This document shows positions 1 to 64,000 of a stretch of 64,000 nt of DNA, piece by piece. The position numbers were made by a program, and so were the translations under genes. The notes beneath the pieces were generated by a model. The model had not been told where the DNA came from, did no database searches, and saw nothing but the letters and a program-made list of their open reading frames with translations. Numbering within the stretch: position 1 is the stretch's first letter; each line of letters starts with the position of its first letter. Source of the DNA: an uncultured Lachnospiraceae bacterium (GTDB taxonomy: Bacteria > Bacillota > Clostridia > Lachnospirales > Lachnospiraceae). The DNA lies in NCBI GenBank assembly GCA_900316165.1, contig ONBW01000008.1, positions 2,135 through 66,134 on the forward strand, written 5' to 3'.

Positions 1-1
1 C

Positions 2-2824
2 ACTTTATCTCAGTACAATGCTTCAGGTGACTATACAGACATTACATCTACTCCATCAGAAAATTATACTAAGGCGTATATAAGCAATATGCCGGATCAG
101 GTAACTCTATCAGATAAAAACGCATTGTCGGAGACAAAGGCTCTCTATTCCTATCTCAAGGGGCTTTCATCCTCAGATCAGGTACTTTTCGGCCATCAGA
201 ACGACACCCATAAGACTGTTAGAAGCGGAGTGGAGTCTGATACCAAGGATATTACCGGAAGCATCAGCGGAATAGTGGGTATAGATTCTCTTTCACTTAC
301 TGGAACAGAGATTGGTGAGACAGATGTCAATAAGGCTATAACAAAATCAGCTGAAATCAGCAAAGCCGCAGCAAAAGATGGTGCTATCATAACGCTTTCA
401 GCTCATATGCCAAATATGAGCAATTCAAAAATAAAAGCTACACCAGATGCGGCAAGACCTTATGATTTCTCAAAGTGTGATTTCAGTGAGTCAAAGGATC
501 TCTCGAACAACTGCTCAGAGGAAGTGCTGCCAGGTGGCAAGTATAACGAAAGATACACAGCTTACTTAGACATCATAGCTGATTACGCAAAGCAGCTCGG
601 CGATATTCCGGTGCTGTTCAGACCTCTTCACGAGTGTGACGGCGGCTGGTTCTGGTGGGGCTCAGCTACAACAGATAAGGAGACCTACAAAGCGCTCTAC
701 AGATATACAGAGGATTATCTGACTTCTAAGGGCGTACATAACTTTATCTATGTATATTCACCGGGCGGACCTGTAGAGGAGGAAAAGTATCTGTCGAGAT
801 ATCCTGGAGATGACTATGTCGACGTGCTTGGATTCGATTATTACAACGATTACAGCACCTATCCGGCAGAGTATTCAGATGATTTCTTTACAAATCTTGC
901 AAAGTCTTGTGAGGTTCTTGGAAAAATAGCCGATGCGAAGGGCAAGGTTTCTGCCATTTCAGAGACGGGAGTAAGAGTTGAAAAGGCCGATGGTTCTGAT
1001 AACGAGGGACTTCTTGTAAAGGGAAATCCAATCAAGGGACATGATTGGTATAAAAAAGTAAACGACATAGCAAAAAAGAACGGCCAGTCCTATTTCCTGC
1101 TCTGGGCAAACTTCTCTGATTCGAACTTCTATGTACCTTACAAGTGCAGTGATAAGAAGGGGCAGGAGCTGATAAACGAGTTCATTGATTTTTACAATGA
1201 CAGCTCATCAGTGTTTGCAAACGGCACTAATTTTTACAATAGTGCAGAGAATGAAACAGTAGAAAATGATAACGCAGGAGCTGCAAAAGGGTATTTTACG
1301 AATATTTTTTCAAAGGGTACGATTACTGCTCCATGCACTATTAAGGCGAATGTTTCATATGCTTCTAAGGTGCAGTTCGTTCTTAAGAACGGCAGTACAG
1401 AGCAGACCGTGGCTGCAGTAAAGGTGGAATCCTCAGATGAATACAGCGGTCAGGTAACTGCTGAGATGTTAAATGATCTTGGAAAGACTGATACAGGTAC
1501 AATCGCGCTTGTGGCAGACGGCAAGACTCTTTCAACTCTTAGTTTTATAAGCTTTGGACAGGAAAAGTCAAAGCATCCAAAGAATACTATTGATGATTTT
1601 GAGCTGTACTATGGTGATGCTGACTATCTGAATGGTACGTATTCTGAGAACTCAGCAGCAGGCTGCACATCATCGTTCTCGCTTAACAGTGAAACGAAGG
1701 CAGCAGGAGAATATTCAGGCTCATTTAACTATACACTGAAGAATTCCAACTCTGAGGTTTGGACTGGAAGAAAGATGTCTCTTCCTTACAGCGACTACAG
1801 TGAGTACAATGCGCTTTCGATGTGGATAAAACCTGATGGCAAGGGACAAAAGCTTGTTATTCAGATCACTTCGAATGGTGAGGATTTTGAGGCTTATCTG
1901 AACGACTTTGTAAAGACAACTGACGCTAAGTACGTAACTATTCCTTTCAGCAAAATGAAGGGAAAGAACGGTGGTAAGGTTGATCCTTCGAAAATCACGA
2001 ACTTCGCAATCTGGTGCAACAGTGTAGCTAATAATACCGATCTGACTTCATCGATACTTTTTGATCAGATAAAGTTTGGCAAGATAGACGAATCATCTGT
2101 TAAGGCTAGTGAGGGAGGATATGTGGTTTCTGATTCAGAGCTGATCAAATCTGATCAGAGCTCATCAGGATCAGGTTCATCAGGTAACTCAGGATCAGGT
2201 TCGTCAAGCAACTCAGGTTCTGGCTCAACAGATAACACAGGCTCTGGAACAACAGGCCAGGATCCTGCAAACAATGGTTCTTCAGGCACTGGAGATAATG
2301 GAAATGGCAGCACATCTGAAAAACCAGATAATGATACTACTGAGAAAAACGACACTATACTGAGCGGAAAGGCTTCTGACGGTACAAAGGTTACAGTAGT
2401 AGTTTCTGATGATGGAAAAATAACTGTAACAGGTGCAAAGCCTAAGCAGTTGATTACAGCTAAGGACAGTAATGGCAAGGTAATTAAGCTGCTTACAAAT
2501 GCTTCTGGAAAGGTTGCAAAAAAAGAGATCGTCAAGGTTGGCAAAGTAAAATACTTGGCTGCCGCTGACGGACAGCTCGCATCCAAGGAGACTGTCAAGG
2601 TCGGTAAGAGCTATTACTATGCTGACAAGAACGGAAAGCTTGTTACAAAGGACAAAAAGATCGTAAAAGCTTCAAATGGCAGCAGATACATCACGAAAAA
2701 GAGCGGCAAGCTCTACACCAGCCAGTGGGTTAAGATCGGAAAGAAGAAATACAAGGTCAGCAAGACTGGTAAGATAACACAGGTGAAGACTATCAAGTCA
2801 AAAAGTAAAAAATCAAAAAAATGA
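2..2824 (+). CDS. Glycoside hydrolase family 26 endo-beta-1,4-mannanase, modular and 5'-truncated by the window edge, with a Ser/Gly linker and Lys-rich C-terminal wall-binding-type repeats
   Basis: The reading frame is open from nt 2 with no stop before the ATG at 89. No signal peptide follows that ATG, so the true start lies left of the window. GH26 signatures are RPLHECDGGWFWWG (acid/base Glu) and AISETGV (nucleophile Glu). A beta-sandwich CBM-like segment follows. The SSGSGSSGNSGSGSSSNSGSG linker spans about nt 2155-2340. The C-terminus carries repeated VKVGK..Y..D.NGKL motifs. Confidence 0.8.
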   Translation, partial: TLSQYNASGDYTDITSTPSENYTKAYISNMPDQVTLSDKNALSETKALYSYLKGLSSSDQVLFGHQNDTHKTVRSGVESDTKDITGSISGIVGIDSLSLTGTEIGETDVNKAITKSAEISKAAAKDGAIITLSAHMPNMSNSKIKATPDAARPYDFSKCDFSESKDLSNNCSEEVLPGGKYNERYTAYLDIIADYAKQLGDIPVLFRPLHECDGGWFWWGSATTDKETYKALYRYTEDYLTSKGVHNFIYVYSPGGPVEEEKYLSRYPGDDYVDVLGFDYYNDYSTYPAEYSDDFFTNLAKSCEVLGKIADAKGKVSAISETGVRVEKADGSDNEGLLVKGNPIKGHDWYKKVNDIAKKNGQSYFLLWANFSDSNFYVPYKCSDKKGQELINEFIDFYNDSSSVFANGTNFYNSAENETVENDNAGAAKGYFTNIFSKGTITAPCTIKANVSYASKVQFVLKNGSTEQTVAAVKVESSDEYSGQVTAEMLNDLGKTDTGTIALVADGKTLSTLSFISFGQEKSKHPKNTIDDFELYYGDADYLNGTYSENSAAGCTSSFSLNSETKAAGEYSGSFNYTLKNSNSEVWTGRKMSLPYSDYSEYNALSMWIKPDGKGQKLVIQITSNGEDFEAYLNDFVKTTDAKYVTIPFSKMKGKNGGKVDPSKITNFAIWCNSVANNTDLTSSILFDQIKFGKIDESSVKASEGGYVVSDSELIKSDQSSSGSGSSGNSGSGSSSNSGSGSTDNTGSGTTGQDPANNGSSGTGDNGNGSTSEKPDNDTTEKNDTILSGKASDGTKVTVVVSDDGKITVTGAKPKQLITAKDSNGKVIKLLTNASGKVAKKEIVKVGKVKYLAAADGQLASKETVKVGKSYYYADKNGKLVTKDKKIVKASNGSRYITKKSGKLYTSQWVKIGKKKYKVSKTGKITQVKTIKSKSKKSKK

Positions 2825-2887
2825 TTTAGATTTAGCTGAAATATCATTCTTTTGTTACATATCTTAACCCATCTGTGAAAAATAAAA

Positions 2888-2920
2888 GGGCTGCTTCTAA
2901 AAAAGAGGCAGCTCTTTTTT
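2888..2920 (+). terminator. Rho-independent terminator after the GH26 gene
   Basis: GGGCTGCTTCT / AGAGGCAGCTC form an 11-bp stem (two G-U pairs) with an AAAAA loop, followed by T6. Confidence 0.65.
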
Positions 2921-2937
2921 GTGTGTGCAAACATCTG

Positions 2938-2967
2938 TTGACTTATTGTTAATAAACATGATAATAT
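2938..2967 (+). promoter_or_regulatory. Sigma-A-type promoter candidate for thiE
   Basis: TTGACT (2938-2943), a 17-nt spacer, then ATAATA/TAATAT. No TPP-riboswitch-like sequence lies between it and the start codon. Confidence 0.45.
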
Positions 2968-3009
2968 TAAAAGGCTGTGCTTTAATTGGCAAAAATTAAA
3001 GGAGATTAT

Positions 3010-3684
3010 ATGAATATCAAGGAAAGCCTGCTGCTTTATGCGGTGACTGACAGGAGATGGCTTAAGGAGGACAAAATCCTTTCCGACGTGATAAAACAGG
3101 CGGTTGAAGGCGGAGCTACTATGATTCAGCTTCGTGAAAAGGAGCTTGATAAAGAGCAGACTATTGAAGAGGCTCTTGATATAAAAAGTTATCTGAATGC
3201 GAAGAATATTCCACTTATAATAGATAACGATATTGAGATTACAAAGAAAGTCGGCGCTGACGGAGTCCACGTAGGACAGGATGACTGCCCAGTCAGCGAA
3301 GCCAGGAAGCTGCTTGGCAAGGACTTCATTATTGGTGCTACAGCTCATAATGTGACAGAAGCTGTGAAAGCAGAGAAGGATGGAGCTGACTATCTGGGTG
3401 TTGGTGCTGCCTTTGGCTCCTCGACTAAAGCTGACGCCAAGGCTATTGTCTCTCTTGATGAGTATAAAAAAATTACCGAGGCTGTCTCGATTCCGGTTGT
3501 TGCTATCGGTGGAATCGATGAGACGAACATCCTGCAGTTAAAGGGACTAGGCCTATCGGGATTTGCAGTGGTTTCATCTATTTTTGCAAGAGATGACGTA
3601 AAAGCAGCTGCTGAGCAGATGAAAAAGCTTGCTCTACATGCAAGGGGTACCATCTGCTGCCCACCAATTACGGACTTGAAGTGA
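3010..3684 (+). CDS. thiE: Thiamine-phosphate synthase
   Basis: LYAVTDR.., MIQLREK, GADGVHVGQDD, AIGGI motifs. GGAG lies 6 nt upstream of the ATG at 3010. The tracker start at 2986 is a TTG without an RBS. Confidence 0.85.
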   Translation: MNIKESLLLYAVTDRRWLKEDKILSDVIKQAVEGGATMIQLREKELDKEQTIEEALDIKSYLNAKNIPLIIDNDIEITKKVGADGVHVGQDDCPVSEARKLLGKDFIIGATAHNVTEAVKAEKDGADYLGVGAAFGSSTKADAKAIVSLDEYKKITEAVSIPVVAIGGIDETNILQLKGLGLSGFAVVSSIFARDDVKAAAEQMKKLALHARGTICCPPITDLK

Positions 3685-3736
3685 AAAAGGAACCTGAGTC
3701 CGTAAAAAAGAAAAGAATTAAGGAAAGAAAAGATAT

Positions 3737-5032
3737 ATGAAACAAAAAATAGCTAAGTACGTGTCACAGAATGTGATCGGCATGGTTGGGCTGTCGGTCT
3801 ACATTCTTGCGGATACGTTCTTTATATCGTGGGGCTTTGGAGCGGATGGCCTCGCGGTACTGAATATGACTCTGCCGCTCTATGGCTTGATGTTTGCGCT
3901 GGGTTCGATGATAGGAATTGGCTCATCGGTAGTCTACAGTATAAGAAAAGCCAGCGGAGGCGACGTAAGCACTGTCTTCATGCAGTCGATAGGCTGGACG
4001 ATACTAATAAGCATCCCGTTCATGCTGATGGGAATTTTCATACCAAAGCAGGTGCTTGCAGTCATGGGTGCAGACGCTGCGCTTCAGGAGATGGGGCAGG
4101 GCTATGCCAGACTCTGCCTGATGTTTGCACCGTTTTTTATGTGTAACTATACATTTACAGCCTTCTGCCGTAACGATAAGGCACCGGGGACGGCAATGGT
4201 GGCGCAGCTCTCAGGCAGTGCGTTTAATATCGTATTCGACTACGTGTTCATGTTCGTCTGTGGGTTTGGATTTACTGGTGCGGCTATGGCTACCATCTGC
4301 TGCCCGGGACTTTCGATGGTCATCTGCCTTACGCATTTTCTGGGAAAAAAGAACACGGTACCGTTCAAGAGAACACGGCTCTCGTTTACTTTTTTAAGAA
4401 AAGCAGTGCCACTTGGAATGAGTGGTTTCGTCGGGGAGATTTCAAATGGATTTACCTCGTTTGTGTTCAACTATCTCTGCCTTGGACTCGGCGGAAATGT
4501 AGCAGTGGCAGCATACAGCGTTATCGCAAATATCTCACTGGTTGTCATCTCTATCTTTAATGGAATCTCGCAGGGACTTCAGCCGCTTATCAGCACCTCA
4601 TACGGAAAAGGCAGAAAGGATGATGTGAGGCTGGTAGTAAGGTCTGGTCTTGTAATCACGGCGGTTGCTGAGACGATTTTTGTGGTCTGTGCTTTTCTTT
4701 TTACCGACCAAATGATAGGAATTTTTAACAGCCAGCACAATCCCAAGCTGCTTGCTATCGCACACAGTGGATTGCAGCTTTACTTCTTAGGATTTATTTT
4801 TGCAGGAATAAATATTTTCCTCCTGGCTTACTATTCAGCTACCGCTAATGCAAGAATAGTAGTTACTGGCTCGCTCTTAAGAGGCATGATACTCATAGCT
4901 TTATATGGATTCATCCTTTCGAGGCTTTTCGGACTGAACGGCCTGTTTTTATCGCTGCTTTGCTCAGAGCTTACGACCTTTGCAGTTATTATTTTTATGA
5001 ACAGAATGTCAAGGTCGAAAAGCGGGAATTAA
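3737..5032 (+). CDS. MATE family efflux transporter
   Basis: 431 aa and about 12 predicted TM helices. The N-terminus is typical of MATE proteins (VIGMVGLSVYILADTFFIS), and the internal duplication pattern fits. Confidence 0.8.
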   Translation: MKQKIAKYVSQNVIGMVGLSVYILADTFFISWGFGADGLAVLNMTLPLYGLMFALGSMIGIGSSVVYSIRKASGGDVSTVFMQSIGWTILISIPFMLMGIFIPKQVLAVMGADAALQEMGQGYARLCLMFAPFFMCNYTFTAFCRNDKAPGTAMVAQLSGSAFNIVFDYVFMFVCGFGFTGAAMATICCPGLSMVICLTHFLGKKNTVPFKRTRLSFTFLRKAVPLGMSGFVGEISNGFTSFVFNYLCLGLGGNVAVAAYSVIANISLVVISIFNGISQGLQPLISTSYGKGRKDDVRLVVRSGLVITAVAETIFVVCAFLFTDQMIGIFNSQHNPKLLAIAHSGLQLYFLGFIFAGINIFLLAYYSATANARIVVTGSLLRGMILIALYGFILSRLFGLNGLFLSLLCSELTTFAVIIFMNRMSRSKSGN

Positions 5033-5143
5033 AGTCCCTACAGCTTATGATGATAGAAATATCATGATTTGTTGCTCAATAGGATGACTTTTGACAATGA
5101 TATCAAATACATAGTTTTTTGGCTGAAACATCAAAATGTCGAT

Positions 5144-5172
5144 TTGCCTTTAAGGCCTCTTAGTAGTAAAAT
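5144..5172 (+). promoter_or_regulatory. Sigma-A-type promoter candidate for the CDF transporter gene
   Basis: TTGCCT, a 17-nt spacer, TAAAAT, located 45 nt upstream of the ATG. Confidence 0.35.
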
Positions 5173-5216
5173 ATACGTTATTGTTTTAACAGATAGCCTC
5201 AGAAGGAGGAATACAG

Positions 5217-6404
5217 ATGGCAGTTACTGATAATTCTGCTTTAGATAAAGAAAATAAGCCTACAGTGGTAAGTGGCGAGGCGCTTGACGCTGCGGATGAC
5301 AGAAACAGGCAGATAGTAAAGACTAGTATTATAGGAATTCTCGCAAATGTCTTTCTGGCAGCGTTTAAGGCTGTTGTAGGTACGCTTTCAGGTTCTATCG
5401 CAATCGTACTCGATGCGGTAAATAACCTCTCAGATGCGGCAAGCTCTGTAATAACTATTGTCGGAACGAAGCTTGCAGCTAAGCAGCTTGACAGGAAGCA
5501 CCCATATGGCTATGGCAGGATAGAGTATTTGAGCGCGATGATCATTTCAGTTATCGTTCTCTTTGCCGGCGCGTCCTCATTAAAGGAATCTGTCGCAAAG
5601 ATCATAAAGCCGCAGAAGCCTGATTATACTGTTGTTGCGCTTGTTATCGTGGCAGCTGCCGTCCTGGTTAAAATTGTCCTCGGTCGCTTTGTAGAGAGCA
5701 GAGGAAAGAAGCTCAATTCCGATTCACTGGTCAACTCCGGTAAAGACGCGATGCTCGACTCAGTAATCTCAGCATCAACCCTAATAGCAGCGGTAATTTT
5801 TATTTTTTCAGGAATATCACTTGAGTCGTGGCTTGCAGCAATTATTTCGGTTGTCATCATCAAGTCAGGTATCGATATGCTGCGTGAGGCGATTTCAGAG
5901 ATTCTCGGAGAGAGAGCCGACATCTCACTTTCCCAGCATATAAAGGCTGTAGCAAGGGAATTCCCACAGGTCGAAGGTGTTTACGACCTTATCCTTCACA
6001 ACTATGGCCCGGATTCATTTATCGCTTCATTTCATGTAGAGGTTCCGGATACACTTTCAGCAGCAGATATAGACAAGCTGACGAGGCAGATTACCTACGC
6101 AGTATACTGCAAATGCCATGTGCTGACTGCTGCGATAAGTGTCTACTCTATTAATACGCAGGATGATGAAGTTATTGAGATCCGTGAGAACATCAAAAAA
6201 ATAGTTATGGAGGATAAAAATATTCTTCAGATGCACGGATTCTATTTAGACGAAGAGAATAAAAAGATGCGTTTCGACCTTGTCGTAAGCTTCAATTCTT
6301 CGGACAGACATCAGACCTTTATGGATGCGCTTAAAAAGGTTCAGGAAGTCTATCCGGATTACGAGATCCGTCCGAATATGGATGCAGACTATTCAGAGAC
6401 TTAA
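5217..6404 (+). CDS. Cation diffusion facilitator (CDF) family metal efflux transporter
   Basis: Six TM helices followed by a cytoplasmic C-terminal domain. CDF-like motifs LANVFLAAFKAVVG, DAVNNLSDA and HPYGYGRIEYL are present. There is a strong RBS (GAAGGAGG). Confidence 0.8.
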   Translation: MAVTDNSALDKENKPTVVSGEALDAADDRNRQIVKTSIIGILANVFLAAFKAVVGTLSGSIAIVLDAVNNLSDAASSVITIVGTKLAAKQLDRKHPYGYGRIEYLSAMIISVIVLFAGASSLKESVAKIIKPQKPDYTVVALVIVAAAVLVKIVLGRFVESRGKKLNSDSLVNSGKDAMLDSVISASTLIAAVIFIFSGISLESWLAAIISVVIIKSGIDMLREAISEILGERADISLSQHIKAVAREFPQVEGVYDLILHNYGPDSFIASFHVEVPDTLSAADIDKLTRQITYAVYCKCHVLTAAISVYSINTQDDEVIEIRENIKKIVMEDKNILQMHGFYLDEENKKMRFDLVVSFNSSDRHQTFMDALKKVQEVYPDYEIRPNMDADYSET

Positions 6405-6431
6405 AGCTGTGCTATAATCGTAAGGTTTCAA

Positions 6432-7592
6432 ATGGTAAAATATGGTGAAATCGGCCTCAAAGGCAAGAACAGGTTCTACTTCGAAGAGACCTTAGTCAAA
6501 CGTATAGAAGAGGCTCTGGCCAAAATAGACGGAAGCTTTACTGTTACCCGTCCACAGGGAAGAATCTTTGTAGAGGGCAGCGGCTTTGATGAGGACGAGG
6601 TGATTGACGCCCTATCAAAGGTCTTTGGAATCATCTGGATCTGCCCATGCGTAATGACCGATGATACCGGATTTGATGACTTATCAAAGCAGATAATAGA
6701 TTATCTGAAGGAAGAGCTTGGCGACAAGCCGTTTACTTTTAAGGTTGAGGCCAGAAGAGCCAGGAAAAATTATCCGATGAACTCGATGGAGATAAACAGG
6801 GAGCTCGGCGAGAGGATTCTCGACGCTTTCCCAGCTTCTAAGGTCGATGTCCATCATCCTGAGCACTTAGTAGAAGTCGAGATCAGGGAGCGGATTAATT
6901 TTCATATATTCTATCATAAGGGCGTAGGCGGTATGCCGGTTGGAACCGCTGGAAAAGCTATGCTTCTCTTATCAGGCGGAATCGATTCGCCGGTAGCCGG
7001 ATATATGATCGCAAGGCGCGGTGTGACAATTGACGCGACCTATTTCCATGCGCCTCCGTACACCTCAGAGAGAGCGAAGCAGAAGGTCGTGGACTTGGCA
7101 AAGATTATCTCCAAGTACACAGGTCCTATCCGTCTGCACGTCGTAAACTTTACAGATATTCAGATGGCTATCTATGAGAAATGTCCGCACGATGAGCTTA
7201 CTATCATAATGCGCCGCTACATGATGATCATCGCGGAGCACTTCGCAAACGAGGATGGCGATATGGCGCTTATCACAGGCGAGAGCCTGGGACAGGTGGC
7301 CTCACAGACCATGCAGTCACTCTATGTAACTGACCATGCGGCGACTCTTCCGGTATTCAGACCGCTTATCGGCTTTGACAAGCAGGACATCATAGAAATC
7401 TCTGAAAAAATAGGTACTTACGAGACTTCAATCCTTCCGTATGAGGACTGCTGCACGATTTTTGTAGCAAAGCACCCTGTCACAAAGCCTAGACTTGATG
7501 TAATAGAGAGGTCTGAAAAGAAGCTTGCTGACGTGATAGACGATATGCTTCAGACTGCTTACGATACTACAGAAACGATTCTGGTGAAATAA
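6432..7592 (+). CDS. thiI: tRNA 4-thiouridine(8) synthase ThiI
   Basis: YGEIGLKGKNR N-terminus, a THUMP-like region, and the PP-loop SGGIDSPVAGY. It sits next to a cysteine desulfurase, as in the Bacillus nifZ-thiI pair. Confidence 0.9.
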   Translation: MVKYGEIGLKGKNRFYFEETLVKRIEEALAKIDGSFTVTRPQGRIFVEGSGFDEDEVIDALSKVFGIIWICPCVMTDDTGFDDLSKQIIDYLKEELGDKPFTFKVEARRARKNYPMNSMEINRELGERILDAFPASKVDVHHPEHLVEVEIRERINFHIFYHKGVGGMPVGTAGKAMLLLSGGIDSPVAGYMIARRGVTIDATYFHAPPYTSERAKQKVVDLAKIISKYTGPIRLHVVNFTDIQMAIYEKCPHDELTIIMRRYMMIIAEHFANEDGDMALITGESLGQVASQTMQSLYVTDHAATLPVFRPLIGFDKQDIIEISEKIGTYETSILPYEDCCTIFVAKHPVTKPRLDVIERSEKKLADVIDDMLQTAYDTTETILVK

Positions 7593-7593
7593 A

Positions 7594-8748
7594 ATGGAAT
7601 GTTATTTTGACAATTCAGCAACCACGAGATGCTCGGATAAGGCTGCTGAAAAAATGATGCAGGTTCTCTGCACCGATTACGGCAATCCTTCATCTCTTCA
7701 CGGCAAGGGAATGACAGCTGAAAACTACATAAAGGAGAGCCGTGAGATAATCGCGAAGAGCCTCAAGTGCGAGCCGAAGGAGATTATTTTCACCTCGGGC
7801 GGCTCTGAGGGAAATAATCTCGCTATATTCGGCTCAGTGCGGGCAAACAGGCGCGTCGGAAAGCATATCATAACTACTGCAGTAGAGCACGCGGCTGTCT
7901 ATATGCCTTTTAAGGAGCTTGAGAGGCAGGGATACGATGTGACCTTTCTTCCGACAGATGAAAAGGGAGTTATCAGCCTAAGTGACTTGGAAAATGCTCT
8001 TACAGACGATACAGTTCTTGTCGCTATGATGCATGTAAATAACGAGATCGGTTCAGTCATGCCTGTAGCGGAGGCTGGAAAGCTGATACACGAGAAGTGC
8101 CCGGAGGCTGTATTTTTCGTAGATGCTATACAGTCATATGGAAAGGTGCCTCTTATCCCTAAGAAAATGGGTATAGACCTGCTATCAGTCAGCGGCCATA
8201 AAATCCATGGACCGAAGGGCTCAGGATTTTTATATAAGAGGGATAAGGTAAAGCTGGACCCTATAATCTTTGGCGGAGGTCAGGAGAACGGATACCGCAG
8301 CGGAACTGAGAACGTTCCAGCTATAGCAGGTCTTGGTGTGGCTATACAGGAGATGTTTAGTGATTTCGAAGGACACAGAGCACATCTTTTTGAGCTTAAA
8401 AGACACCTGGCAGAGAAGCTTTCAGATATCGGTGCTGTAAGCATTAACTCAGGACTTGATGAGAACTCAGCACCTCAGATTCTCTCAGTCAGTGTCGATG
8501 GAGTAAGGGCAGAGGTCCTCCTTCACGCTCTTGAGGATAAGGGTATCTATGTATCGGCCGGAAGTGCCTGTTCGTCAAACAGGCCTGCTATATCAAGGAC
8601 TCTTAAGTCGATTGGACTTAAGGATTCTCTTCTTGAATCAACAGTCAGATTTTCATTTTCTATATATAATACAATCGAGCAGGTCGACTATGCGTCAGAT
8701 GTGATGCATCAGCTGATACCTGTTCTGCTTAAGTACAGGAGATTTTAG
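7594..8748 (+). CDS. Cysteine desulfurase (NifS/NifZ/IscS family, class V aminotransferase)
   Basis: PLP-Lys motif SGHKIHGPKGSGFLY and active-site Cys loop SAGSACSS. The start lies 1 nt after the thiI stop. Confidence 0.85.
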   Translation: MECYFDNSATTRCSDKAAEKMMQVLCTDYGNPSSLHGKGMTAENYIKESREIIAKSLKCEPKEIIFTSGGSEGNNLAIFGSVRANRRVGKHIITTAVEHAAVYMPFKELERQGYDVTFLPTDEKGVISLSDLENALTDDTVLVAMMHVNNEIGSVMPVAEAGKLIHEKCPEAVFFVDAIQSYGKVPLIPKKMGIDLLSVSGHKIHGPKGSGFLYKRDKVKLDPIIFGGGQENGYRSGTENVPAIAGLGVAIQEMFSDFEGHRAHLFELKRHLAEKLSDIGAVSINSGLDENSAPQILSVSVDGVRAEVLLHALEDKGIYVSAGSACSSNRPAISRTLKSIGLKDSLLESTVRFSFSIYNTIEQVDYASDVMHQLIPVLLKYRRF

Positions 8749-8749
8749 A

Positions 8750-9295
8750 ATGGCACATGTAGAGCGTATCAACAGGGAAAAAATCTATTCTGGCACAGTC
8801 GTTGATTTTTACAAGGATACAATGAAGCTTCCTGACGGCAGCACAGAATACTATGATTTCATTCACCACAGAATGGGAGCTGCGGCTGTTGTCGCTGTGA
8901 CTACTGAGGGAAAGTTTATCATGGTCCGCCAGTACAGGCCGGCGCTTGACAGATACACTCTTGAGATTCCTGCGGGAAAGAGAGATTCTCTAACAGAGGA
9001 TACGATAGTAACCGCGAAAAGAGAGTTAAGTGAGGAGACTGGTTGTGAGTCAAATGACTGGAAGAAGCTTCTTTCTATCCGCACAACTGTGGCTTTCTGT
9101 GATGAGCATATAGATGTCTATCTCGCAGAAAACTGCAAAAAGACCTCAGGACAGCACTTAGACCCTGATGAGGATATTGAAATCTTAGAGTATGACGAGG
9201 ATTTCTTAAAGGAAAAAATATACGCCGGTGAGATAGAGGATGCAAAGACTGTAGCTGGTATCATGGCCTATCTCGCTCAGAAGGGAAACAACTGA
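8750..9295 (+). CDS. NUDIX hydrolase (ADP-ribose pyrophosphatase-like)
   Basis: Nudix box GKRDSLTEDTIVTAKRELSEETG. Size is 181 aa. Confidence 0.75.
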   Translation: MAHVERINREKIYSGTVVDFYKDTMKLPDGSTEYYDFIHHRMGAAAVVAVTTEGKFIMVRQYRPALDRYTLEIPAGKRDSLTEDTIVTAKRELSEETGCESNDWKKLLSIRTTVAFCDEHIDVYLAENCKKTSGQHLDPDEDIEILEYDEDFLKEKIYAGEIEDAKTVAGIMAYLAQKGNN

Positions 9296-10248
9296 TGCGC
9301 TGGACTAAATTTACTATCGATACGACAGAGGCCGCGGCTGAGCTCGTAAGTGCTCTTCTCTATGACTTCGATATCACAAATATCGAGATAGAGGATAACG
9401 CGGCTGTGACACCTCTTGAGGGAGAGGATTACGAGGAGCTTGTACCTGACAGGGGAGCTGATGATGGAAGCTCGAAGGTTATTTTTTATGTAGAGGAAGG
9501 CAGAGACTACGGAAAGCTTTTAGAGGATATCAGATTCGGGCTTGATAACCTGAAAAAGACCGCTGATATAGGTGCCGGAACCATTGATATCTCTTCGACA
9601 GACGAGAAGGACTGGAGAGACAAGTGGAAGGAATTTTTCCACACCTTTACAGTTGGGGATTACACGATTGTTCCAAGCTGGGAAGAGGCTTCTTCAGATA
9701 ATGATCCGGGGCATATCATAAGGATGGATCCGGGAATCACCTTCGGTACCGGAAAGCACGAGAGCACCAGGATGATAATAGAGCAGCTGCCAAAGTACAT
9801 AAATGGCGGTGAGAGGGTCTTAGACTTAGGAACCGGAAGCGGAATCCTCGCTATGATTGCTCTAAGAGAGGGTGCAGATGATGTATCAGCTACTGATATA
9901 GATCCTGCAACCAAGGATGCTGTAGCGGAAAACTTCGAGAGGAACGATCTGCCTCTTGATAAAATGCATCTGGTGATCGGAGACTTAGCCTCTGATAAAA
10001 AGGTGCAGGAAGAGGTCGGAAGTGGATACGATGTAGTCTGTGCAAATATCCTTGCAGATATCATCATAGGAATGCTTCCTGCTATAAAGAATACTATTAA
10101 GCCGGATGGAGTGCTTCTTACTTCAGGAATTATCGATTTTAAAGAGGATGAAGTAAAAAAATCACTTTACGCGAACGGCTTTAAAGTATATGATATTAAG
10201 AAATGCGGAGAGTGGGTTTCAATTGCTGCAAAGCGAATAAAGGAGTAA
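9295..10248 (+). CDS. prmA: Ribosomal protein L11 methyltransferase
   Basis: DPGITFGTGKHESTR and the SAM motif LDLGTGSGILA. A TGATG stop/start overlap links it to the preceding gene. Confidence 0.9.
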   Translation: MRWTKFTIDTTEAAAELVSALLYDFDITNIEIEDNAAVTPLEGEDYEELVPDRGADDGSSKVIFYVEEGRDYGKLLEDIRFGLDNLKKTADIGAGTIDISSTDEKDWRDKWKEFFHTFTVGDYTIVPSWEEASSDNDPGHIIRMDPGITFGTGKHESTRMIIEQLPKYINGGERVLDLGTGSGILAMIALREGADDVSATDIDPATKDAVAENFERNDLPLDKMHLVIGDLASDKKVQEEVGSGYDVVCANILADIIIGMLPAIKNTIKPDGVLLTSGIIDFKEDEVKKSLYANGFKVYDIKKCGEWVSIAAKRIKE

Positions 10249-10252
10249 CGCA

Positions 10253-11749
10253 ATGAAAAAGAAAAACAAGATTTTCAGACAGACTGTTCTTTTAGTTTTG
10301 CTCTCTGTCTTTGTCCTGTCGGTATTTACCGCCTGCGGTTCAAAGGGACACGCGGTTACGGACAAGGCATCTCTTACGGGAGCAAGAGTCGGTGTTCAGA
10401 TTGGAACGACTGGAGATACCGATGTATCCGCTCTAAAGCACGGTACTAAGGTCCAGAGATTTGATAAGGGTGCTGATGCAATAAATACCCTAAAACAGGG
10501 TAAGCTCGATGCAGTCGTTATCGACGGCGAGGTAGCCAAGGCTTTCGTAAAGCAGAATCCTGACCTTAAAATCCTTGAAGAGCCTTTCGAGACTGAGGAG
10601 TACGCAGGTGTTATCGCAAAGGACAACACTGAGCTTCTCGACAAAGTAAACAAGGCTATGCAGGAGCTTCAGGACGAGGGCATTCTCGATAAGCTTAAAG
10701 ATACCTATATAAATGAAAAGGGCGACTACCATTACAAAGAGAAGGTCACAAGCGGTGATACTCTTGTTATGGCATCATCTATCGACTTCCCGCCTTATGA
10801 GTATTTCGACAACGGAAGTTCTACTCCTGTAGGTTTCGATGTCGAGATGGCATACGCTATTGCTGATAAGCTCGGCATGAAGCTTGAAATCCAGAATATT
10901 CAGTTTGACGCTATAATAAATGCCGTTAATTCAGGAAAGGCTGATATCGGATTCTCAGGATTTACAGTTACTGAGGAGAGAAAGAAGAGCATAAACTTTA
11001 CTTCGAACTACATGGAGACGCAGCAGGCTATCATAGTTCAGAAGGGCGGTGCCGGAAACGGACAGTCATTTGGAGACAAGCTCTATAACAGTTTTATTAA
11101 GGACCACCGTTTCAATTACCTGCTCTCAGGTCTTGTAAATACTATTATCATCACGATATTTGCAGTGCTTATCGGTGTTGTACTTGGATTCCTTATTGCT
11201 CTTGTCCGTGTAACTCACGACAAAAACGGAAATCTCAAGGTCTTAAACTTCATCGCAAAGCTGTATCTGACTATAGTCCGAGGAACGCCTATGATGATCC
11301 AGCTTCTTATTATCTACTTCGTTATTTTTGCATCGGTGGATATAAGCAAGGTTCTAGTAGCTATCATCGCCTTCGGTCTGAACTCCGCGGCATACCAGGC
11401 TGAGAACTTCAGAAGTGGTATCATGGCAGTAGATGCCGGACAGTTCGAGGCAGGACATGCACTTGGACTTAAGTATGGTACAGTCATGACATCTATCATC
11501 CTTCCACAGGCTGTTAAGAATGTACTCCCTGCTATCGCAAACGAGTTCATCTCACTTTTGAAGGAGACATCAATTTCTGGTTACATCGGACTCCAGGATC
11601 TCACTCAGGGAGGTATGATCATCCGTTCTATCACTTACGAGGCAATGATACCGCTTCTTGCAGTCGCAGTTATCTATCTCGTTATAGTGCTCATACTGAC
11701 ATGGCTCGTAGGAAAGCTTGAAAAGGCTTTAAGAAAGAATGAGAGGTAA
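10253..11749 (+). CDS. Amino-acid ABC transporter: lipoprotein signal, two tandem substrate-binding domains and a permease domain in one polypeptide (GlnP-type)
   Basis: N-terminal signal with lipobox VFTAC. Two SBP_bac_3-like modules are present (GVQIGTTGD.. and ..[16 protein letters not shown]). The C-terminal permease carries an EAA-like loop ([26 protein letters not shown]). Confidence 0.8.
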
Positions 11750-11754
11750 AGAAT

Positions 11755-12492
11755 ATGTCTGATGTGATAATGCATGTAGAAAAGCTTACAAAGAGCTTTG
11801 GAGACCATATAGTACTTAAGGATATAGACCTTGACATCACAAAGGGTGAGGTCATCTCGATCATCGGACCGTCAGGCTGCGGCAAATCTACTTTTGTACG
11901 CTGCCTCGACCTTCTCGAGAAGCCTGATTCAGGACATATTATTTTTGACGGAACTGATATCACTGACCCTAAGACTGATACAGCACAGGTGCTTCCGAAG
12001 ATTGGAATGGTTTTCCAGTCATTCAATCTTTTTAACAATATGACTGTAAAGGACAATATCACTTTTGCCCCTGTTCACCATGGAATCATGTCAAAGCCTG
12101 AAGCTGATAAGAAGGCGTTAGAGCTTTTGGACTGGGTTGGACTTACTGATAAGGCAGATGACTATCCGTCAAGACTTTCAGGAGGTCAGAAGCAGAGAGC
12201 AGCAATTGCCCGTTCACTGGCTATGAATCCTGATATAATGCTTATGGATGAGCCTACATCGGCTCTTGATCCTGAGATAGTAGGTGAGGTTTTAGGTATT
12301 ATAAGAAAGCTTGCGGACTCAGGAATGACGATGGTAATCGTCACTCATGATATGTCTTTCGCGAAAGAGGTATCTGATCGGGTACTTTTCATAGATGAGA
12401 CGAGGATAATGGAGTCAGGTACACCTGAGGAGGTGTTTGAACACACGAAGAACGAGAGACTTCAGAAATTCCTTGCAGCTGTGATGCAGTAA
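11755..12492 (+). CDS. Amino-acid ABC transporter ATP-binding protein (GlnQ-type)
   Basis: Walker [10 protein letters not shown], signature LSGGQKQR, Walker [13 protein letters not shown]. Confidence 0.9.
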
Positions 12493-12496
12493 TGTT

Positions 12497-12535
12497 TATG
12501 AGCGGGGCTTTAAAAAAGTACCTGCTCATATTTTT
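12497..12535 (+). terminator. Terminator candidate after the ABC ATPase gene
   Basis: TATGAGC ... GCTCATA form a 7-bp stem, extendable with a bulge, followed by T5. Confidence 0.45.
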
Positions 12536-12540
12536 GCACA

Positions 12541-12565
12541 AAAAAAACTCCCTCGAAGGAGGGAG
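12541..12565 (-). terminator. Rho-independent terminator of the minus-strand HPr-like gene
   Basis: CTCCCTC GAAG GAGGGAG is a perfect 7-bp GC-rich stem. The A7 on the + strand gives a U-run when read on the minus strand. Confidence 0.65.
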
Positions 12566-12583
12566 CCCATCTTCTGTAGAAGA

Positions 12584-12817
12584 TCAGCCTTCGATGATGT
12601 AAGGCTTTAATGCTTCAAGAATCTCAGCATCATTATCATCGTGGATTGTCAGGTCGATAGGACTGGAAAGGTCAAGGGAGAAGATTCCCATGATGGACTT
12701 AGCGTCGATTACATAACGACCTGAGATCAGGTCAAAGTCACTGTCAAACTGACTGATTGTGTTTACGAATGACTTAACCTTATCAATTGAGTTAAGAGAA
12801 ATCTTTACAGTTTTCAT
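12584..12817 (-). CDS. HPr-fold (PTS phosphocarrier-like) small protein lacking the His15 site
   Basis: The 77-aa protein aligns by eye to Bacillus HPr. The AKSIMGIFSL segment matches the Ser46 region (KSIMGVMSL). The His15 region GIHARPA is replaced by SIDKVKS. Confidence 0.6.
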   Translation of the reverse strand: MKTVKISLNSIDKVKSFVNTISQFDSDFDLISGRYVIDAKSIMGIFSLDLSSPIDLTIHDDNDAEILEALKPYIIEG

Positions 12818-12903
12818 GTGTTTTTCCTCCTGTAAAACATATGTTATCTATGTCCTATGGTAAATCAACACAGGAGAAAAGTCAATCAAAAGGAGAACTA
12901 ATT

Positions 12904-14220
12904 TTGAAAAAAGCCGCATTTCACAATTTAGGCTGCAAGGTAAATGCCTATGAGCTCGAGGGCATGGAGGAAAGCCTCAGAAACGCCGGATATGAGATCG
13001 TTCCATTTACAGAAAAGGCAGATGTCTACGTCATAAATACCTGCACAGTCACGAGAGTCGCTGACCAGAAGTCGCGCCAGATGATAAGCAGGGCAAAGAC
13101 TCTAAATCCAGATGCGATAGTTGTAGCCTGCGGCTGTTATGCAAATACCGGAAAGGATGTGCTGCTCCGAGACGGTGTAGCTGACATAATCCTCGGAAAT
13201 AACGAGAAGAGCCAGCTAAACGATGAGATAGAAAAATTAAAAGCGGCCAGGCTTACAGATAAAGATGCCAAAGAGACACTCGTTCCGGATATAAACAAGG
13301 GACACTGGGAGTTCGAAGAGACCACGGTGTCGATGAAGGAGGAGCACACCAGAGCTTTCTTAAAGATTGAGGACGGCTGCAATCAGTTCTGCACTTACTG
13401 CATCATACCGTTCGCAAGAGGCCGAGAGAGAAGCCGTGATCCTGAGAGAATAGCAGAAGAGGTAAGGACACTTGTGGGAAAAGGCTTCAGAGAATTCGTG
13501 CTGACAGGAATAAGACTTACCAGCTATTCATACGAAGGCCTGACCTTAGCTGACTTAATTGAAAAAATATCCGTTATCGATGGGGTTCACAGGATTCGCC
13601 TTGGTTCGCTAGAGCCCGTCGCAGTAACCGAGGATTTCGCGAAGAGGATGGCAGCACTTCCGAATTTCTGTCCGCACTTTCACTTATCTCTGCAAAGCGG
13701 CTCTGCCGAAGTCTTAAAGCGGATGAACAGGCATTACACTCCTGAAGAGTTTATGGAGTCAGTAGGATATTTAAAGAAATATTTCGATGATCCGGCGCTT
13801 ACAGCTGATATGATCTGTGGCTTCCCGGGCGAGACAGATGAGGAATTTAATGAGTCACTAGACTTTGCAAAGAAAGTTGGCTTCTACGAAATCCATGTCT
13901 TCCCATACTCAGTCCGACAGGGTACGAAGGCTGAAAAAATGCCTGGACAGCTCTCGAAGAAGGAGAAGGCAGAGCGCACAAAAATCCTCCGCGCTGCTGC
14001 AGCCTCAATGAAGCAGGACTATTTGACCCGTCACATCGGAAAGAAAGTAGAGGCCCTTCTCGAGGAGACCTGTGAAACCAACGGCCACATCTACTGGACC
14101 GGATACACCCCTGAGTACATTCGTGTTCTCTTCGACACTGATCAGGACATGTCCGGCAAATTCGTGACGGGAACTCTTACAGAAATAGAAGACGGTTCAA
14201 TGCACCTGTCGGCCCGTTAG
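12904..14220 (+). CDS. mtaB: tRNA t6A37 methylthiotransferase MtaB (radical SAM MTTase)
   Basis: MTTase N-domain NLGCKVNAYE, radical-SAM motif CNQFCTYC and a C-terminal TRAM-like domain. The preferred start is the TTG at 12904, which lies 8 nt after AAGGAG. The in-frame ATG at 12841 has no RBS. Confidence 0.8.
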   Translation: MKKAAFHNLGCKVNAYELEGMEESLRNAGYEIVPFTEKADVYVINTCTVTRVADQKSRQMISRAKTLNPDAIVVACGCYANTGKDVLLRDGVADIILGNNEKSQLNDEIEKLKAARLTDKDAKETLVPDINKGHWEFEETTVSMKEEHTRAFLKIEDGCNQFCTYCIIPFARGRERSRDPERIAEEVRTLVGKGFREFVLTGIRLTSYSYEGLTLADLIEKISVIDGVHRIRLGSLEPVAVTEDFAKRMAALPNFCPHFHLSLQSGSAEVLKRMNRHYTPEEFMESVGYLKKYFDDPALTADMICGFPGETDEEFNESLDFAKKVGFYEIHVFPYSVRQGTKAEKMPGQLSKKEKAERTKILRAAAASMKQDYLTRHIGKKVEALLEETCETNGHIYWTGYTPEYIRVLFDTDQDMSGKFVTGTLTEIEDGSMHLSAR

Positions 14221-14293
14221 TCTGCAGGCTCGTTTATTTTTTCAAGAGCTTACACAGTAAACGGCGAAAAATGATAACAATAAGGATGAATAT

Positions 14294-15079
14294 ATGAAGG
14301 CAGTATTTTTTGATATAGATGGCACGCTCTGGGACAGGCACAGCGTAATCCCTGAAAGCACCACAGAGTCAATCCATAAGCTACAGAAAAACGGTAATCT
14401 CGCGTTTATAAATACAGGAAGAACCAGGGCTTTTGTCAGAAGAAGAAATCTATTAGACATAGGCTTTGACGGGATCTGCTGTGGCTGCGGCACAATGCTT
14501 GAGCTAAACGGAAAGGCAGAGTACTATTACAAGATACCTGAGGAGCTGGCAGTTTATACAGTCGAGACGATAAGAAAATTCGGTTTCAAGCCAGTTCTTG
14601 AGGGAAGATACAATCTCTATATGGATGACGATGAATTTGAGGGAGATATGTTCGGAACGAAGCTTAAGGATGAGCTCGGAAGTGACCTTCTGACAATTAA
14701 TGGGAACTGGGGCAAATGGGAGATCAGCAAAATGAGCTGTTCCACACCACAGCCACAGACAGATGTCAAAGGAGCACAGGAGATAATTGGCAGATACTAT
14801 TCGTTTATGACAAACAGCAAGGAGTATGTCGAATTGGTTCCGACAGGCCACAACAAGGCTACAGTAATGGACAAGGTCTGCGAAAAATTCGGAATAGATA
14901 ATAAAGACACGATAGCGTTTGGAGACGGCTCAAATGACCTCGAGATGTTAAGACATGCCGGAATCGGAATCGCAATGGGTGATGGCTGCGACGAGGCAAA
15001 AGAGGCCGCAGACATGATAACAACAGGGCAGAAGGAAGATGGAATTAAAAATGCTCTCGAGAAACTGGATCTTATATAG
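14294..15079 (+). CDS. Cof-type HAD-IIB family hydrolase
   Basis: Motif I FFDIDGTL, motif IV GDGSNDLEM, and an inserted cap domain. Confidence 0.8.
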   Translation: MKAVFFDIDGTLWDRHSVIPESTTESIHKLQKNGNLAFINTGRTRAFVRRRNLLDIGFDGICCGCGTMLELNGKAEYYYKIPEELAVYTVETIRKFGFKPVLEGRYNLYMDDDEFEGDMFGTKLKDELGSDLLTINGNWGKWEISKMSCSTPQPQTDVKGAQEIIGRYYSFMTNSKEYVELVPTGHNKATVMDKVCEKFGIDNKDTIAFGDGSNDLEMLRHAGIGIAMGDGCDEAKEAADMITTGQKEDGIKNALEKLDLI

Positions 15080-15081
15080 TC

Positions 15082-15110
15082 TTGAAAAATGACATCGAGT
15101 GTTGTATCAT
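15082..15110 (+). promoter_or_regulatory. Sigma-A-type promoter candidate for ireB-ruvX-DUF1292
   Basis: TTGAAA, a 17-nt spacer, TATCAT. A 7-bp stem (CCTGTGC/GCACAGG, 15128-15150) follows close to the predicted 5' end. It has no U-run, so it is more likely a 5' stabilising hairpin than a terminator. Confidence 0.4.
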
Positions 15111-15168
15111 AGTAGGAAGTGAAAAAGCCTGTGCCTGATTTTTGCACAGGGTCGTGAAGGAGAACTTT

Positions 15169-15435
15169 ATGAAAGATCTTAGTGAAACCCAGTACTTTAA
15201 GGTTACAAGTGATAATTCCATAACAGTTAAGGAAATCATTGCCTTAGTGTACAAGGCACTTTCTGAAAAAGGATACAATCCGGTGAACCAGATTGTAGGA
15301 TATATCATGTCAGGAGATCCGACATTCATCACGAGTCATAATAACGCAAGAAGTCTGATCATGAAGGTAGAGCGTGACGAGCTTGTAGAGGAACTCTTAC
15401 GCGAGTACATAAACAGAAAAGCTTGGGAAGACTGA
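15169..15435 (+). CDS. ireB: IreB family regulatory phosphoprotein (UPF0297)
   Basis: The motif NPVNQIVGYIMSGDPTFITSHNNARSLI is typical of this family. GAAGGAG lies 7 nt upstream of the ATG at 15169. Confidence 0.8.
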   Translation: MKDLSETQYFKVTSDNSITVKEIIALVYKALSEKGYNPVNQIVGYIMSGDPTFITSHNNARSLIMKVERDELVEELLREYINRKAWED

Positions 15436-15875
15436 TGACAGAACAGGGTAGGATCTTAGGGCTTGATTATGGGTCTAAAACTGTGGGCGTAGCAGTTTCT
15501 GACCCTCTTTTTATAACTGCGCAGGGAATTACAGTTATTACCCGTAAGCATCCCACGAAGTACAGACAGACTATAGCAGCTATACGTGAGATCTGCGAAG
15601 AGTATCATATCACTCGTATAGTCTTAGGCCTCCCATTGGGATTAGACGGTATCGAAGGGGGCAGATGCACTGCTACGAGAGAGTTTGGAAGCCTGCTAGA
15701 GGAGAAACTTTCGATTCCTGTGGATTATCAGGATGAGAGATTTACGACTATTGAGGCAGAGAGTGTGATCAAGGCCGGGGGAAAGAAGGATCCACACGAC
15801 ATCAAATCGACAGTGGATCAGGCAGCAGCAGTTCTTATTTTAGAGACATATATGCTTAGACATGGAAAAAATTAG
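15435..15875 (+). CDS. ruvX: Holliday junction resolvase-like RuvX (YqgF)
   Basis: ILGLDYGSKTVGVAVSD N-terminal motif. The ATG overlaps the ireB TGA (TGATG). Confidence 0.85.
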   Translation: MTEQGRILGLDYGSKTVGVAVSDPLFITAQGITVITRKHPTKYRQTIAAIREICEEYHITRIVLGLPLGLDGIEGGRCTATREFGSLLEEKLSIPVDYQDERFTTIEAESVIKAGGKKDPHDIKSTVDQAAAVLILETYMLRHGKN

Positions 15876-16122
15876 TTTTTTTGATGAAGAATCCGGTGAA
15901 GAGCAGGATTTTTATATATTATCTGAGACAGTTATAAATCAGCAGAGCTACCTATTGGTTACAGACCAGGATCCTGACGAACAGGAGGAGACTGACTGTT
16001 ACATCATGAAGAAGATGGCTGAATCGGATGGTGAGATCTCGTATGAATTTTTAGAGGATCAGAAGACCATCGATGCGGTTTTTGCTGTGTTCAGAGAGGA
16101 ACTAGAAGACACAGAAGAATAA
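15862..16122 (+). CDS. DUF1292-family small acidic protein
   Basis: An 86-aa acidic protein in the conserved position after ireB-ruvX, as in Bacillus yrzL-yrrK-yrzB. Confidence 0.65.
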   Translation: MEKISFFDEESGEEQDFYILSETVINQQSYLLVTDQDPDEQEETDCYIMKKMAESDGEISYEFLEDQKTIDAVFAVFREELEDTEE

Positions 16123-16206
16123 AGGCATTTTTTTAAGAAGGCAGTACAGCTCTTTTTTGCGTGCAAAAATACCGCCTTTATAAAAGTCTGCCTAAACGGA
16201 GGTAGA

Positions 16207-17874
16207 ATGAAACCACATCAGAAACCACATCTTAAAGTCATTCCATTGGGCGGTCTTGAACAGATCGGTATGAATATGACAGCATTCGAATACAGGGATA
16301 CGATCATCGTAGTTGACTGCGGACTCGCATTCCCTGAGGACGATATGCTTGGAATCGACATGTGTATCCCTGATATCACATATCTGGTAGAGAATAAAGA
16401 AAAGGTCAAGGGATTTTTTATAACTCATGGTCACGAGGACCATATCGGAGCTATTCCGTATGTGATAAGAGAGGTAAATGTCCCTATATATGCCACAAAG
16501 CTTACTATGGGTCTTATCGACCACAAGCTTGAGGAGAAAGGTCTTCTCGAAAAGACCAAGAGAAAGGTCGTAAAATTCGGTCAGACGATACAGACAGGAC
16601 CTTTCAAAGTCGAGTTTATCAAGACAAATCACAGTATCCAGGATGCGGCAGCACTTGCTATTTTTACACCGGTTGGAGTTTTAGTACATACAGGAGACTT
16701 CAAAGTCGACTACACACCAGTATTTGGTGACGCTATCGATCTGCAGAGATTTGCGGAGCTTGGAAAGCATGGAGTTCTTGGACTCATGTGTGATTCTACA
16801 AATGCCGAGAGACCTGGATTTACCGAATCTGAAAGTACAGTCGGTGTCACTTTTAACGATATCTTTGCGGAGAACAGGGATTTCAGGATAATCATAGCTA
16901 CATTCGCATCGAACGTAGATCGTGTTCAGCAGATCATAAACACAGCCTATAAGTATGGACGTAAGGTTGTAGTCGAGGGCCGCAGCATGGTGACTATTAT
17001 CGACATCGCCCAGAAGCTCGGTTACATAAAGATTCCTGAGAAGACTCTTATCTCAGTTGATGACTTAAGCAAATATCCTGATAACCGCACAGTAATAATC
17101 ACTACAGGAAGCCAGGGAGAGTCGATGGCGGCACTTTCGCGTATGGCAAACGGCACTCATAAAAAAATAGCCATTAAGCCGAATGATACTATTATTTTTT
17201 CATCTCATGCTATTCCTGGTAATGAGAAGGATGTATCTAATATCATAAATGAGCTCTACCGCAAGGGAGCAAACGTCATCTTCCAGGATGTCCACGTATC
17301 TGGACATGCCTGTCAGGAAGAGATTAAGCTTATCTACTCCCTTGTAAAGCCTGAGTATTCCATTCCTGTTCATGGTGAGTACAAGCACTTAAAGGCTCAG
17401 GAGAGGATAGCCAAGGCACTTGGTTACGATTCAGACCATATCAAAATCCTGTCATCTGGTGATGTGCTCGAGTTCGATGAAAGAGGAGATGCTAAGGTTA
17501 CCGGCCATGTACATACAGGTACAGTTATGGTCGATGGTCTCGGAGTCGGCGATGTAGGAAATATCGTTTTAAGAGACAGACAGCACCTCGCAGAGGACGG
17601 AATCATCATAGTTGTAATGGCTATGGATTCGGCTACAGGAACTATTGCAGCAGGCCCTGATATCGTATCGAGAGGATTTGTATATGTAAAGGATTCTGAG
17701 GATCTGATGGAAGAGGCAAAGGAGATAGTATCAGATAAGCTCGTAGAATTAGAGGACGCGAAGGTACGTGACTGGTCCAGGATAAAGACTGAGGTAAAGA
17801 GCGTGCTTTCAGACTATGTATGGAAGCAGACACAGAGGAATCCTATGATTCTTCCAGTGATTCAGGAAGTATGA
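16207..17874 (+). CDS. rnj: Ribonuclease J
   Basis: Metallo-beta-lactamase motif HGHEDHIGA, a beta-CASP region, a 555-aa length and a typical N-terminus (KVIPLGGLEQIGMNMT). Confidence 0.9.
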   Translation: MKPHQKPHLKVIPLGGLEQIGMNMTAFEYRDTIIVVDCGLAFPEDDMLGIDMCIPDITYLVENKEKVKGFFITHGHEDHIGAIPYVIREVNVPIYATKLTMGLIDHKLEEKGLLEKTKRKVVKFGQTIQTGPFKVEFIKTNHSIQDAAALAIFTPVGVLVHTGDFKVDYTPVFGDAIDLQRFAELGKHGVLGLMCDSTNAERPGFTESESTVGVTFNDIFAENRDFRIIIATFASNVDRVQQIINTAYKYGRKVVVEGRSMVTIIDIAQKLGYIKIPEKTLISVDDLSKYPDNRTVIITTGSQGESMAALSRMANGTHKKIAIKPNDTIIFSSHAIPGNEKDVSNIINELYRKGANVIFQDVHVSGHACQEEIKLIYSLVKPEYSIPVHGEYKHLKAQERIAKALGYDSDHIKILSSGDVLEFDERGDAKVTGHVHTGTVMVDGLGVGDVGNIVLRDRQHLAEDGIIIVVMAMDSATGTIAAGPDIVSRGFVYVKDSEDLMEEAKEIVSDKLVELEDAKVRDWSRIKTEVKSVLSDYVWKQTQRNPMILPVIQEV

Positions 17875-18524
17875 TATTCAGTGACCATGACAGATTCGAG
17901 GGGTTCCTTAAAAGCTTTCCCTTCGAGCTTCCGGAATACTTATCTTTGATAAGAGAAAAAGCACTTAAAGATAATATACCGATAATAAGAGATGATACGC
18001 AGAGGTTTATTGTCTTTCTGATGAAATCATTTGTCCCGAAGCGGATTCTTGAGATAGGTACGGCGGTTGGTTTTTCAGCTCTTCTGATGGCACATTTTGA
18101 CAGTTCACTTACTGAGCTCGTAACTATTGAGGACTATGAGCCAAGGATAAAGGCTGCAGAAGAAAACTTCAGTCATTCAGATGCACCGATCACTCTTCTT
18201 ACAGGTGATGCTTCGGATGTCCTTAAGGGACTTGACGGAGAATACGATTTTATTTTTATTGATGCTGCAAAGGGTCAGTATCCTGAATACTTAAGGCTGA
18301 TAAGACCGCTTCTTGCCTCTCATGCTATGATTGTAGCTGATAATATCCTTCAGGACGGAAGGATACTTGAGCCCAAGGAAGCCTTAGAGCGAAGGGACAG
18401 GACGATTCACAAGCGGATAAGACAGTATTTATCTGAGATTATGACTGACAGCTCTCTTGTCTCCACAGTCCTTCCTATAGGAGATGGGCTGGCTGTTTCC
18501 ATATATGATAGGAGCGTAAAATGA
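17871..18524 (+). CDS. trmR: Class I SAM-dependent O-methyltransferase, TrmR/YrrM-like (tRNA ho5U methyltransferase family)
   Basis: SAM motif ILEIGTAVGFSA plus FIDAAKGQY. An ATGA overlap joins it to the rnj stop. It is followed by a U32 peptidase gene, as in Bacillus yrrM-yrrN-yrrO. The exact start is uncertain (17820 or 17871). Confidence 0.65.
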   Translation: MIFSDHDRFEGFLKSFPFELPEYLSLIREKALKDNIPIIRDDTQRFIVFLMKSFVPKRILEIGTAVGFSALLMAHFDSSLTELVTIEDYEPRIKAAEENFSHSDAPITLLTGDASDVLKGLDGEYDFIFIDAAKGQYPEYLRLIRPLLASHAMIVADNILQDGRILEPKEALERRDRTIHKRIRQYLSEIMTDSSLVSTVLPIGDGLAVSIYDRSVK

Positions 18525-19750
18525 AATTACCGGAATTACTTGCGCCGGCCGCAAATCTGTCGGTGCTTAAGACTGCGATAAGGTACGGTGCTGATGCCGT
18601 CTATTTAGGCGGAGAGAGCTTCGGACTCCGTGCCGGAGCGGATAATTTTTCAAATGAAGAGATTAAAGAGGGCATACAGTTCGCTCACGAGAGAGGAAAA
18701 AAGGTCTATATCACTGTAAATATCTTCGCTCATGACAATGACCTTGCTGGCGTGGAAAAATACCTGCATGAGCTGAATGACTTAGCTCCGGATGCTCTGC
18801 TTATCGCTGATCCTGGTATCTTTTCAATGGCGAAAAGAATACTTACGAACGGTGTGACAGATATCCATATCTCGACTCAGGCAAACAATACGAACTATGA
18901 GATCTTTAGGTTCTGGCATGAGCTTGGAGCATCGAGAGTTGTAGGTGCCCGTGAGCTTTCGCTTGCCGAGATTAAGGATATTAAGGCTCATATCCCTTCA
19001 GATATGGAGATGGAGATCTTTGTACACGGTGCCATGTGCATTTCCTATTCTGGCAGATGCCTGCTCTCGAATTATTTCACAGGGCGTGACGCAAACCAGG
19101 GACAGTGCACGCATCCCTGCCGCTGGCAGTATGCTATTATGGAGCAGACGAGGCCGGGTGAGTATCTGCCTATAGAGGAAAATGAACGGGGAACGTTTAT
19201 TTTTAACTCAAAGGACCTTAATATGGTGGGACACTTGGACGATCTCGTTGATGCCGGCGTCGATTCACTTAAGATTGAGGGCCGTATGAAGACTGACCTC
19301 TATGTCGGAACTGTCGTAAGGGCCTACAGGATGGCTCTTGATGACTTGGCTGAGTCAGTTGAAAAATATCATGAGAACATCCCTAAGTATGAGGCAGAGA
19401 TAAGAGAGTGTACCTACAGACAGTTTACTACAGGATTTTTCTACGGAAAGCCGTCTGATGAGGCACAGATCTACGATGAGAACACCTATGAGAAGGGTGC
19501 TACATACATCGGTGAGATAGAGGAGATTTCCGATGGCTTTGCAAAGATTTCACAGAAAAATAAATTTTCTGTCGGTGAAACTATTGAAATTATGAAGCCA
19601 GATGGAGATAATATACCTGTAAGGATTGATAAACTTTTTAACGCGGACAAAGAGCCGGTAGAAAGTGCTCCGCATCCGAAGGAGACCATTTATTTCAAGG
19701 TTCCGGCGGAGGCTTGTCCAGGTGATCTTTTGCGGCGCAGGGAGATTTAA
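18521..19750 (+). CDS. Peptidase U32 family protein (TrhP/YrrO-like)
   Basis: U32 signature EIFVHGAMCISYSGRCLLSNY. Size is 409 aa. It overlaps the preceding methyltransferase gene by 4 nt. Confidence 0.8.
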   Translation: MKLPELLAPAANLSVLKTAIRYGADAVYLGGESFGLRAGADNFSNEEIKEGIQFAHERGKKVYITVNIFAHDNDLAGVEKYLHELNDLAPDALLIADPGIFSMAKRILTNGVTDIHISTQANNTNYEIFRFWHELGASRVVGARELSLAEIKDIKAHIPSDMEMEIFVHGAMCISYSGRCLLSNYFTGRDANQGQCTHPCRWQYAIMEQTRPGEYLPIEENERGTFIFNSKDLNMVGHLDDLVDAGVDSLKIEGRMKTDLYVGTVVRAYRMALDDLAESVEKYHENIPKYEAEIRECTYRQFTTGFFYGKPSDEAQIYDENTYEKGATYIGEIEEISDGFAKISQKNKFSVGETIEIMKPDGDNIPVRIDKLFNADKEPVESAPHPKETIYFKVPAEACPGDLLRRREI

Positions 19751-19752
19751 TT

Positions 19753-20802
19753 ATGAGTAAGTACGTGGCATATGTGGGTACATACACCCATGAGAACAGT
19801 ATCGGAATCCATGTCTACGATGTGGATGAGAAGACAGGTATTTTTACAGAGAGAGGCGTTGCTCCGATAAACAATGCGTCAGATCTCGATGTATCAGCTG
19901 ATGGTAAGTTCCTCTATTCAATCGAGGATGAAGGTGTTGCTTCTTTCTCTATCGATGAGAACGGTGACATCACAAAAATCAATCAGGCTGATATCGATGG
20001 TATGAGAGGCTGCTGTGTGACGACTGATTCCAAGAGACGTTACCTTTTCGTAGGCGGCTTCCATGATGGAAAGGTCACTATGATGAGGCTGAACGCAGAC
20101 GGAAGCATTGCAGGAATCGCAGACGGTATCTTCCACCAGGGAGTTGCTATCTCAGCTTTAGCCAGAAGACTTGACCATCCGAAGGTTTCAAGCGTAAGGC
20201 TTACACCTGATGAGAAATTCCTTTTAGCTGCTGATTATGGCTTAAACCAGGTAAAGGTTTACAAGCTCGACTACGAGCATGGTAAAATGCACCTCTGCGA
20301 TACTATCCGCTGTAACCTCGATTCAGGCCCAAGAGCCCAGAAGTTCTCAGCAGACGGAAGGTTCCTCTATATTCTCGATGAGCTTACAAACGAGATAGAG
20401 GTTTATTCATACAAGACAGGAAAAGAGAATCCTGAATTCGAGCAGGTTCAGGTAATCCCATCAATGGATGGGGCAGACCTTTCTGACCTTTCGAGTGAGC
20501 TTGTTATCTCAGATGACGGAAAGTATGTCTATGTCTCTATCGATGGCTTCAATGGAGTAAGCTGGTTTGCCCGTGACGAAAAGACAGGAAAGCTTACACA
20601 TAAGGGACAGATGCCTACAAGTGGATATTTCCCGAAGTCTATGGCTGTAATCCCTGGCGGAAAGTATTTCGTTATGTTAAACCATGACTCAAATGAGATG
20701 CGTACTTTCCACATCGATCACGAGAAAGAAATCATTCTCCTTAAGAACGCTCCTATAAAGATCGGCAAGCCAAACAGCATCAGGATCGCAAAGCTTAAAT
20801 AA
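19753..20802 (+). CDS. Lactonase family protein (7-bladed beta-propeller, 6-phosphogluconolactonase-like)
   Basis: 349 aa with a repeated blade pattern (DGKFLY.., DGRFLYI.., DGKYVYVS, GGKYFVMLN) typical of this family. Confidence 0.6.
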   Translation: MSKYVAYVGTYTHENSIGIHVYDVDEKTGIFTERGVAPINNASDLDVSADGKFLYSIEDEGVASFSIDENGDITKINQADIDGMRGCCVTTDSKRRYLFVGGFHDGKVTMMRLNADGSIAGIADGIFHQGVAISALARRLDHPKVSSVRLTPDEKFLLAADYGLNQVKVYKLDYEHGKMHLCDTIRCNLDSGPRAQKFSADGRFLYILDELTNEIEVYSYKTGKENPEFEQVQVIPSMDGADLSDLSSELVISDDGKYVYVSIDGFNGVSWFARDEKTGKLTHKGQMPTSGYFPKSMAVIPGGKYFVMLNHDSNEMRTFHIDHEKEIILLKNAPIKIGKPNSIRIAKLK

Positions 20803-20810
20803 GGAGACAT

Positions 20811-21893
20811 ATGGCAGGTTCAGTATTTGGCAATGCGCTTAAGGTGGCTACCTTTGGTGAATCCCATGGTGCAGCAATTGGCTGTGTCGTAGATGGCATT
20901 CCTGCAGGGCTTAATCTCTCTGAGGAGGATATACAGAAATATCTCGACAGGAGAAAGCCGGGGCAGTCTGCTTTTACAACGAAGAGAAATGAGGCCGACA
21001 GAGTAGAGATATTATCTGGTGTTTTCGAAGGAAAGACCGAGGGGACACCGATAGCTCTTCTTATCAGAAATGAGGATCAGCACTCAAAGGACTATTCTGA
21101 CTTAAAGGATAAATTCCGTCCTGGTCATGCTGATTTTGGATTCTTCTCAAAATATGGCATAAGAGACTATAGAGGTGGAGGCCGTTCATCGGGAAGAGAG
21201 ACGGCAGCGCGGGTTGCAGCAGGCGCTGTTGCAGCTAAGCTCCTGGATGAATTCGGGATTGAGGTTCACGCTTATACGAAGGCGATAGGGCCGGTTCAGA
21301 TAGAAAAAACAGACTTAGACGAATGCATGAATAATCCGCTCTACATGCCTGATCACAAGGCTTATGAAAAGGCTTCGGATTATTTAAAGGAGTGCATGAA
21401 AAAGAAGGATTCTGCAGGCGGCGTTGTAGAATGTATAGCTACAGGAATTCCGGCAGGACTTGGCGAGCCTGTCTTTGACAAGCTCGACGCAAGCCTGGCT
21501 TACGCTGTGATGTCTATTGGTGCTGTGAAGGGCTTTGAGATAGGAGACGGGTGCAGAGCAGCTCAGGCGAATGGTTCTACAAATAACGATTCGTTTTTTG
21601 CAGAAAATGGAAGGGTACACAAAAAGACAAATCATTCAGGTGGAATTCTCGGTGGAATCTCTGACGGAAGTGATATTATCCTTTGCGCTTATATCAAGCC
21701 TACTCCTTCTATAGCTCAGGAGCAGTCGACTGTGACTGACGCTTTTGATGATACTACTATCGAGATAAAGGGCAGACATGATCCGGTCATAGTTCCAAGA
21801 GCTGTGGTCGTTGTCGAGTGTATGACTGCGCTTACTCTTGCGGATGCGCTTCTTATGAATCAGTCTTCAAGAATTGACAGGATAAAACTATAG
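20811..21893 (+). CDS. aroC: Chorismate synthase
   Basis: TFGESHG, RPGHAD and GGGRSSGRETAARV motifs. Confidence 0.9.
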   Translation: MAGSVFGNALKVATFGESHGAAIGCVVDGIPAGLNLSEEDIQKYLDRRKPGQSAFTTKRNEADRVEILSGVFEGKTEGTPIALLIRNEDQHSKDYSDLKDKFRPGHADFGFFSKYGIRDYRGGGRSSGRETAARVAAGAVAAKLLDEFGIEVHAYTKAIGPVQIEKTDLDECMNNPLYMPDHKAYEKASDYLKECMKKKDSAGGVVECIATGIPAGLGEPVFDKLDASLAYAVMSIGAVKGFEIGDGCRAAQANGSTNNDSFFAENGRVHKKTNHSGGILGGISDGSDIILCAYIKPTPSIAQEQSTVTDAFDDTTIEIKGRHDPVIVPRAVVVVECMTALTLADALLMNQSSRIDRIKL

Positions 21894-21894
21894 T

Positions 21895-23043
21895 ATGGCA
21901 GAATATATTTTACGTAAGGTCGACGGCCGGGCGAAAAGGGCAACCTTTAAGACTGTTCATGGAACGGTAGAGACACCGGTCTTTATGAACGTTGGAACGG
22001 TCGGAGCGATTAAGGGAGCTGTATCTACTGATGACCTTCACGAGATTGGTACCCAGATAGAGCTTTCAAATACCTATCATCTCCATGTACGTACTGGTGA
22101 TGAGACGATAAAGGAGCTCGGCGGCCTTCATAAATTCATGGTCTGGGACCGGCCTATTCTTACTGATTCAGGCGGTTTCCAGGTATATTCATTAGCAGAT
22201 ATCAGAAAAATTAAAGAGGAGGGCGTAACCTTCCGCTCACACATAGATGGCCATAAGATCTTCATGGGACCAGAGGAGTCGATGCAGATCCAGTCGAATC
22301 TCGGCTCTACCATAGCGATGGCCTTTGATGAGTGCCCGAATGCGTTGGCTGAATATGACTATGTCAAAAATTCCGTCGACCGCACCTATCGCTGGCTCGT
22401 CCGCTGCAAGAAGAAAATGGCGGAATTAAATGCCCGTGAGGATACGATAAACAGAAAACAGCTTCTTTTCGGAATAAATCAGGGCGCTATATACGAGGAT
22501 ATCCGTATAGATCATGCAAAGAGAATCAGTGAACTCGACCTCGATGGCTACGCTGTAGGAGGTCTTGCAGTGGGTGAGTCTCACGAGCAGATGTATCACA
22601 TACTTGATGTAGTGGTTCCTTATCTGCCGCAGAACAAGCCTACCTACCTGATGGGAGTCGGTACCCCGGCAAACATCCTCGAGGCAGTAGACAGAGGAAT
22701 CGATTTCTTTGACTGCGTCTATCCGTCGAGAAACGGAAGACACGGCCACGTATATACGAACAAGGGAAAGAGAAACCTCTTCAATGCCCGCTACGAAAAG
22801 GATATGAGACCGATTGAGGAGGGCTGTCAGTGCCCTGCATGCCGCACATATTCAAGGGCCTACATCCATCATCTGCTGAAGGCTAAGGAGATGCTCGGCA
22901 TGAGACTCTGTGTGCTCCACAACCTTTATTTTTACAATCATCTGATGGAGCAGATCCGTGACGCGATAGACGCAGGCGAATACGCTTCTTTCAAGAAAAA
23001 CAAGCTCGAGGAGCTTACAGAGGTTTCTAAGGAACAGGCTTAA
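21895..23043 (+). CDS. tgt: tRNA-guanosine(34) transglycosylase
   Basis: TDSGGFQV, GLAVGE and the zinc motif CQCPACRTYSRAYIHH. Confidence 0.9.
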   Translation: MAEYILRKVDGRAKRATFKTVHGTVETPVFMNVGTVGAIKGAVSTDDLHEIGTQIELSNTYHLHVRTGDETIKELGGLHKFMVWDRPILTDSGGFQVYSLADIRKIKEEGVTFRSHIDGHKIFMGPEESMQIQSNLGSTIAMAFDECPNALAEYDYVKNSVDRTYRWLVRCKKKMAELNAREDTINRKQLLFGINQGAIYEDIRIDHAKRISELDLDGYAVGGLAVGESHEQMYHILDVVVPYLPQNKPTYLMGVGTPANILEAVDRGIDFFDCVYPSRNGRHGHVYTNKGKRNLFNARYEKDMRPIEEGCQCPACRTYSRAYIHHLLKAKEMLGMRLCVLHNLYFYNHLMEQIRDAIDAGEYASFKKNKLEELTEVSKEQA

Positions 23044-23075
23044 GGCACGCTCATCAGAAAAATTATCACAAGCGA

Positions 23076-23104
23076 TTGACTTAATACGCCAAATCAGTTA
23101 GAAT
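23076..23104 (+). promoter_or_regulatory. Sigma-A-type promoter candidate for yajC
   Basis: TTGACT, a 17-nt spacer, TAGAAT. Confidence 0.45.
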
Positions 23105-23136
23105 GATTAAAGTTTTTTGAATATCAGGAGGCAAAA

Positions 23137-23481
23137 ATGTTTAATCCATTATTTTTAAGCAAGTCAACATCTGGCGGCGGACTTATGGCACTGCTCTGGA
23201 TCGTAATACTTTTTGTATTCATGTATTTTATTATGATCCGTCCTCAGCAGAAAGAGACCAAGAAGAAGAACGCGCTTATGAATTCACTTGCAGTCGGTGA
23301 TACAGTCCTTACTACAAGCGGTTTTTACGGAGTCGTTATCGATATAGATGATGACACTATTATCGTTGAGTTCGGCTCGAACAAAAACTGCCGTATCCCT
23401 ATGCAGAAGGCTGCTATCGCTGCAGTTGAGAAGCCAGAGGATGCAGCAAAGGAAGAGACAACTGACAATAAAACGAAATAA
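23137..23481 (+). CDS. yajC: Preprotein translocase subunit YajC
   Basis: A single N-terminal TM helix followed by MIRPQQKETKKKN and GDTVLTTSGFYGVV. It occupies the conserved position after tgt. Confidence 0.85.
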   Translation: MFNPLFLSKSTSGGGLMALLWIVILFVFMYFIMIRPQQKETKKKNALMNSLAVGDTVLTTSGFYGVVIDIDDDTIIVEFGSNKNCRIPMQKAAIAAVEKPEDAAKEETTDNKTK

Positions 23482-23485
23482 ACCC

Positions 23486-23514
23486 TTGACAAAGGGATAT
23501 AAAAGTCCTATACT
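23486..23514 (+). promoter_or_regulatory. Sigma-A-type promoter candidate upstream of asnB
   Basis: TTGACA, a 17-nt spacer, TATACT. Confidence 0.5.
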
Positions 23515-23541
23515 TTTTACAACTTAAGTTTGAACGGCAAA

Positions 23542-23587
23542 GGCGCTGCGGATTTCACATTTTAAAGGAGTCCGTGGCGCTTTTTGT
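23542..23587 (+). terminator. Terminator-like hairpin in the asnB leader (candidate attenuator)
   Basis: GCGC-TG-CGGA / TCCG-TG-GCGC form 4+4 bp around a 2x2 internal mismatch, with an 18-nt loop, followed by TTTTTGT. The hairpin lies between the promoter candidate and the asnB RBS. Confidence 0.45.
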
Positions 23588-23618
23588 CTGAAAACAGGAA
23601 AAGAAAAGAGGTAACTTT

Positions 23619-25217
23619 ATGTGTTCTATTTTAGCGGTCGAGGATATAACAGGTATTTCCGACGCTTCGTTCAAAGAGCATTTTGCAAAGACTCATTCCA
23701 GAGGACCAGACGATGAAAGGATAATGGACTTTGGAAGCAAAAGGCTCGGTTTCCAGAGACTTTCTATCATGGGACTCACCCCAGAGGGAATGCAGCCGTT
23801 CGTATTAAACGGCAGCGCAGTCGTATGTAACGGAGAGCTCTACGGTTTCAGAAAAGAAAAGAAGATCCTTGAGGATAAGGGCTACACTTTTAAGAGTGAC
23901 AGCGACTGCGAGATCCTTCTTCCGATGTACGAGCTCTATGGCACTGAGATGTTCAAGAGACTCGATGCAGAATTCGCCTGTGTCATCTATGATGCGAAGA
24001 GTGATTCACTTATAGCAGCAAGAGATCCGTTTGGTATCAGACCTCTCTTCTATGGTTATGCAGAGAACGGACATATCTGCTTTGCCAGTGAGGCAAAGGA
24101 GCTCGTAGGCCTGGTAAAGACTATAATTGCTTTCCCACCTGGATACTACTACAAGGATGGAAAGTTCACAGTTTATAGAGACATTTCAGAGAGACACGAG
24201 TACATAAAGGGAAGCATCGATGATATCTGTGCCGGCATCAGAGAGCGGCTTATCACAGCTGTTGATAAGAGACTTGATGCAGATGCACCTGTAGGCTTCC
24301 TTCTTTCAGGAGGACTTGATTCCTCACTTGTCTGTGCTATTTCACAGAAGCTCCTTGGTAAGCCTATCGAGACATACGCCATCGGAATGAACACCGATGC
24401 TATCGATCTCAAGTATGCGAAGGAAGCTGCTGATTATATCGGATCAAATCACCATGAGGTAATAATTGACAGAGATACGGTTATCAATTCTCTGGAAGAG
24501 GTTATAGCTGAGCTCGGTACCTACGATATCACAACAATAAGAGCAAGCATGGGTATGTACTTATGCTGCAAGGCTATACATGAGCAGAGTGATATCAGAG
24601 TCCTTCTTACCGGAGAGATTTCAGATGAGCTCTTCGGATATAAGTACACCGATTTCGCTCCAAACGCGGAGGAATTCCAGAAGGAAGCTGAGAAGAGAGT
24701 TCACGAGCTTTACTTCTACGATGTGCTTCGTGCCGACAGGTGTATTTCCACCTGGTCTATGGAGGCCAGAGTTCCGTTCGGTGATCTCGATTTCGCCAGC
24801 TATGTAATGAGCATCGATCCTTCTATGAAGATGAATGTCTATAATAAGGGTAAGTACCTTCTCCGCCATGCATTTGAGGGCACAGGTTACCTGCCTCACG
24901 ACCTTCTGTTCCGTGAGAAGGCAGCATTTTCTGATGCAGTCGGACATTCGATGGTCGATGATATAAAGGAATACGCCGAAACAGTTTATACTGATGAGGA
25001 GTTCAAGAAGAAAGCAGCTGCTTATGGAGTACAGGGCGGCGCACCGGTTCCGTTCACAAAAGAGTCTCTGCTCTACAGAGATCTTTTTGAAAAATATTAT
25101 CCAGGACAGGCACAGATGATCCCGGCATATTGGATGCCTAACAAGAACTGGGAGAACTGTGATGTCGATGACCCTAGTGCGAGAGTTCTCAAGAACTATG
25201 GTGCAAGTGGTATCTGA
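23619..25217 (+). CDS. asnB: Asparagine synthase (glutamine-hydrolysing)
   Basis: N-terminal nucleophile MCSI (Cys2) and PP-loop SGGLDSS. Size is 532 aa. Confidence 0.9.
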   Translation: MCSILAVEDITGISDASFKEHFAKTHSRGPDDERIMDFGSKRLGFQRLSIMGLTPEGMQPFVLNGSAVVCNGELYGFRKEKKILEDKGYTFKSDSDCEILLPMYELYGTEMFKRLDAEFACVIYDAKSDSLIAARDPFGIRPLFYGYAENGHICFASEAKELVGLVKTIIAFPPGYYYKDGKFTVYRDISERHEYIKGSIDDICAGIRERLITAVDKRLDADAPVGFLLSGGLDSSLVCAISQKLLGKPIETYAIGMNTDAIDLKYAKEAADYIGSNHHEVIIDRDTVINSLEEVIAELGTYDITTIRASMGMYLCCKAIHEQSDIRVLLTGEISDELFGYKYTDFAPNAEEFQKEAEKRVHELYFYDVLRADRCISTWSMEARVPFGDLDFASYVMSIDPSMKMNVYNKGKYLLRHAFEGTGYLPHDLLFREKAAFSDAVGHSMVDDIKEYAETVYTDEEFKKKAAAYGVQGGAPVPFTKESLLYRDLFEKYYPGQAQMIPAYWMPNKNWENCDVDDPSARVLKNYGASGI

Positions 25218-25238
25218 TTTAAGGAAAGGAGACACAAA

Positions 25239-27332
25239 ATGACAAACGTACCTGAGATCTTTGGAAGCAAGGTATTCAATGACGACGTTATGAAAAAACG
25301 CCTTCCAAAGGATGTCTACAAGGCACTTCAGAAAACAACTAAAGAAGGACTCCACCTTCAGCTGGACATGGCAAATGTTATCGCTGAAGCTATGAAGAAC
25401 TGGGCATTAGAGAACGGTGCTACACATTTCACACACTGGTTCCAGCCTATGACAGGAGTTACCGCTGAGAAGCATGATTCATTCATCTCCCCAACAGATG
25501 ACGGTAAGGTCCTGATGGAGTTTTCAGGAAAAGAGCTCGTTAAAGGTGAGCCTGATGCTTCATCCTTCCCTTCAGGTGGTCTTCGTGCTACATTCGAGGC
25601 AAGAGGATATACAGCATGGGACCCGACCAGCTACGCTTTCATTAAAGAGGATACACTCTGCATCCCTACAGCATTCTGCTCATATTCAGGAGAAGCTCTC
25701 GATAAGAAGACACCTCTTCTTCGTTCTATGCAGGCTCTTGACAAGCAGGCTGTAAGAATTCTTCGGCTTTTCGGCGATACTGAGAGCAAGAGAGTTATTA
25801 CAACAGTTGGTCCTGAGCAGGAGTACTTCCTTATCGATGAGGACGTATACAGAAAGAGACCTGACCTTCTCTATACAGGTCGTACCCTTTTCGGAAACAA
25901 GCCTCCAAAGGGACAGGAGCTCGATGATCACTATTTCGGACAGATCAAGCCACGTGTAAAGAGCTTCATGAAGGATCTTGATGAAGAGCTCTGGAAGCTT
26001 GGAATCCTCGCAAAGACCGAGCACAACGAGGTTGCACCTGCTCAGCACGAGCTTGCACCTATTTTCTCAACAACAAATATCGCTACAGACCATAACCAGC
26101 TTACTATGGAGCTGATGAAGACAGTAGCCAAGAAGCATCATATGCACTGCCTTCTCCATGAGAAGCCATTCGATGGTGTAAATGGTTCAGGTAAGCACAA
26201 CAACTGGTCTCTTTCAACTGATACTGGAAAGAACCTTCTTGAGCCAGGTGATACACCTTCACAGAACGCTCAGTTCCTTCTTTTCCTTACAGCTGTAATC
26301 GAGGCTGTTGACAGATATCAGGGACTTCTGAGATTCTCAGTTGCTTCAGCTGGAAACGATCACAGACTTGGAGCTAACGAGGCTCCTCCAGCTATCATCT
26401 CTGTTTATGTAGGTGATGAGCTTGACAATGTCATCAAGTCTATCATTGATGGAACAGACTATACAGACAAGAGCAAGAAGCTTATGTCAATCGGAGCTGC
26501 TGTTCTTCCTCATATCCCTCAGGATACGACAGACCGTAACAGAACAAGCCCGTTTGCATTCACAGGAAACAAGTTCGAGTTCCGTTCACTTGGTTCTAAT
26601 TCTTCAATCGCTAACCCGAACATCGTTCTTAATACTATCGTTGCAGAGGTATTAAGCGAGTACGCTGATGAGCTCGAGAAGGCATCTGACTTCGATTCAG
26701 CTCTTTCAGAACTTGTAAAGAAGCACCTTACCGATCACAAGAGAATCATCTTCGAAGGAAATGGTTACTCAGAGGAGTGGGTTAAGGAAGCTGAGAAGAG
26801 AGGCCTTAAGAATCTTCCTTCAACAGTTGAGGCTACTGAGGAGTTCGTCTCACCAGAGTCAATCGAGGTATTTACAAAGAATAAGGTTTATACTGAGGTT
26901 GAGATCCGTTCGAGATATGAGATCAGCTATGAGAACTACTACAAGCAGATCAACATCGAGGCTCAGACTCTTTCAGATATGACAAAGGATGAGATCATCG
27001 GCGCTGCATTACGCTATGAGCAGTTCCTTTCAAAGACTATCAACGATATGAAGAGCACTGGCACAGGAGTTCCTACCAACGTTGAGGAAGAGCTCTTAAA
27101 GCAGGCTGCTGATATGGTTGAGACTCTCTATAGCAGATTAAAGAAGCTCGATGCTGATATCGCTAAGGAAGATGACATGACTGATGTCAAGGAGCTTGCT
27201 ACCTACAACAGGTACACGATCCTTCCAGATATGGATTCTCTCCGTGCTGTTATCGATGAGCTTGAGAGCCGTGTTCCTCATGAGCTCTGGCCATATCCTA
27301 CATATGGTGATCTTCTGTACTCAGTACAGTAA
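25239..27332 (+). CDS. glnN: Glutamine synthetase type III
   Basis: The 697-aa length and the N-terminus ([17 protein letters not shown]) are characteristic of GSIII. The catalytic region carries [16 protein letters not shown] and [10 protein letters not shown]. Confidence 0.85.
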
Positions 27333-27370
27333 AAAATTGGTTGGAAAAAGAAATACTTATACAAAAAGAA

Positions 27371-27398
27371 AGACAGGCGGCGAAGGCCGTCTGTTTTT
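27371..27398 (+). terminator. Rho-independent terminator after glnN
   Basis: AGAC(A)GGC ... GCCGTCT stem with one bulge and a GGCGAAG loop, followed by T5. Confidence 0.6.
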
Positions 27399-27427
27399 CT
27401 TGACACAATAAAAAAGTGTGGTATACT
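27399..27427 (+). promoter_or_regulatory. Sigma-A-type promoter candidate for the THF riboswitch-folT unit
   Basis: TTGACA, a 17-nt spacer ending in TGTGG, then TATACT. Confidence 0.55.
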
Positions 27428-27449
27428 TTTCTGGAAAACTAAATTGAAA

Positions 27450-27601
27450 CGCAGAGTAGACTGTATTACGTTAAGTGTCTGGTGAACAGGGAGTTGTCAT
27501 CAGAACGAAGAGCCATGCGGCTCGCGGTTTTATGGTCGCATCCCGCTGCTGCATGGAAGAGACGCCCTCCTGTGCGGTTAAAGGACTTACTGCAAAGGAG
27601 G
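27450..27601 (+). promoter_or_regulatory. THF (tetrahydrofolate) riboswitch aptamer (about 27450-27552) with an RBS-sequestering expression platform
   Basis: GCAGAGTAG..CGTTAAGTG..TGAAC.GGGAGTTGTC..AACGAAG..GCGG..GCATCCCGCTGC matches block-for-block the THF-I aptamer as I recall it from the Eubacterium siraeum structure (GGAGAGUAG..CGUUAAGUG..UGAAUGGGAUGUCGUC..AACGAAG..GCGG..GCAUCCGCUCC). The P1 helix is GCAG/CTGC. Downstream CCCTCCT (27556-27562) is complementary to the SD AAGGAGG (27595-27601). The element sits directly upstream of a folT-like gene. Confidence 0.88.
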
Positions 27602-27608
27602 TATTTTT

Positions 27609-28184
27609 ATGCAAAAATTCATTCAAAACATCAAGGACTCGGCAGCAGAGCTTAAGAATGTACGTGTCTTATGCACTGTGGCTATGCTGATGGCATTATC
27701 AGCCGTACTCAATATGGTCTCAACGATCAACATCGGACAGTTTATCCATATCGGTCTCGCATGGATCCCGATAGTACTTATAGATGCAATGTTCGGGCCT
27801 TTAACTGGAGCGCTCTCAGCAGCAGCACTAGATATAATAAACTACTGCATAAGGCCGGACGGGGCATTTTTTCCTGGGTTTACTATAGGAGCGATGCTCT
27901 CGGCCTTCATTTATGGACTTTTCCTTTATAGAAAACAGATTGGTATCGTAAGGTGCTTTGCAGCTCATGGAGTAGTAACAGTAGTAAATAATCTGATACT
28001 GAACACTCTTTGGCTTTCAATCCTATATGGGCAGGCATTTAAGGCGCTTCTAATCCCAAGGCTTGTAAAGAACCTGATCACCTGGCCTATATACAGCATC
28101 ATGCTTTTTGCAATCATTACTGCTATGGAGAAAACTAAGGCAGCAGCACTTTCAAAAGCCGGTCATTATCCGAAGGCTTCATAA
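27609..28184 (+). CDS. folT: Folate-family ECF transporter S component
   Basis: A 191-aa integral membrane protein with about 5-6 TM helices. Its N-terminus is like FolT S-components, and it is preceded by a THF riboswitch. Confidence 0.75.
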   Translation: MQKFIQNIKDSAAELKNVRVLCTVAMLMALSAVLNMVSTINIGQFIHIGLAWIPIVLIDAMFGPLTGALSAAALDIINYCIRPDGAFFPGFTIGAMLSAFIYGLFLYRKQIGIVRCFAAHGVVTVVNNLILNTLWLSILYGQAFKALLIPRLVKNLITWPIYSIMLFAIITAMEKTKAAALSKAGHYPKAS

Positions 28185-29223
28185 AGCAGATGCGGATATA
28201 GCGGTCAGAAAGGAATGGGAAGGTAGAGCAGTCGCGGATCATCAGCTTCTCACGGATGCACTTCTCAAAGAGTGAATGGCTGTCTTCAGATGGCGTCAGT
28301 ATCTGAAGCAGCATGAAGTTCGCATTAGGGTAGTACGGTTTAAAAACCGTACTATTTTTAAATATATCAAAAAGCCTTTTTCTCTCTGAAAAAATAAGGT
28401 CCTTTGTGGCATTGATGTAATCCGCATCTGAGAACATTATTTTCCCAGCCTCCTCGGCAAGAGATGAGATCATCCATGGATTCTTCTTCTGGTTTATCTC
28501 CTTCAGGATATCTTCGTTTCCTGTTACAGCGTAGCCGAGACGCAGTCCAGGAGCTGCAAAAAACTTCGAAGTTCCGCGCAGTACGATGATATTGTTGTAG
28601 TCAGCGGTAAGTGGGATAGATGTGATCTCCGGCTCGTTCTTCGCAAACTCGACATAGGTCTCATCTACCATCACATAGATGTCATGCTCCTTGCAGGAGT
28701 CGAGAATCCGTCTCATGTCCTTATTTGTAATAACAGATGAGGTAGGGTTGTTTGGGTTGCAGAGCACGATAAGGTCGAGATCGTCTGAGAGATGCTCTAT
28801 GAAGTCATCAACCGGCAGCTCAAAGTTATTCTCCTCACGGAGAGGGTAGTAGGAGGTGCGTCCGCCACTTAAGGTAATGCTCCTTTCATACTCTGAATAG
28901 GTAGGCCCAAGGATCATGGCTTTTTTTGGAGCTGTGACCTCTATAAAGAGTGAGATCAGCTCTGTAGAGCCGTTACCTACGATGATATTCTTCTCATCGC
29001 AGGAGGCATATGAGGCTATAGATTTCTTCAGGTCAGCATAGTCTCTGTCAGGGTAGGTCTCTATGCAGTGGATGTGATCAGACAGGTCACTCGCGAGCTT
29101 TGGCGAGATTCCAAGAGGATTTACGTTTGCAGAGAAGCTTACGATTTCCTCCTTTTTGATTCCGTACATTTTTTCAATAAGCTCAAGGTCGCTTCCATGG
29201 AAGTGGTCTTTGTGTTTTAACAT
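28135..29223 (-). CDS. PLP-dependent aminotransferase, class I/II (histidinol-phosphate aminotransferase / CobD threonine-phosphate decarboxylase family)
   Basis: FSANVNPLGISP, YPD, NPNNPTS and the PLP-Lys motif RGTSKFFAAPGLRLGY. The preferred start is the ATG at 29223 (MLKHK), 9 nt after AAGGAG. The tracker start at 29274 adds a hydrophobic junk extension. Confidence 0.75.
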   Translation of the reverse strand: MLKHKDHFHGSDLELIEKMYGIKKEEIVSFSANVNPLGISPKLASDLSDHIHCIETYPDRDYADLKKSIASYASCDEKNIIVGNGSTELISLFIEVTAPKKAMILGPTYSEYERSITLSGGRTSYYPLREENNFELPVDDFIEHLSDDLDLIVLCNPNNPTSSVITNKDMRRILDSCKEHDIYVMVDETYVEFAKNEPEITSIPLTADYNNIIVLRGTSKFFAAPGLRLGYAVTGNEDILKEINQKKNPWMISSLAEEAGKIMFSDADYINATKDLIFSERKRLFDIFKNSTVFKPYYPNANFMLLQILTPSEDSHSLFEKCIREKLMIRDCSTFPFLSDRYIRICFMKPSDNDRLLKVLLP

Positions 29224-29242
29224 TTTTAATAACTCCTTTTTG

Positions 29243-29271
29243 TTGAATAAAAACAGAAAAACATTTATAAT
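29243..29271 (+). promoter_or_regulatory. Sigma-A-type promoter candidate for the four-ORF cassette
   Basis: TTGAAT (29243-29248), an exactly 17-nt spacer, then the consensus TATAAT (29266-29271). It lies 44 nt upstream of the TTG start at 29315. Confidence 0.55.
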
Positions 29272-29314
29272 CATTATAGTATTTTTGACATTTATGTAAA
29301 GAAAGGACTTTTCT

Positions 29315-32300
29315 TTGAAAGAAAAAATCCAGCGTCTCGCAGAGGGAGAATTCGAGCGCAGCTTTCCTAAGCCGGCTGCTGAGCCGGCCTCTATAGTAAA
29401 AAGCGGGTCTGAGGGCCGTGATATAGATGGAAGTCTGCGTATCTATACAGAAAGTGACACACCGCTCGAGGGTGAAATCTGCTCTTCGAACGCGTACGTT
29501 ACTGTAGAGCAGAGTGATTTTTCAGGCAGAGAGATTAGTCTTTACTTTTGTGCACATACTGCGGGGTTCTGCCCTGGAATAAAGCTTGACGGTCATTTTA
29601 CTGTTATTACTGACGGCTATAACCTTACTATTCCATATTCATTTACAGTTACGGAGAAGTATCCGGAGACTGTGAGTGGGGAAATCCGTGAGTTATCAGA
29701 CCTCTATGAGCTTGAAAAAAATGACCGCAGGTCAGCAGTTTCTGTTTTTGCATCTGATGATTTCAAGAGACTTCTAAAAAGGCATTTTCAAGAGGCTTTT
29801 CTAAGCTACAGGGCTCTTACCGGTACTATGGGATATACTCCTATGGCCTTGGAGAGCTTTCTGTGTGAGAACAGCTTAAAGGATCCTATCCGTCTGCATG
29901 TTTTCCCAAGTGACTTAAATTACTATGCAGTAAATGAGGATGTAAAGGAAACTTTCCGTATCACGAGAAATACTGACGGATATGTATCGCTTACTTTTTC
30001 TGTGCCAGAGAACAGTTTTGTGACCCTTGGCATGACAGCAGCCAGCGATGATGATTTTTATGGCGGTACGCTTGAGGTACCTTTCTTTATAAAAAAAGAT
30101 CGTATCCATCCGGGGGTAAACACTACAAAACTTACCATTAAGGGAAACGGAGTCCTGATAGAAAAGGAGATAACTGTTTCCACCTATGGTCGTGATGAAA
30201 AAGTATACGAAACGGGCCGCGAGAAAAAGCGGATTATTTGTGACGCATTAAAAGATTACTTAGATTTCAGACTGAGAAAGACTGATACAGATCAGTTCTT
30301 AAAGTCCGTTACAGAGACTACCGAATATTTTCTAGATAAAAATCCAGCGGATATTTTTTCACTGCTGTACCGAACCATGGCTCAGATCGTAGCAGGTGAT
30401 AAGAAGGATGCACTTGTTACGATAGCTATGCTTAAAGAGATGATTACCGAGAAGAAGAGCTTCGAGTGGGCTTTTCTTCTGTACCTCTGCTCGCTTCTTG
30501 ATTCTGAGGAAGGATATGTAGACAGGATTACTGCAGAGATAGAGGCTATCGAAAACGAACTTGATGATGCGAGGGTTTTCTGGTTCCTTCTCTTCCTTAA
30601 AAAGGAGTACAGCGAAAACCCGCTTAAGCGTCTTTCCGATATCAGGAAGTGGATTAACAAAGGCCATCATTCACCGGTTCTCTATGCTGAAGCACTTGAT
30701 GTGATGAATGCCTATCCGCAGTATATAGGGCAGCTTGACAGCTTCTCACTTGCAATTCTACGGTTTGGACAGAGGAACGGAGTTTTAAGCCGTGAGATTG
30801 TGCCGTATATCACAGAGTTCCTCTATGACATGAAGGATTATAGTATTGCTGTCTTTGATTTTGCAGGAAAGCTGTTTGACAGGTATGATGATACGTCTCT
30901 GCTTTCAGCAATTATCTCTTACCTCTTAAGGAACAGGTGCATCGGGAAAGAGTATGCTATCTGGTACAAGAGAGGCATTGAGTTAGACCTGAATCTGACA
31001 GGCATCTATGAGAATTACATGTACTGTATCGATGAGTCAGATACGGATATGCTGCCACGCCTGCTGCTCCTTTATTTTTCCTATGATGATGGAGAGCTGT
31101 CTGAGGACAAACGAAAGTATCTGTACGCTAATGTTATCATGTACAAGGACAGACAGCCGGATATCTATGATTCTTACAGGAGTCAGATAGAACGGTTTGC
31201 GATAGAAAAGCTTCAGCAGGGGAGTATTGACGATTATCTCTCAGTTATCTACAGAGATTTGTATAAGAGCAATTTCTTTGATCAGGATTTGAAAGAAAAG
31301 CTGTTTGAGCTTAAGGATGCGCTTAAGATTTTCTGCCTCTCACAAGATTCCGGACAGCTCAGTGTATATACAAAGCAGCTTGATAAGCCGTATGTCACTG
31401 AGCTTCATAATCATTCAGCTATAATTGGGATAGGAAGTGATGACTTCTTTACTGTCCTTACGAATCAGAATGGTATTTTCGCTGAAAAGGATTTATTTTA
31501 TACTGAGAAGCTTCTTCCAGAGTTATCGGATGAGACAGGCGATAATGCTTCAAAAAAAGTCTGGGTAACGCCGGATCTCGAGCAGTCACATGCTGATGGG
31601 CTTATATGTACAAATGATTTTAATGATATAAGTATTGATGAAATCCCAGGGGATCTCAACCTGAAGGACAGAGATCTGCCAGTTGTTTCGTTCTACTTGA
31701 GAACTCTTATCGAGAGGGAGAGGCTTGACCAGGCATTTGCTCTTATGAAGGAGGTCTATGCCTTTAACGTTCCTGAGAACCTGCTTCTACATCTCGCGAC
31801 AGGACTATGCAGGGAGGCTGGAGAGGACCAGTTCCTTGTAGCGCTCTGTACCTGGCTTATAGCCCACTATCTGTCAAATACTGTGACTCTCGAGTATCTG
31901 TGCAGGTTTTACAAGGCCCCTACAAAAGAGCTTATTTCTGTCTATAAGTATGCGAATGCCAGGGGACTTGATGTAAGTGATCTGTCGGAAAGAATTTTGG
32001 AGCAGGAGATATATGAGGAGGGTGATTATCCGGAGACTGGAGATATCTTTATGTCATGCAGGCTTGTTCACCCTGATAATGAGCTTAACATGGCTGCACT
32101 GACTTATTTTTCAGACAGGTATGTACTTGGAAAAACATTAAATCCTGATGATGAATTCTTTAAGCTGATAAAAGACGCTTATGTATCAGATAATGAGATA
32201 AATGCCAGTGTAAAGACTGCGCTCTTAAAGCACTATTCCACCATGGGGACCTTAAAGCCAAATGAGCTTAGTATAGCAAGAGAGCTTCTTACGGAGAATG

Positions 32301-32734
32301 TACTGGACGGGACATATTTTTCATTCTACAAAAAAATGGACATCCGTCTTGTAAGAGAGTTTGGATTCTACGAGAGAGTATTTATTGAGACAAAGGCTGA
32401 TTTCGGGCAGCAGCTTACTGCAGTTTTATACCCTGGTGAGGAAAATGAGAAAATCCTGGATATGGATGAGGTTTATGATGGCATCTATATCACGTCGCTT
32501 GTACTTTTCAGAGGAGAGAGCGCCTGGTACGAGATCAGGGATGAGAAGGGTGAGCGCCTTGGCAGCGGTACCGCTTCAAATCAGGACTATCCTGATGGGG
32601 TCGTAAAGAGCAGATTCGGACTTATAAACGAGATCTCGGAGGAAGAGAAGGCGGGGAACGAAGCACTGTCTGAGTGCCTTAAAGAGTACCTTAAGCTTGA
32701 TATATCCTCAGATGACCTTTTTTCGATGGTGTGA
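29315..32734 (+). CDS. Uncharacterised 1139-aa protein: N-terminal beta-sandwich-like modules, a long alpha-helical repeat body and a C-terminal beta-rich module (cassette protein A)
   Basis: A long uninterrupted ORF. The only start-type codon after the in-frame stop at 29297 is the TTG at 29315, preceded by GAAAGGA. I recognise no catalytic motif. From memory it resembles a Clostridia-restricted family of unknown function (possibly Pfam DUF5717), which is unverified. Confidence 0.6.
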   Translation: MKEKIQRLAEGEFERSFPKPAAEPASIVKSGSEGRDIDGSLRIYTESDTPLEGEICSSNAYVTVEQSDFSGREISLYFCAHTAGFCPGIKLDGHFTVITDGYNLTIPYSFTVTEKYPETVSGEIRELSDLYELEKNDRRSAVSVFASDDFKRLLKRHFQEAFLSYRALTGTMGYTPMALESFLCENSLKDPIRLHVFPSDLNYYAVNEDVKETFRITRNTDGYVSLTFSVPENSFVTLGMTAASDDDFYGGTLEVPFFIKKDRIHPGVNTTKLTIKGNGVLIEKEITVSTYGRDEKVYETGREKKRIICDALKDYLDFRLRKTDTDQFLKSVTETTEYFLDKNPADIFSLLYRTMAQIVAGDKKDALVTIAMLKEMITEKKSFEWAFLLYLCSLLDSEEGYVDRITAEIEAIENELDDARVFWFLLFLKKEYSENPLKRLSDIRKWINKGHHSPVLYAEALDVMNAYPQYIGQLDSFSLAILRFGQRNGVLSREIVPYITEFLYDMKDYSIAVFDFAGKLFDRYDDTSLLSAIISYLLRNRCIGKEYAIWYKRGIELDLNLTGIYENYMYCIDESDTDMLPRLLLLYFSYDDGELSEDKRKYLYANVIMYKDRQPDIYDSYRSQIERFAIEKLQQGSIDDYLSVIYRDLYKSNFFDQDLKEKLFELKDALKIFCLSQDSGQLSVYTKQLDKPYVTELHNHSAIIGIGSDDFFTVLTNQNGIFAEKDLFYTEKLLPELSDETGDNASKKVWVTPDLEQSHADGLICTNDFNDISIDEIPGDLNLKDRDLPVVSFYLRTLIERERLDQAFALMKEVYAFNVPENLLLHLATGLCREAGEDQFLVALCTWLIAHYLSNTVTLEYLCRFYKAPTKELISVYKYANARGLDVSDLSERILEQEIYEEGDYPETGDIFMSCRLVHPDNELNMAALTYFSDRYVLGKTLNPDDEFFKLIKDAYVSDNEINASVKTALLKHYSTMGTLKPNELSIARELLTENVLDGTYFSFYKKMDIRLVREFGFYERVFIETKADFGQQLTAVLYPGEENEKILDMDEVYDGIYITSLVLFRGESAWYEIRDEKGERLGSGTASNQDYPDGVVKSRFGLINEISEEEKAGNEALSECLKEYLKLDISSDDLFSMV

Positions 32735-32737
32735 TAT

Positions 32738-33985
32738 ATGGAAAATGAAGTGAGGACAAGAACAGGAGCCGTCTACGGAATAGATATTTCTGAAAGTCGT
32801 GCTCTTATAAGCTACATTAATCCGGATGGAGCTGAGCCTACTACAGTTTCCTTAGTTTATGGTGAGGAAAATTACTGTGTTCCGATGGCCGTGACAAAGC
32901 GGGATGGAATAGGGCAGTGGTATACAGGTGAAGAGGCTTTAAGCAGGGCTGATCAGAGCGGTTTTACTCCGGTAAAGGATTTTTATAAGAAAGCTCTTTC
33001 AGGAGAGAAAATTATAGTCGATGCCGGACTTTATGAGGCTTCGGATATTTTTACCATATACCTAAGAAGACTCATTGAGATGGCACAAAGCATGAGCGGA
33101 GTCCGTGAGACTGAGATGATAGTCTTCTGCGTGCAGGATGTTACAAAGGAGGCTGTATCACTCTTTACTGCGGCTGCGTCAAGAATCGGTATTGACATTC
33201 AAAAAACAGCTGTAATCGATAAAAAGGAAGCTTTTTACTATTACTGTCTCTCACAGCTTTCGGAGCTTAAAAAGCATGATATGGCGCTTTTTGAGTGCGA
33301 GGACTTAAATGTCTATGCGCTGAGACTGAATAAGAACTCTTCCGATGATGGTGAGCTTATAACTCTCGATGAGAAATATTTTACACTTGATGAGAATGAT
33401 AAGGACTCGTCATTTGACGACGTTTTAAAGCAGATGCTTGCTGGGAATCAGGTTTCTGCTATATATCTGACCGGTTCAGGATTTTCTAAAGAGTGGATGA
33501 ATCTCTCTCTACAGAGAGCACTCTTAGGACACAGGGTATTTATCGGACAGAACCTCTATACCAGAGGGGCTGTGTATGCAGCCATGGTAAAGACGAAGAG
33601 TGTAAACTGGGGCTATACCTATGTGGGAGACCACGAGCTTAAGCTTAATGTTTCTCTTAAGGTCTCAGACTTAAATGAGCTCAAGTTTTATCCTCTTATC
33701 AGAGCTGGTGAGAGCTGGTATGAGGAGAAGGGTGAGTGTGAGGCGATTCTCGATGGCTCACCTGAGGTCGAGATCTATATCGGAAAGCCTGATTCGAGAA
33801 AGACTGTTGTCTCTGTCTTAAAGCTTAAGGATCTTCCTGTAAGGGAAAACAGGCTGACCAGGCTTCGTATAACCGCAACCCCTGTCTCAGATAAAAAGGT
33901 AAGTATTAAGATCCTTGACCTGGGATTCGGAGAGATAGCCAGAGGAAGCGGAAAGACTTTTACTACTACGATTGGAATTGATTAA
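32738..33985 (+). CDS. Uncharacterised 415-aa protein with a degenerate Hsp70/actin-fold layout (cassette protein B)
   Basis: YGIDISESRALISY compares with Hsp70 IGIDLGTTNS. IVFCVQDVTKEAVSLFTAAASRIGIDIQKTAVIDKKEAFYYY compares with VITVPAYFND..AG..INEPTAAA. IYLTGSGFSK compares with VLLVGGSTR. The C-terminal beta-rich tail is ITATPVSDKKVSIKILDLGFGE. The start lies 3 nt after the stop of protein A. It is possibly Pfam DUF5716 (unverified recollection). Confidence 0.55.
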   Translation: MENEVRTRTGAVYGIDISESRALISYINPDGAEPTTVSLVYGEENYCVPMAVTKRDGIGQWYTGEEALSRADQSGFTPVKDFYKKALSGEKIIVDAGLYEASDIFTIYLRRLIEMAQSMSGVRETEMIVFCVQDVTKEAVSLFTAAASRIGIDIQKTAVIDKKEAFYYYCLSQLSELKKHDMALFECEDLNVYALRLNKNSSDDGELITLDEKYFTLDENDKDSSFDDVLKQMLAGNQVSAIYLTGSGFSKEWMNLSLQRALLGHRVFIGQNLYTRGAVYAAMVKTKSVNWGYTYVGDHELKLNVSLKVSDLNELKFYPLIRAGESWYEEKGECEAILDGSPEVEIYIGKPDSRKTVVSVLKLKDLPVRENRLTRLRITATPVSDKKVSIKILDLGFGEIARGSGKTFTTTIGID

Positions 33986-34780
33986 ATGGGTGAACTTATT
34001 CTATGTAAAAGGCCTATTGCGGCCGCGCCTTTTTATATCGAAAGCGTCTCTGTTAATATTTACTCGATTGAGGAATTGAGCTGGTTTATTTTTCACCATA
34101 CAGATATAATCGAGGCTGATTTTATCTCTGATGAGCTTATTAACTGGATATCAGATGAAGCAGGATACAGAGAGCTTGCAGAGAGGCTGCGTTCGGGACT
34201 AAACGCAAAGACTCCGTTTCATGTGCTGATAGAGATGATCCTCTCATCCTGCGGTTATCTGACACCTAAGGAGATAAAGGATACTGTACGTGAGGTTCAG
34301 CTTCAGGCCGGACTTTCTCCAGTTGAAAAGAAAAAGAAGCGGGCAGATCTCCTTATTAAAAACGGAAATATCAGGAAGGCAATAATTGCCTATCAGAACA
34401 TCCTGGCTTTGGGAGACTTAAAGAGAAATATCTATGGTGATATCTGCCACGATATCGGCTATGCATATGCCAGACTTTTTCTCTTTGATGAGGCAGCGGC
34501 CTGGTACAAAAAGGCATATGAGCACAACCTCAGTATAAAAAGTCTGATGCAGCTTCTCTTTGCTCTTATGGAGCAGAATGATGAAGAAAGTATTGCTGAT
34601 ATCGTAAATACCTATCATATCCGCGACGATGACTTGGAGAGGGCCAGGGCTGTATTTAAGGCAGCAGGCGAGACTAAAAAGATTGATGATGCTATCAAAA
34701 ATATAACCTCCGAAGACACAGACATCCATGACTTTGTAAATGGACTTAAGTCTGACTACATCAAAAGGTACGGAGCGTAA
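33986..34780 (+). CDS. Uncharacterised 264-aa helical / TPR-like protein (cassette protein C)
   Basis: TAAATG stop-start abutment on both sides. TPR-like helical hairpins are present (RKAIIAYQNILALGDL.., IGYAYARLFLFDEAAAWYKKAYEHN). Confidence 0.5.
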   Translation: MGELILCKRPIAAAPFYIESVSVNIYSIEELSWFIFHHTDIIEADFISDELINWISDEAGYRELAERLRSGLNAKTPFHVLIEMILSSCGYLTPKEIKDTVREVQLQAGLSPVEKKKKRADLLIKNGNIRKAIIAYQNILALGDLKRNIYGDICHDIGYAYARLFLFDEAAAWYKKAYEHNLSIKSLMQLLFALMEQNDEESIADIVNTYHIRDDDLERARAVFKAAGETKKIDDAIKNITSEDTDIHDFVNGLKSDYIKRYGA

Positions 34781-37615
34781 ATGTTTGGATTTGGAAAGAA
34801 GAAAAAAAATAAAAGCGAAGACGAGGTTTTCAAGGACTTAATAGATGAGGCAGCAGCGATTGATGACATCGACAGTCCAAAGAAAATAGAGCACATGATC
34901 CTCGATTCCTGTGAGCAGATTATTGCAGAGACAAAGGATATCGAAGGGAAAAAGGCCGAATACCGTGTACTAACAAAATACTTAGAGGACATAAAAAGGC
35001 TGAATGACTTAAAGCCCAGGGAAGCGTCAGCTGTAAAGAAGGCAGCTGCAGCCATAGAGAAGGCGCAGAAGAGCAGAAAGAGTTTTATGGATGCTCCAAA
35101 GGCTATCTCTGATGACGCTTATGACCTTATTGCTGAAAATGACAGCACAATTCAGCGTGAAATAGACCGCATGAAGGAGAATGAGGTCTATCAGGCAAAC
35201 ACGGCTGCAAAAATGCATGCCCTTGAAGCTGACAAGGGAGAATTGAAGCTCGATTTCGATGAAGCGACTGCGCAGAGTTCTTTTGCTAGAAAAATCTGCT
35301 ATCTGCTGATGGTTCTCTTTGCTGCTACTCTTATTTTTCTGATAGCGGCTGGAGGCGGCAGCGCATCGCAGACGGCGGGTATTTTTCTTCTTGCCTTTGG
35401 TGTGCTTGCGATGCTTATATTCATGTGGCAGGCATCTTCTATCAGGAGAAGGAAGGCTCTTCTTAGAGATTTAAACTCCACAATTACGACCTTAAATGTC
35501 ACAAGGATGGAGTACGCCAATGTCATAAAGGCTGTAAATGCTACTGCAGACAAGTACCACGTCCACTCATCTACAGAGCTTTTATATCTCTACAATGCTT
35601 ATGATGATTTTAACTACAGGAGAGAAAAGTTCGTAAAGGACGATGAGGACCTGACATACTGGGATGACTATCTTCTCCGTCTTCTTGCACCGCTGCGTCT
35701 CTATGACAGCAAAATCTGGCTTAAGCAGGCGGCTGCCTTAAATGATGAGGAAGCCATGAAGGATGTCCATAAGGAGCTTGTGGAGAAGCGTTCGGCGGTA
35801 AGAGAGCAGATCAGGCTCGAGACTCATCAGGTAAAGAGTGAACGTGATGAGATCGACAGGCTGATGAAGGAAGCAGACTTTTATGTACCTGAGATCATGG
35901 AGATAATAAAATCCGTAGACAGGCTCTGTGGACTTGACAGATTAAGAAAAGAAGAGGATGATAGTATCCTGAAGTCTCTTGATAAAGAAGAAAATGAAAA
36001 GAAGACTGCTTCAGAGGAAAAATCTGAAAAAACAGAAGAGGCTGTTCCAGAGGAAAAGCCTGAAAAAACTATAAAGACTGTTCCAGAGGAAAAACAGGAA
36101 AAGAATAAAAATAAGCCCGTAAGAAGGGCACAGAAAGAAGAGAAGAAACCAATGAAAGTAAGAACTCGTTTTGCACCATCACCTACAGGAAGAATGCACG
36201 TCGGAAATCTTCGTACGGCATTATATGCTTACCTTATAGCAAAGCATGCCGGCGGTGATTTTATCCTTCGTATTGAGGATACCGACCAGGAGAGATATGT
36301 CGAAGGCGCTGTAGATATCATCTACAGAACTATGAAGGAGACTGGTCTCGAGCATGATGAGGGACCTGATAAGGATGGTGGCTGCGGACCTTACGTGCAG
36401 AGCGAGCGTGTAAAGCAGGGCATATATATGAAGTATGCCAAGCAGCTTATCGATAAGGGTGAGGCTTATTACTGCTTCTGTACACCTGAGAGGCTTGAGG
36501 GCCTTAAGCAGGAGGTTGTAGACGAGAACGGTGAGAAGAAGACTATCTCTATCTATGACAAGCACTGTCTTCACCTGTCAAAGGAGGAGGTCGAGGCAAA
36601 CCTTGCTGCCGGAAAGCCTTATGTCATAAGACAGAACAATCCCCGTACAGGAACTACGACTTTCCATGACGAGATCTACGGAGATATCACAGTCGATAAC
36701 AGCGAGCTCGACGATATGATCCTTATCAAGTCAGACGGCTATCCTACCTACAACTTCGCGAACGTAGTAGACGACCATCTGATGGGAATAACCCACGTAG
36801 TAAGAGGAAACGAGTATCTGTCATCATCACCTAAGTATAACAGGCTCTATGAGGCCTTTGGCTGGGAAATCCCTAAGTATATCCACTGCCCGCTTATCAC
36901 AAATGAGCAGCACCAGAAGCTTTCAAAGAGGAGCGGCCACTCATCATTTGAGGACCTTGTGGATCAGGGCTATCTGACAGACGCTATCGTAAACTTCGTG
37001 GCACTCCTTGGATGGAGCCCTGAGGATAACCAGGAGATCATGAACCTTCCTGAGCTCATCGAGAAGTTTGACTATCACCATATAAGCAAGTCTTCTGCTG
37101 TATTCGATACTACAAAGCTTAAATGGATGAACGGCGAGTACATCAAGAAGATGGATCCTGCAGCTTTCTATAAAAAGGCTCTTCCGTATATAAATGAGAC
37201 TGTTAAGAGAGACTGTGACAAGGAGAAGATTGCGTCCTTAGTCCAGTCGAGGATAGAGATCTTCCCTGATATCGCAGAGCTTATCGATTTCTTCGAGGAG
37301 GTACCGGAGTACGATACATCTCTCTACATCAATAAGAAAAATAAATGCACAGAGGAAAATTCCTTAGAGCTTTTAAAATCGGTTTATCCGGTTCTTGAGG
37401 CGCAGGATGACTATTCTAACGATGCACTCTTTGAAACTCTTAAGGCATACGCTACCGAAAAGGGAGTAAAGGTAGGCTTTGTTATGTGGCCGCTTCGTAC
37501 AGCGCTTTCTGGAAAAGCTTCTACACCGGGCGGTGCGACCCAGATAATGGAGATTCTTGGAAAGGATGAATCTCTTAGGAGAATTGAGGCAGGAATAAAG
37601 AAGCTCGAGGGCTGA
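34781..37615 (+). CDS. gltX: Single 944-codon ORF: a 457-aa coiled-coil protein with two TM helices and a Glu/Lys-rich linker (cassette protein D), fused in frame to glutamate--tRNA ligase
   Basis: There is no stop codon anywhere between the ATG at 34781 and the GluRS module. TM helices are [21 protein letters not shown] and [20 protein letters not shown] (about nt 35294-35432). The E/K-rich linker spans about nt 35960-36151. GluRS begins at [23 protein letters not shown]. Confidence 0.7.
36152..37615 (+). CDS. gltX: Glutamate--tRNA ligase module (487 aa if translated from the internal ATG at 36152)
   Basis: HIGH-type motif [11 protein letters not shown] and KMSKS-type motif KLSKRSG. From this ATG the length matches normal bacterial GluRS. 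Only a weak purine-rich SD-like stretch (AGAAAGAAGAG) precedes the ATG. Confidence 0.85.
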
Positions 37616-37637
37616 TTATAAAAAGGGGGATTTAAGT

Positions 37638-39461
37638 ATGGGAAAGACTCTTTCTAAAGAACAGCAGATGGCTGTAAGTCACTTCAGAGGGCCCTGTCTA
37701 TGCATGGCGGGGCCGGGAAGCGGCAAAACCCTTGTTATCACTGAGCGAATCAGCTCACTTGTGAAGTATAGGGGCATTGAGCCACGCAGGATACTAGTCG
37801 TCACATTCACAAGGGATGCCGCAGCATCCATGAAGAAGAGATGTGAGGACGAAAATCATATCTATCCATCACCTGCGTTTGGGACCTTCCATTCTATTTT
37901 TTATAATATCCTGCTTAAGGAAGGCAGGGTAAGACCGGAGAAGCTTATTTCAGGACGAAAGGCACTAGGTCTTTTATCGCTTTCCGTAAATGAGTGCGGC
38001 ATAAAAGAGACTGATAAGGACTTTTTTACGACCCTTCTTCGTGCAATCAGTTTCTACAAAAATACCGGAATCTTAGATGAAAACCTCTATCCCAATCAGA
38101 TAAATACAGCTGAGATGAAGCACATTATAGCTTCATTCAGGGGTCATACTGTCTGTGAGGGGTATTTTGACTTTGATGATATACTTGTGGAAACAAAGCA
38201 GTTTTTTAAGGATAATCCTGAAAGACTAGATCTGTGGAGACGGAGATTTCCATTTATCCTCGTGGATGAGGCACAGGATATGAACAGGCTTCAGTATGAC
38301 ATCATAACAGAGCTTGCAGGACCTGATAACAATCTCTTTTTAGTAGGAGACGACGATCAGGCCATATACAGCTTCAGAGGGGCTGATCCGAAGCTTCTTA
38401 TGCAGTTTAAGAGAGACTATCCTGATGCAGAGACTGTGATCCTTAATCAGAATTTCCGCAGTCATTCAATTATAGTGGAATCCTCGGCAAATCTTATCTC
38501 AGAAAACAAAGCCCGCTTTGAAAAGAATCTGAAGGCTTTTTCTGCCGAAAGAGGCTCAGTAGAAATCATCACAGCGGCAGATGAGCACGAGGAGGGAAGG
38601 CTTGTCGCTGGAAAAATAAACGAACTTCTTAAGGCTGGAGCAGACCCGGCTCAGATAGCTGTACTATATAGAAATCGTATGGTCAGTGCCTGTCTTATGG
38701 AGGAGCTTGCGAGGCTTTCAGACGAAGAAGGCGGAGGAGATTTATTATTCTATAAGAGCTTTGTGTTCAGCGATATCATGTCATATCTGTTGGTTTCACA
38801 GAAAGGAATTGTGGATAGGGAACATTTCTTAACGGCTCTTACTCATCCTGACAGGAATATAGCTCTTATAGGTTTAGGCAGGAAAGAAATTGATAAGAGA
38901 GAGTGGCTCTTTAAGATGCAGAAAACTGTCTTTAAAGAAGATGCAGAGGCATTTATCAGGGAAATCGATTTCCTGTCAAAGCTTTCTCCTGCGGCAGCGA
39001 TTAATTTTATCATAAGAAAAATGGAGTACGGTAAGTTCATCCGTGATTTTTCATACAGGAATGGGGTGGACGCCTCTATCTATTTAAAACATGCTGATAA
39101 TCTGGCAAAAAAAGCGCAGGGCTATAGAAAAATAGATAAATTCTGTGATGCAATGCTTGAGGAAAAGGACCATGCATTCTATACAGCGAGCCGGAAGCCA
39201 AAGTCTGAATCTGTCGGATACTATACTTTTCACGGCTCTAAAGGTCTTGAATTCGATACTGTCTTTATCATTGGAGCCTGCGACGGGATAACTCCGTCAG
39301 AGAAGGCTGATTCCATTGAGCGGATAGAAGAGGAGAGAAGGCTTTTCTATGTGGCGATGACCCGCGCGAAAAAGAGCCTCTATATCTCAGTTTCCGGCCG
39401 GTACGGCAATCACAGCTATTATCCTTCTCCGTTTATCAGGGAAGCTTTTGGAAATTTATAA
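37638..39461 (+). CDS. UvrD/Rep/PcrA-family ATP-dependent DNA helicase (short form, 607 aa)
   Basis: Walker A AGPGSGKT, motif II LVDEAQDMN, VGDDDQAIYSFRGA, NFRS, and C-terminal TFHGSKGLEFD and RLFYVAMTRAK. Confidence 0.8.
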   Translation: MGKTLSKEQQMAVSHFRGPCLCMAGPGSGKTLVITERISSLVKYRGIEPRRILVVTFTRDAAASMKKRCEDENHIYPSPAFGTFHSIFYNILLKEGRVRPEKLISGRKALGLLSLSVNECGIKETDKDFFTTLLRAISFYKNTGILDENLYPNQINTAEMKHIIASFRGHTVCEGYFDFDDILVETKQFFKDNPERLDLWRRRFPFILVDEAQDMNRLQYDIITELAGPDNNLFLVGDDDQAIYSFRGADPKLLMQFKRDYPDAETVILNQNFRSHSIIVESSANLISENKARFEKNLKAFSAERGSVEIITAADEHEEGRLVAGKINELLKAGADPAQIAVLYRNRMVSACLMEELARLSDEEGGGDLLFYKSFVFSDIMSYLLVSQKGIVDREHFLTALTHPDRNIALIGLGRKEIDKREWLFKMQKTVFKEDAEAFIREIDFLSKLSPAAAINFIIRKMEYGKFIRDFSYRNGVDASIYLKHADNLAKKAQGYRKIDKFCDAMLEEKDHAFYTASRKPKSESVGYYTFHGSKGLEFDTVFIIGACDGITPSEKADSIERIEEERRLFYVAMTRAKKSLYISVSGRYGNHSYYPSPFIREAFGNL

Positions 39462-39537
39462 AATATTGGGATTTTTAGTCCTCTTTTATGTTATAATGAT
39501 TTCCGAATACGATTAAATGAGCGAGTTTGGAGATTAT

Positions 39538-41364
39538 ATGAACTATGAAATGAAAAAAGGCAGCTTTTTAAACCCTGGTGCATTCCATCGCAGGAAGGGA
39601 ATAGAGCTTACTGTGGTGGCCAGAAGAGAAGGCAGCCTTTCTGTCATTTTTTACGATAAGAATACCAGGAAAAAGCTTAAAGAGATTGCTATACCAAAGT
39701 CATTCAGTGTAGGCAGGGTTTATTCCGTATTTTTCCCAGAACTAAGTGGTGAAGTCTGCTACATGTTAAAGGACAGGGACGGTGTCTACTTAGATCCATA
39801 TGCTCCTGTAATAACAGGAAGAGAAAAATGGAATGACATAACCAGAAAAAAGAATAATTATTTCGTCTATGGAGGTATCGGAAAGAGCGTTTCTGACTAT
39901 AGTGAGAAGCTTTCGCCTGTTGCACCTGAGGATATGGTCATCTATAAGCTTCATATCAGAGGTTTTACAGAGTCGAACGGCCTTTCCGCAGCGTATAAGG
40001 GGAATTACAGGGGAATCATCAGAAAACTTCAGTACTTAAAGGGACTTGGTGTGACCTCTCTTCTTTTCATGCCGCTCTATGAGTTTGAAGAGATCAGATA
40101 CCACGCATATAAGGTCACAGAGCCTGACGATTCTGTCGGAGAGGTGACTTCAGATCCTTTTGGGGTTAATTACTGGGGATATGGAGACGCGTCTTATTTT
40201 GCGCCGAAGGCGTCATATTTCGGTGCAGATCAGCAGAGAGGAATGGACTTACTGGTTAATGCCATTCATAAAGCCGGAATGGAGATTCTGATGGAGTTTT
40301 CATTCACGACCGAGAAGGCCATTTCAAATCCAAGATTTATCACGAATATCCTTATCTACTGGCATCTTAGATACAAGGTCGATGGCTTTCATCTGATTGG
40401 TGAAGGTCTGCCTATTGACTATATTCTTAAGCATCCTAAGCTTTCGGATGTGAAGATTTTCTATGAGAAAACAGATGAGAGAGGACTTTCAAATGAGGAT
40501 CACAAGAGATTTTTCTACTACAATGATGACTTCATCTATCCTCTGAGAAAGCTTGAGAACCATATGGACGGTTCGGTAGCGGAGCTTGCAAACCAGATGA
40601 GAAAACAGGGTGAGAAGTTTGGCTTTGTAAACTACGCAGCAGAAAAGACAGGTTTTACTCTTCTAGATGCCTACAGCTATGGTGAGAAACACAACGAGGC
40701 AAATGGTGAGGACAACCGGGACGGAAGTAACTATAACTGCAGCGCAAACCATGGCTGTGAGGGTAAGACTAACAGCCGTAATGTAAATGAAAAGCGCTAT
40801 ATCTGTGTCAGGAACGACCTGACTCTGCTTTTCCTCTCACAGGGTATTCCGCTTATTACTGAGGGTGATGAGTCACTTAATTCGGCAGATGGAAACAACA
40901 ATCCGTATGGTCAGGATAATCCGGTTGGCTGGGTTCAGTTTTCAAATAAAAAGGACGCGAAGCTCTTAAGAGAATTTGTAAAGCAGTTATCAGTGTTCAG
41001 GAAAGCTCATCCGAATATTCGTACAAAAAAGCCTATGAGGCAGAATGATTACATAGGCTGTGGTCTTCCAGACCTCTCATATCATGACAGCGAGCCGTGG
41101 ATAATGGGTATTGGTCCTGAGAAGAAAGGCCTTGGAATCCTCTATGCCGGAGCGTACGCTGGTGAGGAATGTGAGGACGTTATGGTCGTCATGAATTTTT
41201 ATTATGAGGACAGGACATATGCTCTTCCTTCTCTTTTAGGAGACCGCAAATGGTATTTAGTTGCAAATACCAGAGAAGAAAAGTTCTTTGATGAACCAAT
41301 ACGTGTTGATGATGAAAAGATAACTGTGCCATCAGGTACAGTCTCTATTCTGACAGGCAGGTAA
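39538..41364 (+). CDS. GlgX/isoamylase-like GH13 protein (CBM48-like N-terminus) with non-canonical residues at the catalytic positions
   Basis: The block GFTLLDAYSYGEKHNEANGEDNRDGSNYNCSANHGCEG is typical of debranching enzymes, as is GDESLNSADGNNNPYGQDN. The GH13 regions read EFSFTT (I), VDGFHLIGE (II), IFYEKTD (III) and YAAEKTGFTL (IV). The preferred start is the ATG at 39538, 7 nt after GGAG. Confidence 0.7.
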   Translation: MNYEMKKGSFLNPGAFHRRKGIELTVVARREGSLSVIFYDKNTRKKLKEIAIPKSFSVGRVYSVFFPELSGEVCYMLKDRDGVYLDPYAPVITGREKWNDITRKKNNYFVYGGIGKSVSDYSEKLSPVAPEDMVIYKLHIRGFTESNGLSAAYKGNYRGIIRKLQYLKGLGVTSLLFMPLYEFEEIRYHAYKVTEPDDSVGEVTSDPFGVNYWGYGDASYFAPKASYFGADQQRGMDLLVNAIHKAGMEILMEFSFTTEKAISNPRFITNILIYWHLRYKVDGFHLIGEGLPIDYILKHPKLSDVKIFYEKTDERGLSNEDHKRFFYYNDDFIYPLRKLENHMDGSVAELANQMRKQGEKFGFVNYAAEKTGFTLLDAYSYGEKHNEANGEDNRDGSNYNCSANHGCEGKTNSRNVNEKRYICVRNDLTLLFLSQGIPLITEGDESLNSADGNNNPYGQDNPVGWVQFSNKKDAKLLREFVKQLSVFRKAHPNIRTKKPMRQNDYIGCGLPDLSYHDSEPWIMGIGPEKKGLGILYAGAYAGEECEDVMVVMNFYYEDRTYALPSLLGDRKWYLVANTREEKFFDEPIRVDDEKITVPSGTVSILTGR

Positions 41365-41365
41365 T

Positions 41366-41920
41366 ATGAGTTTAAAAAAAGCATTTCTACACTTCAAGAC
41401 GATAACGCATCACAGACACCTCGTAATGAAAGGCTGTTTTAAGGTGGGCCTTTATAAACAGGGCCTGCTGCATGACCTTTCGAAATATTCATGGACAGAG
41501 TTCAGAGTAGGAGCCAGGTACTATCAGGGGACGAGGAGCCCGAACAATGCCGAGCGTGAGGAGACAGGCCTCTCTACAGCCTGGCTCCATCACAAGGGCA
41601 GAAACAAGCATCACTACGAGTACTGGATAGACTACGATATAAATGCAAAGGATGGAGAGATGCCTCTTACTGGTATGAAGATGCCTGTCAAGTATGTAGT
41701 AGAGATGTTTATCGACAGAATCTCGGCCAGTAAGAATTACCTCGGTGATAAATACCAGGACGATTCAGCGCTTACGTACTATCTGAAGGGCCGTGGCCAT
41801 TACATAATCCATCCTGAGTCAGATGCACTCCTTTATAAGCTTCTTCAGATGAATGCCGATAAGGGTGAGGAAGCAACGTTTGCCTATATCAGGAAGTATG
41901 TCCTTAAGAATAAAAAATGA
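41366..41920 (+). CDS. Conserved hypothetical His-rich protein (possibly the DUF5662 family, unverified)
   Basis: 184 aa with His clusters HHRH and HHKGRNKHHYEYW. The start lies 1 nt after the GlgX-like stop. Confidence 0.4.
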   Translation: MSLKKAFLHFKTITHHRHLVMKGCFKVGLYKQGLLHDLSKYSWTEFRVGARYYQGTRSPNNAEREETGLSTAWLHHKGRNKHHYEYWIDYDINAKDGEMPLTGMKMPVKYVVEMFIDRISASKNYLGDKYQDDSALTYYLKGRGHYIIHPESDALLYKLLQMNADKGEEATFAYIRKYVLKNKK

Positions 41921-41922
41921 CT

Positions 41923-43017
41923 TTAGGCCATATTTCTTACATAGTGATTCAAGAATACCTCTTTTAAGAATCCCTTCTCTGTAAGAGTCGATACAATCCC
42001 CAATATATCAAGAAGTGTAAGGCCGCATTCTGCCTGCACTTCGTCTATGCTTTTCGCATTAAAATCAAAAGCACTGTACACTTTTATCTCATCAGGCTTA
42101 AGGCCTGAATTTTTTATCTCTTCTTCGATATGCACTATGGCATCCGGATTGTAAGACAGTTCAAGCTCTTCTATGAGTGCCTCAGATGAGCGGATAATTC
42201 CGGCACCCTGAGATATGAGCTTATTGCATCCTGCACTTAAGGGGTCGGTTATTTTGCCAGGGAGGGCATAGACATCCCGGCCCTGGTCTAAGGCAAAGTC
42301 AGCGGTGATAAGGCTTCCGGAGCGTTCTCTGGCTTCAATCACTATAACTGCCCTTGAGAGTCCGCTTATAAGCCTGTTTCTGTCCGGAAAAAATTCCGGA
42401 AGAGGCTGTGTTCCAAGAGCAAATTCTGTTATTATCGCACCGTGCTTTGGAATCTCTGTGTATAGGTCTCTGTTTGTCTCAGGGTAGCAGATGTCAAGTC
42501 CGTTTGCGACGAAGGCATAGGTCTTTCCGCCTCCCTCGAGGGCTCCTCTCTGTGAGTAGGTATCTATGCCATATGCCATTCCACTTATTACAGAATAGTC
42601 GAAGGATGCAAGGTCTGAGGCTATTTTGCCAGCCATTACTCTACCGTATGAAGAGCAGCGGCGGGCACCTACCATAGCGACAAGCTTCTCATCGGGATCT
42701 GGTAGGCTTCCGTTGTAGAAAAGTGCGACAGGCGGTTCGTGAATGTATCGCAGCGGCTCAGGAAAAGTGCTGTCATAGCTTAAAACCAGGTTATATCCGC
42801 TTTCTGTGAAACGTCTGAAACTCTCTTTTAATTTTAGAGATGTAAGCTCCGTTCTAAAAGCACACAGCTCCTTTTCAGAGATTATCTCGTAGTGTAAAAT
42901 ATCGGCATCAGAGGCCTCAAGAAGCTTGAATACGGTAGGGTAAATCTCTAATAGCTTTCTCTTTTTTCCCCTTGTAAAATGTCTCGTAGATGAAAAACCA
43001 AACTCTTCAATAGTCAT
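41923..43017 (-). CDS. dprA: DNA-processing protein DprA (Smf)
   Basis: VGARRCSSYG, SGMAYGIDT, FPDRNRLISGLS and RSGSLITA motifs. An ATGA overlap joins it to the upstream comM stop. Confidence 0.9.
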   Translation of the reverse strand: MTIEEFGFSSTRHFTRGKKRKLLEIYPTVFKLLEASDADILHYEIISEKELCAFRTELTSLKLKESFRRFTESGYNLVLSYDSTFPEPLRYIHEPPVALFYNGSLPDPDEKLVAMVGARRCSSYGRVMAGKIASDLASFDYSVISGMAYGIDTYSQRGALEGGGKTYAFVANGLDICYPETNRDLYTEIPKHGAIITEFALGTQPLPEFFPDRNRLISGLSRAVIVIEARERSGSLITADFALDQGRDVYALPGKITDPLSAGCNKLISQGAGIIRSSEALIEELELSYNPDAIVHIEEEIKNSGLKPDEIKVYSAFDFNAKSIDEVQAECGLTLLDILGIVSTLTEKGFLKEVFLNHYVRNMA

Positions 43018-44530
43018 AGTGCTGCCTCCCAGAATCTGCGGTCAATAGTCCTGAAAAAACAGGCCTCCGCGATGTGCTCTTTTGTGATATCTTTTTCTCC
43101 GGCCAGGTCTGCTATCGTGCGTGAGACCTTAAGAATTCTGTAATAGCCTCTGGCTGTAAGCTCGAGCTTTACGAACATCTCTGCGACAAACTGTTTTATC
43201 TCTGAGTTCATGCGGCAGTATTCCTCTATATCAGCAGAGGGCACCTGAGAGTTGAAGTTATAGCTTTTATTCTTGTAGCGCTCATTCTGAATCTCAGAGG
43301 CCTCAACAACCCGTGATCTGATAGAGGCAGAGTCCTCATCATCTGAATCTCCCAAAAGCTCAGTGATGCCTATTTTTTTAGTCTCTACACAGATGTCAAA
43401 ACGGTCTAAAAGAGGCTGTGATATCTTTGAGAGATAGTTTCTTATCGAGCTTACAGAGCAGGTGCATCTGGTCGAAGGGTAGTAGCCACAGCGGCACGGA
43501 TTCATCGCAGCTGCAAACAGAAAATCAGCCGGGTATTCCTCCTGATACCTGTTCCTCACGACATTTATATGCCCCTCCTCCAGCGGCTGACGTAGAACCT
43601 CTAATACATCGCGCTTGAACTCTGGAAGTTCATCTAAAAAAAGTACACCATTGTGAGCCATGGTTATCTCACCGGGAGTTACGGCATTGCCGCCTCCTGA
43701 CATGGCTATGGCAGTTACAGTGTGATGAGGGCTCCTGAATGGACGAATAATTTTATCATACGAAAAATTCTTCCTTCCACTTACACTGTAGATCTTCATC
43801 AGCTCTAGCTTCTCATCGTTAGTGAGCGGAGGGAGAATAGAAGGCAGGCACTTCGCAATCATGCTTTTTCCGGCACCAGGAGGACCGTACATTAAGAGAT
43901 TGTGCATGCCGGCAGCAGCAATCTCACAGGCTCTTCTCGAGACCTTCTGGCCATGAAGCTCCTTAAAGTCCAAGTACCTGTCTTCACAGATATCGGAACT
44001 GAGCTCTGTATCGGTTTCGGGGATTTTTTTATGTAATCTATGAGCTCGCTTATAGATGAGACTCCGATGGAAGTCATGTCTGGAACAAGCGCAGCTTCAC
44101 TGAGATTTTCCTTTGGGATAATGCATTTAGTAAGACCTGCCTCGCGGGCAGAAAGAAGCATTGGGAGCATGCCTCGTACAGGGAGCACATCGCCTGACAG
44201 GGCTAGCTCACCTGATACGAAGGTATTTTTTAAGGAATCCGCTTTGAAGCAGCCCATCGCAAGAAGCACAGAGCAGGCCATAGGAAGGTCAAAACCACTG
44301 CCGCTTTTCTTCTCGTCTGCGGGGCTGATATTTACCGTGATGCGGCGGGCAGGAAGCGGCATTCCTATAAGCTTTAAAACTGTGCGGACGCGTTCCTTGC
44401 CCTCGCGTACCTCGGCTGCCAAACTTCCGACCATATCAAAAACAGGCAGACCTTCACTGACATCTGCCTCTACTGTGACGACGCTTGCCTTAAGGCCGCG
44501 CAGCGTCCCTGATTTAACCTGACTAAACAT
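43014..44530 (-). pseudogene. comM: YifB/ComM family Mg-chelatase-like AAA+ ATPase, interrupted by a frameshift at an A7 tract
   Basis: The N-terminal Lon-protease-like part is ORF 43892-44530. The AAA+ part (GPPGAGKSM, VLFLDELPEF) is ORF 43014-43973, in the -1 frame. The two frames overlap around the homopolymer at 44024-44030 (T7 on the + strand). Adding one A gives ...ELIDYIKKIPETDTELSSDICEDRYLDFKELHGQ... and a normal product of about 505 aa. Confidence 0.8.
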
Positions 44531-44637
44531 AATAAAGTCGCGGAAAAATAAACGATTTGATCTGTAATTTGATGAAAGACAATATTACATTATCAGAAAA
44601 AAAGAAGATTTTCAAGTGCAATTCTGAAAAAATAGAC

Positions 44638-44666
44638 TTGAAAAACAAAATGTTGTGGTGTATAGT
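44638..44666 (+). promoter_or_regulatory. Sigma-A-type promoter candidate for topA
   Basis: TTGAAA, a 17-nt spacer ending in TGGTG, then TATAGT. Confidence 0.5.
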
Positions 44667-44707
44667 AAAAAACTGCTACGGATTAAAAGTATGAAAGGAT
44701 TGAATTA

Positions 44708-46783
44708 ATGGCTAAGAATCTTGTGATCGTCGAGTCTCCGACAAAGGTTAAAACGATTAAAAAATTCCTCGGCAGAAATTATACGATAGTGGCTACTATG
44801 GGGCATGTAAGGGATTTGCCTAAGAGCCAGCTTGGAATAGACATAGAAAATGACTTTGAGCCTAAATATATCACGATCAGAGGTAAGGGAGAGCTGTTGG
44901 CTTCACTCAGGAAGGAAGTAAAGAAAGCAGATAAGATTTATCTTGCGACAGACCCTGACCGTGAGGGAGAGGCTATCTCCTGGCATCTGATCCCGGCATT
45001 AAATCTTGCGGATAAGGACTATTCGAGAATAACCTTTAACGAGATTACGAAGAATGCTGTAAAGGAGTCATTCAACCATCAGCGTGACATAGACATGAAC
45101 TTAGTCGACGCGCAGCAGGCCAGACGAGTACTTGACAGGATCGTAGGATACAGCATCAGCCCACTTCTCTGGGCAAAGGTCAAGAGAGGTCTTTCAGCAG
45201 GCCGTGTACAGTCTGTTGCCTTAAGGATTATTTGCGACAGAGAGGACGAGATAAATGCCTTCATTCCGAAGGAGTATTATACTCTTGATGTCGATCTAAA
45301 GGGAGAAGGAAGAAAGAAGCTTCAAGCCTCATACCATGGCAAAGGGAAAAAAGCAGATGCCATAGAATCAAAGGAAGAGTTAGATAAGATTTTAAAGGAT
45401 ATAGATGGCTGTGATTTCACGATAGATTCGGTAAAGAAGAGTGAGAAGTCAGTAAAGTCGCCTCTTCCATTTACTACATCTACGATGCAGCAGGAGGCCT
45501 CAAAGGCTCTTAATTTTGCTATATCAAAGACAATGATGGTTGCCCAGCAGCTCTATGAGGGTGTAGAAATAAAAGGGATGGGTACGGTAGGTCTTATCAC
45601 CTACTTAAGAACCGATTCAACACGAGTATCTGAAGAGGCAAGAGCTGCGGCAGCTTCGTTTATAGCAAAAGAATACGGACAGGAATATCTGGGGATAAAG
45701 GATACCTCAAAGAGCTCCGGCAAAAATATCCAGGATGCTCACGAGGCTATAAGACCGGCAGATCTTACTATCCTTCCATCAGAGATAAAGGACAAGGTCA
45801 CAAGAGACCAGTTCAGACTATACTCTCTTATCTGGAAACGCTTTATGGCATCACAGATGGCAAACGAGAAGACAGAGACTACATCTGTTAAACTTGATTG
45901 TGCCGGATATATTTTTTCTGCCGCAAGTACAAGCGTTACATTTGATGGATTCTCTAAGGTCTATGTAGATGCGGACGATAAGGAAGAAAAGGCAGTAAAA
46001 GACTTAAGTGCTTTCGAAGAGGGAGATGTGATGAGTCTCGTAAAGACCGATCCGAAGCAGCACTTTACCCAGCCAAAACCACACTTTACTGAAGCGTCAC
46101 TAGTACATACACTTGAGGAACTTGGTATCGGCAGACCGTCTACCTACGCGCCGACTATTTCCACACTCTTAAAGAGACACTATATCATAAAAGAGGGCAG
46201 AAGCATCTTTGTCTCTGAGCTCGGCGAGATAGTAAATAAAATCATGGTCGAGAATTTCCCAGAGATAGTCGATAAGACTTTTACTGCGAATATGGAAAGT
46301 CTTCTGGACGGTGTGGAGACAGGAGATGTCAAGTGGAAATCGATAATCAGAAATTTCTACCCTGACCTGGAAAAAGAGGTAAAGACGGCGGAGGAAAAGC
46401 TCGAGAAGGTCGAGATAAAGGACGAGGAGACCGATGTGATCTGTGAGAACTGTGGCAGACACATGGTCATCAAATACGGACCTCATGGTAAATTCCTAGC
46501 CTGCCCTGGCTTCCCGGAGTGTAAGAATACAAAACCTTATCTGGAAAAAATAGGCGTCAAATGCCCTAAGTGCGGCAAGGATATAGTCATCAGAAAGACC
46601 AAGAAGGGAAGAAAGTTCTACGGCTGTGAGGATTATCCTGACTGCGATTTCATGAGCTGGCAGAAGCCTGTATCTAAAAAATGCCCGCGCTGTGGCAGCT
46701 ACATGGTTATCCGTGGAAAGAAACTCGTCTGCGCTGATCCGGAATGTGGATATAGTGAAGAAAAAAATTCAGACGAGGGTTGA
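44708..46783 (+). CDS. topA: DNA topoisomerase I
   Basis: Toprim N-terminus LVIVESPTKVKTIKKFLG, DPDREGE, active-site Tyr region GLITYLRTDS, and three C-terminal CxxC..CxxC zinc ribbons. Confidence 0.92.
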   Translation: MAKNLVIVESPTKVKTIKKFLGRNYTIVATMGHVRDLPKSQLGIDIENDFEPKYITIRGKGELLASLRKEVKKADKIYLATDPDREGEAISWHLIPALNLADKDYSRITFNEITKNAVKESFNHQRDIDMNLVDAQQARRVLDRIVGYSISPLLWAKVKRGLSAGRVQSVALRIICDREDEINAFIPKEYYTLDVDLKGEGRKKLQASYHGKGKKADAIESKEELDKILKDIDGCDFTIDSVKKSEKSVKSPLPFTTSTMQQEASKALNFAISKTMMVAQQLYEGVEIKGMGTVGLITYLRTDSTRVSEEARAAAASFIAKEYGQEYLGIKDTSKSSGKNIQDAHEAIRPADLTILPSEIKDKVTRDQFRLYSLIWKRFMASQMANEKTETTSVKLDCAGYIFSAASTSVTFDGFSKVYVDADDKEEKAVKDLSAFEEGDVMSLVKTDPKQHFTQPKPHFTEASLVHTLEELGIGRPSTYAPTISTLLKRHYIIKEGRSIFVSELGEIVNKIMVENFPEIVDKTFTANMESLLDGVETGDVKWKSIIRNFYPDLEKEVKTAEEKLEKVEIKDEETDVICENCGRHMVIKYGPHGKFLACPGFPECKNTKPYLEKIGVKCPKCGKDIVIRKTKKGRKFYGCEDYPDCDFMSWQKPVSKKCPRCGSYMVIRGKKLVCADPECGYSEEKNSDEG

Positions 46784-46807
46784 TATTTTTCAGAAAGTGA
46801 GTATAAT
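46780..46807 (+). promoter_or_regulatory. Sigma-A-type promoter candidate for codY, with a CodY-box-like sequence in the spacer
   Basis: TTGATA (overlapping the topA stop), a 16-nt spacer, then TATAAT. ATTTTTCAGAAAGTG (46785-46799) matches 12 of 15 positions of the CodY box AATTTTCWGAAAATT. Confidence 0.45.
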
Positions 46808-46847
46808 TTTCTTTATTGAAAGAATTTTTTAACACTTAGAGGATCAA

Positions 46848-47630
46848 ATGAGCGTAGAATTATTAGACAAGACTAGAAAAATAGGCAAACTTCTTCACAA
46901 TAACAATCACTCAAAGGTTGTCTTCAACGACATCTGCAGTGTACTGACTGAGATTTTAAAATCATCCTGTATGGTCATCAGTAAGAAGGGAAAGGCTCTT
47001 GGTATCAGCTTTCATCAGGGTGGTCATCATATATCAGAGCTCCTTACAGATGAGGTAGGAGAGTTTATCAATTCAGACCTGAATGAAAGACTTCTTGGAA
47101 TCCTCTCTACCAGAGAGAATGTAAGTCTTGGAACCTTGGGATTTGAACAGGATGACATCACGCAGTACAATGCCCTGGTTACTCCTATTGATATCTCAGG
47201 AGAGAGACTTGGAACACTTTTTATCTACAGATATCAGAATCCTTTTGATATCGATGACATCATTTTAGCAGAGTACGGTACAACTGTCGTTGGACTTGAG
47301 ATGATGCGTTCAGTAAATGAGGAAAATGCCGAAGAGAACAGAAAGATTACGGATGTACAGTCTGCTATAAATACTCTTTCGTATTCGGAGCAGCAGGCTA
47401 TCATTCATATTTTTGATGAGCTCGATGGCAAAGAGGGAATTCTCGTAGCATCGAAGATCGCTGACAGAGTCGGCATCACCAGAAGTGTCATCGTAAATGC
47501 TTTAAGGAAGTTCGAGTCAGCAGGAGTTATAGAATCCCGTTCTTCAGGTATGAAGGGCACTTACATCAAGGTTTTAAACGATGCTGTGTTCGGAGAACTG
47601 GACAAATTAAAAGAACATATGAACCGATAA
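46848..47630 (+). CDS. codY: GTP-sensing pleiotropic transcriptional regulator CodY
   Basis: 260 aa with a GAF-like N-domain and the C-terminal wHTH ASKIADRVGITRSVIVNALRKFESAGVIESRS. It sits immediately upstream of flgB, as in Bacillus. Confidence 0.92.
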   Translation: MSVELLDKTRKIGKLLHNNNHSKVVFNDICSVLTEILKSSCMVISKKGKALGISFHQGGHHISELLTDEVGEFINSDLNERLLGILSTRENVSLGTLGFEQDDITQYNALVTPIDISGERLGTLFIYRYQNPFDIDDIILAEYGTTVVGLEMMRSVNEENAEENRKITDVQSAINTLSYSEQQAIIHIFDELDGKEGILVASKIADRVGITRSVIVNALRKFESAGVIESRSSGMKGTYIKVLNDAVFGELDKLKEHMNR

Positions 47631-47652
47631 TTTTATAAAACAACAAGATGAT

Positions 47653-47685
47653 GTGGCATTTTTTAGAAAATGCCACTATTTTTTT
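47653..47685 (+). terminator. Rho-independent terminator after codY
   Basis: GTGGCATTTT TTAG AAAATGCCAC is a perfect 10-bp stem, followed by TATTTTTTT. Confidence 0.75.
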
Positions 47686-47695
47686 GTTAAAAAGC

Positions 47696-47724
47696 TTGTA
47701 ATTTTTAGGAAAGAAAAATATAAT
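47696..47724 (+). promoter_or_regulatory. Sigma-A-type promoter candidate for the flagellar (fla/che-type) operon
   Basis: TTGTAA, a 17-nt spacer, then the consensus TATAAT. It lies 48 nt upstream of flgB. Confidence 0.55.
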
Positions 47725-47771
47725 ATATTTTGTATATACATGTACAGTTGGAACTAAGCGGAGGAAACTAA

Positions 47772-48170
47772 ATGTTAAAATCAGACGCTTTCAGTTATGT
47801 GAATCTTATGGACAAGGCACTCGATGCCAGCTGGCAGAGAGAAACAGTCATATCTAATAACATAGCAAACGCAGATACACCAGGTTACAAGCGCAGTGAT
47901 GTAAAGTTCCAGGATATTCTATTAGATGCACTAGACAGCACTAAATACAAGAATCTCGATATGGCTGTAAAGTCTCAGAATTATAATGATGACAGCCTTG
48001 ATGGCGAGGTCTATCTCGATTATCCACAGTATGATTACAGACTTGATACGAATAATGTCGATATCGACCAGGAGAACACTGAGTATGCAGGTGAGCAGCT
48101 CAGATACCAGGCTATGGCCACGAGTGTTTCAAGTGAGTTTTCCAGGTTTGATGTTGTTACCAAATCATAA
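47772..48170 (+). CDS. flgB: Flagellar basal-body rod protein FlgB
   Basis: ISNNIANADTPGYKR rod-protein N-terminal motif. It is the first gene of the operon. Confidence 0.9.
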   Translation: MLKSDAFSYVNLMDKALDASWQRETVISNNIANADTPGYKRSDVKFQDILLDALDSTKYKNLDMAVKSQNYNDDSLDGEVYLDYPQYDYRLDTNNVDIDQENTEYAGEQLRYQAMATSVSSEFSRFDVVTKS

Positions 48171-48184
48171 AACGGGAGGTACTT

Positions 48185-48637
48185 ATGAGCTTATTTCAGT
48201 CATTTGACATCGTAGGCAGCGGTCTTACAGCCCAGCGTCTTCGAATGGATACGATTTCCGAGAATATCGCGAATGTCAACACTACTCATTCAGCTGACGG
48301 GTCGGGACCATATCGCAGAAAGTCGGTTATTTTTGAAGAAAAGCAGTTAAATCCGGCATCGTTTTCTGCCACTCTTGACCAGTATACCAATTCCTATAAG
48401 GGAAACGGAGTAAGAGTAGCCAGTGTATTTGAGGATACATCAACGGATTTTAAGATGGTCTATGATCCTTCAAATCCGGATGCTGATGCTAATGGGTATG
48501 TCAGCTATCCGAATGTTGATACTGTAACGGAGATGACGAACCTGATTGATGCCACCCGTGCTTATCAGGCTAATGTTACGGTATTCAATGGACTTAAGAC
48601 TACTGCACAGCAGGGTATTTCAATCGGAAATTCATGA
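48185..48637 (+). CDS. flgC: Flagellar basal-body rod protein FlgC
   Basis: ISENIANVNTT and C-terminal EMTNLIDATRAYQANV. Confidence 0.9.
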   Translation: MSLFQSFDIVGSGLTAQRLRMDTISENIANVNTTHSADGSGPYRRKSVIFEEKQLNPASFSATLDQYTNSYKGNGVRVASVFEDTSTDFKMVYDPSNPDADANGYVSYPNVDTVTEMTNLIDATRAYQANVTVFNGLKTTAQQGISIGNS

Positions 48638-48653
48638 TAAAGGGTGATTTTAA

Positions 48654-48965
48654 ATGACGGCAGTTACAGGAATTGATTCAGCAAATTCACTTTATAAGAC
48701 TGCGCCTAAGCGTGGTGGAGTTGATCCCAACAATAATAATGATTTCGGTACGGTCTTTGACGCGGCATTAAATCTTGTAGATGAGACAAATACATTACAG
48801 AACAAGGCAGATGCCGAGCAGGTAAAGTTTGCTCTTGGTCTTTCAGACAATACTCATGATATGATGATAGCGGCTCAGAAGGCAAAGATTGCACTTCAGT
48901 ATACGAATGCAATCAGAACGAATGTCATTCAGGCTTATCAGACAATCATGAATATGCAGATATAA
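48654..48965 (+). CDS. fliE: Flagellar hook-basal body complex protein FliE
   Basis: 103 aa with C-terminal HDMMIAAQKAKIALQYTNAIRTNVIQAYQTIMNMQI. Confidence 0.85.
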   Translation: MTAVTGIDSANSLYKTAPKRGGVDPNNNNDFGTVFDAALNLVDETNTLQNKADAEQVKFALGLSDNTHDMMIAAQKAKIALQYTNAIRTNVIQAYQTIMNMQI

Positions 48966-48986
48966 TCTTTAAAAGGATAGGAAGAA

Positions 48987-50627
48987 ATGGCTGACCGGAT
49001 TAAAAATATCTTGAACAAAATTGTAGAGTGGTGGAAGAAATTCACATCGAGACAGAAGGCACTGATTATCAGTGCAGTCTCTGTTGTTGCCATTGCTCTG
49101 ATTATATTAGGTGTTGTGGCTACCCGTCCTGATAAAATGACCCTGGTTACTGCTACAGACGCGACACAGGCTCAGTCGATTAAGGACCTATTGGACGGTG
49201 ACAGCATCAAGTATTCCCAGTCTGAAGATGGTATGACTTTTACCATCGATAAAAAGGATGAGGCTGATGCGACTATACTGTTAGGACAGAACGGAATTTA
49301 CTCTAACGGATATACAGGGACGAAATCCGATGAAGAGTACGGTATATCAAATGTTGTCGATGGTTCATTTACCACGACAGAGGCTGATAAACAGAGAAAA
49401 GAAACTTACTTCATACAGAAGCAGATGGAGAAGTATCTAAAGACGCTATCGAACGTCAAGGATGCGCAGATAAACCTCAGTATTCCTGATGATGACGGTA
49501 CTCTTGCTGCCAAGCAGGAGGAGTCATCTGCAAGTGTCATGCTTGATCTCTCGGATTCTATGTCAGATGATCAGGCTGCTGCCATTGCGAAGTTTGTAGC
49601 TACAGGCCTCGGAAATAAAACTACTTCAAATATCACCATAATCGATACTGATGACAACATCCTTTTCTCAGGTGGTGATGAATCTACCTCAGGAGGAATC
49701 GCGTCGTCAAATCTTTCGGCTCAGCAGAAAAAAGAGAAATACGTCGAGAGTAAGGTAAAAAAGATTCTTTCACAGAATACCACCGGAGACGCTGTATATG
49801 ATAACGTCCAGGTGGCCGCAAATCTCGATATGAATTTCGATGATTCGGAGATTAAGAGCTGGAAATACTCAGTAGCCGATGGTCAGGACCAGGGTTATCT
49901 CGACAGCCAGACTACAGAGAATTCATCTTCTACAGGTTCAAGCGGTGGCGAGCCGGGAACTGGTTCAAACAGTGATGTGAACAGCTATGTGACTACCAAC
50001 AATGGTACTACCAGCAGTGAATCTGAGAAGACTACAAGCAACTACCTTCCAAATGAGACTTATACAAATACAAAGTCTGCGGCTGGAAAAGTTGATAATT
50101 CTAATTCTACAATCACTATCACAGCATATAATGATGTGATCTATGATGAGGATCAGATGAAAGCAGCTGGTCAGCTGAAAAAGCAGACTTTTGATCAGTT
50201 CGTAGCTAAAAACAGCGGTATGAAGGCTACTCAGGTCAGCAATAACCTGATACAGGCAGTTTCAAATGCTACAGGTATTCCTACATCGAATATCACAATA
50301 AATGCCTATGATGTTCCACAGTTCCATTACTCAACTGGTGGACGGACATGGGTTGACTGGCTTGAGATTATTCTTGCTCTGCTTATCTTTGCTCTTCTTG
50401 GCTTTGTGGCATTCAGAAGTCTTCGTGGAAAGAAAGAGGAGGAGCAGACAGAGGAGGTATCTGTGGATACGCTTCTTAGACAACAGCAGCAGGATGAGCA
50501 GCTTGAGGATATAGGATATAACGAAAAGTCTGAGGCCAGACAGCTTATTGAGAAATTTGTGGATGAAAAACCTGAGGCAGCAGCAAATCTGCTACGTAAC
50601 TGGCTGAACGAGGACTGGGGGGAATAA
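48987..50627 (+). CDS. fliF: Flagellar M-ring protein FliF
   Basis: 546 aa with TM helices near both ends, a periplasmic ring-building region and an acidic FliG-binding C-terminus. Confidence 0.88.
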   Translation: MADRIKNILNKIVEWWKKFTSRQKALIISAVSVVAIALIILGVVATRPDKMTLVTATDATQAQSIKDLLDGDSIKYSQSEDGMTFTIDKKDEADATILLGQNGIYSNGYTGTKSDEEYGISNVVDGSFTTTEADKQRKETYFIQKQMEKYLKTLSNVKDAQINLSIPDDDGTLAAKQEESSASVMLDLSDSMSDDQAAAIAKFVATGLGNKTTSNITIIDTDDNILFSGGDESTSGGIASSNLSAQQKKEKYVESKVKKILSQNTTGDAVYDNVQVAANLDMNFDDSEIKSWKYSVADGQDQGYLDSQTTENSSSTGSSGGEPGTGSNSDVNSYVTTNNGTTSSESEKTTSNYLPNETYTNTKSAAGKVDNSNSTITITAYNDVIYDEDQMKAAGQLKKQTFDQFVAKNSGMKATQVSNNLIQAVSNATGIPTSNITINAYDVPQFHYSTGGRTWVDWLEIILALLIFALLGFVAFRSLRGKKEEEQTEEVSVDTLLRQQQQDEQLEDIGYNEKSEARQLIEKFVDEKPEAAANLLRNWLNEDWGE

Positions 50628-50628
50628 A

Positions 50629-51717
50629 ATGGCAGACACAACTGCACAGAAACAAAATACAGCAGCTAAACCACCAGCCAAGGCTGCTGCTGGGACTCCG
50701 GTAGATACTGCCGCTCTTGAGGGGCTTTCAGGTGTACAGAAGGCCGCTATACTTCTGATCACGCTTGGACCAGAGAGGTCTGCAGAGATCTTCAAGCATT
50801 TGAAAGAGGATGAAATAGAAGAGCTTACTCTTGAGATAGCAAATACGAGAAGTGTATCTCCGCAGGTAAAGGACGCTGTTATAAATGAATTTTACCAGAT
50901 CTGCCTTGCACAGCAGTACATCGCAGAGGGTGGTATCGGGTATGCCAAGGAGCTTCTTGAAACTGCTCTTGGAAACGATAAGGCACAGGAAGTTATCAAC
51001 AAGCTCACAGCGTCTCTTCAGGTTCGTCCTTTCGAGTTTATCAGAAAGACAGAGCCTTCACAGGTATTAAACTTTATTCAGGATGAGCATCCTCAGACTA
51101 TAGCAATGATACTTTCATACCTGCCTGCATCTCAGGCATCTATGATCTTAAGTGCTCTTTCTCCTGAAAAACAGGCTGATGTAGCCAAGCGAATTGCTAC
51201 AATGGATCGAACCTCACCTGAGGTAATTAAAGAGGTTGAGAGAGTGCTTGAAAGAAAGTTGTCTTCTCTTATTAATCAGGATTACACTTCTGCCGGTGGC
51301 GTAGATGCTACTGTGGCTATACTCAATGCTGTAGACCGCAGTACAGAGAAGCGTATTATGGAGGCTCTTGAAATCGAGGAACCGGAGCTTGCCGAAGAAA
51401 TCAGAAAGAAGATGTTTGTATTCGAGGATATCCTTCTTCTCGACGACCGTTCTATTCAGCGTGTGCTGCGTGATGTCGATAACGGAGACCTTACTACAGC
51501 ACTTAAGGGTGCCAACGAGGATGTACAGAATGCTATCTTCAGAAATATGTCTTCGAGACTTTCTGCAATGCTCAAAGAAGACCTCGAGTACATGGGTCCT
51601 GTACGTATGAAGGATGTAGAGGAAGCTCAGCAGAAGATTGTTGGTGTTATCAGAAAGCTTGAGGATTCTGGTGAGATCATTATTTCCAGAGGTGGAGGTG
51701 ATGACCTCGTTGTATAG
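50629..51717 (+). CDS. fliG: Flagellar motor switch protein FliG
   Basis: GVQKAAILLITLG, the EHPQTIAMILSYL armadillo motif, and a C-terminal charged helix region. A roughly 30-aa Ala/Pro/Lys-rich N-terminal extension is present. Confidence 0.9.
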   Translation: MADTTAQKQNTAAKPPAKAAAGTPVDTAALEGLSGVQKAAILLITLGPERSAEIFKHLKEDEIEELTLEIANTRSVSPQVKDAVINEFYQICLAQQYIAEGGIGYAKELLETALGNDKAQEVINKLTASLQVRPFEFIRKTEPSQVLNFIQDEHPQTIAMILSYLPASQASMILSALSPEKQADVAKRIATMDRTSPEVIKEVERVLERKLSSLINQDYTSAGGVDATVAILNAVDRSTEKRIMEALEIEEPELAEEIRKKMFVFEDILLLDDRSIQRVLRDVDNGDLTTALKGANEDVQNAIFRNMSSRLSAMLKEDLEYMGPVRMKDVEEAQQKIVGVIRKLEDSGEIIISRGGGDDLVV

Positions 51718-52627
51718 TATTTATCATGGGAGCAGAGTTAGTGACGAAAAGGTTGTCATTAACTCAAATGAACGTGCTCTTGAAAAAATCCGTGCCTGGC
51801 AGAAGCATGCAGAGGATGAAAAACTAAGGCAGCGCAGAAGTGAAGCAGATGAATATCTCTCAAAACTTCCAAAGGATGAGAATGGTGAAGCTGTACTCGA
51901 GCAAAATGAGGATGGCTCCGTAAAGATTCCTCTTGGAAGTGATGGTGAGCCACTTTTTTCTATAGATGAAAATGGGAAGCCATTTTTTCAGGAAGAAAAT
52001 GAGACTGATGAGGGAGAGACAGAGGAAGCAGCTCAGGTTCAGACTGATGAGGAGAGAGAGCAGATTCTTTCGGATGCCAGAGCAGAGGCCGTATCTATAG
52101 TTAATAAGGCTAAGGAAGAGGCCGATGCACTTTTTCTGCATACCAGAGATGAAGCTGTCTCCCAGGGATACACCGATGGACTTGCAAAGGCTTCTGACGA
52201 ATATGCTGCAAAGCAGAAGGCATTAGACGACAGGGCAGAGGCTTTAGAACAGAATTATCAGGAGAAAACCGCATCTCTTGAAAATGATGTGCTTGAGGCA
52301 GTCCTTTCAGTTGTACAGAAGGCATTTTCCATAGAATTTGGCGATGATGAAGAGCTTCTCTTAAAGCTTGTAGATGACTGCATTAACCATGTGGATTCAG
52401 CAAAAGAGCTTTTAGTCAGGGCTAATGAAAAGAATTATAATCTTCTTACTTCAAAGAAGCAGGAAATAATTGATAAGGTCGGAGAGGGTGTAAGTGTTGA
52501 GTTTGCTAAAGACCCACTGCTTACAGATGGTCAGTGCATGATAGAAACTGATGGCGGAGTTTATGATGTATCGATTGACACAGAGCTTAAGAATCTGATC
52601 AAGCGAATCAGATTGCTGACACTCTGA
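51701..52627 (+). CDS. fliH: Flagellar assembly protein FliH
   Basis: It holds the position between fliG and fliI. It has an acidic coiled-coil middle region and a FliH/V-ATPase-E-like C-terminus. The preferred start is the ATG at 51701, just after GGTGGAGGTG. The tracker start at 51638 lies deep inside fliG. Confidence 0.75.
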   Translation: MTSLYSIYHGSRVSDEKVVINSNERALEKIRAWQKHAEDEKLRQRRSEADEYLSKLPKDENGEAVLEQNEDGSVKIPLGSDGEPLFSIDENGKPFFQEENETDEGETEEAAQVQTDEEREQILSDARAEAVSIVNKAKEEADALFLHTRDEAVSQGYTDGLAKASDEYAAKQKALDDRAEALEQNYQEKTASLENDVLEAVLSVVQKAFSIEFGDDEELLLKLVDDCINHVDSAKELLVRANEKNYNLLTSKKQEIIDKVGEGVSVEFAKDPLLTDGQCMIETDGGVYDVSIDTELKNLIKRIRLLTL

Positions 52628-52649
52628 TTTTTTTGTTAAGGGTGATCTG

Positions 52650-53987
52650 ATGGATCTTTCCAGAATCGAAGAGGCTTTGGATGAGCCTCTGTACGACCAG
52701 CTTGGAAGAGTTTCAAAGGTCGTAGGTCTTACAATCGAATCTATCGGACCGGAGGCAAAATTAAACGATCTCTGTAAGATCCAGACTGCTTTCGGTTCTG
52801 TCGTAATGGCCGAGGTTGTTGGATTTAACGATAAGAGGCTTATACTCATGCCTTTTGAGTCTACCGAGGGAATAGCTGTAGGCTCTATTGTTACAAATAC
52901 AGGAAAGCCGCTTTCTATCCCAGTGGGTGATGCTCTATTGGGACATACTGTCGATGGTATCGGCCGTATAGATGACTTGAAGGAAGGAGAGGAATACCCG
53001 CATTTTGATGTAGAGTATCCGTGTGAGGCTGATCCTCCAGATCCTATGAGCAGAGTCATTATAAAGGATGTCCTTCCTCTGGGAGTAAAGGCTGTTGACG
53101 GTCTTATCACTGTCGGGAAGGGACAGCGTATCGGTATTTTTGCCGGTTCAGGTGTCGGAAAGTCTACTCTTATGGGTATGTTCGCCAGAAACACAAAGGC
53201 ACAGATAAATGTTATAGCTCTTATAGGAGAGCGTGGCCGTGAGGTCAGGGAATTCGTAGAGCATGACTTAGGTCCCGAGGGTATGAAGCGCTCTGTTGTA
53301 GTAGTTGCTACCTCAGATAAACCTGCACTTATCAGACAGAAGGCAGCAAAGACGGCTACTGCGATTGCTGAATATTTCAGAGATCAGGGGAAGGATGTTC
53401 TTCTGATGATGGATTCCCTCACCCGTTTCTGTATGGCTCAGCGTGAGATAGGCCTTGCTTCCGGTGAACCTCCTGTTACGAGAGGTTATCCGCCTTCTAT
53501 ATATGCCCAGCTTCCAAGGCTTCTTGAGAGAGCAGGAAACTCAGATAAGGGTTCCATCACAGGACTTTATACAGTGCTTGTAGATGGTGATGATTTCAAC
53601 GAGCCTATCACTGATACAGCCAGAAGTATCCTTGACGGTCATATAGTATTAAACCGAAAGCTTGCTCAGAAGAACCACTATCCGGCTATTGATGTCTTAG
53701 CATCAATCTCCAGGGTCATGAGCGCAGTTGCAGCCAAAGACCATAAGAAGGCTGCCGGACAGCTCAAAAATGTTATGGCCACCTACAGCGATGCAGAGGA
53801 CCTTATCAATATTGGTGCTTACAAAAAAGGCTCGAATCCTGAAATAGACTTCGCTATCCAAAAAATGCCTGAGGTTAACCGTTTTCTGTTGCAGCAGACA
53901 GATGAGAAATTTGACTTTGATGAGGAAGTTCAAATGTTAATGGATATTTTTCCACAAGAAACTGATACTCAGCAGAAAGGGGCTTAA
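52650..53987 (+). CDS. fliI: Flagellum-specific ATP synthase FliI
   Basis: Walker A GSGVGKST, Walker B VLLMMDSLTR. Size is 445 aa. Confidence 0.92.
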   Translation: MDLSRIEEALDEPLYDQLGRVSKVVGLTIESIGPEAKLNDLCKIQTAFGSVVMAEVVGFNDKRLILMPFESTEGIAVGSIVTNTGKPLSIPVGDALLGHTVDGIGRIDDLKEGEEYPHFDVEYPCEADPPDPMSRVIIKDVLPLGVKAVDGLITVGKGQRIGIFAGSGVGKSTLMGMFARNTKAQINVIALIGERGREVREFVEHDLGPEGMKRSVVVVATSDKPALIRQKAAKTATAIAEYFRDQGKDVLLMMDSLTRFCMAQREIGLASGEPPVTRGYPPSIYAQLPRLLERAGNSDKGSITGLYTVLVDGDDFNEPITDTARSILDGHIVLNRKLAQKNHYPAIDVLASISRVMSAVAAKDHKKAAGQLKNVMATYSDAEDLINIGAYKKGSNPEIDFAIQKMPEVNRFLLQQTDEKFDFDEEVQMLMDIFPQETDTQQKGA

Positions 53988-53993
53988 TGGCCG

Positions 53994-54449
53994 ATGGCTA
54001 AGTTTGTTTACCGCCTTCAGAATATTTTAAACCTGAAGCAGATGCTTGAGGATCAGGAGAAGGCACAGTTTGCTGCAGCTGCTGCAAAAGAGGCTGAGGA
54101 GAGAGACAAGCTGACGAAGCTTTTAGTCAGAAATGCCGACTATCAGAGAAGACTTCAGGAAGCAGTAAGCAGTGACAAAATAGACAGGAAAGAGATCATT
54201 TTTTTAAAAAATGCAGACACTACCATGAAGTCACTGATCCGTGACCAGATGTTTGCAGTAAAGAGAGCCCAGAACGCCCTTGAGCTCGAGAGGCAGAAGC
54301 TCGATGAGGCCAGAAAAGAGAGAAAGACTCATGAGAGACTTAAGGAAAAGGCCTTCGATGAATTCAAGATGGAGCTTAATGCAGCCGACAACAAGGCAAA
54401 TGATGAGCTTACGAGCTATACCTATGGCGTTAAAAAAACAGGTAAATGA
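53994..54449 (+). CDS. fliJ: Flagellar export chaperone-like protein FliJ
   Basis: A 151-aa coiled coil with N-terminal FVYRLQNILNLK. It follows fliI. Confidence 0.8.
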   Translation: MAKFVYRLQNILNLKQMLEDQEKAQFAAAAAKEAEERDKLTKLLVRNADYQRRLQEAVSSDKIDRKEIIFLKNADTTMKSLIRDQMFAVKRAQNALELERQKLDEARKERKTHERLKEKAFDEFKMELNAADNKANDELTSYTYGVKKTGK

Positions 54450-54466
54450 TTCGTTAGGAGATACAT

Positions 54467-55339
54467 ATGTCAGATTCTACATCACTTCAGGAAAAACGTG
54501 GTGAAACCAAACCAGATCCAAAAAAGAAGGGAAAGAAGAATAAAAAAGGTGAGACAGACGAGGATTCTAAGGGATCGGGTATTGCAGTAGTCCTTGCTGG
54601 TATTATTATTCTTATAGTCTGGCTTGGAATTATCGCTCTGCTGATTCATATGGATGTAGGTGGTATCGGTACTATGGTATCCCCTTATTTAAAAAATATC
54701 CCGGTAGTAAAAAATATCCTGCCGGCAAGTGCGTCAGGTGATGCCACCTCTACTGAGAATGATCCTTATGCATTCTCATCCATGCAGGAGGCTGTGGCTC
54801 GTGTTAAAGAGCTTGAGAAGCAGGTAGCTAAGCAGAAGAAACAGCTTGCCGCCGCAGAGAATGACTCAGCTGACTTAGCCCAGCTTAAAAAGCAGCTGAA
54901 GAAATATCAGGATAATGAAAAGAAATTCGAGAAAGAAAAGGCTGACTTCTACGAACAGGTAGTCTACGCAGATAATGCTCCGGATATCTCGAATTATAAG
55001 ACTTACTATGAGGAAATAGAGCCGGAGACAGCTGAGAAGCTGTATAAGCAGGTTATCTCTGACCTTCAGACTGATTCAAAGCTTTCGGATTATGCGGCTG
55101 CTTATTCTGCAATGAAGCCAAAGGAGGCAGCTGCAATCTTTGATACTATGACGAATAATCTGAAGCTCGTAGGTAAGATACTTTGGACTATGAAAAAAGA
55201 CGACCGCGGCGCAATTCTTGGAAAAATGGATCCCGATACCGCGGCTGCAGTAACGAAGCTTATGGAGCCGACCTCTTCGACTCCGGCCAACTCAGGCTCA
55301 ACAGTTGCGGCTCCGTCTACATCTTCATCAGGTAATTGA
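54467..55339 (+). CDS. YlxF/MotE-like flagellar operon protein (one TM helix, coiled coil, MgtE-N-like C-terminus)
   Basis: TM helix IAVVLAGIIILIVWLGIIALLI and C-terminal MKPKEAAAIFDTM..AILGKMDPDTAAAVTKLM. It follows fliJ, as ylxF does in Bacillus. Confidence 0.65.
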   Translation: MSDSTSLQEKRGETKPDPKKKGKKNKKGETDEDSKGSGIAVVLAGIIILIVWLGIIALLIHMDVGGIGTMVSPYLKNIPVVKNILPASASGDATSTENDPYAFSSMQEAVARVKELEKQVAKQKKQLAAAENDSADLAQLKKQLKKYQDNEKKFEKEKADFYEQVVYADNAPDISNYKTYYEEIEPETAEKLYKQVISDLQTDSKLSDYAAAYSAMKPKEAAAIFDTMTNNLKLVGKILWTMKKDDRGAILGKMDPDTAAAVTKLMEPTSSTPANSGSTVAAPSTSSSGN

Positions 55340-55345
55340 TTTTTT

Positions 55346-55376
55346 GGCCCGCCTTCAGCGGGCCTTTGATTTTTTA
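55346..55376 (+). terminator. Strong terminator-type hairpin inside the flagellar operon
   Basis: GGCCCGC CTTCA GCGGGCC is a perfect 7-bp GC stem, followed by TTTGATTTTTT. It starts 7 nt after the ylxF-like stop and ends at the RBS (AAGGA) of the next gene. Confidence 0.7.
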
Positions 55377-55388
55377 AGGATATTTTTT

Positions 55389-58300
55389 ATGGATAAAGCA
55401 ACGGATTTTATTTCACTTTCAGAAAAGTATGATGATAAAAATAAAAAGCAGGAGCTTATTTGTCTGTATCAGGCAGCTTTCTATGCCCAAAAACATAAAG
55501 ATACTTTTCTTTTGAATTCTATCAATAATAAAATATCAGAGATTTGTGCTGAGGGTTATGATGTTCCTGGAACATCTATTGTAATCCTTTCTTTTAATAC
55601 ACTTGATTATACAAAACAGTGTCTTGAGAGTGTAAAGGAGACAGTTCCTTTAGACAGATGTCAGATCGTGGTAGTAGATAATGCTTCCTCAGACGGTAGT
55701 GTTGAATACCTTAGAACACTTGACTGGATCACTCTTGTGGAAAACAAGGAAAACAGAGGATTTCCTAGTGGCTGTAATGATGGTATAAATATGTCTTCTC
55801 CAGAAAATGATATTTATCTGCTCAACTCCGATACCATCCTTACTAAGAATGCTCTTTTCTGGCTTAAAATGGGTCTTTACAGCAGTGAAAAAGTCGGTAG
55901 TTGTGGCAGTATTTCAAATTATGCTGCAGGAGGTCAGGCAGTATATAAAAACTGGAAATCTGTAGATGATATGGTCTCATTTGCAGAAAAGACAAACGTA
56001 GAAATTGAAAATCCGTATGAGTACAGAATGTTTCTTATTGGATTTTCCTTACTTCTTAAAAGAAATGTACTCGATAAGATTGGACTTTTAGACGAAAGGT
56101 TTAATCCTGGAAATAGTGAAGATATTGATATCTGCTTAAGAGTCTTAAAGAATGGTAATGTAAATCTCCTCTGTCGTAACAGCTTTGTGATTCATTTCGG
56201 AAGCAGGTCATTTGAGAAACTTCAGAAACAAGGTGAAAACTATGGAAATTTATTAGAAAAAAATACAAAAAAATTAAATGAAAAGCTCGGATTTGATATA
56301 TGGACAGCTTTAAATGATGTTAAAAGACATGCATTAATGCAGGCCAAGTCTTATCATAAAAGGACACTTAATGTCCTTGAATTGGGGTGCGGTATAGGGA
56401 GTACTGCTGCTTTTTTAAAGACAGATTTTCCTACTGCAGTTTATACTGGAATAGAAAAAAACAGTAGGTATGCATCATTTGCTGGAGCATTCGGAAATAT
56501 TATCACTGGTTCTTATATGGATATAAACCCTGATGATTACTTCAGTAAATCTCAATTTGATTTAATTATATTTTCGGATTCAAATGAGAAGGATATTGAA
56601 AAAAAATATTCTCCATATTTAAAAAAGGACGGTCATTTTTTTAATGACAAGTCACGTCCTGTTCTTTCTATTTCCATGCTCTGTAACGGAGCACATAAGG
56701 AAGAGACAAAAAAGTGTCTTGAAGCTCTGATGACAATAAAGAACCGTCTCAGCAGTGAGCTGGTTATAGTTGATACTGGCTGTGATGATGAGATGAAGAA
56801 CCTGATCAGCTCTTATGCTGACAAGGTTGTTCCATTCAAATGGTGCGATGACTTCGCGAAGGCCAGGAATGCCGGCCTAAAAGAGTGCCATGGCGAATGG
56901 TTTATGTCTGTGGATGACGACGAGTGGTTTGAAAATACTGATGAACTCGTTGATTTTTTCATATCTGGGAAGTATAAGAATTATAAACAGGCTGCATATA
57001 TAGTCAGGAATTATTTGGATATGGACGGCAGAAATTATGATGACTTCTGGGTCGGCCGGATGACAAAGATGATGCCTGAAACACATTATATAGGGCTTAT
57101 ACACGAGTATCTAACACCGCTGATAGGCGACTGTGCTATGATTCACAGTTACGAACATCACTATGGTTACGTATATAAAGATATGCGTGAGCATATGGCG
57201 AAAGCAAGGAGAAATATCAAGCCGCTTATTAGGATGATAAAGGAAGATCCAACTAATCTTCATTGGTGTTCACAGCTTGTTCAGGAATACATGGCATGCA
57301 GACTGGACTCAAATCTTTATTCTTTTTGCGGTCAAGTACTTGAAAAGATTGATAAAATAGATGATCCTGAAATAAACAGGGTCAGAGCTGACTTCTATTG
57401 TGGGAGGTTAGTTGCTTCAAACGGTCTTTATGACTATGATGGTACAATAAAGGATTTTAATATCTTTAGAAAAGACAGGCGGAATAATGAAATCTGCATG
57501 GCAAACCTGTATTTTCTTGTAGTAATAGCTTATTTTCAGCAGAAAGATTTTTCCCATGTAATAAATTACGGACACAAGTATCTGGACATCTATGAAAAAT
57601 GGAAGGATTATGATGATTTGTCTGAAAGATTAAATTCAGTCGGCAGTCTTACTACAAAATATATATTTGGTAAGAAAAAAATTATTACACTTGTAGGTTT
57701 AGTAATATCTGCTGGAATTGAAGAAAAGGAAACGGATGATCTGTTCAGATACTTTGACATTCTTTCTGATTTGTACAGCGATGGTAGTCAGTACGAGTTT
57801 ACTTGGGGAGAGACTATTAATGCCATCTCAGAATTTGAATATGATGATAGATTTGTTGAGATAGCTGATAAACTTTTGTCATATGATAAAGTGATGGTAG
57901 AAGTTACCGCTAGAGCAAAAGAGATAGAAAATGCGAATGAGGATGAAGAAAAGATAAAGAAATTAATAAGAGTATTCGGTCAGACGAAAAATGGCAGAAA
58001 CTACTACCTAGATTATATGCGCTTCATGTATGAGGCTGAATTTGGAAACGATAGTACAAAACTTTCTGAAAAATTCAAAACTCTTATTTTGATGACTAAT
58101 GATTTTCTTAATCACGATAAGAAGTTATGGGAAACAGCTGAACGCAAGTCAATTGATATAGCAGAGGTTTTTAAAAAAATTCCATTTAAAAAATGGTACA
58201 GAGTTGTAAATGAATATTTTGATAGACATGATGAAAAGCAGACAGAACCAGTTAGAAGGCTAATGTCTCACTTATCATCAGATGAAGATCAGAGATTTGT

Positions 58301-59027
58301 TTTTTACAGACTAAAGCTTAAGGAGACTGAGGTAATACAGTACAAAGGCGAAAAAAATGCGCTTGAGCTTTTGACAGATTACTGCAGAGACTGCATTTTG
58401 TTTTATAGTACAATCTATACGAAAGAGCAGTTTGAAGAGGATTCCTCACTGTCGCTTCTTCCTTCTCAGGGAATTTTTGCAGCCAGGTTTTTAGAGGCTT
58501 TGGGAGATAAAAGTTCTTCCAAAAAAGAGAAGAAGATAGAAAAATGTATAGGTATTTATGAGCCTTTTGATTCAGTTATTAGGGAATATCTGAAAACAGA
58601 AGAGGAATCCAAGAAAAAAATAGCCTTTATTTTTTATCAATCATCTGAATGGAAGTCAATCGAACCTTTGTGGAATGTAGTGGATAAAGAAACAGACTTT
58701 ATTTCTATAGTACTTCCAATACCATACTATGAAAAAAATACAGATGGTACACTCGGAGAATACCACTTTGAGAGAGAAAATCTGCCTGATGAAATCAATA
58801 GTTCATACTTTGCAGATGTGGACTTGGCAGAGCTTAACCCTGATGTGATTTTTATCTTCGACCAGATGGATGGAGGAAACCCTACTGCGGCAGTTCCAGC
58901 GCAGTATTATGCGACTGAGCTTCAGAAATATACGAAAATGCTGATCTTCGTACCAAAGGAAGTGCTTGCAAAAGAGGGTATGGCTGAGAAGATTTTTACT
59001 CAGGTTAAGGAACAATTGAAAAAATAA
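55389..59027 (+). CDS. 1212-aa multidomain enzyme: GT2 glycosyltransferase, class I SAM methyltransferase, a second GT2 glycosyltransferase, a long helical (TPR-like) region and an alpha/beta C-terminal domain
   Basis: GT2-1 is SIVILSFNTLDYT..VVVDNASSDGS..LLNSDT (about aa 62-275). The methyltransferase is VLELGCGIGSTAAF (about aa 320-420). GT2-2 is LSISMLCNG..VIVDTGCDD..SVDDDEWF (about aa 424-590). The preferred start is the ATG at 55389, 8 nt after AAGGA. The tracker start at 55305 would run through the terminator hairpin and overlap ylxF. Confidence 0.75.
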   Translation: MDKATDFISLSEKYDDKNKKQELICLYQAAFYAQKHKDTFLLNSINNKISEICAEGYDVPGTSIVILSFNTLDYTKQCLESVKETVPLDRCQIVVVDNASSDGSVEYLRTLDWITLVENKENRGFPSGCNDGINMSSPENDIYLLNSDTILTKNALFWLKMGLYSSEKVGSCGSISNYAAGGQAVYKNWKSVDDMVSFAEKTNVEIENPYEYRMFLIGFSLLLKRNVLDKIGLLDERFNPGNSEDIDICLRVLKNGNVNLLCRNSFVIHFGSRSFEKLQKQGENYGNLLEKNTKKLNEKLGFDIWTALNDVKRHALMQAKSYHKRTLNVLELGCGIGSTAAFLKTDFPTAVYTGIEKNSRYASFAGAFGNIITGSYMDINPDDYFSKSQFDLIIFSDSNEKDIEKKYSPYLKKDGHFFNDKSRPVLSISMLCNGAHKEETKKCLEALMTIKNRLSSELVIVDTGCDDEMKNLISSYADKVVPFKWCDDFAKARNAGLKECHGEWFMSVDDDEWFENTDELVDFFISGKYKNYKQAAYIVRNYLDMDGRNYDDFWVGRMTKMMPETHYIGLIHEYLTPLIGDCAMIHSYEHHYGYVYKDMREHMAKARRNIKPLIRMIKEDPTNLHWCSQLVQEYMACRLDSNLYSFCGQVLEKIDKIDDPEINRVRADFYCGRLVASNGLYDYDGTIKDFNIFRKDRRNNEICMANLYFLVVIAYFQQKDFSHVINYGHKYLDIYEKWKDYDDLSERLNSVGSLTTKYIFGKKKIITLVGLVISAGIEEKETDDLFRYFDILSDLYSDGSQYEFTWGETINAISEFEYDDRFVEIADKLLSYDKVMVEVTARAKEIENANEDEEKIKKLIRVFGQTKNGRNYYLDYMRFMYEAEFGNDSTKLSEKFKTLILMTNDFLNHDKKLWETAERKSIDIAEVFKKIPFKKWYRVVNEYFDRHDEKQTEPVRRLMSHLSSDEDQRFVFYRLKLKETEVIQYKGEKNALELLTDYCRDCILFYSTIYTKEQFEEDSSLSLLPSQGIFAARFLEALGDKSSSKKEKKIEKCIGIYEPFDSVIREYLKTEEESKKKIAFIFYQSSEWKSIEPLWNVVDKETDFISIVLPIPYYEKNTDGTLGEYHFERENLPDEINSSYFADVDLAELNPDVIFIFDQMDGGNPTAAVPAQYYATELQKYTKMLIFVPKEVLAKEGMAEKIFTQVKEQLKK

Positions 59028-59030
59028 AAG

Positions 59031-59052
59031 ATTGTTTTTTGCAAAAAACAAT
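59031..59052. repeat. Perfect 22-nt palindrome ATTGTTTTTTGCAAAAAACAAT
   Basis: Read directly from the sequence. It lies 4 nt after the glycosyltransferase stop and 11 nt upstream of the -35 element of the sigma-D-like promoter. No U-run follows it (the next bases are GGCGGGGG). Confidence 0.8.
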
Positions 59053-59062
59053 GGCGGGGGAT

Positions 59063-59087
59063 TAAAATATTAATTCCCTGCCGATAC
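59063..59087 (+). promoter_or_regulatory. Sigma-D / sigma-28-type promoter candidate upstream of fliK
   Basis: TAAA (59063-59066), 13 nt, then GCCGATAC (59080-59087). The consensus is TAAA-N14-16-GCCGATAT. The -10 element is nearly perfect, and the spacer is 1-2 nt short. Confidence 0.5.
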
Positions 59088-59136
59088 AATAAATGGAACA
59101 TATTAACCAAGCACGATCTTTCAGAAAGGAAGGCCT

Positions 59137-60855
59137 ATGAAAACAGAGGGAATCATGTCCTCTGTACAGAATGGTCAGGTCGTGAAGAAGCAGCGAAGCG
59201 CGAGGACAAATGCCCCGAATGATTTCGACTTTATGTCGGTAATGAACACAGTTTCATTAAGTGACATATCGACAGGGACAGGAAGCTCTTACAATTCGTC
59301 TTCAAAGGCAGTAAATACCAGAACAGAAGCTGCACCTAAGACAGCAGATTCTGTTTCAGAGAGAAAAGAAGTATCGGTTTATTCTTCAACAAAGAATGCT
59401 TCTTACTCAAAGGTTATTGATACTGCAAAGACCACGACAGCCACAAAGACAGACGGACAGAAGACAGCTCAGAAGGATACTGCAAAGACAGATACTTCGG
59501 ACAAAACAGCGGATACCAAAAAGACCGCAGACAAGACTTCGTCAGCAAAGACTGATGATGATAAGACATCATCTGTTAAAACTGATGACAGGGATGACAA
59601 GACACAGGTAGAGGATAAGGACACCAAGACAGCTGGACCGGAAACGGAAGATGACAAGGTGGAGAGACCTGAGGCCGTGAATGACCTCATCTCGGATATT
59701 CTGAATACCATTTCTAAGGACTTAGGCGTAAGTGAGGAAGACATCACAGACGCGATGGATACACTTGGCTTAAGCTTCGCAGATCTTAGTATCCCTTCAA
59801 ACACAGCAGAACTTTATACGGAGCTGACTGGTTCTGATTCAGGCAGTCTGCTTACATCGGATAATTTTATGTCACTGCTCGATGACCTGCAGGATATTTT
59901 TTCGGGTGTTGATGACGACCTTATGAGTCAGCTGACTCCAGTTACAGATGAGGAAGCAGCGAATTTATCTGATCTGTTATCGGGACAGCAGCCAACAGAT
60001 GAGACAGTTGACCAGACAGAGGTTACAGTAGTTAGTGTTACGACTGAGGAGACGACTGTTACGGTTTCAGCTGAGACTGAGACTGTTTCGACTGTTGATT
60101 CTGCCAGTCAGTCACAGACGACTGATACTTCGTCAGATCAGACAGTAAATGGCACTATAACAAATGCCACTCAGCAGGCTGCTTCTACAGAGCAGGATAC
60201 GGCTGATAATTCGTCTGATATGTTTGGAAAAGGCGATGGACAGAAGTCTACAGCTGACCAGGTAAATGTTAACGCAGCGACTGCGGGGAATGCTCAGGCT
60301 TCAACTGAAACAGCAGTTACTGATTTTGTCTCGACTATTCAGAAGTACACAGACATAAATACTGATGATCTGATCTCTCAGATAGTTGACAAAGCAAAGC
60401 AGACTCTTTCTTCAAGGGTTTCAAGTCTTGAGATGGAGCTTCACCCGCAGAGTCTTGGAAAGATTTTTCTTCAGGTGACTGAGAAGAGCGGAGATGTAAC
60501 TGCTCATCTGTATGCGCAGAATGAGGCTGTAAAGCATGCACTTGAAAACAGACTCGCTGATCTGACAGAAGACCTGAACAGACAGGGCGTAAGAGTAAAC
60601 GAAGTTACGATTTCTGTAGAGCCACATGCATTTGATGAGAACCTCGAGAAGAACATGTCAAACCAGTTTGGTAATAATCCAAACAGCGGGACACAGAGCG
60701 GAACCTTTGAAGGGGAGTCCTCATCAAGAGGAAGCAGAAGCCGTTCGACTATTGATTTAAGGAACGGAGCCTTATCAGATGATATGACTTCTGATGAAGT
60801 ACTTGAAGCTTCTATCATGCAGGATAATGGAAATACAGTTAGTTATAGGATTTAG
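59137..60855 (+). CDS. fliK: Flagellar hook-length control protein FliK
   Basis: C-terminal Flg_hook-type domain LEMELHPQSLGKIFLQVTEKSGDVTAHLYAQNEAVKHALENRLADLTEDLNRQGV. The N-terminal and middle regions are long, low-complexity and rich in Thr, Lys and Asp. The start could be 59137 or 59155. Confidence 0.8.
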   Translation: MKTEGIMSSVQNGQVVKKQRSARTNAPNDFDFMSVMNTVSLSDISTGTGSSYNSSSKAVNTRTEAAPKTADSVSERKEVSVYSSTKNASYSKVIDTAKTTTATKTDGQKTAQKDTAKTDTSDKTADTKKTADKTSSAKTDDDKTSSVKTDDRDDKTQVEDKDTKTAGPETEDDKVERPEAVNDLISDILNTISKDLGVSEEDITDAMDTLGLSFADLSIPSNTAELYTELTGSDSGSLLTSDNFMSLLDDLQDIFSGVDDDLMSQLTPVTDEEAANLSDLLSGQQPTDETVDQTEVTVVSVTTEETTVTVSAETETVSTVDSASQSQTTDTSSDQTVNGTITNATQQAASTEQDTADNSSDMFGKGDGQKSTADQVNVNAATAGNAQASTETAVTDFVSTIQKYTDINTDDLISQIVDKAKQTLSSRVSSLEMELHPQSLGKIFLQVTEKSGDVTAHLYAQNEAVKHALENRLADLTEDLNRQGVRVNEVTISVEPHAFDENLEKNMSNQFGNNPNSGTQSGTFEGESSSRGSRSRSTIDLRNGALSDDMTSDEVLEASIMQDNGNTVSYRI

Positions 60856-60868
60856 GAGGTAACGCCTT

Positions 60869-62752
60869 ATGATGCGTTCACTTTTTTCCGGCGTAGCCGG
60901 ACTGAAGACCCATCAGCAGAAGATGGATGTCATCGGTAATAATATCGCAAACGTAAACACTACAGCATTCAAATCTACATCAACAACCTTCCAGGATGTT
61001 ATGTATCAGACGATGTCGAATGCCAGTGGTGGTACTTCTACAAGAGGTGGTGTAAACGCAAGACAGATTGGTCTTGGTGTTACAACAGCTGCCAATAAGA
61101 TTTCTATCTCAACACAGGGTTCTTCTGAGGCTACAGGCGACGGACTTGATCTCCGCCTTGTAGATGCCCAGTCTACGAACTTCTTTATAGTAAGTGACGG
61201 TACTCAGAACCTCTTTACCCGTGCTGGTTCGTTCTATGTAGATGGAAACGGAAATCTGGCTATGACCTCTACAGGTTATCTCGTACAGGGCTGGCAGGTA
61301 GATCCTGAGACAAAGGCTATAAAGAGAGATACTGTATCAGCATTAAAGGTTATGAGCGATACAAATAAGACATCTAATCCTGAGACTACAACACAGGCGA
61401 AGGCAACAGGAATCATTGATTCTAATGACCCAAATGTTACTTCTACTTCAGGACATGTTATGAGTCTTACTTTCTATGATAATCTGGGATATGCTTATAC
61501 AGCAAAGTTTGCTGTAAAGTCAGGTCAGGACAGAGACGAGAGTGGTAATTCTATTTCTGTAGGGAGTAAAACAAAAAAAGCTTATAACGGATTTACCATT
61601 GAACTTGAATCCATTACGTCGGATTCACAGACAGATTCAGAGGGAAATCCTATTGATATCCTGGATCAGTATATACAGAAGAATCTTTCATCTGCATCAG
61701 GAACTTCAAATGAGGACAAAATTAGGAATCTTAAATCAAAAATCTTTGGTGATGCAGGCGGAAAGTCAATTGATACTTTTAAGATTGATGCTTCACAGTA
61801 TACAATAGAAACTATAAGCGGTATAGATTACATAACCAAGGGCTCAGGTTCTAACAAGACCTATGCTTTAGTTAGCAGTGTAATTAGTTCTATCAATACA
61901 TCAGGACCTGAGGCTTCAATTACATTTTCAACTAGTACACAGGCTGGTTCTGCTTCAGGTACTCCTGTTCTGGCATCAAAGATTTTCTCAGGCCTTTCTA
62001 ACGCTGTAAAGAATTATATGACGGCTTCAGGTACAGACACAGTATTTGATAAATCAGCAAATGGATTTGATGCCTCGTTTGATAAGAATACTCAGTCACT
62101 TAAAATCGGAACGAGCGCAGCGACATATGATTTGTTCTTTAAAAGCTCAGATGGTACTTTTAGTGATTTGGATGTAAGAAAATCTGCGACTGCTACAGAT
62201 GGAACAGTGTCTTTTACCAATAAAGGAACCTCTGTTACCTTTAATGTTGGAGAATTAGGAGAACAGTTTGATAAGGATGGCATTAATATCGATTTCTCAA
62301 CCCTCTTAAACTACGACAACGGTGGCAGTTCTACCGCAGGTCTCGACCGAGGTACTGTGGCTGATGCTTCAGATGGAGCTGGTAAGAAGATCGGCCAGAT
62401 GACGGGACTTACGATTCAGGATGATGGTCAGATTTATGCTTCGTATTCAAATGGTAATACAGAGCTCCTGGGACAGATACCTGTTGCCAGATTTGCCAAT
62501 GCGTCAGGTCTTGAGAGCGTCGGAAGCAACTGCTACAAGACAACACTCAACTCTGGTTCTTTCGATGGTATCGGTCAGGATATTTCATCCGATGGATCAA
62601 AGATGAACTCAGGATACCTCGAGATGAGTAACGTAGACCTAGCTCAGGAATTCACTCAGATGATCACTACTCAGCGTGGTTTCCAGGCAAACAGCCGAAT
62701 CATCACAGTATCAGATACAATGCTTGAAGAACTTACAAATCTGAAGAGATGA
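60869..62752 (+). CDS. flgE: Flagellar hook protein FlgE (long form, 627 aa)
   Basis: N-terminus MRSLFSGVAGLKTHQQKMDVIGNNIANVNTTAFK and C-terminus GYLEMSNVDLAQEFTQMITTQRGFQANSRIITVSDTMLEEL. A large Ser/Thr-rich central insertion is present. Confidence 0.88.
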   Translation: MMRSLFSGVAGLKTHQQKMDVIGNNIANVNTTAFKSTSTTFQDVMYQTMSNASGGTSTRGGVNARQIGLGVTTAANKISISTQGSSEATGDGLDLRLVDAQSTNFFIVSDGTQNLFTRAGSFYVDGNGNLAMTSTGYLVQGWQVDPETKAIKRDTVSALKVMSDTNKTSNPETTTQAKATGIIDSNDPNVTSTSGHVMSLTFYDNLGYAYTAKFAVKSGQDRDESGNSISVGSKTKKAYNGFTIELESITSDSQTDSEGNPIDILDQYIQKNLSSASGTSNEDKIRNLKSKIFGDAGGKSIDTFKIDASQYTIETISGIDYITKGSGSNKTYALVSSVISSINTSGPEASITFSTSTQAGSASGTPVLASKIFSGLSNAVKNYMTASGTDTVFDKSANGFDASFDKNTQSLKIGTSAATYDLFFKSSDGTFSDLDVRKSATATDGTVSFTNKGTSVTFNVGELGEQFDKDGINIDFSTLLNYDNGGSSTAGLDRGTVADASDGAGKKIGQMTGLTIQDDGQIYASYSNGNTELLGQIPVARFANASGLESVGSNCYKTTLNSGSFDGIGQDISSDGSKMNSGYLEMSNVDLAQEFTQMITTQRGFQANSRIITVSDTMLEELTNLKR

Positions 62753-62895
62753 CCGAAAGCTTCGTGATGAGAGCAAGCGCAGCGTAGCTCGAATCCGAAG
62801 CGAGGTCGTTCTTCGAGATTTGCGAAAACGAGCGAAGCGAAGTTTGAGCTTAGCGAGAAGAACTTCATTAATATTTTTGGAAGGAGGTGTGCTTC

Positions 62896-63288
62896 ATGAA
62901 CGGAATAAAGGGATTTACTTCTATAGAGCAGATCCGTGACACATACGGAATCGATACGCCTAAGAAGACAAATAAAGACACGGAGGTCAACAGTTTCCAG
63001 TCTGTTCTCGAAAAGGCCGCAAGCCAGGAGACAGACGGGCTCCGTTTCTCAAAACACGCCTCCGAAAGGCTGGCCCAGAGAGATATAAGTCTCTCAGCAG
63101 AGCAGACCGGTCGGCTTTCGGATGGATTAAAAAAGGCGGAAGAGAAGGATATCAAGAATTCACTTGTTCTTATGGATTCACTCGCTTTTATCGTAAACGT
63201 TCCTTCACAGACTGTTATCACTGCCTTAGACAGTAATGAGTCAAAGGAGAAAGCATTTACGAATATCGATGGCGCTGTGATCGTCTGA
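62896..63288 (+). CDS. Small flagellar operon protein (TIGR02530-like)
   Basis: About 130 aa with the motif RFSKHASERLAQRDISLS...LVLMDSLAFIVNVPSQTVITA, which I recall from the flagellar-operon small-protein family. GGAAGGAGG lies 8 nt upstream of the ATG at 62896. Confidence 0.6.
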   Translation: MNGIKGFTSIEQIRDTYGIDTPKKTNKDTEVNSFQSVLEKAASQETDGLRFSKHASERLAQRDISLSAEQTGRLSDGLKKAEEKDIKNSLVLMDSLAFIVNVPSQTVITALDSNESKEKAFTNIDGAVIV

Positions 63289-63324
63289 ACAGGTTACGTT
63301 TTATTTTTACAAGGAGACGGGTAA

Positions 63325-64000
63325 ATGGCAGTTACAACACAGATAATCAATGGAGCGGTAACCGGTAACAAGTCTGTAGCCAATGTAGAGAGTCAGTCTG
63401 CTGAGGAAAATTCAAAAACAGAGAAGTCCACATCTAAGACACAGCAGACAAAGGATATGTTCATGAAGCTCCTGGTGGCTCAGATGAAATACCAGAACCC
63501 ACTTGAGCCTACAGATAATACAGAGTATTTAAAGGAGATGGCGTCCTTCACACAGGTAGAGGCTATTGAGGATATGTCATCTTCCTTTGAAAAAATGAGC
63601 GGTAATTCTCTTGTTGGTTCTATAGCCACAGCAACTGATGACAATGGTGTAGAGCATACTGGAAAAGTAGAGTATACTTTTAAAAAGGATGGTTCTACCT
63701 GGTTACACATCGGTGACGATGATTATTCACTTGATAATGTAACAGGTGTAAAGGACAGCGACTACTATACAGCAAGTACTATAAAGGACACTCTGCAGAA
63801 TGAGCTGGCAAAGCTTCCTTCTGCAAGCCAGCTGACAAAGTCGGATACTTCAAAAGTCTATGATATCCAGAAGGTATACAATTCGCTGACCTCTTATCAG
63901 CAGTCGTTTATACCAAACTCAATGGTTCAGACTATTGAGGCACTTGTAAGCCGTGCTGATGAACTCACAGGAAAGAACGATACAAAAACAAGTACTGCGA
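63325..64000 (+). CDS. flgD: Flagellar hook capping/assembly protein FlgD, 3'-truncated by the window edge
   Basis: This ORF is not in the supplied track because it has no stop inside the window. I translated it by hand from the ATG at 63325 (RBS AAGGAGA). It gives MAVTTQIING...DMFMKLLVAQMKYQNPLEPTDNTEYLKEMASFTQVE, the FlgD N-terminal signature. The frame stays open to nt 64000. Confidence 0.85.
   Translation, partial: MAVTTQIINGAVTGNKSVANVESQSAEENSKTEKSTSKTQQTKDMFMKLLVAQMKYQNPLEPTDNTEYLKEMASFTQVEAIEDMSSSFEKMSGNSLVGSIATATDDNGVEHTGKVEYTFKKDGSTWLHIGDDDYSLDNVTGVKDSDYYTASTIKDTLQNELAKLPSASQLTKSDTSKVYDIQKVYNSLTSYQQSFIPNSMVQTIEALVSRADELTGKNDTKTSTA

Follow-up and report, generated by a model that had tools for sequence, protein, structure and literature searches.

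In this analysis we found that four genes, here called A, B, C and D, are conserved in Lachnospiraceae as a closely packed unit. To our judgment it is an even call that their products make up a non-enzymatic complex at the cytoplasmic face of the membrane, a membrane-tethered scaffold built around a pseudo-chaperone. The first-pass annotation of the window (the whole analyzed stretch of 64,000 nt) had already suggested a membrane-associated complex; this reading, still a conditional one, gained support from proteins of other lineages in which B and C are fused. That annotation had also described D as continuing into gltX, the gene of glutamyl-tRNA synthetase (GluRS). The continuity was real and went beyond mere adjacency, as D and gltX are a single 944-aa ORF (34781-37615) with no intervening stop codon. 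The features of the locus are as follows.

28135..29223, minus strand: CobD/HisC-like PLP aminotransferase, divergent from the operon, the left neighbor kept in most relatives (NCBIfam and synteny)
29243..29271, plus strand: putative sigma-70-like promoter upstream of A, TTGAAT-17-TATAAT (direct reading and scan)
29315-36151, plus strand: four-gene operon A-B-C-D with intergenic gaps of 3, 0 and 0 nt
29315..32734, plus strand: gene A, 1139 aa, DUF5717_N and DUF5717 C-terminal domains (Pfam, AF2, Foldseek)
32738..33985, plus strand: gene B, 415 aa, DUF5716 (Pfam, AF2, Foldseek)
33986..34780, plus strand: gene C, 264 aa (sub-threshold Pfam match, family profile)
34781..35938, plus strand: D core, residues 1-386 of the 944-aa ORF, with a helical domain, predicted to be cytoplasmic, on either side of a TM hairpin
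35294..35428, plus strand: predicted hairpin of D with two TM segments, residues 172-190 and 198-216 (hydropathy scan, which also covered nine homologs)
35939..36151, plus strand: linker between D and GluRS, residues 387-457, rich in Lys, Glu and Pro, in the Weimeria clade only
36152..37615, plus strand: GluRS (gltX) module, residues 458-944 of the fused ORF (TIGR00464, Pfam)
37638..39461, plus strand: PcrA/UvrD-like helicase, separated from gltX by 22 nt and preceded by a Shine-Dalgarno sequence of its own (GGGGGA)

The ORFs and their close packing agreed with the first reading. The A/B junction was TGA-tat-ATG, the B/C and C/D junctions were both TAAATG, and gene A begins with a TTG start codon. 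The consensus promoter reported before A was also present, with TTGAAT at 29243-29248, a 17-nt spacer and TATAAT at 29266-29271. Promoter-like matches were as common in this AT-rich region as expected by chance (28 observed compared to 27.0 +/- 5.2 in shuffles), so that the match by itself carries no statistical weight; the promoter is plausible because of its location in the divergent intergenic region of about 90 nt. On the other side of this region, the aminotransferase start was set at ~29223, since the alignment to homologs begins at residue 18 of the longest ORF. No terminator was found between gltX and the helicase gene, and the latter is therefore probably carried on the gltX transcript. 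The neighbors in the window (Tgt, a TrhP-like protein, AroC, AsnB, GlnA, FolT, gltX and the PcrA-like helicase), together with the lack of plasmid or true phage occurrences, bore out the housekeeping, non-mobile context described earlier.

Gene B was encoded in 220 species-level genomes, and all 80 of those examined were Lachnospiraceae or unclassified MAG records; the carriers include Roseburia, Agathobacter, Butyrivibrio and Pseudobutyrivibrio. At 50% identity the B family comprised about 1,700 clusters. The order A-B-C-D was present in essentially all loci with enough flanking sequence, with median gaps of 10, 8 and 14 nt over 67-70 loci. Recurrence of the same genes in the same order and spacing in ~70 Lachnospiraceae genomes, some of them from lineages whose flanks are unrelated, puts the operon arrangement far beyond chance. 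For example, at two loci (L082 and L084) the unit was kept at ~25% identity with entirely different flanks. Two doubts voiced in the first-pass annotation were addressed: the orthologs were strictly syntenic rather than scattered, and no profile or fold match assigned A-D to a characterized machine. The literature searched contained nothing on DUF5717, DUF5716 or any of the four proteins, and the Pfam entries of DUF5717 and DUF5716 carry no functional annotation. The distribution reads as that of a vertically inherited unit, so far seen in Lachnospiraceae only.

We also observed that A, B, C and D diverge much faster than the neighboring genes. Compared to Pseudobutyrivibrio and related genomes, A was 27-29% identical, while GluRS was ~76-78% and the aminotransferase 62-69% identical. 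Such rapid divergence would suit a conflict or anti-phage system, with A as a repeat-rich sensor, B as a switch, C as an adaptor and D as a two-TM membrane-disrupting effector. Defense systems often contain large TPR sensors and two-TM effectors, and a few matches fell in GenBank 'Bacteriophage sp.' records. These records, however, were UNVERIFIED contigs on which the same bacterial gene order recurred, with gltX and the helicase in it. In PADLOC, A, B and D had no match and C had a single spurious one, to Cas11f (0.003); searches of PHROG with the proteins and of plasmids returned no matches. The chromosomal site beside housekeeping genes was stable across many genera, and the carriers seemed to be spread over the clade as a whole, not in patches. 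No effector domain (nuclease, protease, TIR or other) was present, and a toxic effector joined to GluRS is implausible. We thus regard a defense role as very improbable.

The assignment of A and B to DUF families in the first reading proved correct. Protein A matched DUF5717_N and the DUF5717 C-terminal domain with 580 and 194 bits (E 8e-174 and 4e-57; gathering cut-off 25). In the AF2 model (pLDDT 86.4) we found four Ig-like beta-sandwiches (residues 20-113, 194-289, 669-775 and 1021-1088) and two TPR-like alpha-solenoids (residues 299-665 and 788-1016). The beta-sandwiches and helical repeats attributed to A earlier were thus present, though the layout with sandwiches at the ends only was not. 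Foldseek matched ASH/PapD-like Ig pairs at ~1e-7 and the TPR scaffolds Ski3, Ctr9, Naa15, UNC-45 and IFT-A at 1e-4 to 1e-5. The columns of the family alignment showed no conserved catalytic residues, and the invariant ones were nearly all aromatic or aliphatic, in line with the earlier remark that A has no catalytic motif. The hydropathy scan detected no hydrophobic segment. The modeled structure supports A as a large non-catalytic cytoplasmic scaffold of beta-sandwiches and helical repeats.

Protein B matched Pfam DUF5716_C with 279.8 bits (cut-off 34.7; E 3e-83). Its AF2 model (pLDDT 90.3, pTM 0.81) consisted of a compact nucleotide-binding domain (~290 aa) and a beta substrate-binding domain. 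The best 50 Foldseek matches in PDB were all entries with Hsp70-family chaperones and covered both domains; the top ones were DnaK (7e-19), RAC/Ssz1 entries (7x3k_B, 6sr6, 5mb9) and Hsp110. The Hsp70/actin-fold layout assigned to B from the sequence alone was therefore borne out by the model and the fold search, along with degenerate ATPase motifs. At the sequence level, the only PDB matches were to DnaK at E 0.3, and Pfam HSP70 (PF00012) had no match at E <= 0.1. The alpha-helical lid (SBD-alpha) was absent: the chain stops at residue 415, where the beta-sandwich is complete, and the model had no helix beyond residue 285.

Among 57 diverse members, the columns of the phosphate-1 loop of B read G-I-D-[IL]-[NSG]-[DE]-[KR]-x-[AT] compared to GIDLGTTNS, and those of the phosphate-2 loop L-F-[DE]-x-x-G compared to DLGGGT(FD). 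The Thr-Thr and Gly-Gly-Gly-Thr signatures were absent throughout these members, in a register set by low-scoring alignments. In alignments of the same low-scoring kind, the column of the catalytic Lys of DnaK (K70) had no conserved Lys, with an invariant Ala86 in the region, while the conserved E164 in the KE[SA]FYYY motif was a plausible match to the catalytic Glu (DnaK E171). The N-terminal GID...S motif was retained, and a conserved G-[DE]-G-F motif resembles the adenosine-binding GG. B thus has an Hsp70 fold with neither a lid nor conserved phosphate-loop signatures. The loss of these motifs, read through low-scoring alignments (E 0.3), suggests that B has lost ATPase activity; nucleotide binding may persist, as E164 and the G-x-G-F 'adenosine' motif are retained.

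The same features bear on whether B could belong to an active specialized Hsp70 machine, one that hydrolyzes nucleotide at a non-canonical site with A and C as co-chaperones or substrate adaptors. D would then localize the machine to the membrane, where certain membrane or secreted proteins would be folded or inserted as its clients. Hsp70s classically work with TPR proteins, the weak matches included UNC-45 and Hsp90-associated TPR proteins, and B has kept the Hsp70 fold with an intact beta substrate-binding domain as well as E164 and G-[DE]-G-F. On the other hand, both phosphate loops lacked the Gly/Thr signatures across the 57 members, and the compact nucleotide-binding domain leaves scant space for lobe IIB. 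There was no lid, and the operon encoded no J-domain or GrpE-like protein. We consider an active machine unlikely.

Protein C had a conserved novel N-terminal domain (~1-100), with its first 100 aa unrelated to TPR, followed by two to three TPR motifs (~111-200). The single sequence stayed under the 27-bit cut-off of Pfam TPR_2 (1e-5, 25.6 bits), while the family profile matched consensus TPR proteins at 1.2e-7 over residues ~125-190, which upheld the earlier description of C as TPR-like. We found that in several lineages C is fused to the C-terminus of B. Such fusions made up 6 of the 148 representative B clusters, with C-profile E values from 1e-34 to 1e-77, and one of them had 17 members on dozens of contigs from independent sources. 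The existence of B-C fusions supports contact between the two proteins and, with it, a physical complex.

TM segments occurred in D only. Both segments of the hairpin were conserved in the nine homologs scanned; they and the Glu/Lys-rich tail had been noted in the first reading and were found again here. The short loop between the segments has no charged residues, the hairpin has positive charges on either side, and both ends of D are therefore predicted to be cytoplasmic. D itself had no Pfam family, and none of 119 homologs had a functional Pfam domain, with a weak DUF6594 match alone in two. In relatives, the D core terminates at an SVDRLCGL motif. The prediction of a conserved two-TM hairpin anchor is thus supported. 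A membrane hairpin with long helical cytoplasmic arms and a giant repeat scaffold is also what morphogenetic scaffolds generally look like, and Butyrivibrio, Pseudobutyrivibrio, Roseburia and Agathobacter are largely curved, motile rods. As a special case of the platform reading, the unit could then be a clade-specific scaffold of the cell envelope, cell shape or division site, with morphogenetic or flagellar-placement proteins as clients. Still, no locus examined had division, cell-wall or flagellar neighbor genes, and B is akin to Hsp70 and not to polymerizing actin-like proteins; we see little chance of such a role.

The GluRS module of the fused ORF scored 500.6 bits against TIGR00464 (cut-off 289.95) and matched Pfam tRNA-synt_1c (4e-103) and Anticodon_2 (1e-45). 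The in-frame D-GluRS fusion was present in six genomes of the Weimeria clade, that of the window and L002-L006, with a flexible linker of ~50-77 aa. An apparent split of D and gltX at another locus (L081) was rejected as a scaffold N-gap. In most relatives D and gltX are two genes, which often overlap or have only 1-60 nt between them; the distance is 3-6.5 kb in several Roseburia and unclassified Lachnospiraceae genomes, and in Pseudobutyrivibrio the link is absent. Whether gltX is always downstream had been raised in the first-pass annotation; synteny across relatives showed a lineage-specific link, not a universal one. The association may reflect ancestral gene order rather than function.

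The continuity of D and gltX could also be of no functional consequence, if, after loss of the stop codon, initiation at the GluRS ATG still supplied the functional enzyme and the fused protein was minor or degraded. The internal GluRS Met was strictly retained, and the purine-rich upstream codons (GAAAGAAGAG) could serve as a weak Shine-Dalgarno sequence. Moreover, with D and gltX near or overlapping in most relatives, one mutation could fuse them. Against this, six genomes have kept the frame with no stop, although their D cores share only 62-85% identity and the linker has undergone at least four independent in-frame indels. The strong, canonical Shine-Dalgarno sequence AAGGAG found before gltX in unfused relatives was lost, with coding sequence in its place, and in cyanobacteria the only functional GluRS can be a membrane-anchored one (PMC4893482). 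We hold an inconsequential fusion to be possible, if doubtful.

In the preferred reading, that of a membrane-tethered pseudo-chaperone scaffold, B would not run an ATP-driven chaperone cycle, and its open beta substrate-binding domain would be a permanent clamp for a partner peptide. The clamp is modeled on the lidless, non-hydrolyzing Ssz1 that holds the Zuo1 N-terminus in the eukaryotic RAC. C would dock beside the C-terminal domain of B and bridge to the scaffold of A, and the hairpin of D would fix the assembly to the membrane, where it could position or hold client proteins. 'Platform' here describes the assembly and names no function. D of the Weimeria clade would also carry GluRS on the flexible linker, and at least part of the GluRS of the cell would then be membrane-tethered by the platform. 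In a further-reaching version, to which we assign a low probability, this membrane-bound platform would link translation to the bacterial membrane. The assembly of pseudo-Hsp70, TPR protein and solenoid would bring GluRS to the places where membrane proteins are made, through a covalent link in Weimeria and non-covalently in other lineages, and might do the same for other translation factors or nascent chains. If true, it would be the prokaryotic counterpart of RAC and, at the same time, of the eukaryotic multi-synthetase complexes.

The carriers Roseburia, Agathobacter, Butyrivibrio and Pseudobutyrivibrio include bacteria that dominate butyrate production in the rumen and the human gut. An Hsp70 fold as a non-catalytic subunit has so far been mostly a eukaryotic theme (Ssz1), and the scaffold reading, if true, would give a bacterial example of this fold repurposed as a structural subunit. 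Judging by the literature searched, D-GluRS would be the first membrane-anchored aaRS fusion outside cyanobacteria, and it bears on the spatial organization of tRNA charging in bacteria. The B-C and D-GluRS fusions provide concrete interaction hypotheses in carriers that are becoming genetically tractable.

Among known systems, the solenoids of A share their fold with large TPR/alpha-solenoid scaffolds (Ski3, Ctr9, Naa15 and IFT-A subunits), and its N-terminal Ig pair matches ASH/PapD-like Ig domains; these proteins are non-catalytic assembly platforms. The matches were local, with low query-normalized TM-scores (0.07-0.14) and no sequence homology, and the domain order Ig-helices-Ig-solenoid-Ig-solenoid-Ig has no solved counterpart.

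With canonical DnaK, HscA and HscC, B shares the two-domain fold (nucleotide-binding and beta substrate-binding), GID...S and, plausibly, the Glu at E164. Unlike them, it has no lid, GTT/DxGGGT loops, J-protein, GrpE or Pfam HSP70 match, and it is ~415 aa long compared to ~550-640 aa. HscC of E. coli is a specialized Hsp70 encoded beside a TPR/Sel1-like protein and membrane-anchored J-proteins. The eukaryotic RAC (Ssz1-Zuo1) likewise has an atypical Hsp70 at the core of a stable heterocomplex, and its entries were among the best fold matches of B. Ssz1 has no lid, does not hydrolyze ATP and binds the N-terminal motif of Zuo1 as a pseudo-substrate (PMC7083937). The A-B-C-D unit differs in having no J-domain partner (no DnaJ match in A, C or D), in being bacterial, in its predicted membrane tether through a two-TM protein and in the extra 1139-aa scaffold; the phosphate loops of B are also more degenerate than a non-hydrolyzing Hsp70 would need.

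The cyanobacterial CAAD domain consists of two TM helices and a coiled coil and serves as the anchor of class I aaRS. Its GluRS version arose by fusion with the neighboring gene of a membrane protein; no CAAD-type enzymes were found outside cyanobacteria (PMC4893482). The Pfam matches of 28 D-family members were weak and driven by TM segments; neither CAAD nor CURT1 was among the matches listed (the 25 most frequent of 61 families, E <= 0.1), and homology of D to CAAD/CURT1 was rejected on this ground. D differs from CAAD in its N-terminal fusion through a long disordered linker and in being part of a four-gene module, and its host is a member of Bacillota with no thylakoids. The likeness is that of a two-TM and helical module, a structural and not a catalytic anchor, joined to a class I aaRS, GluRS included in both cases. 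By this analogy, we propose that D-GluRS may be a convergent counterpart of the cyanobacterial CAAD-aaRS.

Four forward-strand genes, A to D, lie end to end in the window, and the last of them runs on without a stop codon into gltX, the gene of glutamyl-tRNA synthetase (GluRS). The features are as follows.

TTGAAT at 29243-29248, 17-nt spacer, TATAAT at 29266-29271: promoter upstream of A
29315-32734, forward strand: gene A, TTG start, 1139 aa
32738-33985, forward strand: gene B, 415 aa
33986-34780, forward strand: gene C, 264 aa
34781-37615, forward strand: D-GluRS ORF, 944 aa, with D as residues 1-457 and no stop before a complete GluRS
35939-36151, forward strand: Lys/Glu/Pro-rich D-GluRS linker, between SVDRLCGLD and the GluRS Met

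Read from the sequence, successive genes are joined by TGA-tat-ATG, TAAATG and TAAATG, just as the first-pass annotation had stated. The promoter carries weight only by its position, in the ~90 nt that separate A from an aminotransferase gene transcribed divergently from it, because a scan found 28 promoter-like sites compared to 27.0 +/- 5.2 in shuffled sequence. A terminator scan detected no terminator-like sites inside the cassette. A PcrA/UvrD-like helicase gene starts 22 nt past gltX with its own GGGGGA Shine-Dalgarno sequence; since there is no terminator between the two genes (37616-37640) and the pair is syntenic in most of the relatives that keep gltX, the transcript may extend past the four genes into the helicase. 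Rfam gave no T-box or other leader for gltX, its only match in the window being a THF riboswitch (27450-27550, forward strand, 81 bits, E 4e-17) upstream of a folate-family ECF S-component gene (27609-28184).

The cassette stands among housekeeping genes, namely those for chorismate synthase, a TrhP-like U32 protein, Tgt, AsnB, a large GlnA, FolT (with the THF riboswitch), the CobD/HisC-like aminotransferase, GluRS (gltX), the helicase and a GlgX-like enzyme. The nearest public locus, with 94% protein identity for B, is in a Candidatus Weimeria MAG (Lachnospiraceae). On the reverse strand, a ComM/YifB-like gene of the Mg-chelatase family (43014-44530) is broken around 44033 into two ORFs that overlap, owing to the loss of 7 bp from an A-rich tract; the near-identical contig L081 has a single gene of 507 aa here. 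The break points to a pseudogene or else to an error of assembly, and the 5' part of the gene (~44120-44530) carries a dense patch of SNPs with respect to L081.

A defence system is one of the rival readings of the cassette. Searches of PADLOC, PHROGs and NCBIfam assigned none of A, B and D to a family, the cassette had no plasmid matches, and the earlier view of a context neither mobile nor defensive held up. Five matches were labelled 'Bacteriophage sp.', all of them GenBank contigs without annotation. The two of the five that we examined, L085 (MT835486.1) and L086 (MT835719.1), come from human faeces, are marked UNVERIFIED and carry A-B-C-D in the bacterial order, with gltX and the helicase also present in L086. 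A phage origin was rejected on these records, which are probably bacterial chromosomal fragments deposited as phage.

We found B encoded in 220 genomes in a scan of one genome per species. The 80 that were fetched were all Lachnospiraceae (Pseudobutyrivibrio, Roseburia, Agathobacter, Lachnobacterium, B. fibrisolvens 16/4 and many MAGs) or unclassified MAG records. An exhaustive profile search extended the B family to 1,699 clusters at 50% identity, with all named members again in Lachnospiraceae. In tblastn comparisons, the order A, B, C, D was observed in essentially every locus with sufficient flank; the median intergenic gaps were 10, 8 and 14 nt, with many overlaps (67-70 loci). Two distant modules, L082 and L084, have ~25% identity and entirely different flanks (for example, an AP endonuclease and a MatE transporter in L082), and still keep A-B-C-D. 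Therefore, the conserved unit is the four genes and not their neighbourhood. L084 has an additional 136-aa ORF without a Pfam match between C and D (15721-16131), and its D is followed 2.6 kb downstream by a ValRS gene.

In six of 148 retrieved B representatives (P0285, P0327, P0363 and P0408-P0410, from other Lachnospiraceae lineages), B is fused to a full C that follows it, giving proteins of 684-765 aa (C profile E-values from 1e-34 to 1e-77). One such cluster has 17 members on dozens of contigs (NCBI, ENA, Logan), and another comes from a Butyrivibrio MAG. That B and C act together physically is best supported, among the evidence available, by the recurrence of these fusions. We also observed much faster divergence in A-D than in the housekeeping genes next to them (window compared to L007-L080, homologous loci of other genomes). 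Against Pseudobutyrivibrio and related genomes, the identity was ~27-29% for A, 43% for B and 33-41% for C and D; the aminotransferase reached 62-69% and GluRS 76-78%.

Residues 128-412 of B match DUF5716_C of Pfam. The structural model of B (pLDDT 90.3, pTM 0.81) retrieved entries with Hsp70-family chaperones in all of its top 50 PDB matches, including DnaK (7e-19), RAC/Ssz1 entries, Hsp110, BiP and Hsc70. The matches span the nucleotide-binding domain and the beta substrate-binding domain, and the chain stops directly past the beta-sandwich, so that B is without a lid. In sequence searches, the family profile found only DnaK among PDB sequences, at an E-value of 0.3, fixing the register of GIDISESRALIS versus GIDLGTTNSVVS; hmmsearch against DnaK with filters off recovered the register of the N-terminal GID motif only; and hhalign against a single DnaK sequence gave nothing useful. 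Across 57 diverse members placed on a low-scoring DnaK alignment, G-I-D-[IL]-[NSG]-[DE]-[KR]-x-[AT] stands at the phosphate-1 loop and L-F-[DE]-x-x-G at the phosphate-2 region. An Ala is invariant close to the position of DnaK K70, and both E164 and a G-[DE]-G-F motif persist. B has the fold of an Hsp70, yet fails the defining sequence features of that family, and we infer from these motifs that it would be unable to run the canonical ATPase cycle. A rival reading, in which B is an active chaperone of a non-canonical kind, has the fold and the kept E164 and G-[DE]-G-F motif to set beside the altered phosphate loops.

Protein A matches DUF5717_N (8e-174) and DUF5717 (4e-57) of Pfam. In its AF2 model (pLDDT 86.4), residues 20-113, 194-289, 669-775 and 1021-1088 fold as beta-sandwiches and residues 299-665 and 788-1016 as alpha-solenoids. 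In Foldseek searches, where global TM-scores were low throughout, the N-terminal Ig pair resembled ASH/PapD-like domains (ciliary central-pair proteins, CEP192 SPD-2, 2qsv; ~1e-7) and the solenoids resembled TPR-type assembly scaffolds (Ski3, Ctr9, Naa15, UNC-45 and IFT-A; 1e-4 to 1e-5). A profile search against PDB sequences gave only noise, and a comparison with viral folds only generic Ig/BACON matches. Among 34 homologs, the invariant columns were nearly all aromatic or aliphatic, with no conserved constellation of His, Cys, Asp or Ser, and a hydropathy scan found no hydrophobic segment. A morphogenetic scaffold is a further, less likely reading of the cassette.

The N-terminal domain of C (~100 aa) is strongly conserved and had no matches; two to three TPRs follow it, recognised when the family profile was compared to consensus TPR proteins (1.2e-7). 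No Pfam family covers D: scans of 28 homologs gave only matches driven by the transmembrane segments (DUF6594, DUF2207_C), and its profile found only noise among PDB sequences. The transmembrane hairpin of D (residues 172-190 and 198-216) was kept in all nine homologs tested; with no charge in its loop and basic residues on either side, it is predicted to leave both ends of D in the cytoplasm. A few Cys residues are conserved across three proteins, C334 of B (in GECE), C7 of C, and C44 and C383 of D, and might form an inter-subunit metal site.

The GluRS part of the D-GluRS ORF scored 500.6 bits with TIGR00464 (cut-off 290) and matched tRNA-synt_1c and Anticodon_2. The reading frame joining D to GluRS is unbroken in the window and in five more species-level genomes from the Weimeria clade (L002-L006), which share 62-85% identity with the window in the D core. 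In all other genomes compared D has a stop codon, shortly past the SVDRLCGL motif (~390-415 aa), and gltX starts -2 to 210 nt after D, lies 3-6.5 kb off or is absent within 10 kb. One apparent counter-example, L081 (6911-9752), with a 355-aa D and a 583-aa GluRS, was rejected as an artefact: a 10-N scaffold gap inside D shifts the frame, and public gene calls start the 'GluRS' inside D. A rival reading of the fusion alone is an inconsequential read-through, and GluRS may also initiate internally at the retained Met. We think that the fused polypeptide is made, because the linker, ~52 to 77 residues long in the six Weimeria-clade genomes, has gone through four or more independent indels, none of which broke the frame or brought in a stop; because the canonical AAGGAG found 6-10 nt before the gltX ATG in unfused relatives is lost, with only coding sequence GAAAGAAGAG where it would sit; and because the split in L081 is artefactual. 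If so, GluRS would be placed on the cytoplasmic side of the membrane, given the predicted topology of D.

The conserved four-gene unit combines a lidless Hsp70 fold without the phosphate-loop signatures, a scaffold of Ig and TPR type, a TPR protein sometimes fused to B, and a single membrane-anchored member. Our favoured reading is that the four proteins would form a membrane-tethered, non-enzymatic platform. By analogy, the open beta-domain of B could clamp a partner segment, at most in the manner of Ssz1 of RAC, which is without a lid, cannot hydrolyse ATP and holds the N-terminal motif of Zuo1 (PMC7083937). The N-termini of C (MGELILC..PIAA.PYYIE) and of D (M.FF..KKKK), both very conserved, are candidates for this segment; C would bridge to A, and D would anchor the assembly. 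The GluRS fusion and the frequent adjacency of gltX hint at translation, but the tie to gltX is lineage-specific.

If made, D-GluRS would be a membrane-anchored aminoacyl-tRNA synthetase (aaRS) outside cyanobacteria. The cyanobacterial CAAD domain, two transmembrane helices and a coiled coil, is inserted in class I aaRS; in the case of GluRS it was acquired when a neighbouring gene became fused, and the study reported no CAAD-aaRS outside cyanobacteria (PMC4893482). D showed no homology to CAAD among the Pfam matches listed for its homologs, and therefore the likeness would be convergence. Literature searches on the DUF families, on Hsp70-like and TPR proteins of Lachnospiraceae and on transmembrane GluRS in Clostridia gave nothing relevant; no described system combining the parts of A-D was found in the literature searched. 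A and B belong to catalogued, uncharacterised DUFs of Pfam, while C and D are without family. Since there was no evidence of a described counterpart and the likenesses to known systems are analogies at the level of the fold, we rate the A-D module as lying outside the known kinds of system.

Follow-up and report, generated by a model that had tools for sequence, protein, structure and literature searches.

A frame-conserved fusion of a predicted two-transmembrane module to glutamyl-tRNA synthetase in gut and rumen Lachnospiraceae

The window (the whole 64-kb stretch of Lachnospiraceae DNA that was analysed) carries a single open reading frame (ORF) of 944 codons that starts with ATG and contains no in-frame stop in the ORF listing, so the unbroken frame noted in a preliminary description stands. 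The frame encodes a helical module with two predicted transmembrane (TM) segments (residues 1 to 385), a Lys/Glu-rich linker (residues 386 to 457) and a complete bacterial glutamyl-tRNA synthetase (GluRS; residues 458 to 944). It follows genes for DUF5717, DUF5716 and TPR-containing proteins (Table 1), and the TAA stop of the TPR gene abuts its ATG (...gcgtaaATG). The DUF5717-led gene order is the same in relatives L003 to L005, L001 and L086. PADLOC gave no meaningful match of this cassette to known defence systems, and a literature search on DUF5716 and DUF5717 returned nothing relevant. Using an Rfam gathering scan, no T-box or similar regulatory RNA was identified upstream of gltX at the locus. 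Gene callers and PGAP annotate the locus inconsistently, with calls of 583 and 487 amino acids, and the fusion is therefore easily overlooked in databases.

Table 1. Coordinates of features at the fusion locus, in window positions
Feature	Position	Strand	Basis
DUF5717 protein, 1139 aa, cassette gene 1 of 4	29315..32734	+	Pfam DUF5717_N and DUF5717
DUF5716 protein, 415 aa, cassette gene 2	32738..33985	+	Pfam DUF5716_C, 2.6e-83; syntenic in relatives
TPR-containing protein, 264 aa, cassette gene 3	33986..34780	+	Weak TPR_2/TPR_8 matches
Fusion ORF: two-TM module, linker and GluRS	34781..37615	+	Exact protein on at least 18 other contigs
All-helical membrane module, residues 1-385, ending SVDRLCGL; cassette gene 4 in relatives	34781..35935	+	Homology, AF2
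Predicted TM helix 1, about residues 172-190	35294..35350	+	Kyte-Doolittle windows >1.6; end of AF2 helix 124-189
Predicted TM helix 2, about residues 201-218, followed by RRRK	35381..35434	+	Hydrophobicity; start of AF2 helix 195-259
Sigma-70-like promoter motif TTGACA-N17-GATGAT in coding sequence, candidate gltX promoter	35934..35962	+	10/12 matches
K/E-rich linker, residues 386-457, 72 aa, 50% A	35936..36151	+	0 stops in frame 0; 4 and 9 in the others
In-frame tandem array, period 36 nt (12 codons), 3 copies	35997..36102	+	TRF score 113, 77% matches
SD-like AGAAAGAAGAG upstream of internal ATG	36132..36142	+	Duplex ΔG −7.0 kcal/mol with anti-SD ACCUCCUUUCU
Internal ATG (M458), canonical gltX start codon	36152..36154	+	Aligns with 1J09 residue 1-2
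Complete bacterial GluRS, 487 aa	36152..37615	+	TIGR00464, Pfam domains, motifs
UvrD-like helicase, conserved downstream neighbour	37638..39461	+	Pfam UvrD-helicase and UvrD_C; syntenic in relatives

The AF2 model of the N-terminal module is all-helical, with long helices (pLDDT 86) and a 65-residue helical hairpin, and together with the two hydrophobic segments it bears out the two-TM character previously proposed for residues 1 to 457. By the positive-inside rule, the RRRK stretch that follows the second TM helix would place the C terminus in the cytoplasm. No Pfam or NCBIfam family matched residues 1 to 457, and for the module a PDB profile search gave no match and Foldseek against the PDB returned generic coiled coils alone (chemoreceptor and SMC/MukB/JetC arms; TM-scores ≤0.41). 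Residues 1 to 385 nevertheless correspond to a full-length member of a family for which a first search listed 118 stand-alone homologues of 370 to 425 amino acids and an exhaustive search gave 428 cluster representatives (E values down to 1e-169, 35 to 67% identity). Membership is seen both in the homology, which extends to the SVD(K/R)LCGL end, and in the position 3′ of the DUF5717, DUF5716 and TPR genes, an upstream synteny shared with the stand-alone Lachnospiraceae proteins. The other listed family members of ∼390 to 425 amino acids stop 0 to 30 residues past SVDRLCGL, whereas the frame of the fused clade runs on into GluRS. Five long family members, P0176 (967 aa), P0243, P0227, P0216 and P0256, were considered as independent GluRS fusions and rejected, as they have no GluRS domain.

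The C-terminal part scored 500.6 bits against TIGR00464 (gltX_bact; cutoff, 289.95), with residues 459 to 937 covering positions 1 to 465 of the 470 in the profile, and residues 459 to 939 matched Pfam tRNA-synt_1c and Anticodon_2 (Anticodon_2 E value, 1.1e-45). Met458 pairs with residue 1-2 of Thermus thermophilus GluRS (PDB 1J09) in an alignment that runs from end to end, and the class I motifs HVGN (473-476) and KLSKR (713-717) are present and identical across all fused lineages. Residues 458 to 944 are thus a complete GluRS, as first described. By synteny, the enzyme is orthologous to the ordinary gltX product of relatives, with 84 to 89% identity to stand-alone GluRS over the region compared.

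A first word-indexed protein search gave no fused homologue, from which the fusion might have been taken as unique to this genome. Scans of GTDB representative genomes and JGI metagenomes did find fused homologues; evidently these are missed by the protein index or had been given other gene calls. Other assemblies encode exactly this 944-aa protein on at least 18 contigs. L086 and L087 show nucleotide identity throughout the 2835-nt ORF, and L001 is identical to the window across the linker. The fused ORF was also found in L006, L007, L008, L009, L010, L088 and L092 to L094, and at least six other diverged lineages carry the fusion, including a Candidatus Weimeria genome. The hosts, Lachnospiraceae of gut and rumen, make up a small group. 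Relative to the window, the fused lineages show 62 to 86% identity in the N-terminal module and 87 to 96% in GluRS, and dS between fused species is >1 or saturated. More distant relatives have two separate, overlapping (translationally coupled) genes, with an 8-nt overlap in L003 and L011 to L013. Inside the fused clade, one subclade (L002, L090 and L091; 63 to 65% identical to the window) is split, with TAATG, ATGA and 17-nt overlaps and, in one case, a split caused by a single extra base. This subclade either returned to separate genes or never left that state, and the fusion is therefore not indispensable. An in-frame stop just upstream of position 36152, envisaged earlier as a possible finding in close relatives, is absent from the closest (85 and 83% identity); it is in the subclade at 63 to 65% that the genes are separate.

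The near-duplicate segment previously noticed in the linker is real and forms part of the 36-nt tandem array, a segment that is missing from L006 and L007 in the alignment. Across the fused lineages the linker measures 49, 49, 51, 59, 67, 72 or 74 amino acids, always in frame. No stops occur in frame 0 of the linker in any of the six species compared, as against two to nine in each of the other two frames, and this continuity is far beyond chance. Values of dN/dS were 0.02 to 0.08 for the N-terminal module, 0.02 to 0.05 for GluRS and 0.10 to 0.50 for the linker in most pairs; the linker value of 0.9 for the L006/L007 pair has few substitutions behind it. L008, L009 and L010 have a 16-aa linker motif (PVIKKVSALDIYNKEK) in common, in which the changes are mostly in third positions. 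Judged by these ratios, both modules are under purifying selection and so, more weakly, is the linker. The conserved frame and a linker dN/dS below 1 speak for translation of the fusion and for selection on it.

The internal ATG is the real gltX start in the split L002, L090 and L091, and it is kept in all fused lineages together with the SD-like AGAAAGAAG. All fused lineages, as well as split L002, share a conserved AGAA(A/G)GAAG block. The preliminary description had called the SD-like stretch weak, which overstates the case: its ΔG is close to the median of −7.75 kcal/mol for 46 gene starts in the window, and only 6% of 380 internal in-frame ATGs have an SD as good. The stretch is rather distant from the ATG, and across the fused lineages the SD ΔG ranges from −5.7 to −7.3, weaker than the −7 to −12.6 of unfused gltX genes. 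At the internal start, the local mRNA minimum free energy comes to −8.2 for the window and to roughly 0 for L008 to L010, compared with a median of −11.3 for internal ATGs, and synonymous-codon conservation over the whole ORF peaks at codons 464 to 477, just 3′ of the internal ATG. Conservation of Met458 in about seven lineages is weak evidence by itself, because adjoining residues are also invariant. The promoter-like motif is the best plus-strand promoter match between 34500 and 37800 and lies at the same position in all members of the fused and split clade, and it is absent there in outgroups. Promoter-like sites abound in this AT-rich region (9 observed versus 4.6 expected), the −10 hexamer of the candidate matches at 4/6 positions, and its fixed spacing could reflect protein-level conservation of an LDxxKKxEEN segment. 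Conservation of the ATG, of the SD-like stretch and of the promoter-like site is an argument, short of proof, that a free form of GluRS is made as well.

On balance, the locus probably encodes a genuine fusion, maintained by selection, through which GluRS would be held at the cytoplasmic side of the membrane and which is probably made alongside free GluRS. In the ancestor, cassette gene 4 (the two-TM protein) would have been adjacent to the housekeeping gltX and coupled to it through overlapping stop and start codons, and a slight shift of frame within the purine-rich tail would have brought both genes into one frame. The 944-aa protein would enter the membrane by its helical hairpin, with both ends cytoplasmic, and a flexible K/E-rich tether of 49 to 74 amino acids would hold a complete, presumably active GluRS at the inner membrane face. 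Since the gltX ATG, its SD-like sequence, an A-rich and weakly structured start region and the promoter-like site have all been retained, the locus most likely also yields the free 487-aa GluRS as a second product, which would give two pools of enzyme, tethered and soluble. Of the explanations offered at the outset, a membrane-anchored GluRS thus draws support, though not proof, from frame conservation and the linker dN/dS, as does the production of fused and free GluRS from one mRNA from the signals conserved around the internal start.

Alternatively, the 944-aa fusion could be the sole product, with the conserved ATG and purine-rich stretch as leftovers or protein-level features; in a genome lacking a paralogue it would be the sole GluRS, and all tRNA-Glu charging would take place at the membrane. 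This is unlikely, although several observations favour it: the frame has survived a number of in-frame indels and a divergence at which dS is saturated, unfused gltX genes have a stronger SD, no second gltX occurs within the 64-kb window, and a sole membrane-bound aminoacyl-tRNA synthetase (aaRS) has a precedent in the ValRS-CAAD of Anabaena (PMC4893482). What counts against it is that nucleotide conservation covers the ATG, SD-like block and unstructured start region, in contrast to the freely diverging remainder of the linker, and that the split lineages work with exactly this ATG.

A lower probability still attaches to the fusion as a tolerated read-through by-product without a function of its own. 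Two separate proteins would then be the functional ones, free GluRS arising from the internal start or promoter and the two-TM protein from proteolysis of the linker or frameshifting in its A-runs. The junction is indeed labile in evolution, as single-base changes switch it between the two arrangements inside one clade; neither the sequence nor the length of the linker is well conserved, and the linker contains A-runs, with alternative frames that stop quickly. Yet at least five linker indels have arisen independently, each with a length divisible by three, for which we infer a neutral chance of about (1/3)^5, and neither the linker dN/dS below 1 in most pairs nor the 16-aa motif kept in L008 to L010 would be expected of such a by-product. 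Programmed frameshifting also finds no counterpart in the A-runs of the linker, where inspection identified no slippery motif or heptamer conserved across lineages.

Very unlikely, and drawn by analogy, is a dedicated role in which the tethered GluRS would feed Glu-tRNA(Glu) to the DUF5717/DUF5716/TPR proteins for a non-ribosomal reaction at the membrane, a second, housekeeping gltX lying elsewhere. The order of an N-terminal membrane module and a C-terminal aaRS parallels LysX (MprF-LysRS; PMC2713425), and gltX lies immediately 3′ of the cassette in many Lachnospiraceae lineages. Against this, the fused GluRS is the ordinary gltX orthologue by synteny, identity and dN/dS, Pseudobutyrivibrio has the cassette without gltX within 4 kb, and no transferase-like domain was detected in the cassette with Pfam or PADLOC. 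An error of sequencing or assembly, or a stop codon lost very recently in one strain, much as the preliminary description had allowed, might be suspected from the homopolymer runs of the A-rich linker and from the one public scaffold (L001) that splits the gene, but is ruled out by the exact protein on so many other contigs, the identical L086 and L087, the diverged fused lineages with saturated dS, and the L001 split being a scaffold gap (a run of 10 N).

Whichever products are made, the locus links an essential, well-understood enzyme to a DUF5717/DUF5716/TPR/two-TM cassette on which the literature search was empty, and as close lineages are fused or split and differ by single-base changes at the junction, it amounts to a natural experiment. 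That the tethered form is the sole GluRS, or a functionally dedicated one, is doubtful. In the first case, a non-photosynthetic Firmicute would keep an essential translation enzyme exclusively at its cytoplasmic membrane; in the second, Glu-tRNA(Glu) would be channelled to the uncharacterised cassette machinery for a tRNA-dependent membrane reaction. Under either reading this would be the first GluRS anchored to a membrane beyond the cyanobacteria, and a wholly unknown conserved cassette would gain its first functional handle.

Additions to the N terminus of GluRS have other examples. PDB 3AL0 is, by its molecule name, a GatC-linker-GluRS fusion chain, and eukaryotic GluRS has an N-terminal GST-like appended domain. 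Both are compatible with folding and tRNA binding, and 3AL0 thus speaks for tolerance of an N-terminal partner. The eukaryotic domain is a soluble interaction module and 3AL0 is engineered, and neither is a membrane anchor. LysX of Mycobacterium combines an N-terminal MprF-like membrane domain with a C-terminal complete LysRS (PMC2713425), the same order as in the window. The membrane domain of LysX is an aminoacyl-lipid synthase that consumes Lys-tRNA, whereas the window's module has no detectable transferase domain, an MprF-type aminoacyl-phosphatidylglycerol synthase being absent among the Pfam and NCBIfam searches of residues 1 to 457. LysX hosts have a separate housekeeping LysRS; the GluRS of the window, unlike LysX, is itself the syntenic housekeeping orthologue.

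The closest parallel is with the CAAD-containing aaRSs of cyanobacteria, especially GluRS-CAAD, reportedly the subject of work by Luque in 2008 and Olmedo-Verd in 2011 and treated by Santamaria-Gomez in 2016 (PMC4893482). Both systems combine a monomeric class I aaRS with a membrane anchor of two TM helices and a coiled coil, which in the window is a predicted one. GluRS-CAAD is proposed to have arisen by fusion of the neighbours gltX and curt1, which are arranged unfused in close relatives (PMC4893482), and the window's fusion follows that pattern of neighbour-gene fusion with the unfused order in relatives. For the cyanobacterial CAAD enzymes, an active aaRS at the membrane was established by fractionation and activity assays (PMC4893482). 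The anchors differ: no CAAD/CURT1 domain was matched in residues 1 to 390 even at E ≤1, or in residues 1 to 457 at E ≤0.01, and the window's anchor is N-terminal, is about 385 amino acids long where CAAD is a small domain, and, unlike in CAAD-aaRSs, comes from a DUF5717/DUF5716/TPR cassette. The hosts differ as well, being anaerobic gut and rumen Lachnospiraceae without thylakoids rather than cyanobacteria. Anchoring of active aaRSs to membranes has been called a peculiarity of cyanobacteria, and as of 2016 no organism outside them had been found with CAAD enzymes (PMC4893482). Because its anchor is unrelated to CAAD, the fusion represents a convergent variant. With LysX being special-purpose, the conserved GluRS fusion of Lachnospiraceae, with its unrelated two-TM module, would count as an independent case, and such convergence would suggest a recurring selective value in tethering a class I synthetase to the membrane.

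The preliminary description had reported an uninterrupted frame joining a protein with two transmembrane (TM) segments to a glutamyl-tRNA synthetase (GluRS). This was confirmed, with both parts lying in a single frame of 944 codons whose start ATG directly adjoins the TAA of the upstream gene. The GluRS part is complete, as had also been proposed. Its catalytic and anticodon-binding domains span residues 459 to 939, it matched the bacterial gltX equivalog (500.6 bits; cutoff, 289.95), and both HVGN and KLSKR motifs were identified. It aligned end to end with the Thermus thermophilus GluRS, with M458 paired to the first residues present in that structure. No second gltX was found within the 64-kb window.

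Residues 1 to 457 matched no curated family. Two hydrophobic segments (residues ∼172 to 190 and 201 to 218) are followed by RRRK. An AF2 model of the module (alignment of 52 homologues; pLDDT, 86) was all-helical, with ∼65-residue helices (124 to 189 and 195 to 259) forming a hairpin with the TM pair at its tip, and the folds recovered by a structure search were all generic coiled coils. The positive-inside rule would place both module termini in the cytoplasm, such that the C-terminal GluRS would face the cytoplasm. The near-duplicate segment described for the linker was found to belong to an in-frame tandem array of three 36-nt units. Three distant members of the 2-TM family, P0143 (455 aa), P0176 (967 aa), and P0243 (728 aa), greatly exceed the typical length of ∼395 aa; a Peptidase_M41 (FtsH-type) fragment is present in P0143, and no Pfam domain was identified in the extra parts of the other two. 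These long proteins may be further fusions of this membrane module.

Features of the fusion locus and surrounding window
Feature	Position	Strand	Remarks
THF (tetrahydrofolate) riboswitch RF01831	27450-27550	+	81 bits; directly upstream of next ORF
ECF-transporter S component	27609-28184	+	
DUF5717 (1139 aa), DUF5716 (415 aa), and TPR protein (264 aa) genes	29315-34780	+	tightly packed
Fusion ORF	34781-37615	+	944 codons
Promoter-like site, TTGACA-17-GATGAT	35934-35962	+	sigma-70-like; best + strand promoter match in region
Linker	35936-36151		
Tandem array	35997-36102		three copies, in frame
alpha-Amylase-like protein (615 aa, weak match), then DUF5662 protein (184 aa)	39517-41920	+	after UvrD-like helicase

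The exact 944-aa protein was present on at least 18 contigs from other public assemblies, and two fetched contigs were nucleotide identical across the whole fusion ORF. Some fusions are concealed by their annotation. In L001 (ENA scaffold XIAO16-1_SAMEA3663131 scaffold_305), the ORF appears as calls of 355 and 583 aa because of a run of 10 N at about 5945 to 5954 (window ∼35815), the linker itself being identical; the protein database entry for this locus is the 583-aa call (P0119), and the fusion is therefore hidden from protein searches. The fused locus L088, from an NCBI MAG (GCA_017387905.1, JAFOTT010000053.1, 1 to 2213), has a frame open to the contig edge in which GluRS is preceded by the C-terminal half of the 2-TM module. 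As this contig begins inside the N-terminal module, PGAP annotated only a 487-aa GluRS from the internal ATG, making the fusion invisible in the deposited annotation.

A scan with the N-terminal module, using one genome per GTDB species, identified the same in-frame fusion in 5 of the 80 loci kept (RUG335, SUG1620, RUG096, SUG1701, and Candidatus Weimeria sp. HCP3S3_B5). Three further fused loci came from JGI metagenomes, one with a new 74-aa linker. Among fused lineages, the N-terminal module is 62 to 86% identical to that of the window and GluRS 87 to 96%, and synonymous divergence is >1 or saturated. A sequencing error or a recently lost stop codon, both raised initially, can be rejected given the contigs carrying the exact protein and the fusion in diverged lineages.

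The 2-TM gene is the fourth member of a cassette conserved across Lachnospiraceae; in the window, the stop and start codons of its first three genes abut or lie 3 nt apart. The cassette gave no PDB sequence matches and no PADLOC defense-system matches, and no literature on it was found. The sister group has the gene order of the window (DUF5717, DUF5716, TPR, 2-TM, gltX, and UvrD); there, a 398-aa 2-TM protein and a 490-aa gltX product are encoded by separate genes that occupy different frames and share 8 nt. Elsewhere in the Lachnospiraceae, many lineages have gltX 11 to 220 nt after the 2-TM gene, and in Pseudobutyrivibrio no gltX was found within 4 kb of it. Relatives show conserved synteny of the alpha-amylase-like and DUF5662 genes with the fusion locus. 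Further upstream, the riboswitch presumably regulates a folate-family transporter, represented by the ECF S component.

In a neighbor-joining tree, one clade comprised the window with L006 and L007 (fused), P0001 to P0005 (split), and L008, L009, and L010 (fused). Junctions in the split subclade were of three kinds: a 17-nt overlap (L002), ATGA (L090), and TAATG (L091). The relatives, in which the preliminary description had suggested looking for a stop between the modules, have separate genes in the sister group and the split subclade and a continuous frame in the fused lineages. On these sequences, one fusion plus one fission and two independent fusions are equally parsimonious. Between GTA and ATG, the split L002 has one base more than the fused L009, and under either history single-base changes toggle the fused or split state.

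Linkers of 49, 49, 51, 59, 67, 72, and 74 aa are all in frame; by our count, no fewer than five separate indels are needed to explain the alignment, and all are multiples of three. Frame 0 of the linker contains no stops in any species compared, with 2 to 9 in each of the other frames. Values of dN/dS were 0.02 to 0.08 for the N-terminal module, 0.02 to 0.05 for GluRS, and 0.10 to 0.50 for the linker in most pairs (0.9 in the least diverged pair, which has few changes). L008, L009, and L010 share the linker motif PVIKKVSALDIYNKEK, differing mainly at third codon positions. Together, these features indicate that the linker is probably translated in frame 0 and its continuity selected. Linker dS was clearly below that of the flanking modules in comparisons with L006 and L007 (L006 versus L007, 0.12 against 0.86 to 1.23; window versus L006, 0.57 against 1.5 to 2.3). 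This difference could stem from constraint on the nucleotide sequence itself, as by promoter or initiation signals, from the few codons available to K/E-rich sequence, or from recombination.

The internal ATG at 36152 is retained in all fused lineages, and the same ATG starts gltX wherever the genes of the clade are split. The preceding Shine-Dalgarno (SD)-like stretch had been considered weak for this window; instead, its anti-SD pairing (−7.0 kcal/mol) nearly reaches the median for 46 window gene starts (−7.75) and is stronger than at the three cassette genes before it (−3.4 to −5.8). Pairing as good was found at only 6% of 380 internal in-frame ATGs. An AGAA(A/G)GAAG block is conserved while the remaining linker diverges. 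The mRNA folds only weakly near this ATG (−8.2 kcal/mol for the window sequence, about 0 for L008 to L010; medians, −11.3 for internal ATGs and −7.2 for real starts). Within the ORF, synonymous-codon conservation peaks just past this ATG, at codons 464 to 477. As a point against internal initiation, pairing across fused lineages (−5.7 to −7.3) is weaker than in unfused gltX genes (−7 to −12.6).

All members of the clade, whether fused or split, carry the promoter-like site at an identical position, in the form TTGACA-17-GAAAAT or CAGAAT; it was not found there in outgroups. The base completing TTGACA is kept, though the codon it begins encodes R, T, or I. Its −10 hexamer matches at only 4 of 6 positions, and promoter-like matches are frequent in the region (9 found; 4.6 expected). 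In L018 and L020, unfused loci with gltX 69 to 78 nt downstream, the 2-TM gene has a different promoter-like site at its 3′ end (TTGACA-18-CATGAT, 10/12, about 5140 to 5175); a gltX promoter embedded in upstream coding sequence may therefore be a recurrent arrangement.

Of the products initially envisaged, membrane-tethered GluRS together with free GluRS is the most likely output of the locus. Tethering is favored by the conserved, frame-selected fusion and its two hydrophobic segments, and the free form by the ATG, the SD-like block, and the promoter-like site.

The closest analogue is the cyanobacterial aminoacyl-tRNA synthetases (aaRSs) carrying CAAD, a module of two TM helices and a coiled coil by which monomeric aaRSs of class I are held at the thylakoids; fusion of neighboring gltX and curt1 genes was proposed as the origin of GluRS-CAAD, and the authors saw membrane-anchored active aaRSs in no organisms beyond cyanobacteria (PMC4893482). 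A profile search found no CAAD domain in the membrane module of the fusion, which is much larger than CAAD, N-terminal, and part of a different cassette. By analogy, the fusion would work like a CAAD-aaRS yet stand outside that family. LysX (MprF-LysRS) similarly joins a membrane N terminus to an aaRS C terminus; its membrane part is a transferase (PMC2713425), and no such domain was detectable in that of the fusion. An N-terminal addition to GluRS is also tolerated in the GatC-linker-GluRS chain of 3AL0. The fusion is real, conserved, and selected, and its product would represent a new form of membrane-anchored aaRS that arose convergently in the Firmicutes.
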